A stretch of 61,597 bases of DNA, counting the filler, from Globobulimina sp. (lineage: Eukaryota), in the NCBI GenBank assembly GCA_003354225.1. It is 11 parts of 11 records of this genome, joined end to end, with 100 filler letters (N's around TTAATTAATTAA, not from the genome) between each part and the next. Parts side by side here need not be neighbours in the genome. Positions count along the whole stretch, not along the records: positions 44,891 to 50,393 come from PIVH01000537.1; 10 more parts are not named here. The stretch is one strand, 5' to 3'. Shown here piece after piece: positions 1 through 61,597 of this stretch (positions are counted from its first letter, which is position 1; each line of letters opens with the position of its first letter). The position numbers were made by a program, and so were the translations under genes. The notes under the pieces are model-generated. The model was not told the DNA's origin and did not search any database. It saw only the letters and a list, made by a program, of their open reading frames with translations.

Positions 1-125
1 AGTTCAGAGTATGAGAATTTATCTGCTAATACAATACGCATTGAACCCCAAAAGAGACCCATAGGAATGCCTTGTGCTGCGTACAATATAATTAAGACAA
101 CAATGCCTAAGGCATCGGAAGCCAT
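1..125 (-). CDS. SLC33A1: Acetyl-CoA transporter (SLC33A1/AT-1, MFS), 5' fragment running off the window start
   Basis: Manual translation from ATG at 125 gives MASDALGIVVLIILYAAQGIPMGLFWGSMRIVLADKFSYSEL, matching the LYxxQGIPxGL...SYS N-terminal signature. Not in the ORF track. Confidence 0.75.
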   Translation of the reverse strand, partial: MASDALGIVVLIILYAAQGIPMGLFWGSMRIVLADKFSYSE

Positions 126-191
126 GCTGCTAGATAAAAATCTAGTAACTCTCCAGTTTTTCCCTCAAAGCCAAAACGTCATATTATAATA

Positions 192-1220
192 ATGAAGAAG
201 TCTCTTCCGCATATTTTGTCTCCTGTAACCAAGGCTAAATTATTCCCTCCTTTGTATGATTTCCATCCTGTATTAGGTGGTAAATATGGTGTTTACTCCG
301 GAATTGTACAACAACCAACAGCATCAAATGAAATGACGGATTATTTGAGGAATAATTTTCAAAGCACAGAAAATGATATTATCACTGCTAGTGTTTGGAA
401 AGCAGGATCCACACTTGTTAAGAAAATATTATTATCAATTATCCAATCTTCCAAATCGATAAAGAGTGAAATGAATTCTGTTCCTCATGATCATAGGTTG
501 AAATCTATGAATCTCGCAATGGATATTCCCATCATAGAATTTATTGCATCTCAGTTAGATTACGATGGTTGGCATGAATTTGAAAATAAAACAAACGATG
601 GTTTTCCGCGTTTATTACATACACATAATAATTTTAAATGCCTTCCATTTCGCAGTATTCATAAACAGTCAAAAATATTATATATTACAAGGAATCCCAA
701 AGACACTGCTGTCTCATATCATCATTTTCTGTCAAATATTCCGGATTTAGAGTATCTTGGAAATAATGATAATATAAAAGATGGATTAAATTTATTCTTA
801 TGTGGATTGACTCAAAATGGTGACTATTGGGATCATAATGTTTCGTGGTTTCAACATAACTTAAACAATGATGTCTTATTTGTATATTATGAAGATTTGG
901 TAAATTATCCATTGGATTCAATTAAATCGATTGCAACATTTATCAACCAACATAATGGATTGACTGATGAAGATTATGTACATATTGCAAATCAAGTGTC
1001 ATTTGACAATATGAAAAAACACCATGCTGATAATACAGGAGAGTTATATGAAGACTTTGGAATTTCAAATGATGCATTTTTCCGAAAAGGAAAAATAAGT
1101 GACTGGACAAACTATTTTGATGATACATTATCAGATTTATTTGATGCAAAAACAAGAATAAAATTTTCAGATATCCCGCAGCATCATTATTATCAACAAT
1201 TATTTGACAAATCATCATAA
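192..1220 (+). CDS. Cytosolic-type sulfotransferase (Sulfotransfer_1)
   Basis: 5'-PSB loop WKAGST, 3'-PB motif RNPKDTAVS, C-terminal FFRKGKISDW. Confidence 0.93.
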   Translation: MKKSLPHILSPVTKAKLFPPLYDFHPVLGGKYGVYSGIVQQPTASNEMTDYLRNNFQSTENDIITASVWKAGSTLVKKILLSIIQSSKSIKSEMNSVPHDHRLKSMNLAMDIPIIEFIASQLDYDGWHEFENKTNDGFPRLLHTHNNFKCLPFRSIHKQSKILYITRNPKDTAVSYHHFLSNIPDLEYLGNNDNIKDGLNLFLCGLTQNGDYWDHNVSWFQHNLNNDVLFVYYEDLVNYPLDSIKSIATFINQHNGLTDEDYVHIANQVSFDNMKKHHADNTGELYEDFGISNDAFFRKGKISDWTNYFDDTLSDLFDAKTRIKFSDIPQHHYYQQLFDKSS

Positions 1221-1297
1221 GTTTCTGTTGTCGTCTATACTTTGTTGTGGATTTAACTTTGCCTCTAGGTTTTTTGTAGCACTCTAGTCTTTAATAA

Positions 1298-2083
1298 ATG
1301 TCCAACAGTCCGCAAAAGTCAAACTTCAGGATACAATGGAATGATATTAAACAAGTAATACATGCAGAACAAATGAAGAAAAAACAGCAAAAGTATATGT
1401 TGAAACCGCTCGAAAACAATGAATTCACACTAAAATACGCGGAATGCATCGATGTTGTTTCAGGATATTGTAAAATGCTGCATAACAACATATACTATAT
1501 TCCAATTGAAATTATTCAAATTATTTTATTTTATTTCTATGATACATTTAAATTTAATCTGTATAATCATGGCGCTGGATTTGAATTTATAAACAATCAG
1601 ACTGTCACAAAGATAAACTCACAAACAGCGACATGTGTATTTGGTGAAGAAATTTCAAATAAAAAATGCAAAGGATTTGATTTATACATTGAATGGAAAT
1701 GTTGTGTAGAAGCGTTTTTTATGGGATATATTACATCGACATTGGAAGCATCCATTAAGGAATCGAAGCATTTCTTAGGTCACGGATTAAATAAACAGCA
1801 TTCTGTTGGTATTGAAGTGTATAAAGAATATAATAATTTTACATTATCAGATAAGAAAAATAATTATAAAATGTTAAATTATGCGGCAAGAGAGAACTTC
1901 AAACAAGGCGATGTGTTCAGATTATGTTTTAATTTCAAAGATAAGCAATTGGTAATATATCACAATGGATTTAAAGCGGATACATTGTCATTGCAATATA
2001 AACAATTAACACCGGCGATATCGTTGAGATATAAAGGAGAAACAATAGAGATTATAAAGTGTGGTTTAATATTATATGATTGA
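1298..2083 (+). CDS. Hypothetical protein with B30.2/SPRY-like C-terminal domain
   Basis: FKQGDVFRLCFNF...LVIYHNG...LTPAISL resembles the SPRY C-terminus. N-terminal VSGYCK..IPIEII..F motif. Confidence 0.6.
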   Translation: MSNSPQKSNFRIQWNDIKQVIHAEQMKKKQQKYMLKPLENNEFTLKYAECIDVVSGYCKMLHNNIYYIPIEIIQIILFYFYDTFKFNLYNHGAGFEFINNQTVTKINSQTATCVFGEEISNKKCKGFDLYIEWKCCVEAFFMGYITSTLEASIKESKHFLGHGLNKQHSVGIEVYKEYNNFTLSDKKNNYKMLNYAARENFKQGDVFRLCFNFKDKQLVIYHNGFKADTLSLQYKQLTPAISLRYKGETIEIIKCGLILYD

Positions 2084-2294
2084 CATGTGTTTGCATGATT
2101 TGATATCGTCGATCCCAAAAACAAGAATTAAAACAAATTATAAAAAAAAACAAAAAAAAACAAATTAAAAAAAAATTAAAACAGTTGAAGTGTGAACCTA
2201 AAAAGTCAATTGTTTAATTTATAATTACATTATTCAACAACTAATCTATTGATTCTATTCACTAAATGTCAACATTATATATGTATATATTTTA

Positions 2295-3170
2295 TTAGAC
2301 AAATCCCAAGTTACTGCTTCCGTCATTATTCAACAAAGTGGTAACATTACCATCCATAGCAGTTCTCGTGAGTTGACCACCTTGACCTTGACCATTCTCA
2401 TTATTATTATACATTCCATCCGAATCACTGCCATCTTCGCTGGATGTATCACCTTCGACTTGTTGCAACTGTTGGAACGGCACTTGGTGTACATGTGCAA
2501 CATCGGCCCCTTTGGTCTCAGAATTTATTAATTTTATGATTGGATTAGCCTTATTTTGCAATTGCTTATAATTTTTCTTTCTTTTTTTCTTTTTCTTTTT
2601 TTTCTTTTTCTTACCGACACCATGGCCGCCAAACTTCTTCCATATTATCATTGCATCCTTTTTATGTTTTATAATCTTATCAATGTTCTTTGGCGATTTT
2701 ATATGGAAATAAAAGGACCAAAAAGTAGCAACGCCCCTATTTACAAAGTGTTTGTGATGTTTTTCTTTCATATTGATCGAAGACAATTTATTTTCGAATT
2801 TTAAAGTGTCCTGTTTAAATTTGTCAATTTCTTTTACAAATAATTTTCTATCGACAACAGTCATTTCAATATCATCATTTGATAAGAATTCATCGTCAAA
2901 AATGTCTGGATCTACAAAACGAATATCATTGGATTGTGTGGCTATAAATCGATTTAAATATTTATCGCATCGGCTTTTACCCAGAGACACTTGTAAGAAA
3001 CGTTTGAATTCAGACTGGCATTCCGCATCATAATCGATTGTATCACTATAATCCAATGATTTTTGCTCATTAAATAAATTATCAATAATTGGTGAACTAT
3101 GCGCTGAAAAAACTGGTGATCCCGGCTGCTGATTATATAAATCCACCTCGGCATCTGTGTATATATACAT
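2295..3170 (-). CDS. Hypothetical protein with SAM-like helical region, poly-Lys tract and disordered tail; true start uncertain (possible 5' intron)
   Basis: 291-aa ORF. FL..LG...KYLNRF...DI...DDEFL..DIEM resembles a SAM domain. Acceptor-like acacag near 3155. Confidence 0.5.
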   Translation of the reverse strand: MYIYTDAEVDLYNQQPGSPVFSAHSSPIIDNLFNEQKSLDYSDTIDYDAECQSEFKRFLQVSLGKSRCDKYLNRFIATQSNDIRFVDPDIFDDEFLSNDDIEMTVVDRKLFVKEIDKFKQDTLKFENKLSSINMKEKHHKHFVNRGVATFWSFYFHIKSPKNIDKIIKHKKDAMIIWKKFGGHGVGKKKKKKKKKKRKKNYKQLQNKANPIIKLINSETKGADVAHVHQVPFQQLQQVEGDTSSEDGSDSDGMYNNNENGQGQGGQLTRTAMDGNVTTLLNNDGSSNLGFV

Positions 3171-3254
3171 ATTTTACATATTACTCACATTACACACCCC
3201 GAATGAGCTCATTTTATGACAAAATACACTAATTAATGCGCATAAGCACTGTTA

Positions 3255-3317
3255 TTCAAACATTTACAAAATTAGTAACATTTCAAACATTTACAAAATT
3301 CAAACATTTACAAAATT
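3255..3317. repeat. Short direct repeat TTCAAACATTTACAAAATT x3
   Basis: Copies at about 3255, 3282 and 3299, just upstream of the 2295-3170 gene. Confidence 0.75.
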
Positions 3318-3556
3318 TGGAAACTCAGTGACAATAAAATGTTACGTATCGGTGTCGATTCAGATCAGTGTGCTTCTGATAATTGGTAATTCCGACAATT
3401 AGTGTTACCAATGTTAGTCAGAAATTACCAATATTTGTTAGCAATGGCGACATTTTACAATTTAGATTCAAAAAAAAAAGCGAATACATGTAAAAATCAT
3501 CAAAAGTGTTTCTCAGAAACGATGTTGTCATAAAAATAGATCATTCAGATTTATAT

Positions 3557-4357
3557 TCAATTCTGAAAAAATATATTATATTTTAAAAATATGAAAATAG
3601 CTATAGAGGGACCTAGAAAATCTCCCATAATATCATGTACCAACAGCATTGTATTTTCTTCTTCATCATAATTAGAATCAGCATTAGAGTCAGCATCAAC
3701 ATCATAATTAGAATGATGAGATCCTTTATGTTCGTCCTTGCTGTCATCCGCATCATCATTATCATCATCGTCTTTTGTTTCTTTTTGTTTTAATATCCGA
3801 CGTAATAAATAAATATATGGTTGCCTTGTTTTTATGTCTTTTGTAATATCGATTTGTCGATGATATAAATTCCACTTTGCAGCAAATTGTTGCGCTGCAT
3901 CGACACAATTGGAATGTTCAAAATGCAACGGATTGTTTTCTTCTTTGACCTCTTTTATTCCTAACAATAAACAGCGAGTATGCTTGGTCGAAAAGAAAGT
4001 TTGTTGGATTATTTTATCGATAGATTTGTTTAAATGGTTTAATGATTCGATATTATGCGTGTTGTATGTCAATATTATACCATCTGCAGCCGAGACATAA
4101 TGCAAATGCTCATCGACAAAACCCATATTTTCCGCAGTATCATAGATTATGGTTTCGATGTCAGGCAATTTGTCACCAATCGAATACGAGGTGCACTTAA
4201 AAGTTATACCCGCCAAAGGTTCAGACTCCCAGCTCTCATTAAACCACTTGGATTTGCCTGGGTTGGTCCCAAATAAAAATATTTTGAGTCGGGATTTGTA
4301 TGATGTATTGTGAGATTGTATCATCTCTTGGTCCACTTTGCTGAGGTTTTTGCCCAT
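3557..4357 (-). CDS. Divergent Ras-superfamily small GTPase-like protein, probably N-myristoylated
   Basis: KIFLFGTNPGKS (short G1), YDTAEN (G3-like), ADGIILTY, LLGIK (G4-like), MGKNLS N-terminus, acidic tail. Confidence 0.7.
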   Translation of the reverse strand: MGKNLSKVDQEMIQSHNTSYKSRLKIFLFGTNPGKSKWFNESWESEPLAGITFKCTSYSIGDKLPDIETIIYDTAENMGFVDEHLHYVSAADGIILTYNTHNIESLNHLNKSIDKIIQQTFFSTKHTRCLLLGIKEVKEENNPLHFEHSNCVDAAQQFAAKWNLYHRQIDITKDIKTRQPYIYLLRRILKQKETKDDDDNDDADDSKDEHKGSHHSNYDVDADSNADSNYDEEENTMLLVHDIMGDFLGPSIAIFIFLKYNIFFQN

Positions 4358-4422
4358 GGTTAAATATAGGTTTTCGGAATGTTTTTTTTAAAAAAACTGA
4401 GGTTTAATTTTATCAGAGCATA

Positions 4423-5518
4423 ATGACTTCGAATCAAGTTGCCGCAGGTTTATCAGGGGTAGGAATCGTAACGCTATTATATGAAATGTACCGTTTGAAA
4501 AATATGGATTGTGACTGGAACACCGCGGGGTATCTAATTCCGCGATCCGTAAATCCATCGTATTTTAGAAATCGTATAATTTGGATAACTGGAGCTTCCT
4601 CGGGAATTGGTGAAGCATTGTGTTACTATCTATTATCATTAAAAGTCGGTGTTAAATTAATAATATCCTCCAGACGACAAAATGTATTACAAAACCTTAG
4701 AGATACTTTATTAGAAAAATTCAAAAATTCAGTATATAAAACAGATATTTACATATTACAAATGAATTTAAATAAAAAAAATGTGAAATATTATAATAAA
4801 AAGTATGAATCAATAAAAGATTATTTTAAAGTAACATCAATTGATATGTTAATAAATAATGCAGGCGTTGGGATGTTGAGCAGATTCGAAAAATTCACTG
4901 CAAAGAATAGTTCAGATATGTTACAAACGAATCTTGTCTCACCAGTAATATTAACCAAATTAGTATTGACAGATATTATAAATAACAATAAAAATGATAA
5001 TAAGAATCCATTTGGGCATATTTGTAATGTTGGCTCAGTGGCGGCATATTTGCCAATGTCACATCAAAGTACATATTGTGCCACAAAGGCTGGATTATTA
5101 ACATTGGGCACTACCATAGCTCAGGAATTGGAAGGATATAAAAATATAACCATTACAGATGTGTTGCCAGGTTCATGCATTTATATATTTCTAATTAATA
5201 ATAATTTGTTGTACTTATATATAGGTCCAGTCAATACATCGATTGATATAAATTCCAAATTAAGTCATGGCAGGACAGGAGGTAAAAAATCAAAAGTTAT
5301 TGAAGCTGGTATGAGCAGTGAGAGATGTGCTGAAATCATATGTATTGCCATCAGTCATAAATTGAGAGAAAGTTGGGCTGTGAAAGGTGTCTCATTTTAT
5401 GGTATATACATAGCACATTATAACCCATGGTTTTATAATACATTTGTGAGGTCTTTTACTAGTCAAATGTGGCAAACAGGAAGAAATAAGACCAAGAAAA
5501 CCAAATCACAACAACCAA
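4423..5518 (+). CDS. Short-chain dehydrogenase/reductase, DHRS7-like, with N-terminal anchor; in-frame intron 5171-5224; 3' end at contig edge
   Basis: TGASSGIG, NNAG and YCATK motifs. Removing the 54-nt GT..AG intron restores LPGPVNT. Confidence 0.9.
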
Positions 5519-5618
5519 NNNNNNNNNNNNNNNNNNNNNNNNNNNNNNNNNNNNNNNNNNNNTTAATTAATTAANNNNNNNNNNNNNNNNNNNNNNNNNN
5601 NNNNNNNNNNNNNNNNNN
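5519..5618. other. Artificial contig linker
   Basis: 44 N + TTAATTAATTAA (stops in six frames) + 44 N. Confidence 0.99.
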
Positions 5619-5655
5619 ATACATAGATATAAAAAAAGAAAAAAAAAGTCGTATA

Positions 5656-7056
5656 TTATTTACAAATGCCTTTATTTTTAAAATCTCTTTGTTGAGATTG
5701 AATGAGTTGAATAAATGGTGTTGATATGTATGGAATGTTATGTTTATGGCAAACATTTTGAACAACCTTACTTAACAATGGATATATATCGGGTCGAAAT
5801 GTTGGAAATAAATGATGTTCAATGTGATAATTAAAATATCCAATATGAAATTGTACAAATTCACCAAACCAAGATGTTGTAGACCAATTACCAGCGGTTT
5901 GTATTTGTGTTTTTACCCAAGAATATGTATTATGTTTATAATTATTTATCTGTGTATCAATAAATGTGCGTTTAACAGTTTCATGAACAGCATACAATAA
6001 AAGATAGACCCAATAAGATATTGACACCATATACACCACAAATAATTTTATAGCAAATATGTAGGAATTATGAATCTGAGCAGCGAAATAAAATTGAAAT
6101 ACAAATAGACATCGAAACATTAACATACATAACAGGTAAAAATAGCGATTTTTTGGATGCGTAAAGCACCATTTTAATACAAATACGGTCGTTTCACAAA
6201 ATGAGACCGGGCCATATAACGCAACAATAATCCAAAAATATATATATTGGTATTTGTAATGTTTATAATATTCTTTGTAAGAATGTAAACGGATAAATGG
6301 CGTCGTGTCATTCGTTTGATAGTCGAACGGGGAATGCGGTGCAGAATGATGTGTATTATGTAATACTGTCCAACTTAGCCACGAACCACCACTTAAATCA
6401 AAAAATTGTTTTGCAATAAAATTTAATGTGGCATTTCTGCAAAAACCTTCATGCGTCGCCATATGGGCAATGTTGGCCGCCGCCGCAGTTAAATGGAATG
6501 TTAATAAGACCATAAAAAAAAATGATCCCCAAATAAACGAACCATAAAATAAAAAAATATATATCAAAAAATAATATAATATTAATAAGGTTGCTTCAAA
6601 ATCATTGTATTTGGTGGCAATGTTTGACAATTTTAAATATTTAAAAATCTCATTTTTTAGCTCCACCCAAAGCTCGTCATCACCCGATTTGATATACAAT
6701 ATTCGATCATAAACATTCAGTCGGTTTTCATAGATTTTCTCCTCAATTTCGAGGTTTGTATTGTAAGTATAATCGGCCAATGATAGTCTACCAACGATGG
6801 AGATATTGTGTTGTTTTCGGAATTCATTATCTAAAATAAAACGATTTTCTACCTTTTTATGTAAAAGATGTGCGGTTGAAAACAAACCACTACAATCACT
6901 CCCTAATAAACCTGTAAATACATCGCCGCCCGGATGTTTATTGATAAATAATGTGATATCATAAACAATTTCATTTATAGCAATCCACGCATCCAAAAAT
7001 GTATTATGTTCAACTAACTCGGCGTACGGAATTGTTGAAAGGTCGTCGTCCATCAC
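5656..7056 (-). CDS. Cytochrome b5-fusion (front-end type) fatty acid/sphingolipid desaturase
   Basis: N-terminal b5 domain with HPGG. His boxes HMATH, HNTHH and HIEHH. Hydrophobic segments. Confidence 0.92.
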   Translation of the reverse strand: MMDDDLSTIPYAELVEHNTFLDAWIAINEIVYDITLFINKHPGGDVFTGLLGSDCSGLFSTAHLLHKKVENRFILDNEFRKQHNISIVGRLSLADYTYNTNLEIEEKIYENRLNVYDRILYIKSGDDELWVELKNEIFKYLKLSNIATKYNDFEATLLILYYFLIYIFLFYGSFIWGSFFFMVLLTFHLTAAAANIAHMATHEGFCRNATLNFIAKQFFDLSGGSWLSWTVLHNTHHSAPHSPFDYQTNDTTPFIRLHSYKEYYKHYKYQYIYFWIIVALYGPVSFCETTVFVLKWCFTHPKNRYFYLLCMLMFRCLFVFQFYFAAQIHNSYIFAIKLFVVYMVSISYWVYLLLYAVHETVKRTFIDTQINNYKHNTYSWVKTQIQTAGNWSTTSWFGEFVQFHIGYFNYHIEHHLFPTFRPDIYPLLSKVVQNVCHKHNIPYISTPFIQLIQSQQRDFKNKGICK

Positions 7057-7071
7057 TCAACAGAACAGATA

Positions 7072-7153
7072 GTTAACTACTAATCAATTTGTTAACTACT
7101 ATGCAATTTGTTAACTACTAATAATTACAAAATATGCAATTTGTTAACTACTA
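7072..7153. repeat. GTTAACTACTA x4 immediately upstream of the desaturase
   Basis: Copies at 7072, 7091, 7110 and 7143. Confidence 0.8.
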
Positions 7154-7614
7154 ATCGTCTGCAAATATTGCGTTTTTTTAGCGGTTTGTTGTTGACAGAA
7201 TTAGCTGAACATAAATTGACTAATTTTTTGCTTTGCAAACTGAAAAACTTCACATTTTTATTACTCTACAAAAAAACTTCATTCCACTTCCCCTTTCATC
7301 TCTATCAACCATGTATGTTGGGACAACTGCGAAACTACCTTTCAAATTCTACAAGTTGGGACAACGCCTTTGAAATTAACATCGAATAAAGGTATAGGGA
7401 GAAACACAGTAACATTGCGGGTCGATAGACCCAGAGGCTTCAAAACACTAAGAAATCAACCTTCACTTTTTTACGCAACGACCGGATGACTACTAGCTCA
7501 CTTGACGAAAAATTCTAAAATCATAAAAACTATATTATTTAGTAATATTTACAAGTTATTAAAATAATGCACGAGTCTGTACACTGTACACTGTACAAAG
7601 GGTGTTAGCACGAA

Positions 7615-10600
7615 CTAACTGATAGAGGCTAGTTTGCAGAAAATACTATTTTCATTTGATAATAAATTGTGTGGTGTGTCATATTCCGCGACAATGCCAT
7701 TTTGTAATACCAATATATAATCATAGTCGATGATGGTTTCAATTCTATGTGCAATAGTTATTACAGTTTTGTTTTTTAATTTTTCGGATCTAATCAAATT
7801 TTGAATTATTTTATCAGTATTTTTATCGATTGAGGAGGTTGCCTCGTCCATGAAGAGTATGGCGGATTCTTTCAAAATAGATCTGGCAAAATTAAGTAAT
7901 TGTTTTTGTCCTTTTGAGAAATTCATGCCGTTTTCTTCCACATTACAATTTAATTTGCCATGTCGGTTATTTATCAAATCAAATAATTGCACCACTTTTA
8001 AACATTGCCAAATCTCATTATCATTATACTGGTCAAATGGATCTAAATTAAATCGCAAACTGCCATTAAATAAAATTGGTTCTTGTGATATGATGGATAA
8101 TTTGGAGCGCAACCAATATAATCCTAACTTAGTAATATCTACATTGTCAATTGTAATCTCATTAATTTCGGGCTCAAATAACCTAAATATTGACACTAAA
8201 ATGGATGATTTGCCGCTCCCGGTCCTCCCACAAATGCCCACTTTGCTGCCATGCTCGATTATAATTTCTTTATCAATGTTTAAGACGAGATTATGTTTTT
8301 TTTTATATCGTAATTTTAAATTTGATATAGAAAGTTGACCTTTTTCCGGCCAATTATCATAATCATTGCGCTCATTATCAATGTCATAATAACTCAATTC
8401 GTGAATTTCTTCTTTTCCAAATTTCTTATTTTTATCAAATAAATCGTGATAATATATTAAGCGCGAAATGGATGTGAAATATGTGTACATATAACAACAT
8501 AAACGCACTGCAAAAAACAGTAATTGTTGTATTGAAATGTAATACCAACAGCATAATATTATAAATTGTGTATTTTGAACGCCATTGTTGGCATTCAATG
8601 AGGTTTGATATCCGGCACATATAATAACCATTAATTGCATCACATGTAATAAGATTTCGCCGTACAAACTAAGCCAAACAAATAAGGCATTATTGAGAAA
8701 TAAACATTTATACAGATTATCCACTCTGTTTTGCATACAATGAATAAAATAATTTTGCTGTTTATAGGCGCGAATTGAATCTAAATTTGGTATTGTTTCA
8801 TTAAATAAAGTTAAAATCGGTGCTTCTAAGTCTTTACAGAGTAATAAGCAGCAACTATACGACAAACAGAAGCGATAAAAAATGTAAAATAAAAAAGGTG
8901 AGAAAATGATAATGGGTATTAATGAAAATGGGATAAACATTATAATCAATACAAAATAGCCAATGGTGCTGGATGTAAATAATATAAATTGATAGACCGC
9001 AATGGATATCTTTGCATCCATATCATTTGTATTCGTTGTAAATGCGTTCATAATCTCACCGCGAGAGACTTGCTCAAAAAACAATGTATTTGCCCGTAAT
9101 ATATTATATAATGATTTGTTGTGAATGTGATGCGCGCTCTTTGTCGTAAGTTTGCCGAAGAAATAATTTAAATACATTGTACATAAAATCATCACTGTCA
9201 ATAACAGGAACCAAATAGATAAATAATACAAAGGACTGCCATTTTTTGCATTATTACTCCAGCACAAAATCCATATATCACAGATTGGATAACAACATTG
9301 AACTAAATATGTAATTATTAATGGAAGAAACAAATAAACCAAATTTAGTCTGCCATTTTTTATTTTATTGCACTTTTCTATTGTTTCTAAATCATTTTTC
9401 CAATGCGCCATATAATCAAACTTTGTTAATGATGATGTGATAAATTCACAATATGTCTTTTTATTTGGTAAACACGAAGAAGGACGAATAATATTATTCA
9501 TATTGATATTGATATTATTAATATTATTAATAACAGCCTCATCATCTTCTTCTTCTTTTCCTTCGTGGACAGCTGCGGTTTGATTGAAAGTGTCCATTGA
9601 TGGCAATATATGAGAATATTGTTGATATAATAAACCATTATTTGCATCCAAAGAGAATAACTCTTTCGTATCGATATGTAGTTCGATTCTGGCATTGTCC
9701 ATAATAATGACCTCATCAAAATATTTCAATAAATGTAAATGTGAATTAATTACCATCAAACACGTATTATTATTATTCTTCTTATCTCGATTTAGTAAAT
9801 ATTTATAGATTCCTTCCATAAACATTTCTTTACCAACATATAAATCAACGGAAGATAATGGATCATCAAAAATAAATAGATTCTGATTCTGACTATTTTT
9901 TCTGTATAACGCCCTCGCAAATGCCACTCTCGACTTTTGTCCGCCAGATATATTTACACCGCACTCTCCAATTAATGTCTCATCGGAATTTGAAAGTTTT
10001 TCTAAGTCAAATTTTAGACCAGAAACAGCAATGCATTTCTTGTATTTTCTTTCTTCATACTTTGCATTTAATAAAATATTTTCTCTGACAGTAATATTGC
10101 GAATGTAAGGCGTTTGCGAATAATATATAATATCACCACGGCCATGGCCACTAATACTACCATCGATACATTTCATTTCACCCAACATTGCCTCAATTAG
10201 CGAGGTTTTGCCACTCCCCACTTTACCAATAATTGCTATTAATTTACCTTTTTTAATTTTCAATGAAATATTCTTCAATATATAGGCATATGAATTATTA
10301 TCTATATCCTCATTGTCCTCCCACACAAAAGTTCCATTATCAATTTCAATGGCAATGTCATCGTCGACTAATGCTAATATTTCATCATTGTCAATATTAA
10401 TTTGTTTTGATTTGCGGCCACGAAAATCATCGATACGATGGCAACTAATCAACAAAGCGGCAATCTGGCTCACAACAATGGGAATGCCGCGAATGGCCAC
10501 GCCAATCAATGCAAATATCATCAATGTAAATAATATAATATCTGCATTCATTTTGTTTCCAAAGACCAGCGTATAAATCAATAATATAATTATTAACATG

Positions 10601-10915
10601 ACCGCCGGAATTATAAAATTAGTCAAGATCAACAATCCAAAATAAAAGTTACTATAATCGAGATGTAATAATTCTTGCTCTCTGTGCGAATTTATTCGAT
10701 TTGATAAAGGAATTTCGTAACATTCCAATTTTAAGACGCGAACATTTGAAAGCAACTCGGTCATTAATTGTACTCTGCTGTCCGTATATTGCATTTTTAA
10801 TTTGTTATGTTGGGAATATTTGACTCCGCCAAACATTTGCATTGGAATTCCAATACAAATCATAAAGAAAATGCCAAATAAGGACGAAACGCCAATGATT
10901 ACATACAACTCAATG
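7615..10915 (-). CDS. ABC transporter, ABCC/MRP family, 5'-truncated (partial TMD1-NBD1-TMD2-NBD2)
   Basis: NBD1: GKVGSGKT, ISGGQ, FIFDD. NBD2: GRTGSGKS, FSKGQ, LFMDEAT, IAHR. The first ~50 aa of the track ORF are the antisense of a foreign fragment. Confidence 0.93.
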
Positions 10916-11133
10916 ATGCGGAAAAAGCGCTGCAACGGATTCAAGAGATCTATAGCAAGGGTATTGATCTCAATTTCCAGGCGTTTAAAGAGTTCGCCGC
11001 TAAGGGCAAAGTAAAAAAAGAAATCGGCGCATTCTATCCCTATCTCTATATAACCGTCGATCATGAAGTGAAAGAACTCGATCCCAGGATATCTTTTGGC
11101 TATGCCCTGGGTCGCCGAACTTTCGGCACCACT
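10912..11133 (+). CDS. amn: Bacterial-type AMP nucleosidase N-terminal fragment (chimeric contig end)
   Basis: Manual translation NDAEKALQRIQEIYSKG...FKEF...AFYPYLYIT...DPRISFGY...TFGTT matches my recollection of the Amn N-terminal pattern (DA..A..R...IY...YP...D.R.S.G...TT). GC-richer than the flank. Confidence 0.7.
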
Positions 11134-11134
11134 G

Positions 11135-11234
11135 NNNNNNNNNNNNNNNNNNNNNNNNNNNNNNNNNNNNNNNNNNNNTTAATTAATTAANNNNNNNNNN
11201 NNNNNNNNNNNNNNNNNNNNNNNNNNNNNNNNNN
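11135..11234. other. Artificial contig linker
   Basis: N44-TTAATTAATTAA-N44. Confidence 0.99.
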
Positions 11235-11236
11235 CT

Positions 11237-14005
11237 TGCAACAGCTCTTGCAAAAATGCGATATCAGACCCCAGCGGCTACCAAACTCGTTCAGTTTCGT
11301 GCACTTTTCAAGATGGCGCCATGCAAAGCGATGAAAGTAAATGTGATCCGAATGGGAATAATCCCAAACCGCAATCTGGCCGAACCTGTAACAATTATAT
11401 CTGTGATTTCTGTAAAATCCAACCCGCCACCGGTTATACAGTGTGCGGTATTCATGGAACTTGCGAATCTGAGCTGAAAACTTGTGATTGTGACAGCGGA
11501 TTTGCTGGAGACCGTTGTGATGAACCGCCGGGATTGAATTTTACTGGTATTGTGTCTCAGGCGTTTAAAAATGTCAGCAGTGGGAGGACTATCGCATTGC
11601 GAGCCAATCCGTGCTATCTATCCGACCCAAATAACTCTGTCAGTGCCAATTTTGATGTCACTTCCAACACAGAAACAGTGCCCGTGGATGGCGTGACGTC
11701 CTTATCGACATTGTATGTAGGCGCGACTGTAGGAGTACGCTGGAGAAGTGCGGGTGATATTGAATTATTGGCGGTGGGTCTGATTGAAGTGGATGCCGAA
11801 GGAGAGCCTGTGGACAACGCTTGGCCTTTTTATGTAGGCTCCTCCTTAGCGAACGATGATAATACCTGCGATGACCTAAACAGTACTAATTATGATGGTT
11901 GTTTGCAGAAATTGGAATGCAATGATTTTGGCTTTGCTATCCCTGTCAGTACGACGCCAGGCACTTATAAAGTAAGTATTAGATTTAACAATGAATTTTC
12001 CATTACGTCTCCCACTGTGACGGTGATTTGCAATGAGAATAATTGTAACAGTGTCGGGCATGGTACGTGCAATGCAGATAATAGTGGCTGTTCCTGTGAG
12101 CATGGTTGGAGTGGCTACTCTTGCGAGTATTCCTTGTGCAATGTATGGTCGTTTGCTATGTGCGCCAGAGATGATGAAGGTAACTGCGGTTCTTTGGGCG
12201 CTACGGATATTAAACCCAAATGTTTTAGTTCGAGCTGCAATCCGGTGGCCAGCAATGAGACTGTAAGTGATTCCAATCAATGTGGTTATAATTGCAGTGA
12301 TGTTCATTTTGAAGGGGATTATTGCGAGATACCCACCGATCACTGTGCGACTTTAACAGTCAACAAGTGTCCTGAAGCGGCACTTTGTGAATGGGACAGT
12401 GTTGCAGCTACGTGTTTGTATAAAGAATGTTCACAGTTTGGGACGGAAGAGTTATGTACTATTAACTCCACCTATTACTCGTCCAATGATAGCTGGGCCA
12501 TGTTTTGTGAATGGATTGATGATGGCAGCAATACCTATTGCAATCGGGTCACGTGTGGTGATGGCACATTGCCGGAGTGTTCCAATGGGGCCGTTCGACG
12601 CGCACTATTTGACCAATACACTGATGAACCAGTGAGTATCTGTCATGCTTGGTTTTGTGACTGTACATACGTGGACGAGTCTGACTCTTCGCATTGGAAA
12701 GTGTCCACCGGCTCTACCTTGATCCAATCCATTGATAGTTCGTATAATTATAACGATCCGCCCAATGGCGATGCATTGACTGCAAGCTATATAGATGCGG
12801 ACGGCTTGGATTTATTCACTTGCAATGAGTGTTCATTAGATTGCCAGAATGGTGCGACCGTAGACAGTGCGTGCACGCACTGCGCGGACGGCTGTCCAGA
12901 GGAAGTATCGCCATTTCGAACGGGTAGAGAATGCGATCAGGTCTTTTGGGTTGGTGAGTTTCGGCTGAATGTTGCATGGAACCTGGCTCGCATCGAGAAA
13001 CCCGCCGAATTCGATGGCTTAATTATCCAGGATTTGGCGTATTTTTTAGATACGGATACGGCGCATATCTCGATATGGCAAGTGAAGCCGGATACTGATG
13101 GCAGTATTGTCTATTTTCGATATTTATTCGATACCGATGACGAAGATTCGGCGCAGATTGTTGGCGGAGATGTGATGGCTTTGGCAACCAAAGAGATAAA
13201 AGATTCCACCTCCACTGCCTCTCGTGGCTTTATGATGCAATATACCGATCCGAGTGTAGCTTATTCGTTTTGTATACCGACAAAGGAAGAATGCGACCCC
13301 AGCAAACAAATTGACATCACACTCATATTTTATATCTGTGCTGCGGGCTCGTTTGGTTTCATTGTTTTATCTGTCATTCTTTATCGTTGCATCACGCGAG
13401 GTAAACGACAGAGAGCGTACGAGGAGAAAGTGCGGGAAGTGCGACAGGCGCAGCTAAGATTGATGGAACATCATAGTAAGGCACGGCGGGTGGGAATGAG
13501 AGATGTGTCCAAGAACAGAGCACATAAAATCCATAAAGCTCATAAGAAGAAAGATAAAGCACAAAAAAAAGAGATTCACGCACGTGCAAAAGAAGAGAAA
13601 AAGTTGAATAAAATCAAGGAAAAAGAAGTTGGCAGTTATGAGGTGGATGGGAAGCTTGCGGCGTCGGCCCATGGACAGCAAGACAGTCAGTTGGAGTTGG
13701 AACAATATCGGAGATATAGCAAGCAGCAGTATGCGTCCTCTGCGCGGGGACAAGAGGCGTATAAACCAAATAAAGCTGCCTATGCGGCATCGGCTTATGG
13801 CCAGGAAGCGTATAAGCCGCCATTGCAAATACAGAGACCACAACAAGCACAAAGTGTGCATTCAAGATCTCATGGAAATAGTGCCGCTGCAGATAATTTA
13901 CCACATGGATGGAAGATATATTACAATAATGATGGGGTTCCGTATTATTTTAATGCAACTTCTGGTGAAACTACATGGAGACATCCGAGTAAACCACCAA
14001 AATAA
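11237..14005 (+). CDS. Type I membrane protein: TSP1 repeat, EGF-like/Cys-rich repeats, SEA-like juxtamembrane domain, TM, cytoplasmic WW domain; 5'-truncated
   Basis: Frame is open from 11237 (CNSSC..GYQTRSVSC..C..KP..RTC = TSP1). EGF-like HGTC..CxC..G(F/W)xG..C, TM at ~13316-13384, WW domain LPHGW..YYFN..TTWRHP. Confidence 0.85.
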   Translation, partial: CNSSCKNAISDPSGYQTRSVSCTFQDGAMQSDESKCDPNGNNPKPQSGRTCNNYICDFCKIQPATGYTVCGIHGTCESELKTCDCDSGFAGDRCDEPPGLNFTGIVSQAFKNVSSGRTIALRANPCYLSDPNNSVSANFDVTSNTETVPVDGVTSLSTLYVGATVGVRWRSAGDIELLAVGLIEVDAEGEPVDNAWPFYVGSSLANDDNTCDDLNSTNYDGCLQKLECNDFGFAIPVSTTPGTYKVSIRFNNEFSITSPTVTVICNENNCNSVGHGTCNADNSGCSCEHGWSGYSCEYSLCNVWSFAMCARDDEGNCGSLGATDIKPKCFSSSCNPVASNETVSDSNQCGYNCSDVHFEGDYCEIPTDHCATLTVNKCPEAALCEWDSVAATCLYKECSQFGTEELCTINSTYYSSNDSWAMFCEWIDDGSNTYCNRVTCGDGTLPECSNGAVRRALFDQYTDEPVSICHAWFCDCTYVDESDSSHWKVSTGSTLIQSIDSSYNYNDPPNGDALTASYIDADGLDLFTCNECSLDCQNGATVDSACTHCADGCPEEVSPFRTGRECDQVFWVGEFRLNVAWNLARIEKPAEFDGLIIQDLAYFLDTDTAHISIWQVKPDTDGSIVYFRYLFDTDDEDSAQIVGGDVMALATKEIKDSTSTASRGFMMQYTDPSVAYSFCIPTKEECDPSKQIDITLIFYICAAGSFGFIVLSVILYRCITRGKRQRAYEEKVREVRQAQLRLMEHHSKARRVGMRDVSKNRAHKIHKAHKKKDKAQKKEIHARAKEEKKLNKIKEKEVGSYEVDGKLAASAHGQQDSQLELEQYRRYSKQQYASSARGQEAYKPNKAAYAASAYGQEAYKPPLQIQRPQQAQSVHSRSHGNSAAADNLPHGWKIYYNNDGVPYYFNATSGETTWRHPSKPPK

Positions 14006-14246
14006 ATTCAAGCTTTTTTTTTTATTTTTTGTTGTTGTTTTTTTGTTTCTTGAAAATAAATGTCTTTTTGTTATTCTTTCCTCTGAAGCAAAAAATAATT
14101 ATGTTATGTTATTTTATTTTCCAAAAATTTTTATCATCGTTAGCTGGTGTGATTATTTTTGTCAATTTTGCACTGAATATTGTGAGGATAAGATGAGATT
14201 ATTCAACAAAGATTAACGTGTTGTTAAAAACATTTCAACATTGTTT

Positions 14247-14984
14247 TTATAAAACAGTACAACAGCAACACCCAGATACGTTTTGCGAGGCAGATTTAGC
14301 AGTCGAAGCAGTAGAATCCCTACTCATTGTCTCCATAGATATTAATTTATCCAATTCTTTCTTTTTAATCACAGCATTTTGAGCTGCATATTTAAAGATT
14401 TGCTCAAGATTAAACCCAGTTTTTGCTGATGTTTCCATATATTGAATATCAGCATTATTTGCGATTTTTTTTGCTTCATCAAATTGAACAACTCGATTGT
14501 CCTCTAAGTCTATTTTATTTCCAATCAATATTTTACCGAATAAATTTTGATGATTAGCACATTGCTCAATCTCCATGAAATGTTTTGTGACATTTTTAAA
14601 ACTTTTAATATCTGTTACATCAAAAACAACAAAAAAAATATGCGATCCTTTGTAATACGATGATGTAATGGACCTAAATCTTTCCTGACCGGTTGTGTCC
14701 CAGATCTGTAATTTGATTGCAATATTATCAACAAACATAGTTTTTATTTTGAAATCAACGCCAATGGTTTGGACATATGCATCATTTGATGTATTATCTA
14801 CAAATCTTTCCAATATGCTGCTCTTACCAACACCTGCATCACCAACAAGTATTAGTTTGAATAAATAATCAAATGTTTTATCCTTTCCATGTTGTGTTGA
14901 AGACAATGGTGGCATCAGAATCGTTTCATTGGATGTACAATTGTACTCATTAGTCAATAAAGGTGCTTCTAAACCGTTTGACAT
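14247..14984 (-). CDS. Rab GTPase, Rab1/Ypt1-like, with N-terminal extension
   Basis: GDAGVGKS, IGVDFKIKT, WDTTGQERF, NKID, ETSAK, C-terminal CCCCTVL. First ATG at 14984. Confidence 0.92.
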   Translation of the reverse strand: MSNGLEAPLLTNEYNCTSNETILMPPLSSTQHGKDKTFDYLFKLILVGDAGVGKSSILERFVDNTSNDAYVQTIGVDFKIKTMFVDNIAIKLQIWDTTGQERFRSITSSYYKGSHIFFVVFDVTDIKSFKNVTKHFMEIEQCANHQNLFGKILIGNKIDLEDNRVVQFDEAKKIANNADIQYMETSAKTGFNLEQIFKYAAQNAVIKKKELDKLISMETMSRDSTASTAKSASQNVSGCCCCTVL

Positions 14985-15021
14985 TGTAAAAATAATATAT
15001 AAGCTTAAATATTCCAAAAGA

Positions 15022-15060
15022 TCTTCAAAACTTTAAGAAATCTTCAAAACTTTAAGAAAT
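15022..15060. repeat. Tandem duplication of TCTTCAAAACTTTAAGAAAT
   Basis: Two adjacent copies just upstream of the Rab start. Confidence 0.7.
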
Positions 15061-15246
15061 ATATTGCAATTGCGAGATATCATGGAATCGCATATGTATT
15101 AGGAAATATTCCAAAATTACCATTTCTAATATAGTAGTATCGGATTCTACTACGTAACATTCAGATTCAAAACATTCAAAACTTAAAAATATGAGGATAT
15201 ACATTAATAACACACATAAACCAAAATAACAAATAAATAACAAAGT

Positions 15247-16748
15247 TCAAGGGGGAACGTTAGGTTTGTACACAATTTGCAGTGGTTGCATTTCTGTTGA
15301 TTTAGCAATTTCATTATCTTCAACTTCATTCTCGTTTTGTAGCAATTTCACTTTTATATTTGTAGCATGTTCGACTTCATTATCTTCAATTTCAATATGT
15401 TCTGCTAATTTAGAATAATTGTCTGATGATGTCGACTGCATCATATTCCTAATGGCCGTTGGTAGTGCCAGTGTGTCGGGCAGTGCATCGGGCACTGCCT
15501 CTGACAGTCTCTTTGAACTTCTACGTTGCTCCTCTTCCTCTAATATACTCCGAACATCCGCTCTTATTTTTTCTTTTAACTTTTGCTTTGCAGATTTTTT
15601 ATATTTCTCTTCTTTTCCTCTCATCACGGCAATAATCCGTGGACATATTGTCAGCCATAAAGTTAAATCAATGATTAACAACAATGTAATTGTTAAAAAA
15701 GTAAAGAAAAAAGTTGGTGAAATTGGTGCCAATACAAATACAGTCACAGTGATACATATTGAAATAAATGTAAATATAATGGTAAATAATTGAACTCCAG
15801 TTTCGTCAAAACGCGCTAATAAATATTGTAAACTCGAACCACTTATTTTTGCAACATTGAGTGCCACACTAAAACCAAATGAATGTTGAAATAATTTCCA
15901 AATAATTATGACAACAATGAAAAAGTGTGTATTTTTGTTGACAGCGCAGGATGTATATACATTTTGATTGTACTGCAAAGCATCAATTTTATCCATATCG
16001 GTTTTTATATAAATTCGTTGTAATGGCTCAGTACCAAAAAATATGGCTAACAATATAATATCCAGCAATAAACATAATAAAATCCAAACAAATAATCGAA
16101 TGGTTGACATATTTTTCTTTTCTAACATTTGATTAAAAATATGACTCAAACGATATAACTTAACAAACATTGGCATGAATATCATTGTGTAGCCTATACA
16201 AAGCAGACACAATCTAACGTTGCATAAAACAGTTAATATTCCAGTGTTTTTGGTGACTGCCTCGTCGACAACAAATAAAATTACTAAACAAAACCCAATC
16301 ATACCTCCGAAACACCTAAATATATTCAAATAAACTGATGCCGCTTTAATTATGCCATTATTTCGATAATAAAATAGTAATACAATCAATAAAACAGTTA
16401 TTATGATAGAAATAAGTGTAGCTATGCTAATAAGTATATATCCGACTTGTGTAGGTTGTAACATTACAACTTTTTCATAGATAATAATCTCTGAGTGGGG
16501 AATTATTCCTTTCTCTCTAAAATCCGGTGGCCAAACTATAGCATCTTCATCTATGTTATATTTATATTCTCCATCTTTTGTTTGATAAAAGTAACCAAAA
16601 TACGAAATGGATGAATTTGATGACGTATCGGTATTACCAAACGCGTATAATCCATTGACCCGATCGCCGTTTTGGTCGAATAATATCTGTCCAGTAGCAC
16701 CTGTAAAATTTATATCTAACACAATTCGATTGAGCCGTTCAAGAAACA
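15247..16748 (-). CDS. Class C (GABA-B-like, 7tm_3) GPCR, 5'-truncated
   Basis: End of a Venus-flytrap domain (FTGATGQILFDQNGDR), then IIKAAS..LN, CNVR, KLYRL..IF, seven hydrophobic segments and PRI. Confidence 0.85.
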
Positions 16749-16848
16749 NNNNNNNNNNNNNNNNNNNNNNNNNNNNNNNNNNNNNNNNNNNNTTAATTAA
16801 TTAANNNNNNNNNNNNNNNNNNNNNNNNNNNNNNNNNNNNNNNNNNNN
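16749..16848. other. Artificial contig linker
   Basis: N44-TTAATTAATTAA-N44. Confidence 0.99.
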
Positions 16849-17763
16849 TATTTTATTTATTTTTTGTGGAAATTTGTCAAAATCATATCTACTCCATATG
16901 GTCGATTAGAGAATATTTAAATAAGATAGGACAACTAATAAGTAATTTTATTGTTGTACATGTAGAACGTTTTTGTAACTTTTTTAAAAAAACAATCCGC
17001 TAATCCGATAATCATAAGCGCAGATTTTCGACCTAAAAACTTCTTTTATATTTGAGTGTAACAATAAACTTTTTTCACCATCATTTCCTCGGTTTGTTCT
17101 CCTCGCCAAAATATGATCAACAAAACAGATGTATACTACGTGATACGATAGTTTTCAGAAATAATGTCTATTATCCTGACTGTGCACAAAAACAGGTTTG
17201 TCTACCGTTAGAATGGGTAAAATTACATATATTAAATTCAATATGATATGAATTAAGCAGTCTGACCAATTAAAACGGTGTCATCAACAGAAACAAGTAC
17301 ATGCTCTAATTTTGTGATGGTAAATAAAATAATTGGTAATCCGATATGATATGTTATTCTTTTTTTTGTTATTGTGGTGTATCTGTAATTTCTGGAGATT
17401 TTTCCTGACATATATCATAATCAAATAACTTAAATTTACCATTTTCCGAAGAATTTTACGGAAAGTTTAATCAAAAAAAATTCTATATCACCATTACAAG
17501 ATTACAGTCTATGCTTGTTTCTATTGCAAAGCAATCCTTTTTGTGCACAGTGGACATTTACTTTAGTGTACATTTAATTTATTGTTCGGATTTTACGGAT
17601 AACATAACTAACTGACGAAATATTGAAATTAATATTTAATATTTATTTAAGCAATTTCCAATTAAAAACTAACAAATTGCCAATTAATTAAAGACAAACT
17701 AACAAATTGCCACATATTACAATTACAAAAGCCAGCTCCAGTTTGATCTATAGATAGCTCTCA

Positions 17764-18897
17764 ATGTTAATGGCATCTCCATACAGCGCTATGAACGCCA
17801 AATCTGGCGAATTAGTGTCCAAATTCCGAAAAATGCTGCCAGCCAACAAAGTGGTTGCAGAGTACGTATGGATCGGTGGATCAGGCACCGACTTACGAAA
17901 CAAGACGCGTTTAATCGAAGGTTGTAATTCCATCTCATCATTAGAAGAAATTCCAGCGTGGTCCTTCGACGGTTCCTCCACCGGCCAGGCCCCAGGCAAT
18001 GACAGCGAAGTGATGCTCAAACCAATCAAATATGTGCCCTGTCCGTTCCGTGGCGATAACCATATCATAACTTTATGCGAAACCTTTGACAGTGATTGGA
18101 ACCCAATTCCAACCAATCGGAGGGCCTTCGCACGCAGTATATTTGAGGCTGAGTCCGTGCGAGCAGCAGAGCCAATGTTTGGATTAGAACAAGAATACAC
18201 TTTATTCACTGCGGACGGTTCTCGTCCCTTAGGTTTCCCAGTTATGGGTTCTCCACTGCCCCAAGGACAATATTACTGTGCCACCGGTGTTGAGAATGCG
18301 TTTGGTCGCCATTTATCCGAATCGCATTTATTTGCGTGCTTATATTCTGGATTAAGTGTTTCTGGCACCAATGCGGAAGTGATGCCGGGTCAATGGGAGT
18401 ATCAGATCGGCCCTGTTGTGGGCATCGACGCAGCCGACCAACTGTGGATTGCTAGGTACATTATGGAGCGGATCGGCGAAGAGATTGAGTGCAAAGTGAG
18501 CTTAGATCCGAAGCCAATGAGAAGTGGCGACTGGAATGGTGCGGGAGCGCACGCGAATTTTAGTACGGTGGAGATGCGGAAAGAAGGTGGCGAAGGTTTG
18601 CAAGCCATATTTGATGCGATTAAAAAGTTAGGACCAAAGCATATGGAACATATGGCACTGTATGGCTCCGGGAACGAGTTTAGAATGACTGGGTTGCACG
18701 AGACTGCCAAATATGACGAGTTTAGCTCAGGTGTGGCAAACAGAGGCTGCTCCATTCGGGTCACGAGACTGACGGAACAAAATGGTGGCGGATTTTTCGA
18801 GGATCGGAGGCCAAGCGCCAATATGGATCCATATAATGTTTGTGCAATGTTATGCAAAACCACAATCTTAGAAAAACAACAAGCAAAAACACTGTGA
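17764..18897 (+). CDS. GLUL: Glutamine synthetase type II
   Basis: EYVWIGG, WSFDGSSTGQA, GLEQEY, NAEVMPGQWEYQ, DWNGAGAH, NRGCSIRV, EDRRP. Confidence 0.97.
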   Translation: MLMASPYSAMNAKSGELVSKFRKMLPANKVVAEYVWIGGSGTDLRNKTRLIEGCNSISSLEEIPAWSFDGSSTGQAPGNDSEVMLKPIKYVPCPFRGDNHIITLCETFDSDWNPIPTNRRAFARSIFEAESVRAAEPMFGLEQEYTLFTADGSRPLGFPVMGSPLPQGQYYCATGVENAFGRHLSESHLFACLYSGLSVSGTNAEVMPGQWEYQIGPVVGIDAADQLWIARYIMERIGEEIECKVSLDPKPMRSGDWNGAGAHANFSTVEMRKEGGEGLQAIFDAIKKLGPKHMEHMALYGSGNEFRMTGLHETAKYDEFSSGVANRGCSIRVTRLTEQNGGGFFEDRRPSANMDPYNVCAMLCKTTILEKQQAKTL

Positions 18898-19215
18898 TGA
18901 AAGAAAAAACATATCTTTGTGCTTTTAATTTAAAGAAAAAAGAAAATTTAACTGTTTTAACAATGAATGAATGACAGGGTTAATAACCAGCCAATCAATA
19001 AGTCATTATCACCATCCTGCCATCAGCAGTCCAAGATGCTAAAGATTTTTGTTTTGGGTTTTTTGCCGAGTTGACTTGAGTACTAGTAACGTATGATGCG
19101 GTCGAGTGTACCCAAACTCTCGCTTTCTGATTCAAAAGGTCCATCATAACTCATTCATGTTTTTTTTTGCAATGAAAATTAACCATTTTAATACATAGAA
19201 GCTAATGAAGATTTT

Positions 19216-21159
19216 ATGTGTCCAGATTTTCATCTTTTCAGCACAGAATCAAATAAACAACCACCGAAACCAAACTTGTTTACGTACTGTCAAATTCGAA
19301 TTCTACCCGATCTCGTTGACCGACAATCGGCGGTAAAAAATGATGAACACAAATATGAACCAGAATTTATTGAAACAAATACATCCTCATCACCCTCGAT
19401 CGCGACGTCGACCATTCAAGTGAAGAATGATAAAAATAAAAACAACTTTACGCTCAAACCACCAACAAATATGAGACCGAATTCGAACGCAACAGAAACT
19501 GTTGATTTTGAAAAAATAAAAAATAATGGTTCCCCCTACAAATGTCCGTTATGTGTAACATTCTCGCAATCATTTGAGACATGGCCCGAATGGATAGAAC
19601 ATTGGAATTCATTCCATTTTTTAGAATGCTTTCATTTTCATTTAAATAATGCCAAAAAAGAAGAAAATATAAAAATTAAAACTGAATTTGCAGACAATAT
19701 TTTATTTCATGACACCTACTTTGGATTAATTATGGAATTTTTCACTCCAAAGCAATATGTTGAATCACTATCATTGGTGACCAGATTTCATCATTTCTTC
19801 CCGCAAAGAGACGAGAATCAACAGATTATGTTTCGAATGATAAATTATCATTTTTTTGATGTTCAATCTTGTTCAATTGTGCCCATCCAAGATATTTATC
19901 AATGTATTAAAACATTACATCACTTCCCTTTCAATGTCAACTTATCGCAAATTGTACCATTTACAAAGCATATTGACCCAACAAAAACAGATTATTGTTT
20001 CAATTCATTTAAACTTTATCCGGATACAACTATTAAAACTATTTTGTGGCAGTATGATTTACTCAAAATCTATTCTTCGCTGCAAATTGTTGTAAACTCG
20101 AGCGAAATACCATGGACTCTCTCAACTAAAATATTTGATATTGTTTGCCGGTATGACGCGGATCATATTGTCATCAAATTGTGTCCAAAACGATCCACAT
20201 TCGCGCAGCAGCTCGAATTAATACAATGGTTTGTCCCGGAAATCAAAAAGAATATTGTCAGACCTGCAGAAAAAATACAATTTGTCAAACAAATGGTAAA
20301 TTGTATGAAACAGTTAAGAATTAGTACCTGTTCATCGCTTACAGCATTGAAAAAAATTGCCAATGATATCACTCAATGCATTCATCGTATAAATAATATT
20401 AATCCCAAATTTAAATCAGAGCAAAAAACACAGGAACTGAACGAGTTCCATTTAATTTCAGCAAAAATATGCGGCATTGATAAAATTATTCAAACTAAAA
20501 TCAGCGAATACGAAAATAAATATGTTGTTTTAAATCAACACATTGTGACTTCAAAGAAAAAGGCGCAAACTGCGTTGTTGTTGGGTGAAATTGTTGAGCA
20601 TGAAATGAAAATCAGCAGAATGGATTTGGACGTGTTTGAAATGGATCAGGGATGGCTGGAGGAGAAGAAAAGTATTATTTCAGAGTTGGAGAAAGCAGTC
20701 AAACAGCAACGCGACGAATTATTGAAACGTTTTGAGGAGTGGACATTAGAAAATATTGTTGAATATGTTGAATATTTATACGATGATAAAATAAGATTTA
20801 GTGCTGAGACTATGAAAAGATTTGAATTATTAAAGTTGGATGGTTCGAAAATAATTGATATTAATGATTCTCTTTTGATATTAGCAGATATAAATAATGA
20901 GGAAACAAGGAAATTATTAATGAAAGCAATGGATGGGTTATTGGATGATTATGCAGCTCATAAATACAGTAAAACTCAAATCTGTTGTATTTGTACAATA
21001 AATGAGGTGAATACAGTATGTTTCCCATGCGGACATTGTTGTTATTGTTCCGAATGTAGGAAAAAATGTATGCGGCATTATTCTACATCAAAATGTCCAA
21101 TTTGTAGAACAAAAATAATAAAAATAGTTACAATTTATAGATCTGGAATGTATAAATAA
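19216..21159 (+). CDS. Putative RING E3 ligase: C2H2 finger, F-box-like segment, coiled coil, SAM-like domain, C-terminal C3HC4 RING
   Basis: CPLC..F..W..HW...H; WTLENIVEYV...LDGS (SAM-like); CCIC..PCGH..CSEC..CPICR. Confidence 0.8.
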   Translation: MCPDFHLFSTESNKQPPKPNLFTYCQIRILPDLVDRQSAVKNDEHKYEPEFIETNTSSSPSIATSTIQVKNDKNKNNFTLKPPTNMRPNSNATETVDFEKIKNNGSPYKCPLCVTFSQSFETWPEWIEHWNSFHFLECFHFHLNNAKKEENIKIKTEFADNILFHDTYFGLIMEFFTPKQYVESLSLVTRFHHFFPQRDENQQIMFRMINYHFFDVQSCSIVPIQDIYQCIKTLHHFPFNVNLSQIVPFTKHIDPTKTDYCFNSFKLYPDTTIKTILWQYDLLKIYSSLQIVVNSSEIPWTLSTKIFDIVCRYDADHIVIKLCPKRSTFAQQLELIQWFVPEIKKNIVRPAEKIQFVKQMVNCMKQLRISTCSSLTALKKIANDITQCIHRINNINPKFKSEQKTQELNEFHLISAKICGIDKIIQTKISEYENKYVVLNQHIVTSKKKAQTALLLGEIVEHEMKISRMDLDVFEMDQGWLEEKKSIISELEKAVKQQRDELLKRFEEWTLENIVEYVEYLYDDKIRFSAETMKRFELLKLDGSKIIDINDSLLILADINNEETRKLLMKAMDGLLDDYAAHKYSKTQICCICTINEVNTVCFPCGHCCYCSECRKKCMRHYSTSKCPICRTKIIKIVTIYRSGMYK

Positions 21160-21354
21160 AGATTTATATTTGTTAATCCATTGTTGTGAGTGTTTGTTTG
21201 TTTGTTTCGAGTGCTAAAATGGATCATTCTCCTTCGATATTCAAATAAAATGTGGAACCAAAATGCAGCAATTGAGTTTGTTGTTTTTTAAACAAAACAT
21301 CTTTAACTTTCTTTCTTTTTGGGTACATTTCTGAGTTCAGCAAGCACCGATCAC

Positions 21355-22000
21355 ATGGAAGACTTCGTAGGAACATCCATCCAATACTCAGAACAACAAA
21401 TTAAATTATTAGAGAAACAACATGCATTTGAAATGGTTTGTTCTGTTTTGTTTTCTTTGTTTTTGTGTGAAATTGTTTAAAATACACTTGTATTTATTTT
21501 AGGAAACGAGAGTGTCACAATTGATTGAATCAGGATTTTTAGACTCAGACTATGAAGGTTCATCCGGCGAATTTAGTGATTACGAATCTGACACTGATGA
21601 TACTGATGATATTGATGCCAAAAATGATACAAATATTAATAGTATTTTATTATCAAATAATTCTGTATCTGACAATTCTGTTGAATCAATAGAAAATGTC
21701 ATGAAAATGAATGATGATAATATAAAAGATGGAGAAGGAGAAGATGACCAATTTGCCTTTGCTGTGTTTGGAAATTTTGATAATAAAATACATGAAATGA
21801 ATAAATTAAATTTAAATTATCAACAAATTCGTGATTTTGAAGATGATGATATCGAAAACATAGAAAATTTTGGTGTCACAAACGCGGAAATGTTTAATCT
21901 GACGGAAAGTTTAATAATATTAATGATGATAATATTAAATATTAATAACAATAGTAATTTGCAACAAATAATAATTGACATTGTCATAATATCAAAATAA
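21355..22000 (+). CDS. Acidic low-complexity hypothetical protein (intron 21436-21502); possibly degenerate
   Basis: Exon MEDFVGTS..HAFEM splices in phase 0 (gtttgt..ttttag) to ETRVSQLIES..., a D/E/N-rich frame. Confidence 0.4.
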
Positions 22001-22361
22001 TTTTGTCATTTTTTTGTTTTAATTTTGCCATTTTTTATATTTCAGAAAGTAAAAAAAACTATTTAATGATTGCTGTGTTCATTATTTGAGCCGTCGTTTA
22101 AATCATTTAATATGTGTATTATTTATATTGAAAACTTGCAGCTTTCGTTGATGATTCAACACTGTTATACTGATACATATATTAATTAAACACTAAAAAA
22201 GTACTGTAAATCATCACCATCTTTCGTGTGTGCGAGGATAATATATACAGTTTCAACTTTAATTTCAAACGTATTCCTGTTTCAAATAATTTATGTTCTA
22301 AAGTACGCAAACGCTATCTATGGAGATGTGTATCCTGTGTCTTGACTTCAAAGAAGAACTC

Positions 22362-22461
22362 NNNNNNNNNNNNNNNNNNNNNNNNNNNNNNNNNNNNNNN
22401 NNNNNTTAATTAATTAANNNNNNNNNNNNNNNNNNNNNNNNNNNNNNNNNNNNNNNNNNNN
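22362..22461. other. Artificial contig linker
   Basis: N44-TTAATTAATTAA-N44. Confidence 0.99.
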
Positions 22462-23800
22462 GTGGATGATAATATCGACACGGACCGCATATATGTGGAT
22501 TTTTAAAATAGCGACAATTGTCGCCATACCTACATATCTGCAATTTATCACCATCTAAATAATAATTGCTTGATTCATCAGTATAATGATTGTTGTTTGT
22601 ATTTAAAAAATTCATTAATTCAACTTGTTGCTGGTTAAATGGTGAATACGTATCATAGTAATTGTGCATATTGTGTATATTCTGTATATTATATGCTTGC
22701 TGATGGTGTGTCGGAATTTGATATCGATCCGGAATTGGAATATAATTTGATACTGATCGAGGAAATCTGTCATTAATCGAACATTGCCGTTCTTGATTGA
22801 TATGATGTGTATGATTTGTATTATGTATAGGTTGGCCAATCAAAGTCTTTTTATTTTTTAAATGGCAGTTACATGTTTTTAACACAGTGATGGTTTCATA
22901 TTGCTCGATATCTTTACATTTGCTGTCATGGTCAATAATTCTGCAACCTTTACAAATCAACGCTTTTTGATTGATTACAGATATTCCCAGTTCTAATTTT
23001 ATTTGCTCTTTAAGCATATTTAAATCAAAGTTTTTATAAATTTCGATTAATTTAACATTATTTGGTGAATCAAATGATTTCACAGTTAAATTAATACCAT
23101 TTGTTTGCGCAATAATTGTAGATTTGGACTTTATTCCTAATTCTTGTATACCGCATGTTCGATCTTTACCGATGCACGGAACGCCGAGGAAATTAAAAGT
23201 TATTTTCGTGCTCTCTGAAATGCCATATTTGTCCTTAAGGACTCGGGCATATTCATTTAATGATACACTGCCATGATATGTCGATAGCAATTTTCTATCA
23301 TTGTACGGGGCGCCAAAATTACATATTATCATGAATTTATTTTCTCCATTTCCTTCTTCATACTCTTTATTATTAATATCATTCGCCGGCGGGTTTATGT
23401 AGGATTTAAATAATTGCTGAGCTGCTAAAATTAAAATGGATTCGTTCCGAATGTTATAAAAAGATAAACTTTTTTCTGGATTTAAAATTTGTTGGCTTCT
23501 TTTCTCAATAAAACAATGTTTGTATTTTGATCCTTGTGTTTTATTAAATTCTTTTTTAATAATAAAATTTAAAATATTTTTGATGCTCACATTTGGTTTC
23601 ACTTTGATTGATATGGTTTTATCATTTTCTTTATTATAAATAAATACTTTTATTTTTGCGGTTTTATTTCCATTCTGCGGCAATTTTGCTTCCGCAGTGT
23701 ATCTCTCTTCTGATAAACTGCATGATTCCGACTCTGACGATATCGATGAAACAGGAATAATCCCATTTTTCGCTGACAGCGGTTGTTGTTGAAAGTACAT
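22462..23800 (-). CDS. Protein with tandem ubiquitin-like domains and a CCCH-type zinc finger; 3'-truncated
   Basis: ILNPEKSLSFYNIRNESILIL, IQELGIKSKSTII and LKEQIKLELGISVINQKALI are Ubl-like. CRYGDNC...CRYYHP at the end. Confidence 0.65.
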
Positions 23801-23935
23801 TTATATTATACAGAAATCCAAGTGCTTTTTATTTCTTTTTTTTCGTACAGCATACTATGATTTTTAAGTTGGTGGGTCAAGAGAATTTAATGTGAGGTAT
23901 ACTTAGCTTAGTATATTAAGTAAAGTTAGGTAAAC

Positions 23936-25306
23936 ATGGGAACTTGCTTCCAAAGTCAAAAACAAACAACATTTCAACCAATATCAAATGTGCACGTTGG
24001 AGAAGATGAAATGTTGAGCACTGAAGAGATGATTGAAACACTATTATTTGGATATATTCGTTCCATATCGAGTAATTTTAATCAATTTCATATCGAAGTT
24101 ATATCAGTATGTTCTGAGTATTACGGTAAAAAAGTGATAACTTCGATTTATCAAATATCCATCGATCGGTATGGTTTTCCTTTACAAATAACAAATTTAA
24201 ACGCATTCTATGCAATCGATGATGAAACTCATCGTACAAAGTTACGCACAGAACAGCAGTTATTGGATAAATACATGCAGTTATTCTATGGTAAAAATAT
24301 GAGTTCGTCGAAGCAAAATCTAACTCATGACACCATTATCAATAACAATAAATTAAAATCATTGATCAGAAACCATGGCATTCCACAACAATTACGAAGC
24401 ATTTTATGGCCCGCATTATTGAATATTGCTCACAAAAAACAATGTGCAGAAACAGAATCTTTATATGAAACTTTAATTAATAATGACAAGCATAAGCATC
24501 CATATCCAGCAGCAACCACTAAAACTATCAATAGAATATTTCGCAAACATTCACGCTTTGGAATGAGTGGAATAGAAAAGGAATTAAATTATGCTCCAAC
24601 CCACTTATACAAAATTAAAATACAAAACACAAATGATGTGGCTTTATGGAATCATGAATGCTTTTTTCAAAATTGTACGGATGCACAGAAACACATTTGG
24701 AACATTTCAAAAGCATTTCAATTATTTAAACCTGAATTAGGTACGATTTGTTGTGGCGGATTTATTCAAATTGCTTCATTTTTATTGTTATTTATGACAC
24801 AAGAAAACGTATTTTGGTGTTTAGTCTGTTTGGTGGAAAATCGTGATAAATATTTATGGATTCCAAACGCAACGGCATTGTCATTAAATTTTTACTGTGT
24901 TGAAAGGATGGTTGCTAAATATTTGAGTCAAATAAATAATCATTTCGTAAGAAATGAGATATGCTCTGCTTCAATGTATCAAGCAACGCTTTGGTTTGCA
25001 ACAATATTTACTTATACAACCATGGAATTTGAAGCATTGACAAGGATTTGGGATTTATATTTATTAGATGGTGGTATTGTAATTTATAAAGCTGGTCTGG
25101 GACTGTTGAAATATTATAAAGATGATATACTTCGAGCTGATTCATTTGAAGAATTGTTTAAAGTATTTCAAACCTTTGGTAATGATAAAGATTTTGATGT
25201 TGAAAGATATTTCAAGATAATAAAAGCATGGAAGTTTACAGCTAGTGATTTAAATAAAATTGTAAATGGTTATTCTGCACTGAACAATAATCAAATAAAC
25301 AACTGA
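23936..25306 (+). CDS. Rab-GAP TBC domain protein, divergent, acylation-type N-terminus
   Basis: IDRYGF, LIRNHGIPQQLRSILW, ENVFWCL, WFATIF, RIWDLYLLDG; MGTC start. Confidence 0.88.
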   Translation: MGTCFQSQKQTTFQPISNVHVGEDEMLSTEEMIETLLFGYIRSISSNFNQFHIEVISVCSEYYGKKVITSIYQISIDRYGFPLQITNLNAFYAIDDETHRTKLRTEQQLLDKYMQLFYGKNMSSSKQNLTHDTIINNNKLKSLIRNHGIPQQLRSILWPALLNIAHKKQCAETESLYETLINNDKHKHPYPAATTKTINRIFRKHSRFGMSGIEKELNYAPTHLYKIKIQNTNDVALWNHECFFQNCTDAQKHIWNISKAFQLFKPELGTICCGGFIQIASFLLLFMTQENVFWCLVCLVENRDKYLWIPNATALSLNFYCVERMVAKYLSQINNHFVRNEICSASMYQATLWFATIFTYTTMEFEALTRIWDLYLLDGGIVIYKAGLGLLKYYKDDILRADSFEELFKVFQTFGNDKDFDVERYFKIIKAWKFTASDLNKIVNGYSALNNNQINN

Positions 25307-25400
25307 AGTGAGAAAACTTTACGAGTGGAGTTGCAAATTATAATGGTACAATCCAAAAAATATATACATGCGATCTAGCTACATACATTTGAATCAATTT

Positions 25401-27180
25401 CTATGTATTTGCAGCACTTTGTTTTTCGTTGTTTTTTAAAACTGCTTGAAATCTGCAGAATGAGTATGTCAATAATTTATACATTTCATGTGTTACCATA
25501 TTAAACATTGAAAGTAATTTATTTCCATCAATATTTGCAATAATATCATCAATGTCCGTTTGGTCACCACTTTTAGTGTCAATTGCATTTATCCACAAAT
25601 CGTAGTCATTCATAAGATTTATAAATCTTGCTCTTAATCCATAACTTATATTAATTTCATATTCTGATCCTTCTGCAATATATCTCAAATATAAGTAATA
25701 TGCTTTCTGTTTTGCAATAATAATATCATCACATTTATTTTCGTCATAATTCTCCATATAAACAATCTGTGATTTTGGCACATAATCTTTAAATTCAATT
25801 TCAATCACTTTCTCATTACAACTGTCAACGCTCTCCATTCTCATTTCTAATTCAATTGTACCTCTATCTTTTTTATTGAATTTATCTTCATTTTTCTGCA
25901 AATAATTTTCAAATTGCATGATTTCAATAAACGATAAAATACATTCTGTAGAATTAAAATAGATTTACAGTTAGTTAGTATTAAAAAACACGAAAACACG
26001 AAAACACAAAAACAAGACAACACGCGCTCGAAAAACAAAATAAAATGTAATTATACAACAAACCAAGACTGTATTCAGCATTTAGATGAATAACAAAGGC
26101 ATTGAATGTTTGCTCATTTTGCAATAGTTCGATAACATTTCGCTTATTGATTGGATTCGCGATCGATTCTTTATTGTTAACGTTTGTTTGCATTGAAGTT
26201 TCACTGAAAAATCTGTTTGTTTTCGGTAACTTTGATAACTCAGTATTGTCCATGAATGATTTTAAACGCGATGGTAAATATTCGATATCTGAGTAATCGG
26301 ATACATATTTTATTGCAAGCAATGTATTTTTCATCCACATCACCAAATGATCCAAAATCCATTTTGTATGGATCATTGCTATTGAAAATAACCAAAATGC
26401 TGCACTGAAACACATAATAAGTGCAAATGTACGATGCATGCCAACAATCGCACTGATAATTGTTATCCATAAATAACAACTTAGAGACATAATAATCGCA
26501 ATGTTAATCCGTTTCATTTCGTCATTTATATGCATCTCATCACCAAATTTGGGTGTTTTGCGATATAAAACCAAAAATAAAAGGTATGGCCAAAGAAAAG
26601 AAATAAAATCAATGACCAATGCAATATGATAACCAATATAATGATCAATAAACCAAACAAAAATGGATATTGTACAACTTACACAATACATAAAAAATAT
26701 TCGCTTTCCAATAAAATATGTTGAACCGAGTGATGATTTATTGTTTAAATACCAATTATTTTCGGTTTCTTTTGATTCAAATTCTGGATCGATAATACAT
26801 TTCCATCTCGAGTCAAGATGTATATTTAACATTGAATCAAAATAAAAATGCCATGTTCTCCATAGTAAACAGTAAAGTGCTGCATAACAAGTGAGTGGCT
26901 GCGAAAATATTGTAAAATTCCATAAATATTCATATACAATACTTTTTTCTGAAATACATCGATAAAATGTAATAACAGAGAAGTTGATGCTAATGCTTAA
27001 TATAATAGAAATGATCTGAATTAGTGTAACTGTCGGATAGCGCTTAGAAATGTAAACTGTTTCCCGATATTTAAGGTACTTTCGGAGGTACCAAATTAAT
27101 AATATTACGTACAAGGAATAAATAGTAATGATTGAGATAAACACTTCATATGGAACTACCATTTCGATTGTAGTCGACAT
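25401..27180 (-). CDS. 7TM-RGS protein (two exons, intron 25946-26063)
   Basis: About seven TM segments. Splicing restores FVIHLNAEYSLECILSFIE (RGS core). AYYLYLRYIAEGSEYEINIS in exon 2. TACTAAC branch point in the intron. Confidence 0.88.
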
Positions 27181-27247
27181 AATTGTTTTTTGCTACAGTA
27201 GTGAATTCTTTTCACATTATCTCATTTCATTTTTCTACTGCCGCCAA

Positions 27248-27972
27248 ATGGCTGAACACAAAAATGACGACAATCCAAATGTAGATGGATTGATAAACAA
27301 TTTCATCACTAAGCACCAACATAGACATACACCATCAAAAGCATCTGATTACAAAATTATCAAAATAATCAACAAAGGCGCATTTGGTGAAGTAAGAATT
27401 GTTAGCAATGAAAGTAATGTATTTATATGTAAAATAATTACAAAGAAACTACTCCAAGCAAAAAAGTCCAATCACGATATTGTTTACAAAGACAGCAGTA
27501 ACGAATTTGTATTACGATTAAATCACACATTTCAAGACGCAAACTATTTATATTTGATCATGCCATATTGCGGAGGTGGCGATTTAATGGCTTTATTAAT
27601 TAAAATGGACAATATATCGGAGAAGCTAACTCGTTTTTATATTTCTCAAGTTTCAGCAGCAATCCATTATATCCATGACAAATTGGATTCATTTATCCGC
27701 GATTTAACACCGAAAAATATATTAATTTGTAATGATGGCCATATTCGATTGAATTATCTTCATTCATTGCACCAATCATTCCAATCAACAAATGATACAC
27801 AAATGAATATTTGGAGAGAATATGTGGCCACAACAAAAGTTATGAAACAGACAGACATATCACAAGATTCACAACCAAATGTGAATGGGAAACACTTCTA
27901 TGATACTGTGGGTGTTCCGGATTATATGGCAGTTGAAGTGCTACATACAAATAAAGGTAACGCTAAGAAAGT
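27248..27972 (+). CDS. NDR/LATS-like AGC kinase-fold protein, probable pseudokinase; 3'-truncated
   Basis: KGAFGEV, FQDANYLYLIMPYCGGGDLM and VGVPDYMAVE are present. HRDLKPxN is altered to IRDLTPKN and DFG is absent. Confidence 0.8.
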
Positions 27973-28072
27973 NNNNNNNNNNNNNNNNNNNNNNNNNNNN
28001 NNNNNNNNNNNNNNNNTTAATTAATTAANNNNNNNNNNNNNNNNNNNNNNNNNNNNNNNNNNNNNNNNNNNN
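27973..28072. other. Artificial contig linker
   Basis: N44-TTAATTAATTAA-N44. Confidence 0.99.
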
Positions 28073-28073
28073 A

Positions 28074-30050
28074 AGTAATCGGAATAAAAATAAAAAGAAC
28101 ATTAAAGTGCAAAGCAACAAGTTGAACAAAGCTATTTTGCATACTATCAAAATCAAACAAGAACGCACCGCTGCCAATGTTAATAATATCTCACCCAAAT
28201 CAGCTTCGATTGCTTCGTTCAGTGCCTCGCCGCCGAAAAATATCATGTTGAATGGCAATGGCAATGGCAGTGCCAATGGAAATGTCAACTCTTTATTGCA
28301 AATCTACGACATTGCTGCGGATAAATTGTTGATTTTTGGTGCGAGTATAACCAATGCATCGGAAATTAAAGAGATTACGAAAAAAATCCAGCGATCCTCG
28401 CAGTTTATGTATGCGCAGACGGTGCTGAATGAGCGGGATATTATTTCAGTGTGGAAGAATATTATTTCTTTTTTTATTACAAATCCAAAACATTATATCA
28501 TTCATTTAGACTATGTTTGCGAATTAATATTAACATTAATCAAATATCATTCGTACATAATTCCATTATCTTTCTTCTTGAAATTACCCGTCTCAGTCCT
28601 GTTGGAATTGGGTTCGGGTCAGTTTAGTATTAAAATAATCGAAGCATTCTTGGATATAAAATACGAACCATTCCACCAACAGTTTCAAACAGTGTTAATA
28701 CATAATATCGACAGTATTATCGCGCATAATTTCGGTGGCAATTTAATTAAAATGGCGTTCAAGAAATTGTGTAAATCGTCGCTGTATAACATTGTGCAAG
28801 TTATTGACAAGAAAAATTATAAGCAGCTGTCAAAGGAATTGATTCCAATCATTCGCAATCGGCAACAAACTGTGACTGAGGTTCAGCTTAAAAAGCAAGC
28901 CTCGCCGTCGCCATCACAGTCATTGGAAGAGATGCTGCATAAAACACATTCAAATACGGATTGCTCCCATGCCCCCACAAAGATTCTTGTCTCCCCGACG
29001 CCGTCTTGTACGCCTATACCGCCTCCACCGCCGCCACGGAAGCCACCGCCATTGGAATATGATGGCAATGGGAATGGGAATAAGCGGACACTGAATGGGC
29101 TGGAATATCCGGCAAAGAAAAAGGCAAAGTTATGTCATGTGCCATTAGACCCGCGGTTACATCGCAATAATTCGAGTGGCAAAGCAGTGAAAATTGTGCA
29201 TAAGAAACGCAAGAATTCGCATAAAATGTTGTATTATGAATGGAATGTGAATGTGGAGGGCATTGTGAAACAGGCGGAACGTTGTATTGCTGCGGTGGTG
29301 GACAATAAGTTGAGTCTGGAAATGTTGAGCAAAAACGTTATTTGTTTGGTTCAATCGTTGTCAGAAAGATTTGATGGGTACGAATTTGAAAGATATTTGT
29401 TGCCGTATTTTGAGGGGATAAAGAAGAGAGAAAATAAGATCTGCTTTGATATGAAATTCTATGTGGATATGTTGGAGATTATGGAGATTGTATTTAAGAT
29501 TCCAGAGAGTATATACACTGTGATTGAGATTCGTAAAAATGACAGGAATGTTATGCAAAAGTTGCGCAATATTTGCAAACAAGAAACGATTTTGTTTCTG
29601 AATGCTGAAAATAACAATTATTCATTTTGCGTTTGTTCGCAGAGTTTAGGGATTGTCCAAATTAATGCTGATTTTACGAAAATATTTGATGGTTTGATTA
29701 ATAATTGCAATAAATATGAGAATGAATGTATTAATCATTTTTCATCCGTCTATAATTTGTGGAAAATGAAAGGGATTTATAATAATAATAATTATGTTGA
29801 CGATTGGATCAATTGTTTCATTGCCTATTTGTATTTGGTGTTGGATGTTTGCCAGATTACTTACCATAAAATCACAAACAAATATTTGAGCAAATTGAGG
29901 AATGTTTCATTCGATTCGTGGAATTATTTATTGCCGATTCGCGTTTTGCATTTTATTTTTGAAAATATCAAACAAGTGGATGCAAGCAGCAAAATTGCAA
30001 AGATTAAGCCAAATTTTTATAGAGAACTTCCAATCATTAATGGACATTGA
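28074..30050 (+). CDS. Hypothetical protein, helical with Pro-rich linker and basic NLS-like motif; 5'-truncated
   Basis: Frame is open from the contig start for >650 codons. PPPPPPRKPP, PAKKKAK, DPR. No family recognised. Confidence 0.65.
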   Translation, partial: SNRNKNKKNIKVQSNKLNKAILHTIKIKQERTAANVNNISPKSASIASFSASPPKNIMLNGNGNGSANGNVNSLLQIYDIAADKLLIFGASITNASEIKEITKKIQRSSQFMYAQTVLNERDIISVWKNIISFFITNPKHYIIHLDYVCELILTLIKYHSYIIPLSFFLKLPVSVLLELGSGQFSIKIIEAFLDIKYEPFHQQFQTVLIHNIDSIIAHNFGGNLIKMAFKKLCKSSLYNIVQVIDKKNYKQLSKELIPIIRNRQQTVTEVQLKKQASPSPSQSLEEMLHKTHSNTDCSHAPTKILVSPTPSCTPIPPPPPPRKPPPLEYDGNGNGNKRTLNGLEYPAKKKAKLCHVPLDPRLHRNNSSGKAVKIVHKKRKNSHKMLYYEWNVNVEGIVKQAERCIAAVVDNKLSLEMLSKNVICLVQSLSERFDGYEFERYLLPYFEGIKKRENKICFDMKFYVDMLEIMEIVFKIPESIYTVIEIRKNDRNVMQKLRNICKQETILFLNAENNNYSFCVCSQSLGIVQINADFTKIFDGLINNCNKYENECINHFSSVYNLWKMKGIYNNNNYVDDWINCFIAYLYLVLDVCQITYHKITNKYLSKLRNVSFDSWNYLLPIRVLHFIFENIKQVDASSKIAKIKPNFYRELPIINGH

Positions 30051-30220
30051 TAGATTTTTTTATATCTTTATTTGACTATTATTCATTGTTTAATTTAATA
30101 ATTCTGTTACTTCCAAATGTTTAATTAGACGACCAAGAAACGGTTTGCATAAAACCCGATTGTCAGCAAGAATGAACAATTAGATTTCAGTTTTTCTAAT
30201 TTTTTCAAGTGCAAAGTATC

Positions 30221-30578
30221 ATGTCAACTTCTATGAAAATGTACGATATGGAAGAAGTTAAAAAACACAATTCAATTGAAAAAGGAGTTTGGGTTGCAAT
30301 ACATGGAAATGTTTATGATATAACAGAATTTATCAAACAAGATCTCCACGCACCAGCTGTTAACGCATATTTTGGCCAAGACGCAACAAAGGCATTCAGC
30401 AGTGGCCCCGGTAAGTCAGATATATATATTTAAAAACTACACAGTTTGCAATTGTATTATGTATAAATATATAGCAAAACTACCAGGACCAGTGCCGCAT
30501 TCAGATTATGCTAAAAAATTGTTGGCAACATTTAAAATTGGCGAATTAAAAGGTGCTAAAAAAAAATCCAAAATATAA
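30221..30578 (+). CDS. Small soluble cytochrome b5-like heme protein (intron 30411-30474)
   Basis: EEVKKHN..WVAIHGNVYDITEF..H..GQDAT..F, spliced (gtaagt..atag) to PHSDYAKKLL..FKIG. Confidence 0.88.
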
Positions 30579-30876
30579 TAAAAAACAATAATCTTTTATT
30601 GGACAAAGATTCAGAATAAGAAAGAAAATATTTTAGAAAAGTAACATAAACTTGCATTATTCATAAATAATAACTATTCTACCCGTTAATCCATACGATG
30701 CTCGTAATTGCCTCGTATGCAGTGTCAAATCTCAACAACGTTTCAAATCTCAAAGTGTGGCGATCTGACGCTGAAATGTTTCTATTTTCTCGTTGGTTGC
30801 CAACAACGAGCCCATTCTTTGTGCAACAGCTTAAAACTTTGGTGAACAAAACGCATTAAATAACAAAAGGAAATTA

Positions 30877-32418
30877 TCAATCACACTCTTGTTCATCACC
30901 ACTGCTATTTGCATCAACTTTACAATACATTTTACTCGGTTTATATATTTGAAGAGCATCCATTCTTTTTTTCATCATTGCTGTTTTTCGTTGGTGCGTC
31001 AAATCCGTCATAGATAAACAAAACGCATCAGGCGCTATATCAACAAAATCAATTGTTGGTTTTAATGAATACACAATGACATAGACAGACGATAAGCACA
31101 TTACTGTTGCAATAATATAGGGAAATGATGGAAATCCCATTGATTTAAACAACGAATATAAATACGCAAAACAAAATGGCGCAATTGCGTAGGTTAAGCC
31201 TCGACACGCAAATATTATCCCCATCCCGATTCCTTGTTCATGCGGTGATAAATATTTAGTAGCAATGCTATATAACGACGGAAAGACCATAAATCCCAAT
31301 GACAATACAAACGCAGTGAGACAAACAATTACAATGTGCGGTATCCATGAAATAACTGCAAACATAAACATTGAAAGGGATATTAACAGTGAACCAATGA
31401 TTGTTATTTCATAATCACTGAATCTCTTTTTTAAATATGGCAATAACAAGCTGTTACAAACAACCATTCCTAAGCCACAAATCAATATAAATGTACCTGT
31501 GATCATATGTGCTTTTGTTTTATCATTTATTTGTAGCTGGTCTAACATGTAAGGAATGGCTGTATCAATAACGCCCGTTTCTGGCAATGAGATCACAAAA
31601 CTGATAATGCAGCATTTGTAAACTATGGGATGGGCCGTAATATGGGTCAATGGTTCAAATGGATTGAATGTCGAAGTTGATAACGGTTTGCGATTCTGTT
31701 CGGATAAAGATTCATTTATAAAGAAGAATGTATAGAACATTAATAAGAAATATATCATGGTTATGATGAGAAAATTAACGTAATCACTCCATATGACAGA
31801 GATAAGAATGGCAGATATTGCGCCCATAAATAAGCCTAAACCGCCCATTACATACATTAAACCGAATGCAACTGTCCGTTTTTGCGAGGGAATGATATCG
31901 GAGATATATGCAATCATTATTGGTGTGGCGGAATTATTGCTTCCATTTAAGCCGCCAAATAAATAAAAGAAAAAATATGGATACATATTGTACCAAAATA
32001 GCAATGCTAATATTGGCAAAGCATTGGTTATGATATGTAAATAGAGGAATCTTTTTCTACCAAAGGCATCGGATAAGCGACCAATATAACCAGCGAACAG
32101 AAACGAAATAACTCCGCGTAGTGATAAAAAAAATGAATTCCATAATGTCCATTGTGTGTAATTATAAGTACATTTTTGCGAATGGATAGCATCACTGTCA
32201 CAGTCTTGTAAGGCAAACCATTCTGCACCGTATGCAGCCATAAAAACACCTGGCATGTAACCAGCCGCAATGTATAAACAAATCATTGGTAGTAATGGCG
32301 TGTATGTTTTATATGAAAGAATTGATTTAATTTCTTCTAACACTGATTCATGTTTCTCATTCACTGATTCATTGACTTTCACATTCTTTGTCAGTGAGTT
32401 ACTTTCATTCTCAGACAT
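30877..32418 (-). CDS. MFS transporter, HIAT1/MFSD14/TetA-like
   Basis: Motif A GRLSDAFGRK, AYISD, FINESL, EQG..G, about 12 TMs. Confidence 0.9.
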   Translation of the reverse strand: MSENESNSLTKNVKVNESVNEKHESVLEEIKSILSYKTYTPLLPMICLYIAAGYMPGVFMAAYGAEWFALQDCDSDAIHSQKCTYNYTQWTLWNSFFLSLRGVISFLFAGYIGRLSDAFGRKRFLYLHIITNALPILALLFWYNMYPYFFFYLFGGLNGSNNSATPIMIAYISDIIPSQKRTVAFGLMYVMGGLGLFMGAISAILISVIWSDYVNFLIITMIYFLLMFYTFFFINESLSEQNRKPLSTSTFNPFEPLTHITAHPIVYKCCIISFVISLPETGVIDTAIPYMLDQLQINDKTKAHMITGTFILICGLGMVVCNSLLLPYLKKRFSDYEITIIGSLLISLSMFMFAVISWIPHIVIVCLTAFVLSLGFMVFPSLYSIATKYLSPHEQGIGMGIIFACRGLTYAIAPFCFAYLYSLFKSMGFPSFPYIIATVMCLSSVYVIVYSLKPTIDFVDIAPDAFCLSMTDLTHQRKTAMMKKRMDALQIYKPSKMYCKVDANSSGDEQECD

Positions 32419-32513
32419 ATTTGATAATATTAGTATAGGATTGTTATGAAGATAGGAGTGTTTTTAGTGTAAAAAAACTTTGGTGAAAAGATTTTATTAA
32501 TCGTCAAAAAAGC

Positions 32514-32837
32514 ATGTCACGTAAGGCTTTATTTAATATCCAAGTGAGATATTTTCGGAATAAAGTAAGAACTGGTAAATTTGGACCTCGTTGGTTTTTT
32601 AAAGTGTGTGAATTATCATGAAATTTCAAATAAAAATAATGTATTAATATTGCAATTGCATATTGTATTAAGGGCCGTGGATGTTTGTCCTTAGGCTCTA
32701 AAGATGCATCTGGGAAATATCGAATGGGTGTCTCATCATCTGGAAACAAGAAGGATTTGAATGAATTGTTGGATGTTAAATTTCCAAATTTGGATGGATT
32801 CAGATTAAAACCTTATGTTGCATGGCAAGACCAATAA
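32514..32837 (+). CDS. MRPL41: Mitochondrial ribosomal protein mL41 (yeast MRPL27), two exons, intron 32604-32672
   Basis: Spliced product MSRKALF..TGKFGPRWFFK|GRGCLSLG...GKY...PNLDGFRLKPYV matches the mL41 signature. Missed by the ORF track. Confidence 0.85.
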
Positions 32838-33020
32838 GCGCAGATATTGTAATCGGTCACAAACGCATTTTTCTATAAAGTCCGGTTTGAATCATTTGTT
32901 ATTGTCTATAGTTAGATTATTTAACACCTATTCCTCACAAATGTGCTATAGCCCTCACTGACTTTTATTTTGGCATCAATATTTTTGTTTTAATGTTAAA
33001 ATGTTGCAGATTATTAAACA

Positions 33021-33580
33021 ATGTCAACGTTATTAAGCTTAGATAATGACACATTTTCTTGTATTTGTCAGTATTTAAAAATAAATGAGTTAGTAAAATT
33101 AGAACAATGTAATAAATTATTATTAAATACAATTAAATCGTCACCACATTGCCTGGTATCCTTAAATTATCCGGAATGTAATGTATATTTGAAATCAACA
33201 CTAAAAGCTTTTGATCGTTTATCATGCGTTAAAAAATTATATTTAAACAATATGGAGCATTTGTTGTTTGTGCTGCAAACAACAGATCTAAAAAAAATGT
33301 TTAATCATTTAACCCATTTAACAATTCATTCAATTGATCCGTCAGATGTTAGTTTACCAGATTTATGTCCAGAATGCACTCAAAAACATTTCAATGCAAA
33401 TATTAATCCTAAATGTGTAAAAAAAAGAGATCAACATTTAACTATTAATAATGCTCATAGCAATATTAAAATAACGCGGCACATTGCACATTCTCAATCA
33501 TTACAATCATTAATTGTAGTCGCCTCCGCGACGCACAAGAGAAGAATTGAGCCTTGGCTATACTCTGATTTTATTTTATT
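33021..33580 (+). CDS. F-box-like / LRR-like protein, 3'-truncated
   Basis: LLSLDNDTFSCICQYLKINELVKLEQCNK is F-box-like, followed by LxxLxL repeats. Confidence 0.6.
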
Positions 33581-33680
33581 NNNNNNNNNNNNNNNNNNNN
33601 NNNNNNNNNNNNNNNNNNNNNNNNTTAATTAATTAANNNNNNNNNNNNNNNNNNNNNNNNNNNNNNNNNNNNNNNNNNNN
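33581..33680. other. Artificial contig linker
   Basis: N44-TTAATTAATTAA-N44. Confidence 0.99.
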
Positions 33681-34076
33681 GAATATGTATAAAATTTGTA
33701 TACAATAAGAACACTTTGTATGTAAAGCGTGAACAGCAAATTCCCAGATCAAACAAAATTAAATGGAGAGTTAAACTGCAGGAGAAGGGCAGACTGAGTT
33801 CACTTGTCCGAAATTATGTAAACAAAAAGGGAATTTAACTGATCAAAATTGAAAGTTGAAGGCATTCCTTTCTTAATAAATTGAGTAAGTTCAAGGAAGG
33901 TTTCAATCAACAAGAACTGTTTAAAATGAGTATAAAACAGCAAAAGACAATAAGTTGAGAAACGAAAAGAAAGTTGAAGATAAAAGTTGGAGGTTTTTCT
34001 AAGTTGTTCAGTTTACAAAGTTAAATGTAGGGTTTCAATGTAGGAGGGAGAGAGGAGAGGGAGCAATCGCTGAGAG

Positions 34077-35954
34077 TCAATAGTTCATATAAAAAGGATA
34101 CGGTGAGGATTCCCGGACAGCTTTAGGTTGTCTTAACCATTTAACAAATTGATGATATTCAACCATATCACGCTGATGAAATTTGGACCGGGATTCCATA
34201 AATAGGAAAGTATCAAAATATGTCGGTTCCAATTCTGTTAAATGTAAATGGTACGAAGAGGATAATTGATGAAAGGAACTCATATCAAAGCGGGAGAGTA
34301 AATCAGCAAATTGATTAAAGGCTGATGGGATCCATTCAAAATGCATATAGATTTTATATTTTATTAATTGAAGACACAACTCATAAATGAACATCATAAC
34401 GGTATATTTGCCGGACCATTTCCGGGTCATTGCATAAAAACATACCGAATTATCAATGTATAAATGCACAGCTTTGCCAGTTAAGATATGTTTATACGAC
34501 TCAATTAAAGTTAAGACGCAATGCGCTTCTTTCTGATGGATCTTCCACTGTGAATGCTGAGGTCTGAATTTGTATTTGGAATATACAGAATCAACAACAA
34601 AACCAGCGCCTGCATTGCAAGCATCAGTAGCAGCATAAATATCAATTGACGGCTTTTTGATTAAATTACTAATTGGAACAGAACGAATATAGAAAGCATA
34701 TTTAAGCCAAAACTTGAGATCATTTATAATGGAAAGGGGGAGAATGACCCAGTCGGTGCGTTTAATATGGCCATTTCGGATATTTTGATGGATGTAAAAA
34801 ATGGAATTGTAGGCCAACGATTTTGTATTTGGATTGAGCTGACTCCAATGCATAATTTTGCCAGTCAATGATTCCAAGGCACGACCGGAGATAATGCGAT
34901 ATTGGATAACCCACGAAATGAATTTTGTTAATTGACGGAAGGTTTTTGGAGGAATTTGGACAGTTTTATGTTGTAAATTCCATTGCATGCCATGGATAAT
35001 GGATTCTTGGCAACAATGTACGGACTTACCATGGGAGACTGTGACATGTAATTCTTTGAACAAATCATCAAAGATCTGTTCCATTATCAGGCAATCCTGT
35101 TTGGTCTTTGCTGCCATGGTAAAGTCATCGACATGAACACGAATACAATTTAATAAATGAGGATATTGTTGTTTTAATTTACAATTATCAATGATCCAAA
35201 TAAGGAGTGTCGCAAAGTATTGACAGTTGGCGGGGGCGGAGGAGACCCCATATGGCTGCTTTCTGTCTCGGAAGCGGAGGCCAAAGAGGGAATAGCCGAG
35301 GAAATCAGCATCAACCTCTGACAAACCAATCTGTCGGAAGAAATCGGCTAAATCACGGAGGGCAAAATAGTTCTTATCATGGAGTAAAGTGGCATAGTCC
35401 TTCAGATTTGGGAGGTCTTTCATGGTACATTTCTCCTTTCGAATCCATTCATTGATGGCTGTGGTGTTGATTTGGTGGAAGGAGCCATTTCGAATGACAC
35501 GGACTTTGGTGTAAAAGCCGAAGTGATCCTTCTTCGGACAGCAAAAGATCATTATTATATATTTAGGATCATAATCAATAGGCTCAATCTGCCCATTTTG
35601 GCATTCTTCGGTGATTTTGTCAATAACAGCGATTGCTTCATTTATGGAATTGACTCTGTTATAAATATATTGAGATAACTTCGAGGGATTATCCTTTTTA
35701 TTGAACGTTTTTAGCCACAAAGGGAAGCCATCTTTGATAAATTTCAATTCAATCTTTGAATTGGATTTTTGTGCGAGATAACGTTCAAAGGCGGCAATAT
35801 TCAAAGTGTTCTTGTATTTGGACCCCTCACTGTGCAAATTTTGCAAAAACTCAACTTTTTCAGCGAGTTCTGGGGAAATTTCTGGGATAAATAACAGAGC
35901 CAATAATTGGTGCGGAGAAAGAGAAACGTTTTTGATAAATGAATATCTGCACAT
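34077..35954 (-). CDS. Reverse transcriptase-RNase H, DIRS-type
   Basis: RT: PKKD..KVRVI..S..INE, RDLADFFRQI, PYGVSSAP, HVDDF. RNase H: TDAC.G.G, IHQKE, IDN, ADLLSR. Confidence 0.9.
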   Translation of the reverse strand: MCRYSFIKNVSLSPHQLLALLFIPEISPELAEKVEFLQNLHSEGSKYKNTLNIAAFERYLAQKSNSKIELKFIKDGFPLWLKTFNKKDNPSKLSQYIYNRVNSINEAIAVIDKITEECQNGQIEPIDYDPKYIIMIFCCPKKDHFGFYTKVRVIRNGSFHQINTTAINEWIRKEKCTMKDLPNLKDYATLLHDKNYFALRDLADFFRQIGLSEVDADFLGYSLFGLRFRDRKQPYGVSSAPANCQYFATLLIWIIDNCKLKQQYPHLLNCIRVHVDDFTMAAKTKQDCLIMEQIFDDLFKELHVTVSHGKSVHCCQESIIHGMQWNLQHKTVQIPPKTFRQLTKFISWVIQYRIISGRALESLTGKIMHWSQLNPNTKSLAYNSIFYIHQNIRNGHIKRTDWVILPLSIINDLKFWLKYAFYIRSVPISNLIKKPSIDIYAATDACNAGAGFVVDSVYSKYKFRPQHSQWKIHQKEAHCVLTLIESYKHILTGKAVHLYIDNSVCFYAMTRKWSGKYTVMMFIYELCLQLIKYKIYMHFEWIPSAFNQFADLLSRFDMSSFHQLSSSYHLHLTELEPTYFDTFLFMESRSKFHQRDMVEYHQFVKWLRQPKAVRESSPYPFYMNY

Positions 35955-36298
35955 AGTTTAAAAATAATTGTTGTCAGCAACTAGGAGAAGTTGCGAGAAG
36001 TTGAGAGAAAATTTGAGAAACGGAGAAATTAAATAAATTGAAATGACAGCAATTTGGCTGAAATATAGGAATTTAAAACACAACAAAGTCAGAGAGATGA
36101 CAAAGTAATTTGTGAGCTGTACAAAAATTTGATTGCATTGCTCATTTTGTGTGATAAATTGATTGATATTTTTGAAACCCAATCCCAGAATATATAATTT
36201 GCAATAAATATAATGAAATACATCGAAAGCAATGCATTGATATGGTACATAAATATTGCATAAAAATAAAAATAAGTTGAAGATATAATAAGTTGAGG

Positions 36299-37330
36299 TT
36301 AATTTGGCGGAGCTGGCGGTGATTTCGCCGCTAATTCACATTTACATAATGGATGATTGACGCCGGGATGCAAAATACATTCATGTTTCCTTGGACAATT
36401 ATCGCCTTTTCGACACTCGCCCGTAGCATTGTAAAATGCGCATTTGTCACTACGTCTAAAATCAAAATAAGTACCTGAACCTTGCAAAAATTTAGTGATT
36501 TTCTTGCAATTTACGATCATATAATTGTTATCCCAATGCGTAGGCGAGTGAGACCGGCGATTATTGTTCGAATTTTTGTTGGAAGGCCGACGATTATTGT
36601 TCGAATTATTATGATTATTCGGATATTGCTGCGGATTTTTATCGTGACGTTTCTGTTTTTGATCAATAAGTTGCTTCTTTGTGAGTTTCTTCTCAGTTTT
36701 CGATGGATTGGTAATTTGATCGGGGTGAAATGATGAAAAATTGTCGGATAAAAACGAAATGAATGACATATTGGATTTGCGATAAGCAGCATTTTGGAGC
36801 AAATTCGATGAAAATGTGGAATATAGGGACTGATCCTGGTCGATTGCTAAAGTCATACCTTTCTGGATCCAAGTCCAAAAATCCTGGGCCAAAAACGTCG
36901 CATCTTTCATTAATGGATGTAATAAATTGATTGTTTTGTTCAAATCAAAACTTTTATAGTCTAAATAGACTCGAATGTCACGATAAAGCAACTGCTGTTC
37001 GTCAGAGACTGGCAATAATTTGTTGAGTCGCGAGGATAGTTCAAAAATGAAATCGCGAATATACTTCAATGTATGGATGACATTCCATTTTGATTTGAAT
37101 AATGAGTTTAATTCGGAGGTTGGCGTCAATTTGTCAATATATTTCATGGATTGATTTAAATATTTGCAGATACGGTATGTGAGGGCAATGAATGAGAAAG
37201 TCTGAGTTTCGACCATGCCACAGATAAATTTGATAATTTGTATCTTTGATAATATAATGTCAGAGCGCTTGATGGATGACTGAATTTTCGCTGCATTTGA
37301 GGGCGCGTGGAAATTGATTAAATGTTTCAA
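36299..37330 (-). CDS. Gag-like protein with C-terminal CCCH/Cys-His finger
   Basis: CAFYNATGECRKGDNCPRKHEC..HP..HPLC, preceded by an N/R-rich linker. TTG start only, so it may be a spliced exon. Confidence 0.65.
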   Translation of the reverse strand: MKHLINFHAPSNAAKIQSSIKRSDIILSKIQIIKFICGMVETQTFSFIALTYRICKYLNQSMKYIDKLTPTSELNSLFKSKWNVIHTLKYIRDFIFELSSRLNKLLPVSDEQQLLYRDIRVYLDYKSFDLNKTINLLHPLMKDATFLAQDFWTWIQKGMTLAIDQDQSLYSTFSSNLLQNAAYRKSNMSFISFLSDNFSSFHPDQITNPSKTEKKLTKKQLIDQKQKRHDKNPQQYPNNHNNSNNNRRPSNKNSNNNRRSHSPTHWDNNYMIVNCKKITKFLQGSGTYFDFRRSDKCAFYNATGECRKGDNCPRKHECILHPGVNHPLCKCELAAKSPPAPPN

Positions 37331-37570
37331 TGTGATGGGATCTGAAGTTATTGGGCAATTTGCATTGGATTTGTATGGAAGTGCACTGAATTTGAGGCAC
37401 TGTACGGGAGTTTCTCAAATTTGTGCTGGATTTGTGCCATAAAATTGGATATAATTTGTGCAAAACGGTGAGGAGAACACTGGGAAAAGGGATAGTTTTC
37501 AGAACAAACTCCATTAATTTTCAGAGTGAGAGGGAAAGAATGTACACAGCTCGCAAACGAATGAACGATA

Positions 37571-39187
37571 TCAATAGAAAGAAGGGGTCAATCCAAGCAA
37601 ACTAAAGAAACAAAGGAGTGGTTGCGGAGCACAGTCAATCCCACGGAAAGAGAGAGAGATACAGAAAAGGAGAAAATAAGCAACAAAACCTTCTAAATCT
37701 TGGACGATATCACGGCCTGTGATACGGCGACCATTTTCAGTTAATTTCGCATTGATTAATTTATTTACAATGGAAACCTCTGCGTTTTCGACAGATTTGA
37801 TTGCCAAATCGACCATCGTCAAGACGCAGTCTTGTTTCTTCTTTTTATCAACACCGGGAGCTGTGATTAAATATTTATTGGTCAAAATGAGACGTTGCAA
37901 GTTGGTGGTATTTGTGCTATATTGTAATGGTGGCTTGGTGGCATAATTCTTTTTGTCTAAGTCATGCCGTAATTTGTGATGTTGACGGCGAACAGATTCG
38001 GTGATCGATGCTTTGAATGCATCCAAATCTGATTTGGTAATTTGCAATGAATTTGTATTTGTGAGCGGAGCAATAAATTCGGGGAACCGAAAACCAGAGG
38101 GTACAGTTTGCCGGGATCTGACAGCAACGGTGTTGGTGGTTTCTGTGGTTGTATGTCTGTTACGTTTCGGTGGTTTGCGGCCACTGTCAGATGGTGGAGA
38201 ATCTGTTGTTGATCGCGGACGTTTCTTTGGATTTGGGTCTGGCGAAAATTTGGAGATTAGTAATGGTGGAATCTCGCGGTCTTTCATAATTAATGGGAAT
38301 TTACTTAAGTTTACGATGACATTGTTTGTGTTAATTATGCCTGTTTTCAATAGTCGTTCTTTGATAATTGTCCCAATGTGTTGTACAAATGAAGCGGCTT
38401 CGTCGTCATCCGCAATTTTTGCAAAGTATTTGATATGCGATAGCAACGTAGCATGGATTGGCAAATTGAGCGCGAAGTCAAACAATAATTTGTTCGCAAC
38501 GATTGCCGAGATAACGGTTGATCGCTTAACGTCGGTGCTACGATTGTTATTTTCCAACGACGCCATTTCTTTTCTCTCCAAAACAATGGAATGAAAGAAA
38601 TTGTGATAATTCTGTTCCATCGCCTTATTTGTGGCCATTTGTGCATCGTCGGTGATATTTTGCGTACTAATCATCTCAATTAAACTGTTGGTGGCTTGCG
38701 AGAATTGCAATGCATCATCATTGGCAACGGAATTTGTGTCAGATATTTGTGAGGAAGGAGATAATGAATAACTTAAACCATTAAAGAGAGAGGAAGGTGG
38801 CGAGCCTTCTTCATTTGCAACTTCATGGTTTGAATGACCTAAAAGTAAATCATCGTCGTCGTCATCATCATTGAAATTGATATTGTCACTATTTAGGAAT
38901 TCGACGGCTTTAAATTGTTTGATTTCATCGTATGTTGCATAGTCCGGGGTCCCTTTGAATTTTTCGAAGGATTTGTCATTGAACGGCGTGCAGCAAAGGA
39001 GTAATAAATCATGGAGACTGCCAATACTTTCTTCATTTGGAACACAACGTTCTTTCACGATTTGGAGAAATAATTGAAACGATGCGAGCGAGGAACGATT
39101 TGCCGTTGGTGCAAAAAAGAGAGAGGTATGTTTCTTTTGTATAAAATGGAGGAGAAATGTAATTTCATTGGCATTGAAATAATCGCT
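37571..39187 (-). CDS. Element ORF1 of unknown function; 5'-truncated
   Basis: Frame is open to the contig edge. Acidic patch, NLS-like PKKRPR and PPKRNR. The last ~40 codons are intron-like pyrimidine tract. Confidence 0.6.
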   Translation of the reverse strand, partial: SDYFNANEITFLLHFIQKKHTSLFFAPTANRSSLASFQLFLQIVKERCVPNEESIGSLHDLLLLCCTPFNDKSFEKFKGTPDYATYDEIKQFKAVEFLNSDNINFNDDDDDDDLLLGHSNHEVANEEGSPPSSLFNGLSYSLSPSSQISDTNSVANDDALQFSQATNSLIEMISTQNITDDAQMATNKAMEQNYHNFFHSIVLERKEMASLENNNRSTDVKRSTVISAIVANKLLFDFALNLPIHATLLSHIKYFAKIADDDEAASFVQHIGTIIKERLLKTGIINTNNVIVNLSKFPLIMKDREIPPLLISKFSPDPNPKKRPRSTTDSPPSDSGRKPPKRNRHTTTETTNTVAVRSRQTVPSGFRFPEFIAPLTNTNSLQITKSDLDAFKASITESVRRQHHKLRHDLDKKNYATKPPLQYSTNTTNLQRLILTNKYLITAPGVDKKKKQDCVLTMVDLAIKSVENAEVSIVNKLINAKLTENGRRITGRDIVQDLEGFVAYFLLFCISLSFRGIDCAPQPLLCFFSLLGLTPSFY

Positions 39188-39287
39188 NNNNNNNNNNNNN
39201 NNNNNNNNNNNNNNNNNNNNNNNNNNNNNNNTTAATTAATTAANNNNNNNNNNNNNNNNNNNNNNNNNNNNNNNNNNNNNNNNNNNN
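39188..39287. other. Artificial contig linker
   Basis: N44-TTAATTAATTAA-N44. Confidence 0.99.
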
Positions 39288-40975
39288 TATTTGGCAGTAA
39301 TTCTTCAGTGAGACACATTGTGTGTTTCCATCCATGAACAATTTGTAAAATGCGTTGATTTGGAAAGTCATAAATTTTTGGAGTTGGCTCATTTTCAAGT
39401 CTTTCATATTCTGAACCAAAACAAATCACTTTGCCACATTTTGTAATCAATGATGTTTCATAAAAACCAGCTATAACTTTTATAATTTTATATTGCGACG
39501 GAACTTTTATTTTGCCGACAACCATCGATAAAGGATCTCCTTTGAGCAATATACCATCATTTTGATCCACATATGAATTATTGTCATTATTTTTGTTTTC
39601 CTTCAATTTAAATGGTGAACGGTGTTGTTTTTCAATCTGTGCAGTGGTTAAATCGCATCCTCGTTCGCGAATATCCAGCAACATCAATGCATCACTCCTG
39701 ACCCGGCCACATTGGCCATAGCGAGACATACCAAATGAATAAACATTGCCCGACTCACATAACACGACCGTATGGTTCGAACCGCACGACACATCCACCA
39801 CGTATTCGCCACACAGATCCTCCACCAATGTTGGCCAATGTTTGTCGCTGAGATCGAGCCCGTGGCCCAAAGCACCACAGCCGCCATAACCAAACGTCCA
39901 TAACAAACCATCATCGGTTAAGATGGCCGAATGTTTGTGGCCGCACGACATTGTTACAATGGATGGCGAATACAACGAGTCGTCATAAAAGGGGTAATTA
40001 TCATATGTGTAATCTGCCGCATCATTGCTATGGTACTGGTACATTGACGAGGCAGTGATGGAAGCAATGGGTGCTATATAGTCCTTGTCCTTGTCCTTTA
40101 TTTGCGAGTTGTATTTATGCCATTTATATTTCAAATGTTTCCTCCATAACGGCGTCATAGGCCTTGGTATGGGATATTCGCCGAGTCGCGCTCCGATGCC
40201 TGCGCCCAAACGCCCATTTAAGCCGACCCCGCACGACCAAATACAGCCCGTTTTATCCAAAAATAGCGTATGGACATAGCCGCTGGCCACAGAAACCACA
40301 TTGTGCCCCAATAACCTTTCAATGCACGTCGGTTTGCTGAATATCTCCGTGTAGTGATTATAGATTTTGTGTCCTAACTGTCCCCATTTGCCAATGCCCC
40401 ACGAATAGACCTTGCCATCCGAGGAGAGGGCAAAAGTGGTTCCAGCGTTGCACTCAACATACGCTATTTTGATGTCATAATTTGAAAATTCTGGAATTAT
40501 CCCAGGTATTAACTGTGCATTGTCAAAGGATATAAATCCGGTATTCCATTTTTGTCCGATTGATTGCATAATATTTAGCAAACCGGGCGCATTCACTGCC
40601 AGATTGGCGGAGGAATACATTGTTTTAATGTCATCGATCCAACCCCAACGATATAAGCTTCCATTGGAGGATAACGCATAACAATGACTCCAACCACTTG
40701 AAATTTGGATAATATCCAATGATGATAATGATTTTATCTCCATTGGGTGTTGTAAATCGTTATATGAGCCATGTCCTAAACATCCATGAATACCCCAACC
40801 CCAACTATACACTCTACGTTTTAATCCACTGCTTGGCGATACAGATAATGATTCGTGTCTAATTCTTTCTTAATATTAATATTAATATCAATATCAATAT
40901 CATTTATCATCAATGTTTAATATGTTTATTAATAAATCTATTATTAAACACATACTTTTGTGTCCATTTGGACAT
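39288..40975 (-). CDS. RCC1-repeat protein; probable short first exon (ATG 40975) and intron; 3' end at contig edge
   Basis: Repeated VYSWG.G..G.LG / ..CG..H units. MSKWTQK exon followed by a gtatgt donor. Confidence 0.88.
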
Positions 40976-41049
40976 GATAGGAATACGAAAACTTTGTGGT
41001 TTACAAAAAACTTTTCATTCCATGGCACTGGAAGCAGCAAACCGAAAAT

Positions 41050-41624
41050 ATGGTAGAAACGTGGGAGGATTTCAAAATAAAAAAAAAAAAAAAAAACGTA
41101 GAACAAGAGCAAGTCGAAGAGGTTCAACAATATTTGTGTCAAGTAGTTGGTGAAAAGTTAGATGGTGATCTTTTTGATGAATTAAAAGATGGAACAATTT
41201 TATGTCGATTATTAAATGAAATATCTCCTAACGTCTGCAAAAAATTTAAACAGACAAAGGCTGCGTTTGTAGCAAGGAATAATATCTCAATATATTTAGC
41301 TGGCTGTAAATCGTTAGGAATGGCTCAAATGGATTTATTTGAAACAAGAGAGTTACAAATTATATTTAATATGAATATGAATATGAATATGAATATAAAT
41401 AATATAATGATATACATAGTTTATATGACTTACAAGCACCGCATGCAGTGTTAAATAATATTTATACCGTTTCTGCTGTTTCAAGGAAATTAGGCTTTAA
41501 AGGACCGTTTATCGGCGTAAAAATTGCAAATTCAAATAAACGCAATTTTACAAAGGAACAATTGGTTGAAGCAAATAGAAAATTAATACAAGAATCAATG
41601 GCTGAGCATAAACAGCCTAATTAA
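41050..41624 (+). CDS. Calponin/transgelin/MP20-like CH-domain actin-binding protein (intron 41352-41419)
   Basis: LKDGTILCRLLN..NISIYL. Splicing gives DLFETRDLYD...GPFIGVK...NKRNFTKEQL. Confidence 0.9.
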
Positions 41625-41666
41625 TTATATAAATTAAATTAATTAACTTCTTGTTTTGTTTTGTAA

Positions 41667-42830
41667 TTATTTTATTAATTTTGAAGATTTCCACAATGAG
41701 AGTCGTTTTGCTTGTATTGCTTTTGTAACATTCTCGATTTTCATCTTATTTTGATTATTTATATGGAATTTATAGCCATCCTCAGGCAAAGATGGTGAAA
41801 TAGGGATTAACCAAAACCAAATATCATTTCCTAACATTTTTTTACAATTTAAAAATATCCCCTCATCAAATTCATGCGTATGTACAAAATCAATATTAAA
41901 ATGTTTGGCCATTGCCTTTATTTCAATATATTTATGATACTCAATGGATGTCAAATTCTTACTCATTTGCCATAGATGCATACAACTCTGCATTGCCGCA
42001 AATATTGTAAAAAATATGCAAATGATTAATGTCAATAATAGACAAATTATGGAGAATATGCCATAGCGAGGCGCCGGCGCAGAATATTCCAAATTATTTA
42101 TAAATATACGATAAATTAAGATAAAAATCGATAGTATACACTCTAGAAACAAATAGATGATTGTTAGTAAAAAATATTTGTAATTGTAAAATCCAACGCC
42201 ATTATTGAACCATACACAGAAATGATCCATTCGCAACACATTCGATTCTAACTCAAAGCAATAATGCGATCGAGGTGGACGAGCAAAATTATCTGGAAAA
42301 TCTTCCTCATTTTCATTCGAATTTTCATTCGAACTCTCTTCTATTAACAATCGGGTCTCTTCATTGCCATTTTCATCCTTGTCTTTGTTAAATCGCTTCA
42401 TCCATTCTTGTTGTTGTTTAATTTGTTGTTTATAGCTTTTAAATCTTATTTTAAAATTTTCATGCATTTTTGGGTAACGTTTATACCACTTTTTTTCCAC
42501 TAATCCAGGCGATGTAAATGCACCTCTAAAATATTATTATTTTAATAAACATCAACACCAACATAGCAAACTTACAATACCTTACCTTAAAAAGGATGCA
42601 ACTAACAATATCCAGAAAATACAAAATAATATTCCGTCGATTGGCAATGCTTTTGTGTCCAGGTTTAATGCATAAATATCTACCAAAATTGAATAGGTAA
42701 TAAATATTATAACTAGTATTGCCGCCGGAAACACAATTTTAGCAAATTGCCCTCTCGATAACTGCCCAACCATTGGTGGATGGCCATGTTGATGACCATG
42801 TTGATGACCATGTTGAGCACCATGTGACAT
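41667..42830 (-). CDS. DHHC-family palmitoyltransferase with DHFC motif (intron 42526-42585)
   Basis: RPPRSHYC..VLRMDHFCVWFNNGVG..NYKYF, NLTSIE, four TMs. Splicing restores FLRGAFTSPG. Confidence 0.88.
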
Positions 42831-43170
42831 GTTTTTTGGTCTTTTAGTTGTTGTTGTTGAAGAAATAAAAGTGAAAAATAAAGTAAGTGGGAATACAATG
42901 TTGCTAATTGCTGGTAATTGATGATTGAATTTGAATTTGAATTTGAATTCGAATGGTAATAGTCACGCATAGACAAAGTATGAAGATTACTGTTTGTTTG
43001 TTTGTTTGTTTCATTTTGTTAACATTGCAATAAACAAATAAAGATAATTAGGACACTCATTATCGCTGAAAAATAAATAAATAAAAAAAAAACATTCCAA
43101 AATATACAAATCAAAGAGAATTGAACGAGGGAAGAATAAAAGGAACGGTAACACACGTCATTTAAATAGA

Positions 43171-44790
43171 AATGATCCACAAACAGCAAATCAACAATCG
43201 TTGACGCAACAAAATCCATTTCCTGCCAATAATTTAACCATTTCAATACCAAATAGCACCGCGGCTAACAATAACAACAACAATAATAATAATAATGGCA
43301 ATACTAATAACAATGCAAACGGTCAACCAAATAATGCAAATCAAATTAATTTCAATGCATTAAGTATGAATACAAATGTTTTAAACAATAACGGCTTAAT
43401 GCAATTACAGCAGGCACAGTTAGTCCATGCGCAACAACAACAATTACAACAGCTACAACAATATCAGTTACAACAGCAATTACTGCAACAACAGCAACAG
43501 CAACAACAGCAACAACAGCAACAGCAACAGCAACAGCAACAGAATGAGGATCAAAATAATAATAATAATAATAATGATCTAAATAACAACCAAAATAAGA
43601 CCCAACAAATTCAAATCGTTCAACCGTCTCAATTATCCCAATTATCTCAGCAATCTCAGCAAGGCCCCATTGACGCATCCAATGCAAACACACAACAATT
43701 ACTAATTCAAGCGCAAATACAGCAGTTACAAAACGTTGCACAGCAACAAAACCAGCAACAACAGCAAGCACATCAAGTACAACACCAACAACAGCAGCAA
43801 TTACAGCATTTGCAACAAGCCCAACAACTCGCTGCCTTACAAGCTGCTGCCGCCGCCGTACAACAACAACAACAACAGCAACAGCAACAGCAATCAAATG
43901 CAAATCCAAATACCAACAATAATAATCAAAATAACACAAATAACCCAAACAGCAATGAACAAAATAATGATCAAAATAATAATGTGAATGGCGGTAATGG
44001 CGGTAATAAAGATCAGACGCAAACAATTACACCACAACAATTGCAACAATTAGCTCAACAACAATATATTCAGCAATTACAAGCTGCTCAATTACAGGCA
44101 GCTACGGCACAATCAACTCAACAGCAACAGCAACAGCAACAGCAGCAGCAGCAGCAGCAATTACAGCATGCTGCGCATCAACAACATGTAACGCGTGTTG
44201 TGTTCAATGCTATATCTCAGATTACAGTGCAATTACAGGCGACGCAAGCGCAATTACACAGCATTGTGCCCCAATTGACCTCATTGCAAACCCAATTACA
44301 AACACCCACACAAAACCAAAATACGCAACAACTCGAAACCCATTACAGAGCGGTCTCCTCTGCCTACGAGCAGCATTACAGGAAATACCTCCTATATCTG
44401 CAGCAAATACAGCAGCTACAAACCTATCTACAACAACATCAGCAGCAGCAACAAATCAACCAACAACAACAACTACAACAAGACGCATTAAACCAACAGC
44501 AACAACAACAGCAGCAATCACAACCACAACCACAACCACCACAACAATCACAACAACCACCACCACCACAATCACAGCAACCATCCCAACAACAATTGCA
44601 ATTGCAACAAATCAACCAACTACAACTACAACAGCAACAGGAACATGAACAGCAACAGCAACAACAACAACAACAACAATCACAAGCACCACCACCACCA
44701 CCACAGCAACAACCACAACCACAACCACAACCACAGCAGCCATTGCAACAACAATTAAATGAGCAACAACAATTAGAATTAGCTGCTGTA
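43171..44790 (+). CDS. Poly-Q/N low-complexity (prion-like) protein; start uncertain, 3'-truncated
   Basis: >500 codons of Q/N/P tracts with mixed CAA/CAG codons and one helical island (HYRAVSSAYEQHYRKYLLYL). Confidence 0.7.
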
Positions 44791-44890
44791 NNNNNNNNNN
44801 NNNNNNNNNNNNNNNNNNNNNNNNNNNNNNNNNNTTAATTAATTAANNNNNNNNNNNNNNNNNNNNNNNNNNNNNNNNNNNNNNNNNNNN
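44791..44890. other. Artificial contig linker
   Basis: N44-TTAATTAATTAA-N44. Confidence 0.99.
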
Positions 44891-47800
44891 ACTGATAAAT
44901 ATCATTAATATAACGATGTATTTGTTGTACATAACGAATGATTGTATGATCCAATGTTTGCTGCAATTTACAAATCCATAATAAAGCATTGATATTATCC
45001 GACACAATATGAATATATTCAAAACTACACAAGAAAGATGATGGCAGCTTCATTATTTGTTGTAACACAGTGTTAATACCCATCATTTCAACAATGTTAA
45101 TATCAAAAGCATAGCCAATGGTTAACCAATCTTGTTGTACCGGGACAATGTCGTACTGCAAGTATTTATGACTAATATGCAAATTCAAATCAATGGCAAT
45201 ATCAGTTTGATACTTCAAATCCGCAAAGTTGTGATATTTCAGTGCATGATGATGAAGTCGGTGCACCTCAATTAACAGACCAATTTCTGCACAATTACCA
45301 CCAACAATGGATCCATCAGTAAACGCATACAGAGTAACATTTGAATGATTAATCGCGTCTTCCTCTGTATACAAACCATTGATAAACGTCGCATAGTCAT
45401 ATTTCTGCACAAAGGATGGGATGTATTTAATTTTACGTCCATGTGAGTTAATGGCAAAACACCAATGATAATGGATTAAGCGTAATATTTTATACTTCAT
45501 TGCAAGCAAAAAGATACGGAACAAAGGATTTCGTTTATCATAGGTTTTCATATATTTTAGCTTCGATTTTTGTGTACGACTATTCACCGTAGATAGCATA
45601 TAATTGTTCCATATCGGCATCCACCGATCGCGAATTAAAATATATAATATATTACGATTATGTATATATAGCAAACTGACCCAAAGCCGAATCAACTTAA
45701 TATGAATGAAAGTATCAAAGTCCACAAACGGCGTAAGAATTACCAGTATATCCAAAGGAATCGTATTTAAGGCACCATACAACAATTTGATGACACGGTA
45801 ATACATTTTTTTCAATGGTTTAACGTCATTTCTGTTGGACACGCAGCTAAATAATAACACAGGATACTCAATTTTAGACAGAATCACTGAATGCAGATAA
45901 TGGTACAATTTCTTTGTACGAAATCGCCGAAAACGATATCGTATATTCCTCATTTCTCTATAGTCCAAAAAGATATTTTGCACGATATGGTTTATGTGTG
46001 TGCGCGCCGATAGATTATATGACAAATAATAACCAACATATTTAACATATTGTTCTGGATTACTTTTAGCAATGCCATTAATGGTCAGCACTGGTGTTGG
46101 AAGATTGCATTTTTTCTTCATAGCATCTGTATGGAAGACAATGTATTTAGTTTTCTTTGCTGAGAGGGACATTCCATTCAACTTCAGCCATCCAATGATA
46201 TTATCAATGGCATATTGCAAACCATATTGAATATCGTACAAGAATACAGCCTTCAAAACTGTCCACAAAACCAAGTCATCCACATAAATATACAATTTTA
46301 TTGGCAAATATGACGGTATAACATAATACAAAGGGTCCAGATAAAGCATATTAAGGAAAGGGCTCAATGGCCGTCCCTGCGCCAATCCAATCAATTGTAA
46401 CATCCATTGCGATCTAACCCCATTCACAGTTACTGCGCACCAACAATTTACAAATAAATCATATATCGCTTGTATATATTTCATAGGAAATCCATAATAA
46501 TAATGCAGTCTTTGTACCAAAATATCATAACAAACAGAGGGGAAATCCTGGGAAATATCTGAGAAAATCGCATATGTCGGGATCTGCTTATTCCAGCCAG
46601 TATCAATGTCGTTGATCAATAATGTAACAATATCTCTCGTTGACTTCCCCTTCATATTAGTAGTGTTGTTCGGGTGTATCGAGTCGCAACTAATCACAAA
46701 CTCGATGCCTTTATATAACAAACACATCTCATACATCTTTTTTATACATCCATTCAACGAAATTTCTCGATAATTATCAACATAATGCGGATCACGCCTT
46801 GGTTTGGCGATTGGTGTAATGTATGTTATTTTATGTATCCTCGGCAGATATCCAGAGCAATAAAACAGGTTTAAGTATGCATACAGAAACTCCACAATAT
46901 ATGGATTCAAGTATACTAATAATTGTATATGCAGACCAATGCCATGATTACACCGTTTATTCATTATTCGTAATACATATTTAATCAAATGGCGAGAAAA
47001 TGGCTGCATGAGCGCGAGATTCGCGTTCTTATATAACAAATCATGGACAAATAGACGTGGATTATGAACAGCATTCGCCGCCAAAAGATCACCAGAGATA
47101 TTCTGCATAATATCAGTACATTTATATATATTATCACATAAAGGGATGTTTTTAAATTTCAATCTATTCAATGGATGGTATTGTATGTTTGTCAAATAAC
47201 GGTGACAGAATTTATTAGCAAACAAATTCGCTTTTGTATGACTGTCATGTACAAAATTGTTGGCACCCGGATCCAACGCAGATTTATGTATGAGATATGG
47301 GACATATTTCTTACGCTGTGAAATACAGCCAATTTTACGAAGATATCGCATCGATTTGTATATGTCTCGTTTCCCTGCCACAGTTTGGTCCATATTTTGC
47401 TGCAAATACGCTTTCTTTGCTTTATCACACAAATTCTTCAACTTATTTTTACATTTCTTATATCTCAGATGTTCAGCAGCTCGTTTTATGATATCAGGGC
47501 AGGAAAGCCAGGCTCGTTTGAGTCGTTTCAAATGTGCGCCCATATCAATAATCGTATTCGTACACCAAAGCTGCCGATGTTGGTACTTATGCCGCTGTGT
47601 TTTTCCAATGTACTGTGATGCATTATTATGAAGGATGCGATAAAAAGCATGTGCAATATCATCAATTATCGAATGTGTGTAGGGTTGTACCAATAACTCA
47701 ATCCGTTTCTGCAATGCTTTCAAAGCCCGCGTTGTATATAACTGATACAAATACAGCGATTTAGGACGGTTAAAACGATAATGTACATGATCCACATTAA

Positions 47801-48812
47801 AATATCTATTTTGTACACATCCAAATGCAGCAACATGCCGTGGCAAATATATGATAGTAAATATCATAAAGTGATCAGAGAAACGTTTAATTTGAGGTTG
47901 ATTATCATCAACGCAGTTTATTATGTAACTGTCATAATTTTGCAGCAATTTATCAGAAAATAAATGCAGATCCAATATATTCCCTTTATAATGTGTGGCA
48001 ATGCGCTTTGTATTAATAACAGAAACATGTCTGTTATCAATGATTTTATCCATCCATACAAACTCCGAACGGTCCTGTTTGCTGTATCCTGCATAATCCA
48101 AACGTGAATATAGTTCATTATGAAAGTTAAAATCCCCACCAACAATAAACGTGTTAATGTTATTATTGGTTTGTTGTAATGTATCATTGTGCCACTTCTT
48201 TTGTTTATGATGTTGAATAATATAATCCATGAAATATTTAAAGATCTGGAGGTCGGGGACAGATAAACTACGATTCGGAGAACGATAATAGGCAGCAAAC
48301 AATATAGATTGTCGATATATTGTACCAGGTCCAGGATGCACTACAATCCACGTTGTGTAATGTCCATTTGCTTTATTCAATAGATGCCAATCAACAACGT
48401 TTCCGAGAATATGCTGTTGTGTTTTCTGCTCAATCTGAATAATATCAACATATTCTTCTAATCCGTTTCTAACATAAATAACATTTTTCAAATGTTGGTC
48501 GTACATTGGTACATCATTGATTTTATTAAAATAACCATCAATATCTGGAGGATGCATATCTGTTTTATAATGTATACAAACTTCCTGCAACGCAATGAAA
48601 GTCGGCTCTAATTCAGCAATAATATCACTCAATAGATCTAATTTTGCAGTGTTAAATGTATCATGTCCCCGTTGTGAGAATACGCCATTAACATTGAGCG
48701 ACATCAAAGATAGAGACTGATCGAAATAGTTCTTCGAAATGTGATTAATAACATTGTGACTGTCAATAATATCTGGATTTATCACATTATATTTATCATT
48801 AGCGGCCATCAT
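44891..48812 (-). CDS. LINE ORF2: AP endonuclease, reverse transcriptase, RNase H
   Basis: APE: SLNVNG, LQE, YRSP, GDFN, SDH. RT: YREISL, GLAQGRPLSP, YVDD, KYVG. RNase H: TDGS, VEMMGI, SDN. No stops in >1300 codons. Confidence 0.93.
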
Positions 48813-49404
48813 CAAATATCATAAATTAAATTATCCCAAATCCACAGAGAAATCCAGAAACATATTACAGACACAAATTGTAAACAAAAACAAAAACAAA
48901 ATGAAAAAACAAGATAAATATAGAAACACAAACAAGTAATCAAGAGATCCAAAAGCAAAGAACATAAAAGAAAAAGTAAAATGCTCATAATATTATTTGA
49001 TGAGTTACCAATTATTTGATTAACATCGTGAGAGAAAGGAGAGAAGAAAAGGAAAATAAAAAGTGAAACAAAATAAAATCTAGAAATAATAATAAAAGTA
49101 CATAAAACTAAAAGGAAATCTAAAGATAAATAAGAAAGTAACAAAATCACAGCAAATGGAGAGATTACGGGATCCTTCAAAGAAAAATAAAAAGAAAGAG
49201 TCAGGTCCAAACAAAGTAAATCAAATCCAATGCAAAGTTGTGTGAAAATAAAAGCAAAAAAAGCAAAGTTGCAAAACAAAGTATAAAAGCAAAGCTGCAA
49301 AACAAAAACAAGAAATAAAATTAAGATTAAAAGTAAACGTAAATATAAATAGAAACACAAAGCGAACCATAAAAAATGTATATGATTCAAAATAAAATGG
49401 TAAT

Positions 49405-50391
49405 TTAAGAGGGAGGAAAGCGGCCATATTTCCGTTGAAACTGCGTATGTTTGTCTTGTAGACGTCGGCTGCGCCGCAATTTCTTATCTTTACTCAAAGT
49501 CTTTTTCCATTCTAATTTGTTAACAGACCTCTGAAAAATTCTATGTTGCTCTGGCACAATATCATATGTGTTGTTATTTGTAGGCTGATCTGCTATATCA
49601 ACCAAAGTCAATTTATAATCAGATTTCCGGCGTTTCCGAGATCGTTTTTTATTTTTATTTGTTGAATTAATATGTGATTGTTGTGACTGTGTTAATTCAA
49701 TTTGATTATCCTGCGACTGCAAAATATTATAGTTTATGTCACTGTCGCCAGTACTTGAAGTTGCAAGAAGTTTTTCATACGACACGCCCCCCTTTCGTTC
49801 ATGGACAACAGGGCTCCGTAACAAGCTATGTTGCGGAGAAGGATTCAGGGAATGTGCATCAACTACGTCGGTATTCAAAGAATTGAATGCATCATCGAGA
49901 TCATCCAAATCCATATTGTTGGCATCAATATGATCAACAACATTCGTTGTAAGCAAATCATTTTCATCACTCTTCAAATCATAATTGCGTCGATTCTCAA
50001 TCTCCGCAACAGAATTATAAATTGTACCAGATCGTAATCTGCGGACGCCAGAGGGCACAGTGCCATTATTAATCAAAGTGTCATCGACCGTGGAATCTAA
50101 GGTCAATGAGAGAGATGGACCGTCATTATCATCTGCAACCGTATCCAACGCATGTAATTGAGCCGCAGTCATAGTATCTAATTCAGTCGATTGCAAATCA
50201 GCATATTGCACATTACGGGGCCCTGTAAATGTAATCGGGAAGGTATCAGCCAATGTAGGAGACAGATTAGGTGGTAAAACCGGCGGAAGTGATGCATCCA
50301 TCTCATGTTTGGATGTCGATGCCGTAGGAATGAAAGAGGGGGCATCAGCATTTAAGGCGCCATTTACAACAGCAACAGCAGCAGAAATCGT
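49405..50391 (-). CDS. Putative LINE ORF1, C-terminal disordered part with PAM2 and basic motifs
   Basis: Frame is open to the contig edge. LNADAPSFIP, RRLRSG, KKRSRKRRK, RRSRRL. Confidence 0.6.
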   Translation of the reverse strand, partial: TISAAVAVVNGALNADAPSFIPTASTSKHEMDASLPPVLPPNLSPTLADTFPITFTGPRNVQYADLQSTELDTMTAAQLHALDTVADDNDGPSLSLTLDSTVDDTLINNGTVPSGVRRLRSGTIYNSVAEIENRRNYDLKSDENDLLTTNVVDHIDANNMDLDDLDDAFNSLNTDVVDAHSLNPSPQHSLLRSPVVHERKGGVSYEKLLATSSTGDSDINYNILQSQDNQIELTQSQQSHINSTNKNKKRSRKRRKSDYKLTLVDIADQPTNNNTYDIVPEQHRIFQRSVNKLEWKKTLSKDKKLRRSRRLQDKHTQFQRKYGRFPPS

Positions 50392-50393
50392 AT

Positions 50394-50493
50394 NNNNNNN
50401 NNNNNNNNNNNNNNNNNNNNNNNNNNNNNNNNNNNNNTTAATTAATTAANNNNNNNNNNNNNNNNNNNNNNNNNNNNNNNNNNNNNNNNNNNN
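50394..50493. other. Artificial contig linker
   Basis: N44-TTAATTAATTAA-N44. Confidence 0.99.
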
Positions 50494-51138
50494 ACGAGGC
50501 TCATAACGTAGGCCAGCGGGGATGAACATAGATTCTATTTGCGATTAATGCACTAAACTCATATCCTGACCACATCCTATAACACTATATCTGCGCTACA
50601 CGGTTGAGAGTAGAATGTATTACTTTGAGCTTTATTTGAAGTTAATACAGAAAGATCTTCAAATTTAGTCGCTGGTGTCAACAACACTATTGCCGGCAAT
50701 AGATTAGGATTCAGTGAGATAGGTATATGGTTATGTGTGAACACGTATGCACCACACAACCACTACAATCAACTGTATGGTGAATGTTATAACTGGATTG
50801 GCTTATTCCTTCCTTGCATTACAAACAGATATTTATAGTACAGAAATATGATATGAATTTATTTATGGGATATTAATTTCACAGGTTCATAATTGGTCGT
50901 CTGTCAATTCAAGAAAAAAAAGAATAATTAATTCAATGCATAAACGTACTGATAAACATATTAAAAAACACAAGAAAAAAAAATAAAGTAAAATAAACGT
51001 TTTTGAAATAAAAAATGATAAAAATAACACAAGAATAATCGCAACGTAATTGGAAAGTCCGTACAATTGCAAAAGTATATTAAATATAATAAAAAAATAA
51101 CGGGAAAAAAATAACGGAAAAAAAATGGAATATATATA

Positions 51139-54081
51139 TTAAATATGTATTAATTTTCCATTGTGATCATATATTTTATGTATTTGAAATGCAATTTTAA
51201 CATTCAACACATCGATATTTTGAATATCTTTCATTTTAAACAACGACGAGCCTTTATATAACTGATTATTTGTCAACACGCACGAATCCCATTTGTTATA
51301 TGATAATTGGATGAATGATAAACCATATTTCAATTCAATTTTACTTATCGATGCATGTAACTTATTTTGTGTGGCGATAAATCCACGAAACATATCCTCC
51401 TCTTTCTGTCCATCATATTTCTTATAACACCGAAAATGCAGTGTACATTTATCACCATTTGGATTGATATTAAATTTATATTTTTTGGAATATAAACTCT
51501 TTTTAAATGATGAATCATTAATATGTGAAACAGACAAATTCATTTCAATCGAATATACATATTTTATACCAATATTATTCTGCAATAAATACGATATATA
51601 TTTATCAAATAATAAGGTATATAAATCTGGGATTAGTTTCTCACATTCTTTCTTATTGAACCATACTGTCTTATTATTGTTATTTCCTTCGTTGTTATAT
51701 TTTGTAATACATTCAAATAATTGCTGCATATATTTATTATGCACACTGTGTTCACTGTCATAGTTAACCATATTTGAGAGCATTTTTATTATTTTGCGTT
51801 GATACTTTTTTTTGAAAAAAATATTATTTTTATCATTATACCATTTACCACTTATTATCTGTTGGTATAATGTCAGTGATAACACTGAATCCGAATGTGA
51901 TGAGCCATTATATACAATATCAATAAAACCTAAGCTGCCACCAAATATAATACGTTCCTTCTCTGCTGGGAAATAACTAAAATTGCTCGTATCTGTGTGT
52001 ATCAATCAAGCATTGACTTGTCAGACATTATGTCACTCAAAAAAAAAACTTCAGTCAACTAAGAAATGACAATTAATGCACACATACCTAAATACACCAT
52101 ATTCTGTTCATTACCGAGCACTTTGCCTAATTTCAACACAATATTTGTAGTCTGGTTGTCAATTTTCTGCGCCACCACATATTTAGTAGTCAACGATGAT
52201 GGTCGATCGAACGACACACAACATTTCGGAAAGGATAACTTGGTATTAAGTCCATGATAAACGCGTTGTTTCTCAGACAACACATCACCAAAACACCATA
52301 TAGACTCTTTTAAATACCTTAAAAAATTCGCAATCTCACAATGTCTTCTTTTCACATCACTCATAGTTTCATTATTGTCCAATTTCCTGCATCCAATATT
52401 GCGAAAATCATTGATAATCTCATAATAATTTGTACATATTAGCACTGCAATAATATGATTAATAGATATTCTCTCCCCGTATTTTATTGATTTCTTCATC
52501 CATCGAAACTCGCGTTTACACTGCAAATTCTTTCCAATATCACTCCGTAAATAATCGTTTGCTTTAATGACTAATAATTCATAGTCATCACTGCTCATTG
52601 AATGTATATTATTGCCTAATAACTCACTCCGCAAATCCTCATATGTCGCTGGACAATAATATGGATGGGAGCTCTTCCAATAATCAAATGATTGGCCAAA
52701 TGAGGACTTTAACATAGGAGTATTGCGTTTTACAATGCCTTTATACTCAGAACCAGTGCCAAAAACAGTGGAAATCTCCGATTGAGTGTCATCGATTGTG
52801 TCTGCATCGTCTGTTTCTATATTGCCATCTTCCACAGTTTCCTTACTATCTGAACCTTTATTTGCTGATTTGTTGGTTGTTGTGGTTAGAGATGGCTTGA
52901 ATGCAATGCGTGGCAACGATGATAATGCAAATATATTGCTACTATCTGCTTCGACTTCGGTTATGAATTTTTTACCGTCTGATATTAAGCCAGAATGGAT
53001 GAATAATCCATGGATTATATCCAAATATTCAATCAATGCGATTTCAGACATTTCTTCGGGCGATCCATCCTTGGTTTCATCAGAAATCCAATATAAATCA
53101 CGTCTCCCTGGTAAAGTAGAAAAAAAAAGAGAATTGCCATGGTCCACATTTTAAAGTGACACTGAAAACATTTACTTTAAAATCATGGCACTATGACACA
53201 CTGAAGCAAAGGCAAATATATATGGGTAACGAACCTTTATTTGATAATGCCCGATAGATTTGTTTCTTTCCATCATTCCGAGTGAGACATGGACACATTT
53301 CGGGGTGATTACAGTTTGGTACTTTGGTCTTTATATATTGCAGTAACTCTTTATCTGTATCATTGTTCATGTGATATTTTTTGACATGAAAATAATCAGA
53401 CAACAATTTATTTCGATTATATCCTTTCAATTTTGAAATAAATTTAGTCATCGATGAATATATGCTGTCCGTTGACTCATTTTTGACTGATTTAAATTTA
53501 ATAAAAATACTATAATATCTCTGTATAAATGAGATCCGTTCAATAAAATCACAGTCGCCAATTGAACACGAACCGTATGCCATTTCCCGATTCTTCTCTC
53601 GTCGTTTCGGTGCAATCTCATTCCATTCACGTTCTATGGCTTTGTCACTGTAAAATATCGTGTTTCCATCAATGGTTTTTGCACAGAAAAACGGTACAAA
53701 AAATATTCTTAACTTTGTAACAGAATTCGCATCGGTTTTGTTACCATCATAACTGATATCATCTAACATGGATGTTATGTCATCGTCGTCTAATTCTTCT
53801 TGAATTTGTTTGATTTTTGATGCTTTTACTTTGCAACGAATTTGCTTTTTGAGTATATCCAATGAGATGATGGAGGCAGACGAAAATTTTATGTCGTATT
53901 CATCAGAAGATTTTAAATAACGCATCGAGTCGACTTGTAAGGTGATGCATATCTGACCTTGAGATAAATGTGAATATTTGGATAGATTACTGAATCCAGA
54001 CTGTAATGATATTCCTGAATCACGTCGTCGTGCACCTAATAGTGATGTACGACGAGTGTTTAAATGATCTAATGTTAGCAT
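51139..54081 (-). CDS. Three-exon protein with Cys/His-rich helical region and ADP-ribosyltransferase-like (R/H-S-ExE) domain (introns 53108-53234, 51993-52087)
   Basis: Phase-1 GT-AG introns join three track ORFs in frame. Motifs RVYHG, PSSLTT and YLD..SYFPAEKERIIFGG. Confidence 0.7.
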
Positions 54082-54138
54082 GTTCCGTTAAATTAATTTT
54101 TAAAGTATTAAAGTAAGTTTGAAAAACTTCTAGTAATA

Positions 54139-55996
54139 ATGACGACAGAAGCACCAGAATCGTCAGTAAACTCACTGGGCCACTTCAGTGTTAACACCGG
54201 TGAATTTGTATCGCAGCTATACATTTCAGTACCGATTGGCTTAATATTAATATTTTTATATATGATTGTACGACAAATCTCATTACGAACATGGGAAGTA
54301 CGCCGAAAATACGCCGAAATACTAGTCGAGGAAGAAATGGGTGACGAGACTGACAGTGACGACCCCTTTGCAGAAACAGAAGAATTTAAATTACCAAAAT
54401 TTAGTACAACAATAACATATCCACGAATTTCAACTGGATTTTTCTTTTGGATGTACGATGTTTGGACCATGGATACAAATACATTTTATAAACATGCTGG
54501 TTTTGATGCATTAGTATTTAGATTATATTTAAAAGGCTGTATGTTTATTTGCCTCGCATCATTGCCATATGCTCTCTGTGTATTACTTCCTGTATATGCT
54601 ACCTCCGAAGTTACGATCAATTCGTTTTTAATGTGAGTGCGGAGTGCAAGGATCTTCATCATCCTCTAAGTGACTCACTCACTCACTCACTCGCTCAAAA
54701 ACTTTACACACTGACACCATGTCACTTGCCTATGTTTTTAATTGTGACAGAATGTACATAATATGGATGATCCATTGGCAATAATCTCTATAAATTCCGT
54801 GGGTGAATCAAGCAACAGATTATATGCAGCCGTGCTCGGCTGTTATATCTTTACATTCATCGCTTTATATTACTTATCCAGAGTATATTTAGCCGTCGCT
54901 TATGCCACCGATCAATTTTTAATTGGAAGCAATCGTTTATTGGAAGTGGACAAATTGTCCTGGTTCAATTACAAAGAGATGATTGACGACATCGTGGATG
55001 TAAATGTGAGAGTGGCCCGGGCCCCGATTGAGTTGACAAAGAATTATTTATCAAAAGTTAAACGACTGGTTGACAAAGAACAACATGTTCGGCAACCCAG
55101 CGAAGAGTTGGTCGCACCGATTGAAAATGAAGAGGATGATATTAAATATGAACCTAAATCAGACGAAGAAAAGACGGAATTGCTCAGTGACGATGGCTAT
55201 AATTCAGACACTGTGCGTATAATAAAGAATAGTGTGCCGTCCATCGATCGCTATACCATAATGATCCGTGATTTGCCGAAACCGTTTCGGGACGAAACCA
55301 CATTAAGACAGTTTATGAACCGTTTATTTCCAAATAAAATTGCTGTTGTTGTGATTGTGGTGGATGTCCGGGACTTGACAAAGGTGCAAAATGAGATTAA
55401 ATTTCATGTCAAAGCGCTCAAAACGTTGTCTGTCAAACACGAGTTCGAGTTAGATAACTTATACGATGATGGGAAGTTGCCTACGATTTACGAAGGAACT
55501 AAATGTTGTGGATGTTGTGGGGAACAAATTAATTTGATAACGTATCATCGCACAAATAAAGAAGCGTTAATGAGCAGATTCAATAAGATGAAGAAAGAGG
55601 GATTGCGGGCTACGCCCACCGCCTTCGTGACTTTCAATTGTTTAAAAGCCGCATCCATAGCGATATCGTGTCCCATCCGCTTTGGTGTCAGCAATTTGAA
55701 AATCCAAAAAGCGCCGTACCCAAACGATTTATATTGGGATAACTTGAAATATTCCTCCAATGACTTAATCCCTTATAACTTATTAGTAGCCATCGCCATG
55801 TTTTTTTTATTGATATTCTGGTCGATTCCGGTGGCCGCCATTCAGGGTTTGGCCAATTTGGAGACTATTTTCGATGCATTCGACGCAAACATCGAGGATT
55901 ACTTTAACGAGACCACCGTGTCGTGGATGCAAGGCTCGCTCACTGTGCTCATTTTGGATTTGTGGTTGGCCATAATCCCAATCATCGTTGAGCTAT
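54139..55996 (+). CDS. CSC1/OSCA/TMEM63 mechanosensitive channel (intron ~54610-54750); 3'-truncated
   Basis: HAGFDALVF, LLPVYAT, YTIMIRDLP, AFVTF, APYPNDLYWDNL, FWSIPVA. Confidence 0.93.
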
Positions 55997-56096
55997 NNNN
56001 NNNNNNNNNNNNNNNNNNNNNNNNNNNNNNNNNNNNNNNNTTAATTAATTAANNNNNNNNNNNNNNNNNNNNNNNNNNNNNNNNNNNNNNNNNNNN
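55997..56096. other. Artificial contig linker
   Basis: N44-TTAATTAATTAA-N44. Confidence 0.99.
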
Positions 56097-56097
56097 A

Positions 56098-58317
56098 CGA
56101 TTATCGTATCGAAAAAATAAGAAATTAATTCATTTTGATCCAATCACCGCATTAAATACCATTGATATTATACAATTATTAGGCAAATATTGGTTACGTT
56201 ATATATGTCTATTATTGCCAACATTAAATAAATTTATACTTTTAAGAGTCTGTAAAACATTTCATTCGTTTTTAACACTCGAAATTGGCAAAGAAGACAC
56301 GCCGGAACCACCACCATTTGATTCCCATATATATAAAGACTTTGCGTCGATGCAATTAGTAATTGAAGATATTATACACCACGACACGAGCACGCAACAG
56401 ATACAATTATCAGACTCAACTACAGATATCATTACGTATAACGATGGCAATCATAAAATAGATAATGATAAAAATTTGAAAAAAAAAATATATCGAAAAA
56501 AAAAGAAACAAAAATCGAACGGTATTAATTTTAATGATTCATTTGCATTTAAGCAAAGAGGTTTGAGTAAAGATGAAGAATTTTTATGGAATGAATTGTG
56601 TAAAACTGAAGCTATGGTAAAATATATGGATAATATTCATCATAACGCAAAGACAAAGTATGCATACGAGGGAAGAATGGATATCACCAATAAAATGCAT
56701 CAAACTATAAAACAATTGCAAATCAATTATAAGTCGGAAAAATGCGAAACAAAAACGGATAATTGTATTCTATGGATATTTGCCAGTCCGATTGGTGAAG
56801 AAAGACAAGCATTGGATTTAGAAACAAGGAAATTAATTAAAAAAGCCGATGAAGAATTATTTTATAAACACATTATTGACAATAATTTATATGTTGAAAA
56901 TGTTGGTAAAATAAATTTATACAACAAACGGTTTAATAGACGGACATCATTCGAATTAAATATAATTTCATATTTTTTGAAGTTTCAGACTAAATTAATT
57001 GAGATTTATATTGGAAGTGATTTAATAAATAACAATGATTATTATTATCGAGATGATAATGATAAAGACGATTTTTATCTAATTTTAAGCAATTTATTCC
57101 ATCTCGATATGAGTTTGAATGATAGGAATAAGATATCCTTATTTTTATCGCCAATAATTGGATCAGAATTTAATAATTTAATATCATTACAATTGAGTGC
57201 ATGCAATTTAAATGATAGTGATTTGCATTCATTGTGTTTGGCTTTGCAAATAAATAAGCATTCATCACTGCAAATATTAAGTTTAGCGGAGAATAAAGAG
57301 ATAAGTGATGCATATATGGATGAATTATTCCAAACCATTGCCAATTTCTTAGGCAATATCATGTGTTTAATGTTATATGACACAGCAATTACGGATGAAA
57401 CCTGTTTAACCATTTTAAATTTTTATAAAGCACAATTTAGTAAAAACGAAATTAAAAAAGATAAACATTTACGCGAAATAAATAAAAAATATCAACACAT
57501 TGATATTTTTAAGAAAGAATTGGCTGTGATCAAAAATTCAGGCATTGTGTCATGGAAACATAAAAACGAAGGTATTGGACAATTTATGTATAATATTGCC
57601 GATGATTATGGTTTAATACATAAATATTATCCAGAAACAAGAGATAATAATCCAAATAATGCAAAATGGGAGAAATTATATGGTGAAATATTATCAGTCC
57701 ATAATTTTGTAATTTCAACCGAAGCAATTATTGAATTGTATGAAAGAAAAATAGAAATTAATGAATTGGAGAAAGAGCAAAAACTATTAAATACGCCATT
57801 TGTGACGAAAAGAAGTAAACTGCGGCAAATAAGATTGCATTTGAATGCAGGTATTACACGAACTGGTTTTTTTACATTAAATGATATTTTTAGACGCGGA
57901 TATATTCATAAAAAAGATAGTGAAGCTGTCATATTAATTGATGGCTTTGTTGACAATAATTTAGATAAAATACAAAAATATAAAGAATGGTTATCCGATA
58001 ATCATAAAAATCTAAAAGAATTTAATAATTTAGCTATAACAATTAAAGAAATTGATAATGAAATTAAAGGAATTAATAGAAAAATAGCGCAAAGTAATAA
58101 TAATAAATTATTAATAGCAAATAGGACAAAATTAACAAAAGAAAAGGAGAAATTAATAAATAGAAGGTTTGAATTGAATGATTTAATAAATGAGGCAAAA
58201 AAAGAGCCAATGACTGATCCAAAACGTGATCCAAAATGGGATAAAAGATTAATGAGCAATTGGTCAAATGTGTGGAATAAATGGATTGATTTAATGGCAT
58301 ACAAAAATTTCATTTAA
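56098..58317 (+). CDS. F-box-like plus RNI-type LRR protein with coiled-coil C-terminus; 5'-truncated
   Basis: Frame is open from the contig start. F-box-like ..LLRVCKTF. LRRs LISLQLSACNLND, LQILSLAENKEISD and LMLYDTAITD. Confidence 0.7.
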   Translation, partial: RLSYRKNKKLIHFDPITALNTIDIIQLLGKYWLRYICLLLPTLNKFILLRVCKTFHSFLTLEIGKEDTPEPPPFDSHIYKDFASMQLVIEDIIHHDTSTQQIQLSDSTTDIITYNDGNHKIDNDKNLKKKIYRKKKKQKSNGINFNDSFAFKQRGLSKDEEFLWNELCKTEAMVKYMDNIHHNAKTKYAYEGRMDITNKMHQTIKQLQINYKSEKCETKTDNCILWIFASPIGEERQALDLETRKLIKKADEELFYKHIIDNNLYVENVGKINLYNKRFNRRTSFELNIISYFLKFQTKLIEIYIGSDLINNNDYYYRDDNDKDDFYLILSNLFHLDMSLNDRNKISLFLSPIIGSEFNNLISLQLSACNLNDSDLHSLCLALQINKHSSLQILSLAENKEISDAYMDELFQTIANFLGNIMCLMLYDTAITDETCLTILNFYKAQFSKNEIKKDKHLREINKKYQHIDIFKKELAVIKNSGIVSWKHKNEGIGQFMYNIADDYGLIHKYYPETRDNNPNNAKWEKLYGEILSVHNFVISTEAIIELYERKIEINELEKEQKLLNTPFVTKRSKLRQIRLHLNAGITRTGFFTLNDIFRRGYIHKKDSEAVILIDGFVDNNLDKIQKYKEWLSDNHKNLKEFNNLAITIKEIDNEIKGINRKIAQSNNNKLLIANRTKLTKEKEKLINRRFELNDLINEAKKEPMTDPKRDPKWDKRLMSNWSNVWNKWIDLMAYKNFI

Positions 58318-58418
58318 TTCCACTGTTTTTTTATATTGTCCTCCACAACGACCTTGTTCTGGCCTTCTGGGATTAGTCAATTGCAAGTAGATACTGTAGA
58401 GTTGGATAATCAACATCA

Positions 58419-59117
58419 TTATGTAATTTGATGCCACACATTCGATATTGTGCCACCATTGTTATTATTGAATAAAAACATAAGCACTCCGTTGTGTGCA
58501 CATTGAGCATTCCTTTGTGTGATAGTAAATGGTACAGCTGCCCTCATCATATTATTATCGCCCTCTTCTTTCCATACTCTCCCAGTACTTAATATATATT
58601 CCCAATATGGGTGAGATGTACGTTGGTTATATCTAATTACAGGAATTATGTGTGATCCTTCTTGGACTATGTCAGCTGATATTTGTGCTATGTATCGTCG
58701 TTGGGGATTATTGCCATAACCATACCAATCAACGACTGTTTCAAATCCAATTTGTGATGATAATAATATTGATAAAGTGCCTGAAAATTCAATGTCGGGT
58801 TCAGCTGCATTTTCGGGTAATGCCATGGCTGAATAATCCACATATGATGAAGGCGGATTTGCATTGCCCATCAAAACATTATATGTTAAATCATCTCGTA
58901 ATACTTGACCGTCACCATTTAATTTATTGTATGCTGAAGAAAATCCATTTGATTCTGAATTTGATGATGATGGTATATACAATATGCATAAAATAACGAT
59001 AATTATTAAACTAAAAATTGCTCCGCCTATTGAGATATAACGACAATGTTTACTGCGTTTACTATATTTTGTGTTATTAGTAGCCGTCAATAATTGCGAG
59101 TTAGTGGACACTTCCAT
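58419..59117 (-). CDS. Membrane-anchored protein resembling the N-terminal part of bacterial serine-hydrolase/beta-lactamase-like proteins; apparently truncated
   Basis: Type II TM anchor, then HPYWEYIL..GRVWKE..D...RAAVPF....N..C.HNG..MFLF..HQI and an abrupt stop. Confidence 0.5.
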   Translation of the reverse strand: MEVSTNSQLLTATNNTKYSKRSKHCRYISIGGAIFSLIIIVILCILYIPSSSNSESNGFSSAYNKLNGDGQVLRDDLTYNVLMGNANPPSSYVDYSAMALPENAAEPDIEFSGTLSILLSSQIGFETVVDWYGYGNNPQRRYIAQISADIVQEGSHIIPVIRYNQRTSHPYWEYILSTGRVWKEEGDNNMMRAAVPFTITQRNAQCAHNGVLMFLFNNNNGGTISNVWHQIT

Positions 59118-59183
59118 TGCTTCACTTAAGAAAAACTGTAAATTGTAAACAATGTCAATATTGGTTGTTTAATAAAAATATGG

Positions 59184-60242
59184 TCAGCGAACATTATTTG
59201 AAATATGTCCAATAACTCTTTGACTCCATATCTCTTCGGACACATTAATCACTTCAAATTCTTTTAAAATTAGTGCAATTTTAACAGCTAATATATGTTT
59301 ACAAAATGGTAATATTGGTTGTTTAATAAAAATATCTTTTGGTCGTAAATGTTTTATTGAATATAATCTGCGCAAAATATTTTTATATTTTGTACATTGA
59401 CAAAAATGAATGCCATCTGTTCCTAAAAAAACAGTGTAATGTAATCTTGTTTTATTTTTGATGCATTTTAACATTTTATAGCTTGGATGCAAAGACAGAG
59501 AAACTGCAGGCAATGATAACACTCTTTTGTTAGTATTATTTTTTATTCTTTTTTCTTTCAATTTTTTGCATGATTTAATATATTTATATTTCCATTTCTT
59601 ACTATTTGTATTTTTTCTGTTGATTTTAATTTTTCTTTGTTGCTGTTCTCTTTCTTCCTGTTTTTGTTTTAATGCAAAAATTTGTGCATTTTTAAAGCTC
59701 ATATCGGTCATTTCCTGCTGCATTTTATCATTTTTTTCTTTTTGTTTTTTCATTTTTTTCTTAACTTTTCGCCATTGGATTCTCTCTTTTTTGTGTATCG
59801 CTTTTTCATTTGAAACAGAATAAAATATTTTATTAAATTGTTTTGAACGGATTTGTTTTACATATTTTCTATCGATAATCCGCATAATGTCCGATAATAA
59901 GTCATTTCCGATCATTGAAACTAATAATTTAAATTCACATATTTCTATTTTTTCATTTAAATTCATGATATTTTGTAATCGATCCAATTCGAAATCAATT
60001 ATACTTCCCGGTGATACAAATAAATTATTTTCATTTAAATCTCCAATATTATTATAACAATATTTTGAAATATATTCAGACTGCGATAAATCTAATTCTT
60101 TGTCTTTGTTTGCTTGAAAATAAAATCCATTTTCTTCTAATTCCAAAACATTAATAAACGACACATTTTGTGTGGACTGCATTTTTGTCTTTTCATCAGA
60201 TGGATTTACTTTTACTTTTACTTTGTGAGTTGTATTTTGCAT
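59184..60242 (-). CDS. SWIM zinc-finger protein, ZSWIM7/Sws1-like, with Lys-rich insertion
   Basis: FCQC...CKHILAV (CxC-x-CxH). L..MIG..L....RIID...V resembles the Sws1 N-terminal helix. Confidence 0.65.
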   Translation of the reverse strand: MQNTTHKVKVKVNPSDEKTKMQSTQNVSFINVLELEENGFYFQANKDKELDLSQSEYISKYCYNNIGDLNENNLFVSPGSIIDFELDRLQNIMNLNEKIEICEFKLLVSMIGNDLLSDIMRIIDRKYVKQIRSKQFNKIFYSVSNEKAIHKKERIQWRKVKKKMKKQKEKNDKMQQEMTDMSFKNAQIFALKQKQEEREQQQRKIKINRKNTNSKKWKYKYIKSCKKLKEKRIKNNTNKRVLSLPAVSLSLHPSYKMLKCIKNKTRLHYTVFLGTDGIHFCQCTKYKNILRRLYSIKHLRPKDIFIKQPILPFCKHILAVKIALILKEFEVINVSEEIWSQRVIGHISNNVR

Positions 60243-60289
60243 TAATTATTAAACAGTTTTTAAGTTGTATTAATGTGAAGCAAAGTTAG

Positions 60290-61375
60290 ATGGCAGAACA
60301 CAAAAAATATGGAAAGAAATGGATGGCAGAGGAAGAAGAGGAAAAGAAACATGTACAGATAAAAAAGGAAAATATCGATGAGGAAAAAGAAGGCAAAAAA
60401 CGAGAGCCATTTGCTGATGAAATTGAGTCAGAAGAAGAGAAAAGTCATCCACTTAAACAATACTCTGACATAGCAATAAAATTAGAAGAAATACGAGAAT
60501 TACATCTTGATGGTACATTATTTGATGCTTATGATAAAAGTGAAGAATTAATAGAATATATAAATGATAGATATGACGGTGATATATCAAACAAATATGA
60601 ATTACATCCACGTCGAATATTAATTAAATCGCAATTATGCGAAACAAACCGAATGCTTTCATTCATGACCTCATCGGGTGGCTGGACATTGTTTAGCGAC
60701 GATGGAATATGGCAAACAGAATGGCAGCCGAGCGATGACTCAGACTATGAGTCGTTTAGAATCACTGGAATTGGCAATGTTGCTTTGTATAATATATTAG
60801 CGGTGATTTATGAAATGGATTTGATTAAAACATGGATGCCTTTATGCAAAGAATCGATTGAATGCGGACAATCGAGCTTGCACTGTAAATGTGGTTTAAT
60901 TCGTGTTGGATTGTTTTGGCCATTTCAAGATCGGGAAACAGTATTATTTGGATATGGTGTGGATGACTTAAAAAATGGTAAATTATTAATTTATTTTGAC
61001 TCTCGTGAGGATCGCAATGTTAATATTAAAATACCGCCGTGCGTCGGTGGTAGATGTCGTGTTGATTTATATTTGGGTGGATTTTATTTTCAACGTTTAA
61101 CACAAAATACAACAAAAATTACGGTTGTATGGAACGCCGACCCAAAGATAACAGTTCCAATCACAATTCTAAATTGGTTTGCTGGTACATTTGCGAGTAC
61201 TTTGGTTTCGCAAATTGTTAAAGCCGCACAATTTGATGAAAATAGTGAATATTATAAAAGAATACAAAATAATCCAGAATTTTATGGGAAAATCAAACAA
61301 AAATTAAATCGAAGTAAAACAATATCTCAATTGTCGGCAACAGATCTGAAAGCAAATAATAATTCAAACAAATAA
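60290..61375 (+). CDS. START/SRPBCC lipid-binding domain protein
   Basis: AVIYEMDL..TWMP, WPFQDRE, GFYF, ADPK..VP..ILNW. Confidence 0.75.
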   Translation: MAEHKKYGKKWMAEEEEEKKHVQIKKENIDEEKEGKKREPFADEIESEEEKSHPLKQYSDIAIKLEEIRELHLDGTLFDAYDKSEELIEYINDRYDGDISNKYELHPRRILIKSQLCETNRMLSFMTSSGGWTLFSDDGIWQTEWQPSDDSDYESFRITGIGNVALYNILAVIYEMDLIKTWMPLCKESIECGQSSLHCKCGLIRVGLFWPFQDRETVLFGYGVDDLKNGKLLIYFDSREDRNVNIKIPPCVGGRCRVDLYLGGFYFQRLTQNTTKITVVWNADPKITVPITILNWFAGTFASTLVSQIVKAAQFDENSEYYKRIQNNPEFYGKIKQKLNRSKTISQLSATDLKANNNSNK

Positions 61376-61597
61376 TTTGTATCGTTCACTTCACTCAGCA
61401 ACACAAATCACCAAAGATAATGGATTTTGTTTGTTTTAAGTGCGCTGCAATAATTTGTGTACAATAATAGAAAGAATCATAAGATTCCTCAAAAATATGA
61501 ATACAAAATTTAAAAAAAAAAAACTATACAAAACTCAACAACAACTAAAAACATTAAAAAATGTTAATATATTATTTTATTAATTTATTTACTTCAC

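Follow-up and report, generated by a model that had tools for sequence, protein, structure and literature searches.

Does a LINE carry its own docking site for poly(A)-binding protein (PABP), or does such a site lie beside a LINE without belonging to it? The question is raised by a short peptide, GALNADAPSFIP, which is read close to the edge of a LINE-bearing contig and resembles the PAM2 motif of host PABP partners. How a LINE singles out the RNA that encodes it (cis-preference) has long been asked, and in 2025 the matter was tied to direct binding of PABPC1 by the ORF2 protein (ORF2p) of human L1 (PMC7617806). The window, by which we mean the whole stretch of DNA that was analysed (61.6 kb), is composed of 11 contigs of ~5.5 kb each and is not one genomic segment. 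These contigs were joined artificially by linkers of the form N-run/TTAATTAATTAA/N-run, for which 10 matches were found. The contig of interest occupies positions 44891..50393, all of its genes lie on the minus strand, and both ends of the LINE fall outside its 5.5 kb. The features at its upstream edge are the following.

50355..50326, minus strand: PAM2-like core LNADAPSFIP, mapped exactly from the translation.
50391..49405, minus strand: ORF-A, 328 codons plus a stop codon (49407..49405), with its 5' end cut by the contig edge at 50393.
49675..50391, minus strand: N-terminal part of ORF-A (residues 1-239), acidic (net charge about -23), GC 0.425, bearing the motif.
49408..49674, minus strand: C-terminal part of ORF-A (residues 240-328), basic (net charge about +18), GC 0.363.

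Translation of the minus strand from the contig edge (50394..48700) reads ...TISAAVAVVNGALNADAPSFIPTASTSKHEMDAS..., and the PAM2-like peptide falls at 50326-50355, the same coordinates that the initial annotation had given. The upstream ORF is open to the contig edge, as had also been claimed, with 328 codons counted from 50391. GALNADAPSFIP consists of the core LNADAPSFIP and the two codons that precede it (G-A, 50361..50356). In excerpts of PMC7356810 the PAM2 consensus is given as LNxxAxEFxP with anchors Leu3, Asn4, Ala7 and Phe10; Leu and Phe enter two hydrophobic pockets of MLLE, Asn holds a turn and Ala points toward the surface. In LNADAPSFIP, the L, N, A, F and P of this consensus are in register, and S replaces E9. 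The claim of a close consensus match therefore holds for all anchors except E9.

How often would such a match arise by accident? The strict pattern LNxxAxxFxP has its sole match here, one in 123,190 six-frame residues of the window. On the basis of amino-acid composition, the long ORFs of the window (48 stop-to-stop frames of at least 150 codons, 18,931 residues) should hold 0.011 strict matches and ORF-A 0.00019, and the strict pattern appeared in 33 of 200,000 residue shuffles of ORF-A. A single strict match at so low an expectation indicates that the motif is real and rare. The main alternative at this point is that the fit is accidental, or that the motif belongs to a 5' leader ahead of a real start at ATG 50301, and that in either case it has no function. 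In line with this, a looser ELM-style pattern gave four six-frame matches in the window, where 0.36 are expected in the long ORFs, and it was present in 665 of 200,000 shuffles of ORF-A. Among these four, only LNADAPSFIP lies in a long frame, which runs for 346 codons from stop to stop; the frames of the other three measure 6, 36 and 49 codons. The replacement of E by S at consensus position 9 counts against a working PAM2. An accidental fit is further favored by the very many windows that were scanned, since some strict chance matches beside LINEs are to be expected in such a scan. Against it stand the rarity of the five-anchor match in ORF-A, as counted above, and the place of the motif within the frame that carries it.

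ORF-A is a truly coding but orphan ORF. Its codon periodicity is strong, with chi2 p values of 2.7e-16 for the 239 codons of the N-terminal part and 0.0078 for the 89 codons of the C-terminal part. Pfam gave no family at E<=0.1, 2,489 candidates with shared words included no homologue at E<=0.01, and phmmer returned none among 1,835,955,588 representative proteins. The Atlas offered no usable match, pattern matches in metagenome contigs (72) and viral contigs (4) yielded no confirmed case, and a tblastn search of the window for a second copy returned two self matches only. LINE ORF1 proteins are known to carry an RRM, a CCHC knuckle, a coiled coil with a CTD, an esterase or a PHD module; none of these was found in ORF-A with Pfam or the Atlas.

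A single-sequence AlphaFold2 model of ORF-A has a mean pLDDT of 44.9 and stays below 50 at residues 1-155 and 178-248. The motif region, within the first 30 residues, scores 25-28, and a model built with no alignment is a weak test of disorder. As expected for a linear motif, the motif-bearing stretch is predicted by this model to be disordered, and a search with the 35 residues of the motif region returned no PDB chain at E<=10. The only confident element is a long basic helix at residues 280-322, with block means of pLDDT up to 91; as modeled, the basic and helical last 89 residues plausibly fit nucleic-acid binding. The change from acidic to basic and the GC break at residue ~240 fit a join of unrelated pieces and a two-module protein equally well. 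For the motif itself, this context speaks against an accidental fit, since true motifs lie in places of this kind, in a predicted disordered part of a strongly periodic coding frame.

The position of the start codon bears on the same alternative. In ORF-A the first in-frame ATG (50301) comes 18 codons after the motif, and between the contig edge and this ATG no more than 30 open codons can be seen. The motif would thus be translated only if ORF-A starts beyond the contig edge, and this placement of the ATG argues for an untranslated leader. On the other side, sequencing data leave space for an upstream start. Four runs of one sample (X1-X4) contain the contig; X1, with 92% of the sampled words, is possibly the run from which the assembly was made. 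Contigs of these runs were compared at a likeness cut of 80%, and they cannot show absence, so that an uncovered part proves nothing. Contigs of X2, X3 and X4 carry 49819..50393, 49904..50393 and 49930..50393, respectively, with 1-3 differences, and they extend 956, 106 and 630 nt beyond the edge of our contig. Because these contigs continue past the edge, ORF-A may well continue upstream, with room for a start ahead of the motif.

Two further points favor the reading as chance or as a leader, namely that the protein searches gave no relative of ORF-A in which the motif could be conserved, and that the literature searched describes no transposon with a PAM2. We give this reading a sizeable chance, short of even. 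When all five anchors match strictly within a disordered coding region, the motif is nevertheless real more often than not. Judged from its sequence, GALNADAPSFIP is most likely, at a confidence slightly above even, a working short linear motif of the PAM2 type and a predicted ligand of the MLLE (PABC) domain of the host's cytoplasmic PABP, whichever unit owns it. By analogy with solved PAM2-MLLE complexes, Leu and Phe would dock in the two hydrophobic pockets of MLLE, with Asn supporting the beta-turn that lies between and Ala pointing to the surface of the domain.

Compared with PAM2 motifs of host proteins, as far as these are described in the excerpts consulted, the candidate shares a peptide length of 12-15 residues, the L, N, A, F and P of LNxxAxEFxP and a location in a predicted disordered region. 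It differs by the S at position 9 and by its carrier, which is an orphan, domainless ORF whose start would lie beyond the contig edge. The host carriers named in those excerpts are Paip1, Paip2, eRF3, ATXN2 and LARP1, with a PAM2w in LARP4/4B. Among the matches listed from the literature searched, none linked PAM2 or MLLE to a transposon.

The element that adjoins ORF-A is defined by its second major frame, in which the following features were found.

44892..48815, minus strand: LINE ORF2, 1308 codons without a stop, with its 3' end cut by the contig edge.
47862..48704, minus strand: APE-type endonuclease, ORF2 residues 38-318 (Pfam Exo_endo_phos 4.5e-06, Exo_endo_phos_2 3.9e-07).
46029..46775, minus strand: reverse transcriptase (RT), ORF2 residues 681-929 (Pfam RVT_1 6.1e-14).
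44892..45338, minus strand: RNase H-like region, ORF2 residues ~1160-1308, ending before the last catalytic motif.

The initial annotation had called this element an RNase H-bearing LINE. Endonuclease and reverse transcriptase are both recognized by Pfam; a Pfam RNase H was found neither in ORF2 of the window nor in its close relatives P0001 and P0002, and that part of the claim stands on profile alignment instead. In profile-profile comparison, the invariant DGS, E and D-S columns of RNase H-bearing LINEs are matched by FTDGS, by the E of VE..G and by SDN. With these aligned motifs and the collinearity of the family, the name is reasonable for an element whose domain is cut by the contig end. 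Altogether 16 relatives of ORF2 were collected, of which P0001 and P0002 are 48% identical to it and the rest 20-27%, most of the latter with a Pfam RNase H. The ORF2 family is collinear with LINEs of the order APE-RT-RNase H-CCHC (hhalign probability 100%, E 9.6e-44).

These LINEs (P0003-P0016, with Pfam RNase_H or RVT_3) share with the present family the domain order and alignable RNase H catalytic motifs, and the C-terminal Cys/His motif of P0001 and P0002 aligns to the C-terminal Cys/His region of P0003 (BLASTP E 9e-05). They differ in their low identity of 20-27%, and in our family the RNase H is invisible to Pfam and its region holds an insertion. Against the PDB, ORF2 gave a weak match to 8ibw_C, deposited as 'Reverse transcriptase-like protein' (E 0.0084). 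Searches with the ORF2 alignment (A1) produced 438, 39 and 66 pattern matches in metagenome, prokaryote genome and viral contigs, respectively, none of them confirmed. The strict PAM2 pattern occurs in none of the 16 related ORF2 proteins, and the looser one occurs once, in P0015.

Diverged pieces from all four runs pile up at 46179-46914, in the RT region, where the X1 depth reaches 28.9-52.6 per bin, compared with about 5-9 for the contig's own pieces. Since the contig pieces in this pile-up are 80-90% alike and come from all four runs, the ORF2 family is repeated, on contig evidence, which gives no copy number.

Between ORF-A and ORF2 lies a spacer of 590 nt that is 57% T on the sense strand and is spanned by a further open frame.

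48812..49483, minus strand: ORF-B, 223 open codons, filling the T-rich 590-nt spacer between ORF-A and ORF2.
48810..48814, minus strand: TGATG stop-start overlap, in which the A is common to the ORF-B TGA (48814..48812) and the first ORF2 ATG (48812..48810).

Relative to ORF-A, ORF-B is shifted to the -1 frame, and it covers the last 26 codons (78 nt) of ORF-A; a second -1 step leads from ORF-B to ORF2. The open length of ORF-B is not matched by dinucleotide shuffles, none of 5,000 of which reached 223 codons (mean 81.8, maximum 196), and the other two frames of the spacer hold 15 and 7 stops. In bicistronic retroelements and in RNA viruses, successive ORFs are coupled by stop-start overlaps of the UGAUG or AUGA type. 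The likeness here is that in TGATG a single base serves both the stop of ORF-B and the start of ORF2; the difference is that ORF-B shows no coding periodicity (chi2 p 0.88), begins without an early ATG and has no homologue among 1,177 candidates. Two other arrangements were considered. A programmed -1 frameshift from ORF-A into ORF-B is not supported, as no X_XXY_YYZ heptamer was seen by eye in the 78-nt overlap, and a spacer acting as an intron that joins ORF-A to ORF2 was rejected, as the ~35 nt that lead up to ORF2 contain no AG. Given the lack of periodicity, of an early ATG and of a visible slippery site, the relay of frames is a layout only and not a demonstrated mechanism. ORF-B is perhaps a frame kept stop-free, which might let ribosomes reach the start of ORF2. 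Through the chain of frames, ORF-A is linked at its 3' end with the layout of the LINE; on the motif-bearing N-terminal part the chain is silent.

If ORF-A is the 5' ORF of the element, its nascent protein could capture PABP on the poly(A) tail of the very RNA that encodes it. Capture of PABP might then favor RNP formation in cis, or protect that RNA or promote its translation. ORF-A, ORF-B (-1) and, through TGATG, ORF2 (-1) make up an unbroken series of open frames on one strand, along which ribosomes might be handed. What is shown is the motif and how rare it is, the coding signal and the predicted disorder of its surroundings, and the LINE beside it; on the present reading the motif would also be translated, would bind MLLE, would belong to the LINE and might affect retrotransposition, steps that we infer. 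The full reading in the initial annotation, of a motif that is both owned by the LINE and working, appears unlikely as a whole. The same grade, a low one, goes to the extended picture of a LINE family whose PAM2-bearing 5' ORF docks MLLE on its own poly(A) while a three-frame relay delivers ribosomes to ORF2. A LINE-encoded PAM2 is offered as a plausible lead.

The nearest precedent comes from human L1. The initial annotation had stated that PABP supports the L1 RNP, and in the excerpts of PMC7617806 PABPC1 is described as a component of the human L1 RNP that is needed for efficient retrotransposition. In the same excerpts (Ghanim et al. 2025; PMC7617806), an element in the linker of L1 ORF2p, termed 'PIE' (residues 272-297), binds RRM1 of PABPC1, on the strength of an AlphaFold3 prediction, alanine scanning and co-localisation, and this binding is proposed to set cis-preference co-translationally and to help RNP formation. 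PIE is also cited in 10.1101/2025.10.09.680815, as far as the excerpt of that text goes. Direct docking of a LINE product to PABP is, by these excerpts, already published for human L1 (PMC7617806).

PIE and the present candidate are alike in that a LINE-encoded peptide is proposed to bind cytoplasmic PABP directly and during translation, with cis-preference as the proposed outcome, which is the function suggested for the motif by the initial annotation. They differ in that PIE lies in the ORF2p linker and binds RRM1, whereas our candidate lies in an upstream ORF and would bind MLLE. A PAM2 in a 5' ORF would involve a different motif, a different protein and a different PABP domain, and would therefore be a variant rather than a new principle. 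If true, it would represent a second, convergent route to PABP capture, by which distant LINEs reach the same host factor via different PABP domains. A LINE would then be using a motif that the literature searched reports only for host PABP partners, and the F-to-A change would offer a simple mutable handle on cis-preference outside mammals.

Whether ORF-A belongs to the LINE at all is a separate matter. The motif may be real and not the LINE's, if ORF-A or its acidic N-terminal part (50391..49675) is a host gene or some other unit. The LINE could start in or after the C-terminal part, either as an insertion truncated at its 5' end and by chance in frame or through a mis-join in an assembly of low coverage, or it could have landed downstream of a host ORF-A. 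This explanation opposes LINE ownership only and is compatible with a working PAM2. It is favored by the literature excerpts, in which the named PAM2 carriers are host proteins, by the lack of any known ORF1 domain in ORF-A and by the sharp change of charge and GC at residue ~240. In addition, the genome looks compact, so that an insertion with a gene of the same strand no more than 600 nt away would not be unlikely. The cost of an in-frame fusion, a factor of ~3, weighs on the other side, as does the chain of overlaps from ORF-A through ORF-B to ORF2, by which ORF-A is bound to the LINE layout, at its 3' end at least. The orphan status of ORF-A in 1.8 billion proteins suits a fast-evolving ORF of an element at least equally.

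The four runs add evidence on the same point. For 49859-50393, X1 shows the piece of the contig itself and no other, at a depth of 7.96, in contrast to the RT bins mentioned above, which counts toward a unit other than the LINE. The N-terminal part is almost unchanged in X2, X3 and X4, whose contigs continue upstream, and a C>T at 49938 is common to these three runs and absent from X1; this too is in keeping with a unit other than the LINE. On the C-terminal part of ORF-A, on ORF-B and on ORF2, the X2-X4 contigs show only short diverged pieces, and here again the uncovered parts prove nothing. With a likeness cut at 80%, the less conserved parts of a LINE would escape the comparison, and the lack of diverged copies is then of little weight, which weakens the argument for a host gene. 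A loose end of an X2 contig at 49674 was considered as an alternative continuation of the ORF; judged by bin depths of 0.04 and 3.4, with ~1.8 contributed by record 13, only ~40 nt fit, possibly as a short diverged or chance match, and this end was set aside. Codon and GC3 usage had no power as a test of host versus LINE origin, with GC3 at 0.335 in ORF-A, 0.339 in ORF2 and 0.19-0.48 in the long frames of the window.

In our weighing, position, strand, the frame relay, the basic helical tail and orphan status count for LINE ownership, and the absence of a known ORF1 module, the break at residue ~240 and the host origin of the PAM2 carriers in the literature count against it. We place ownership of ORF-A by the LINE, as the element's 5' ORF, at about even, and a host gene or other unit just under that. 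Were ORF-A a host gene, it would be an ordinary PABP partner adjoining a transposon, one more such partner beside, or fused to, a LINE. Under either ownership, the near-identical N-terminal parts of X2-X4 and their common C>T indicate that the motif-bearing part is present in at least one genotype or copy besides this one.

The part of ORF-A, the orphan frame with the PAM2-like motif, that bears this motif (49819-50393) is present in each of the three smaller sequencing runs of the sample (X2, X3 and X4), in contigs with a depth of 5-10 that extend past the contig edge. All three share a C>T difference at position 49938 that is absent from the remaining run, X1, and that changes Val to Ile in our own reading of the window sequence. 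These data indicate that a second genotype or a second copy of the motif-bearing segment exists.

Between ORF-A and ORF2, the LINE frame downstream of it, lies a further open frame:

48812-49483, minus strand: ORF-B, T-rich, a single frame of 223 open codons

This number of open codons was matched by none of 5,000 dinucleotide shuffles, and the TGA of ORF-B shares one base with the ATG of ORF2 in the sequence TGATG. The peptide predicted from translation is strongly hydrophobic and rich in F and L. Codon periodicity and an early ATG are absent from ORF-B, and no homologue of it was found. The frame appears to be maintained free of stops, yet it is unlike an ordinary gene.

Another probable retroelement was noted elsewhere in the window, with further long ORFs adjoining it:

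34080-35957, minus strand, contig 33681-39187: ORF with RVT_1 and RT_RNaseH matches
36302-37414: adjoining long ORF
37574-39187: adjoining long ORF

Both matches in the first ORF are weak (RVT_1, 1.3e-06; RT_RNaseH, 2e-05), and together they point to a putative pol of the LTR-retrotransposon type. Neither of the adjoining long ORFs has an assigned Pfam family.

Long ORFs also occur in same-strand pairs, with gaps of roughly 45-130 nt:

52059-54081, minus strand: pair 53191-54081 and 52059-53147
54139-56052, plus strand: pair 54139-54636 and 54763-56052

Each pair looks like the exons of one gene parted by a short intron, which suggests a eukaryotic source with a compact, intron-bearing genome. 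Two ORFs have a much higher G+C content as compared to roughly 0.30 across most of the window:

11237-14002, plus strand: 922-codon ORF, teneurin-like EGF and WW domain, G+C 0.455
17758-18894, plus strand: glutamine synthetase ORF, G+C 0.481

The 11 contigs stand in series with lengths falling steadily from about 5.52 to 5.50 kb, and are joined by N44-TTAATTAATTAA-N44 linkers:

centred at 5563, 11179, 16793, 22406, 28017, 33625, 39232, 44835, 50438 and 56041

Genes flanking a linker on opposite sides are not neighbours in the genome, and ORFs with the apparent end XXXX...LIN represent contigs cut off.
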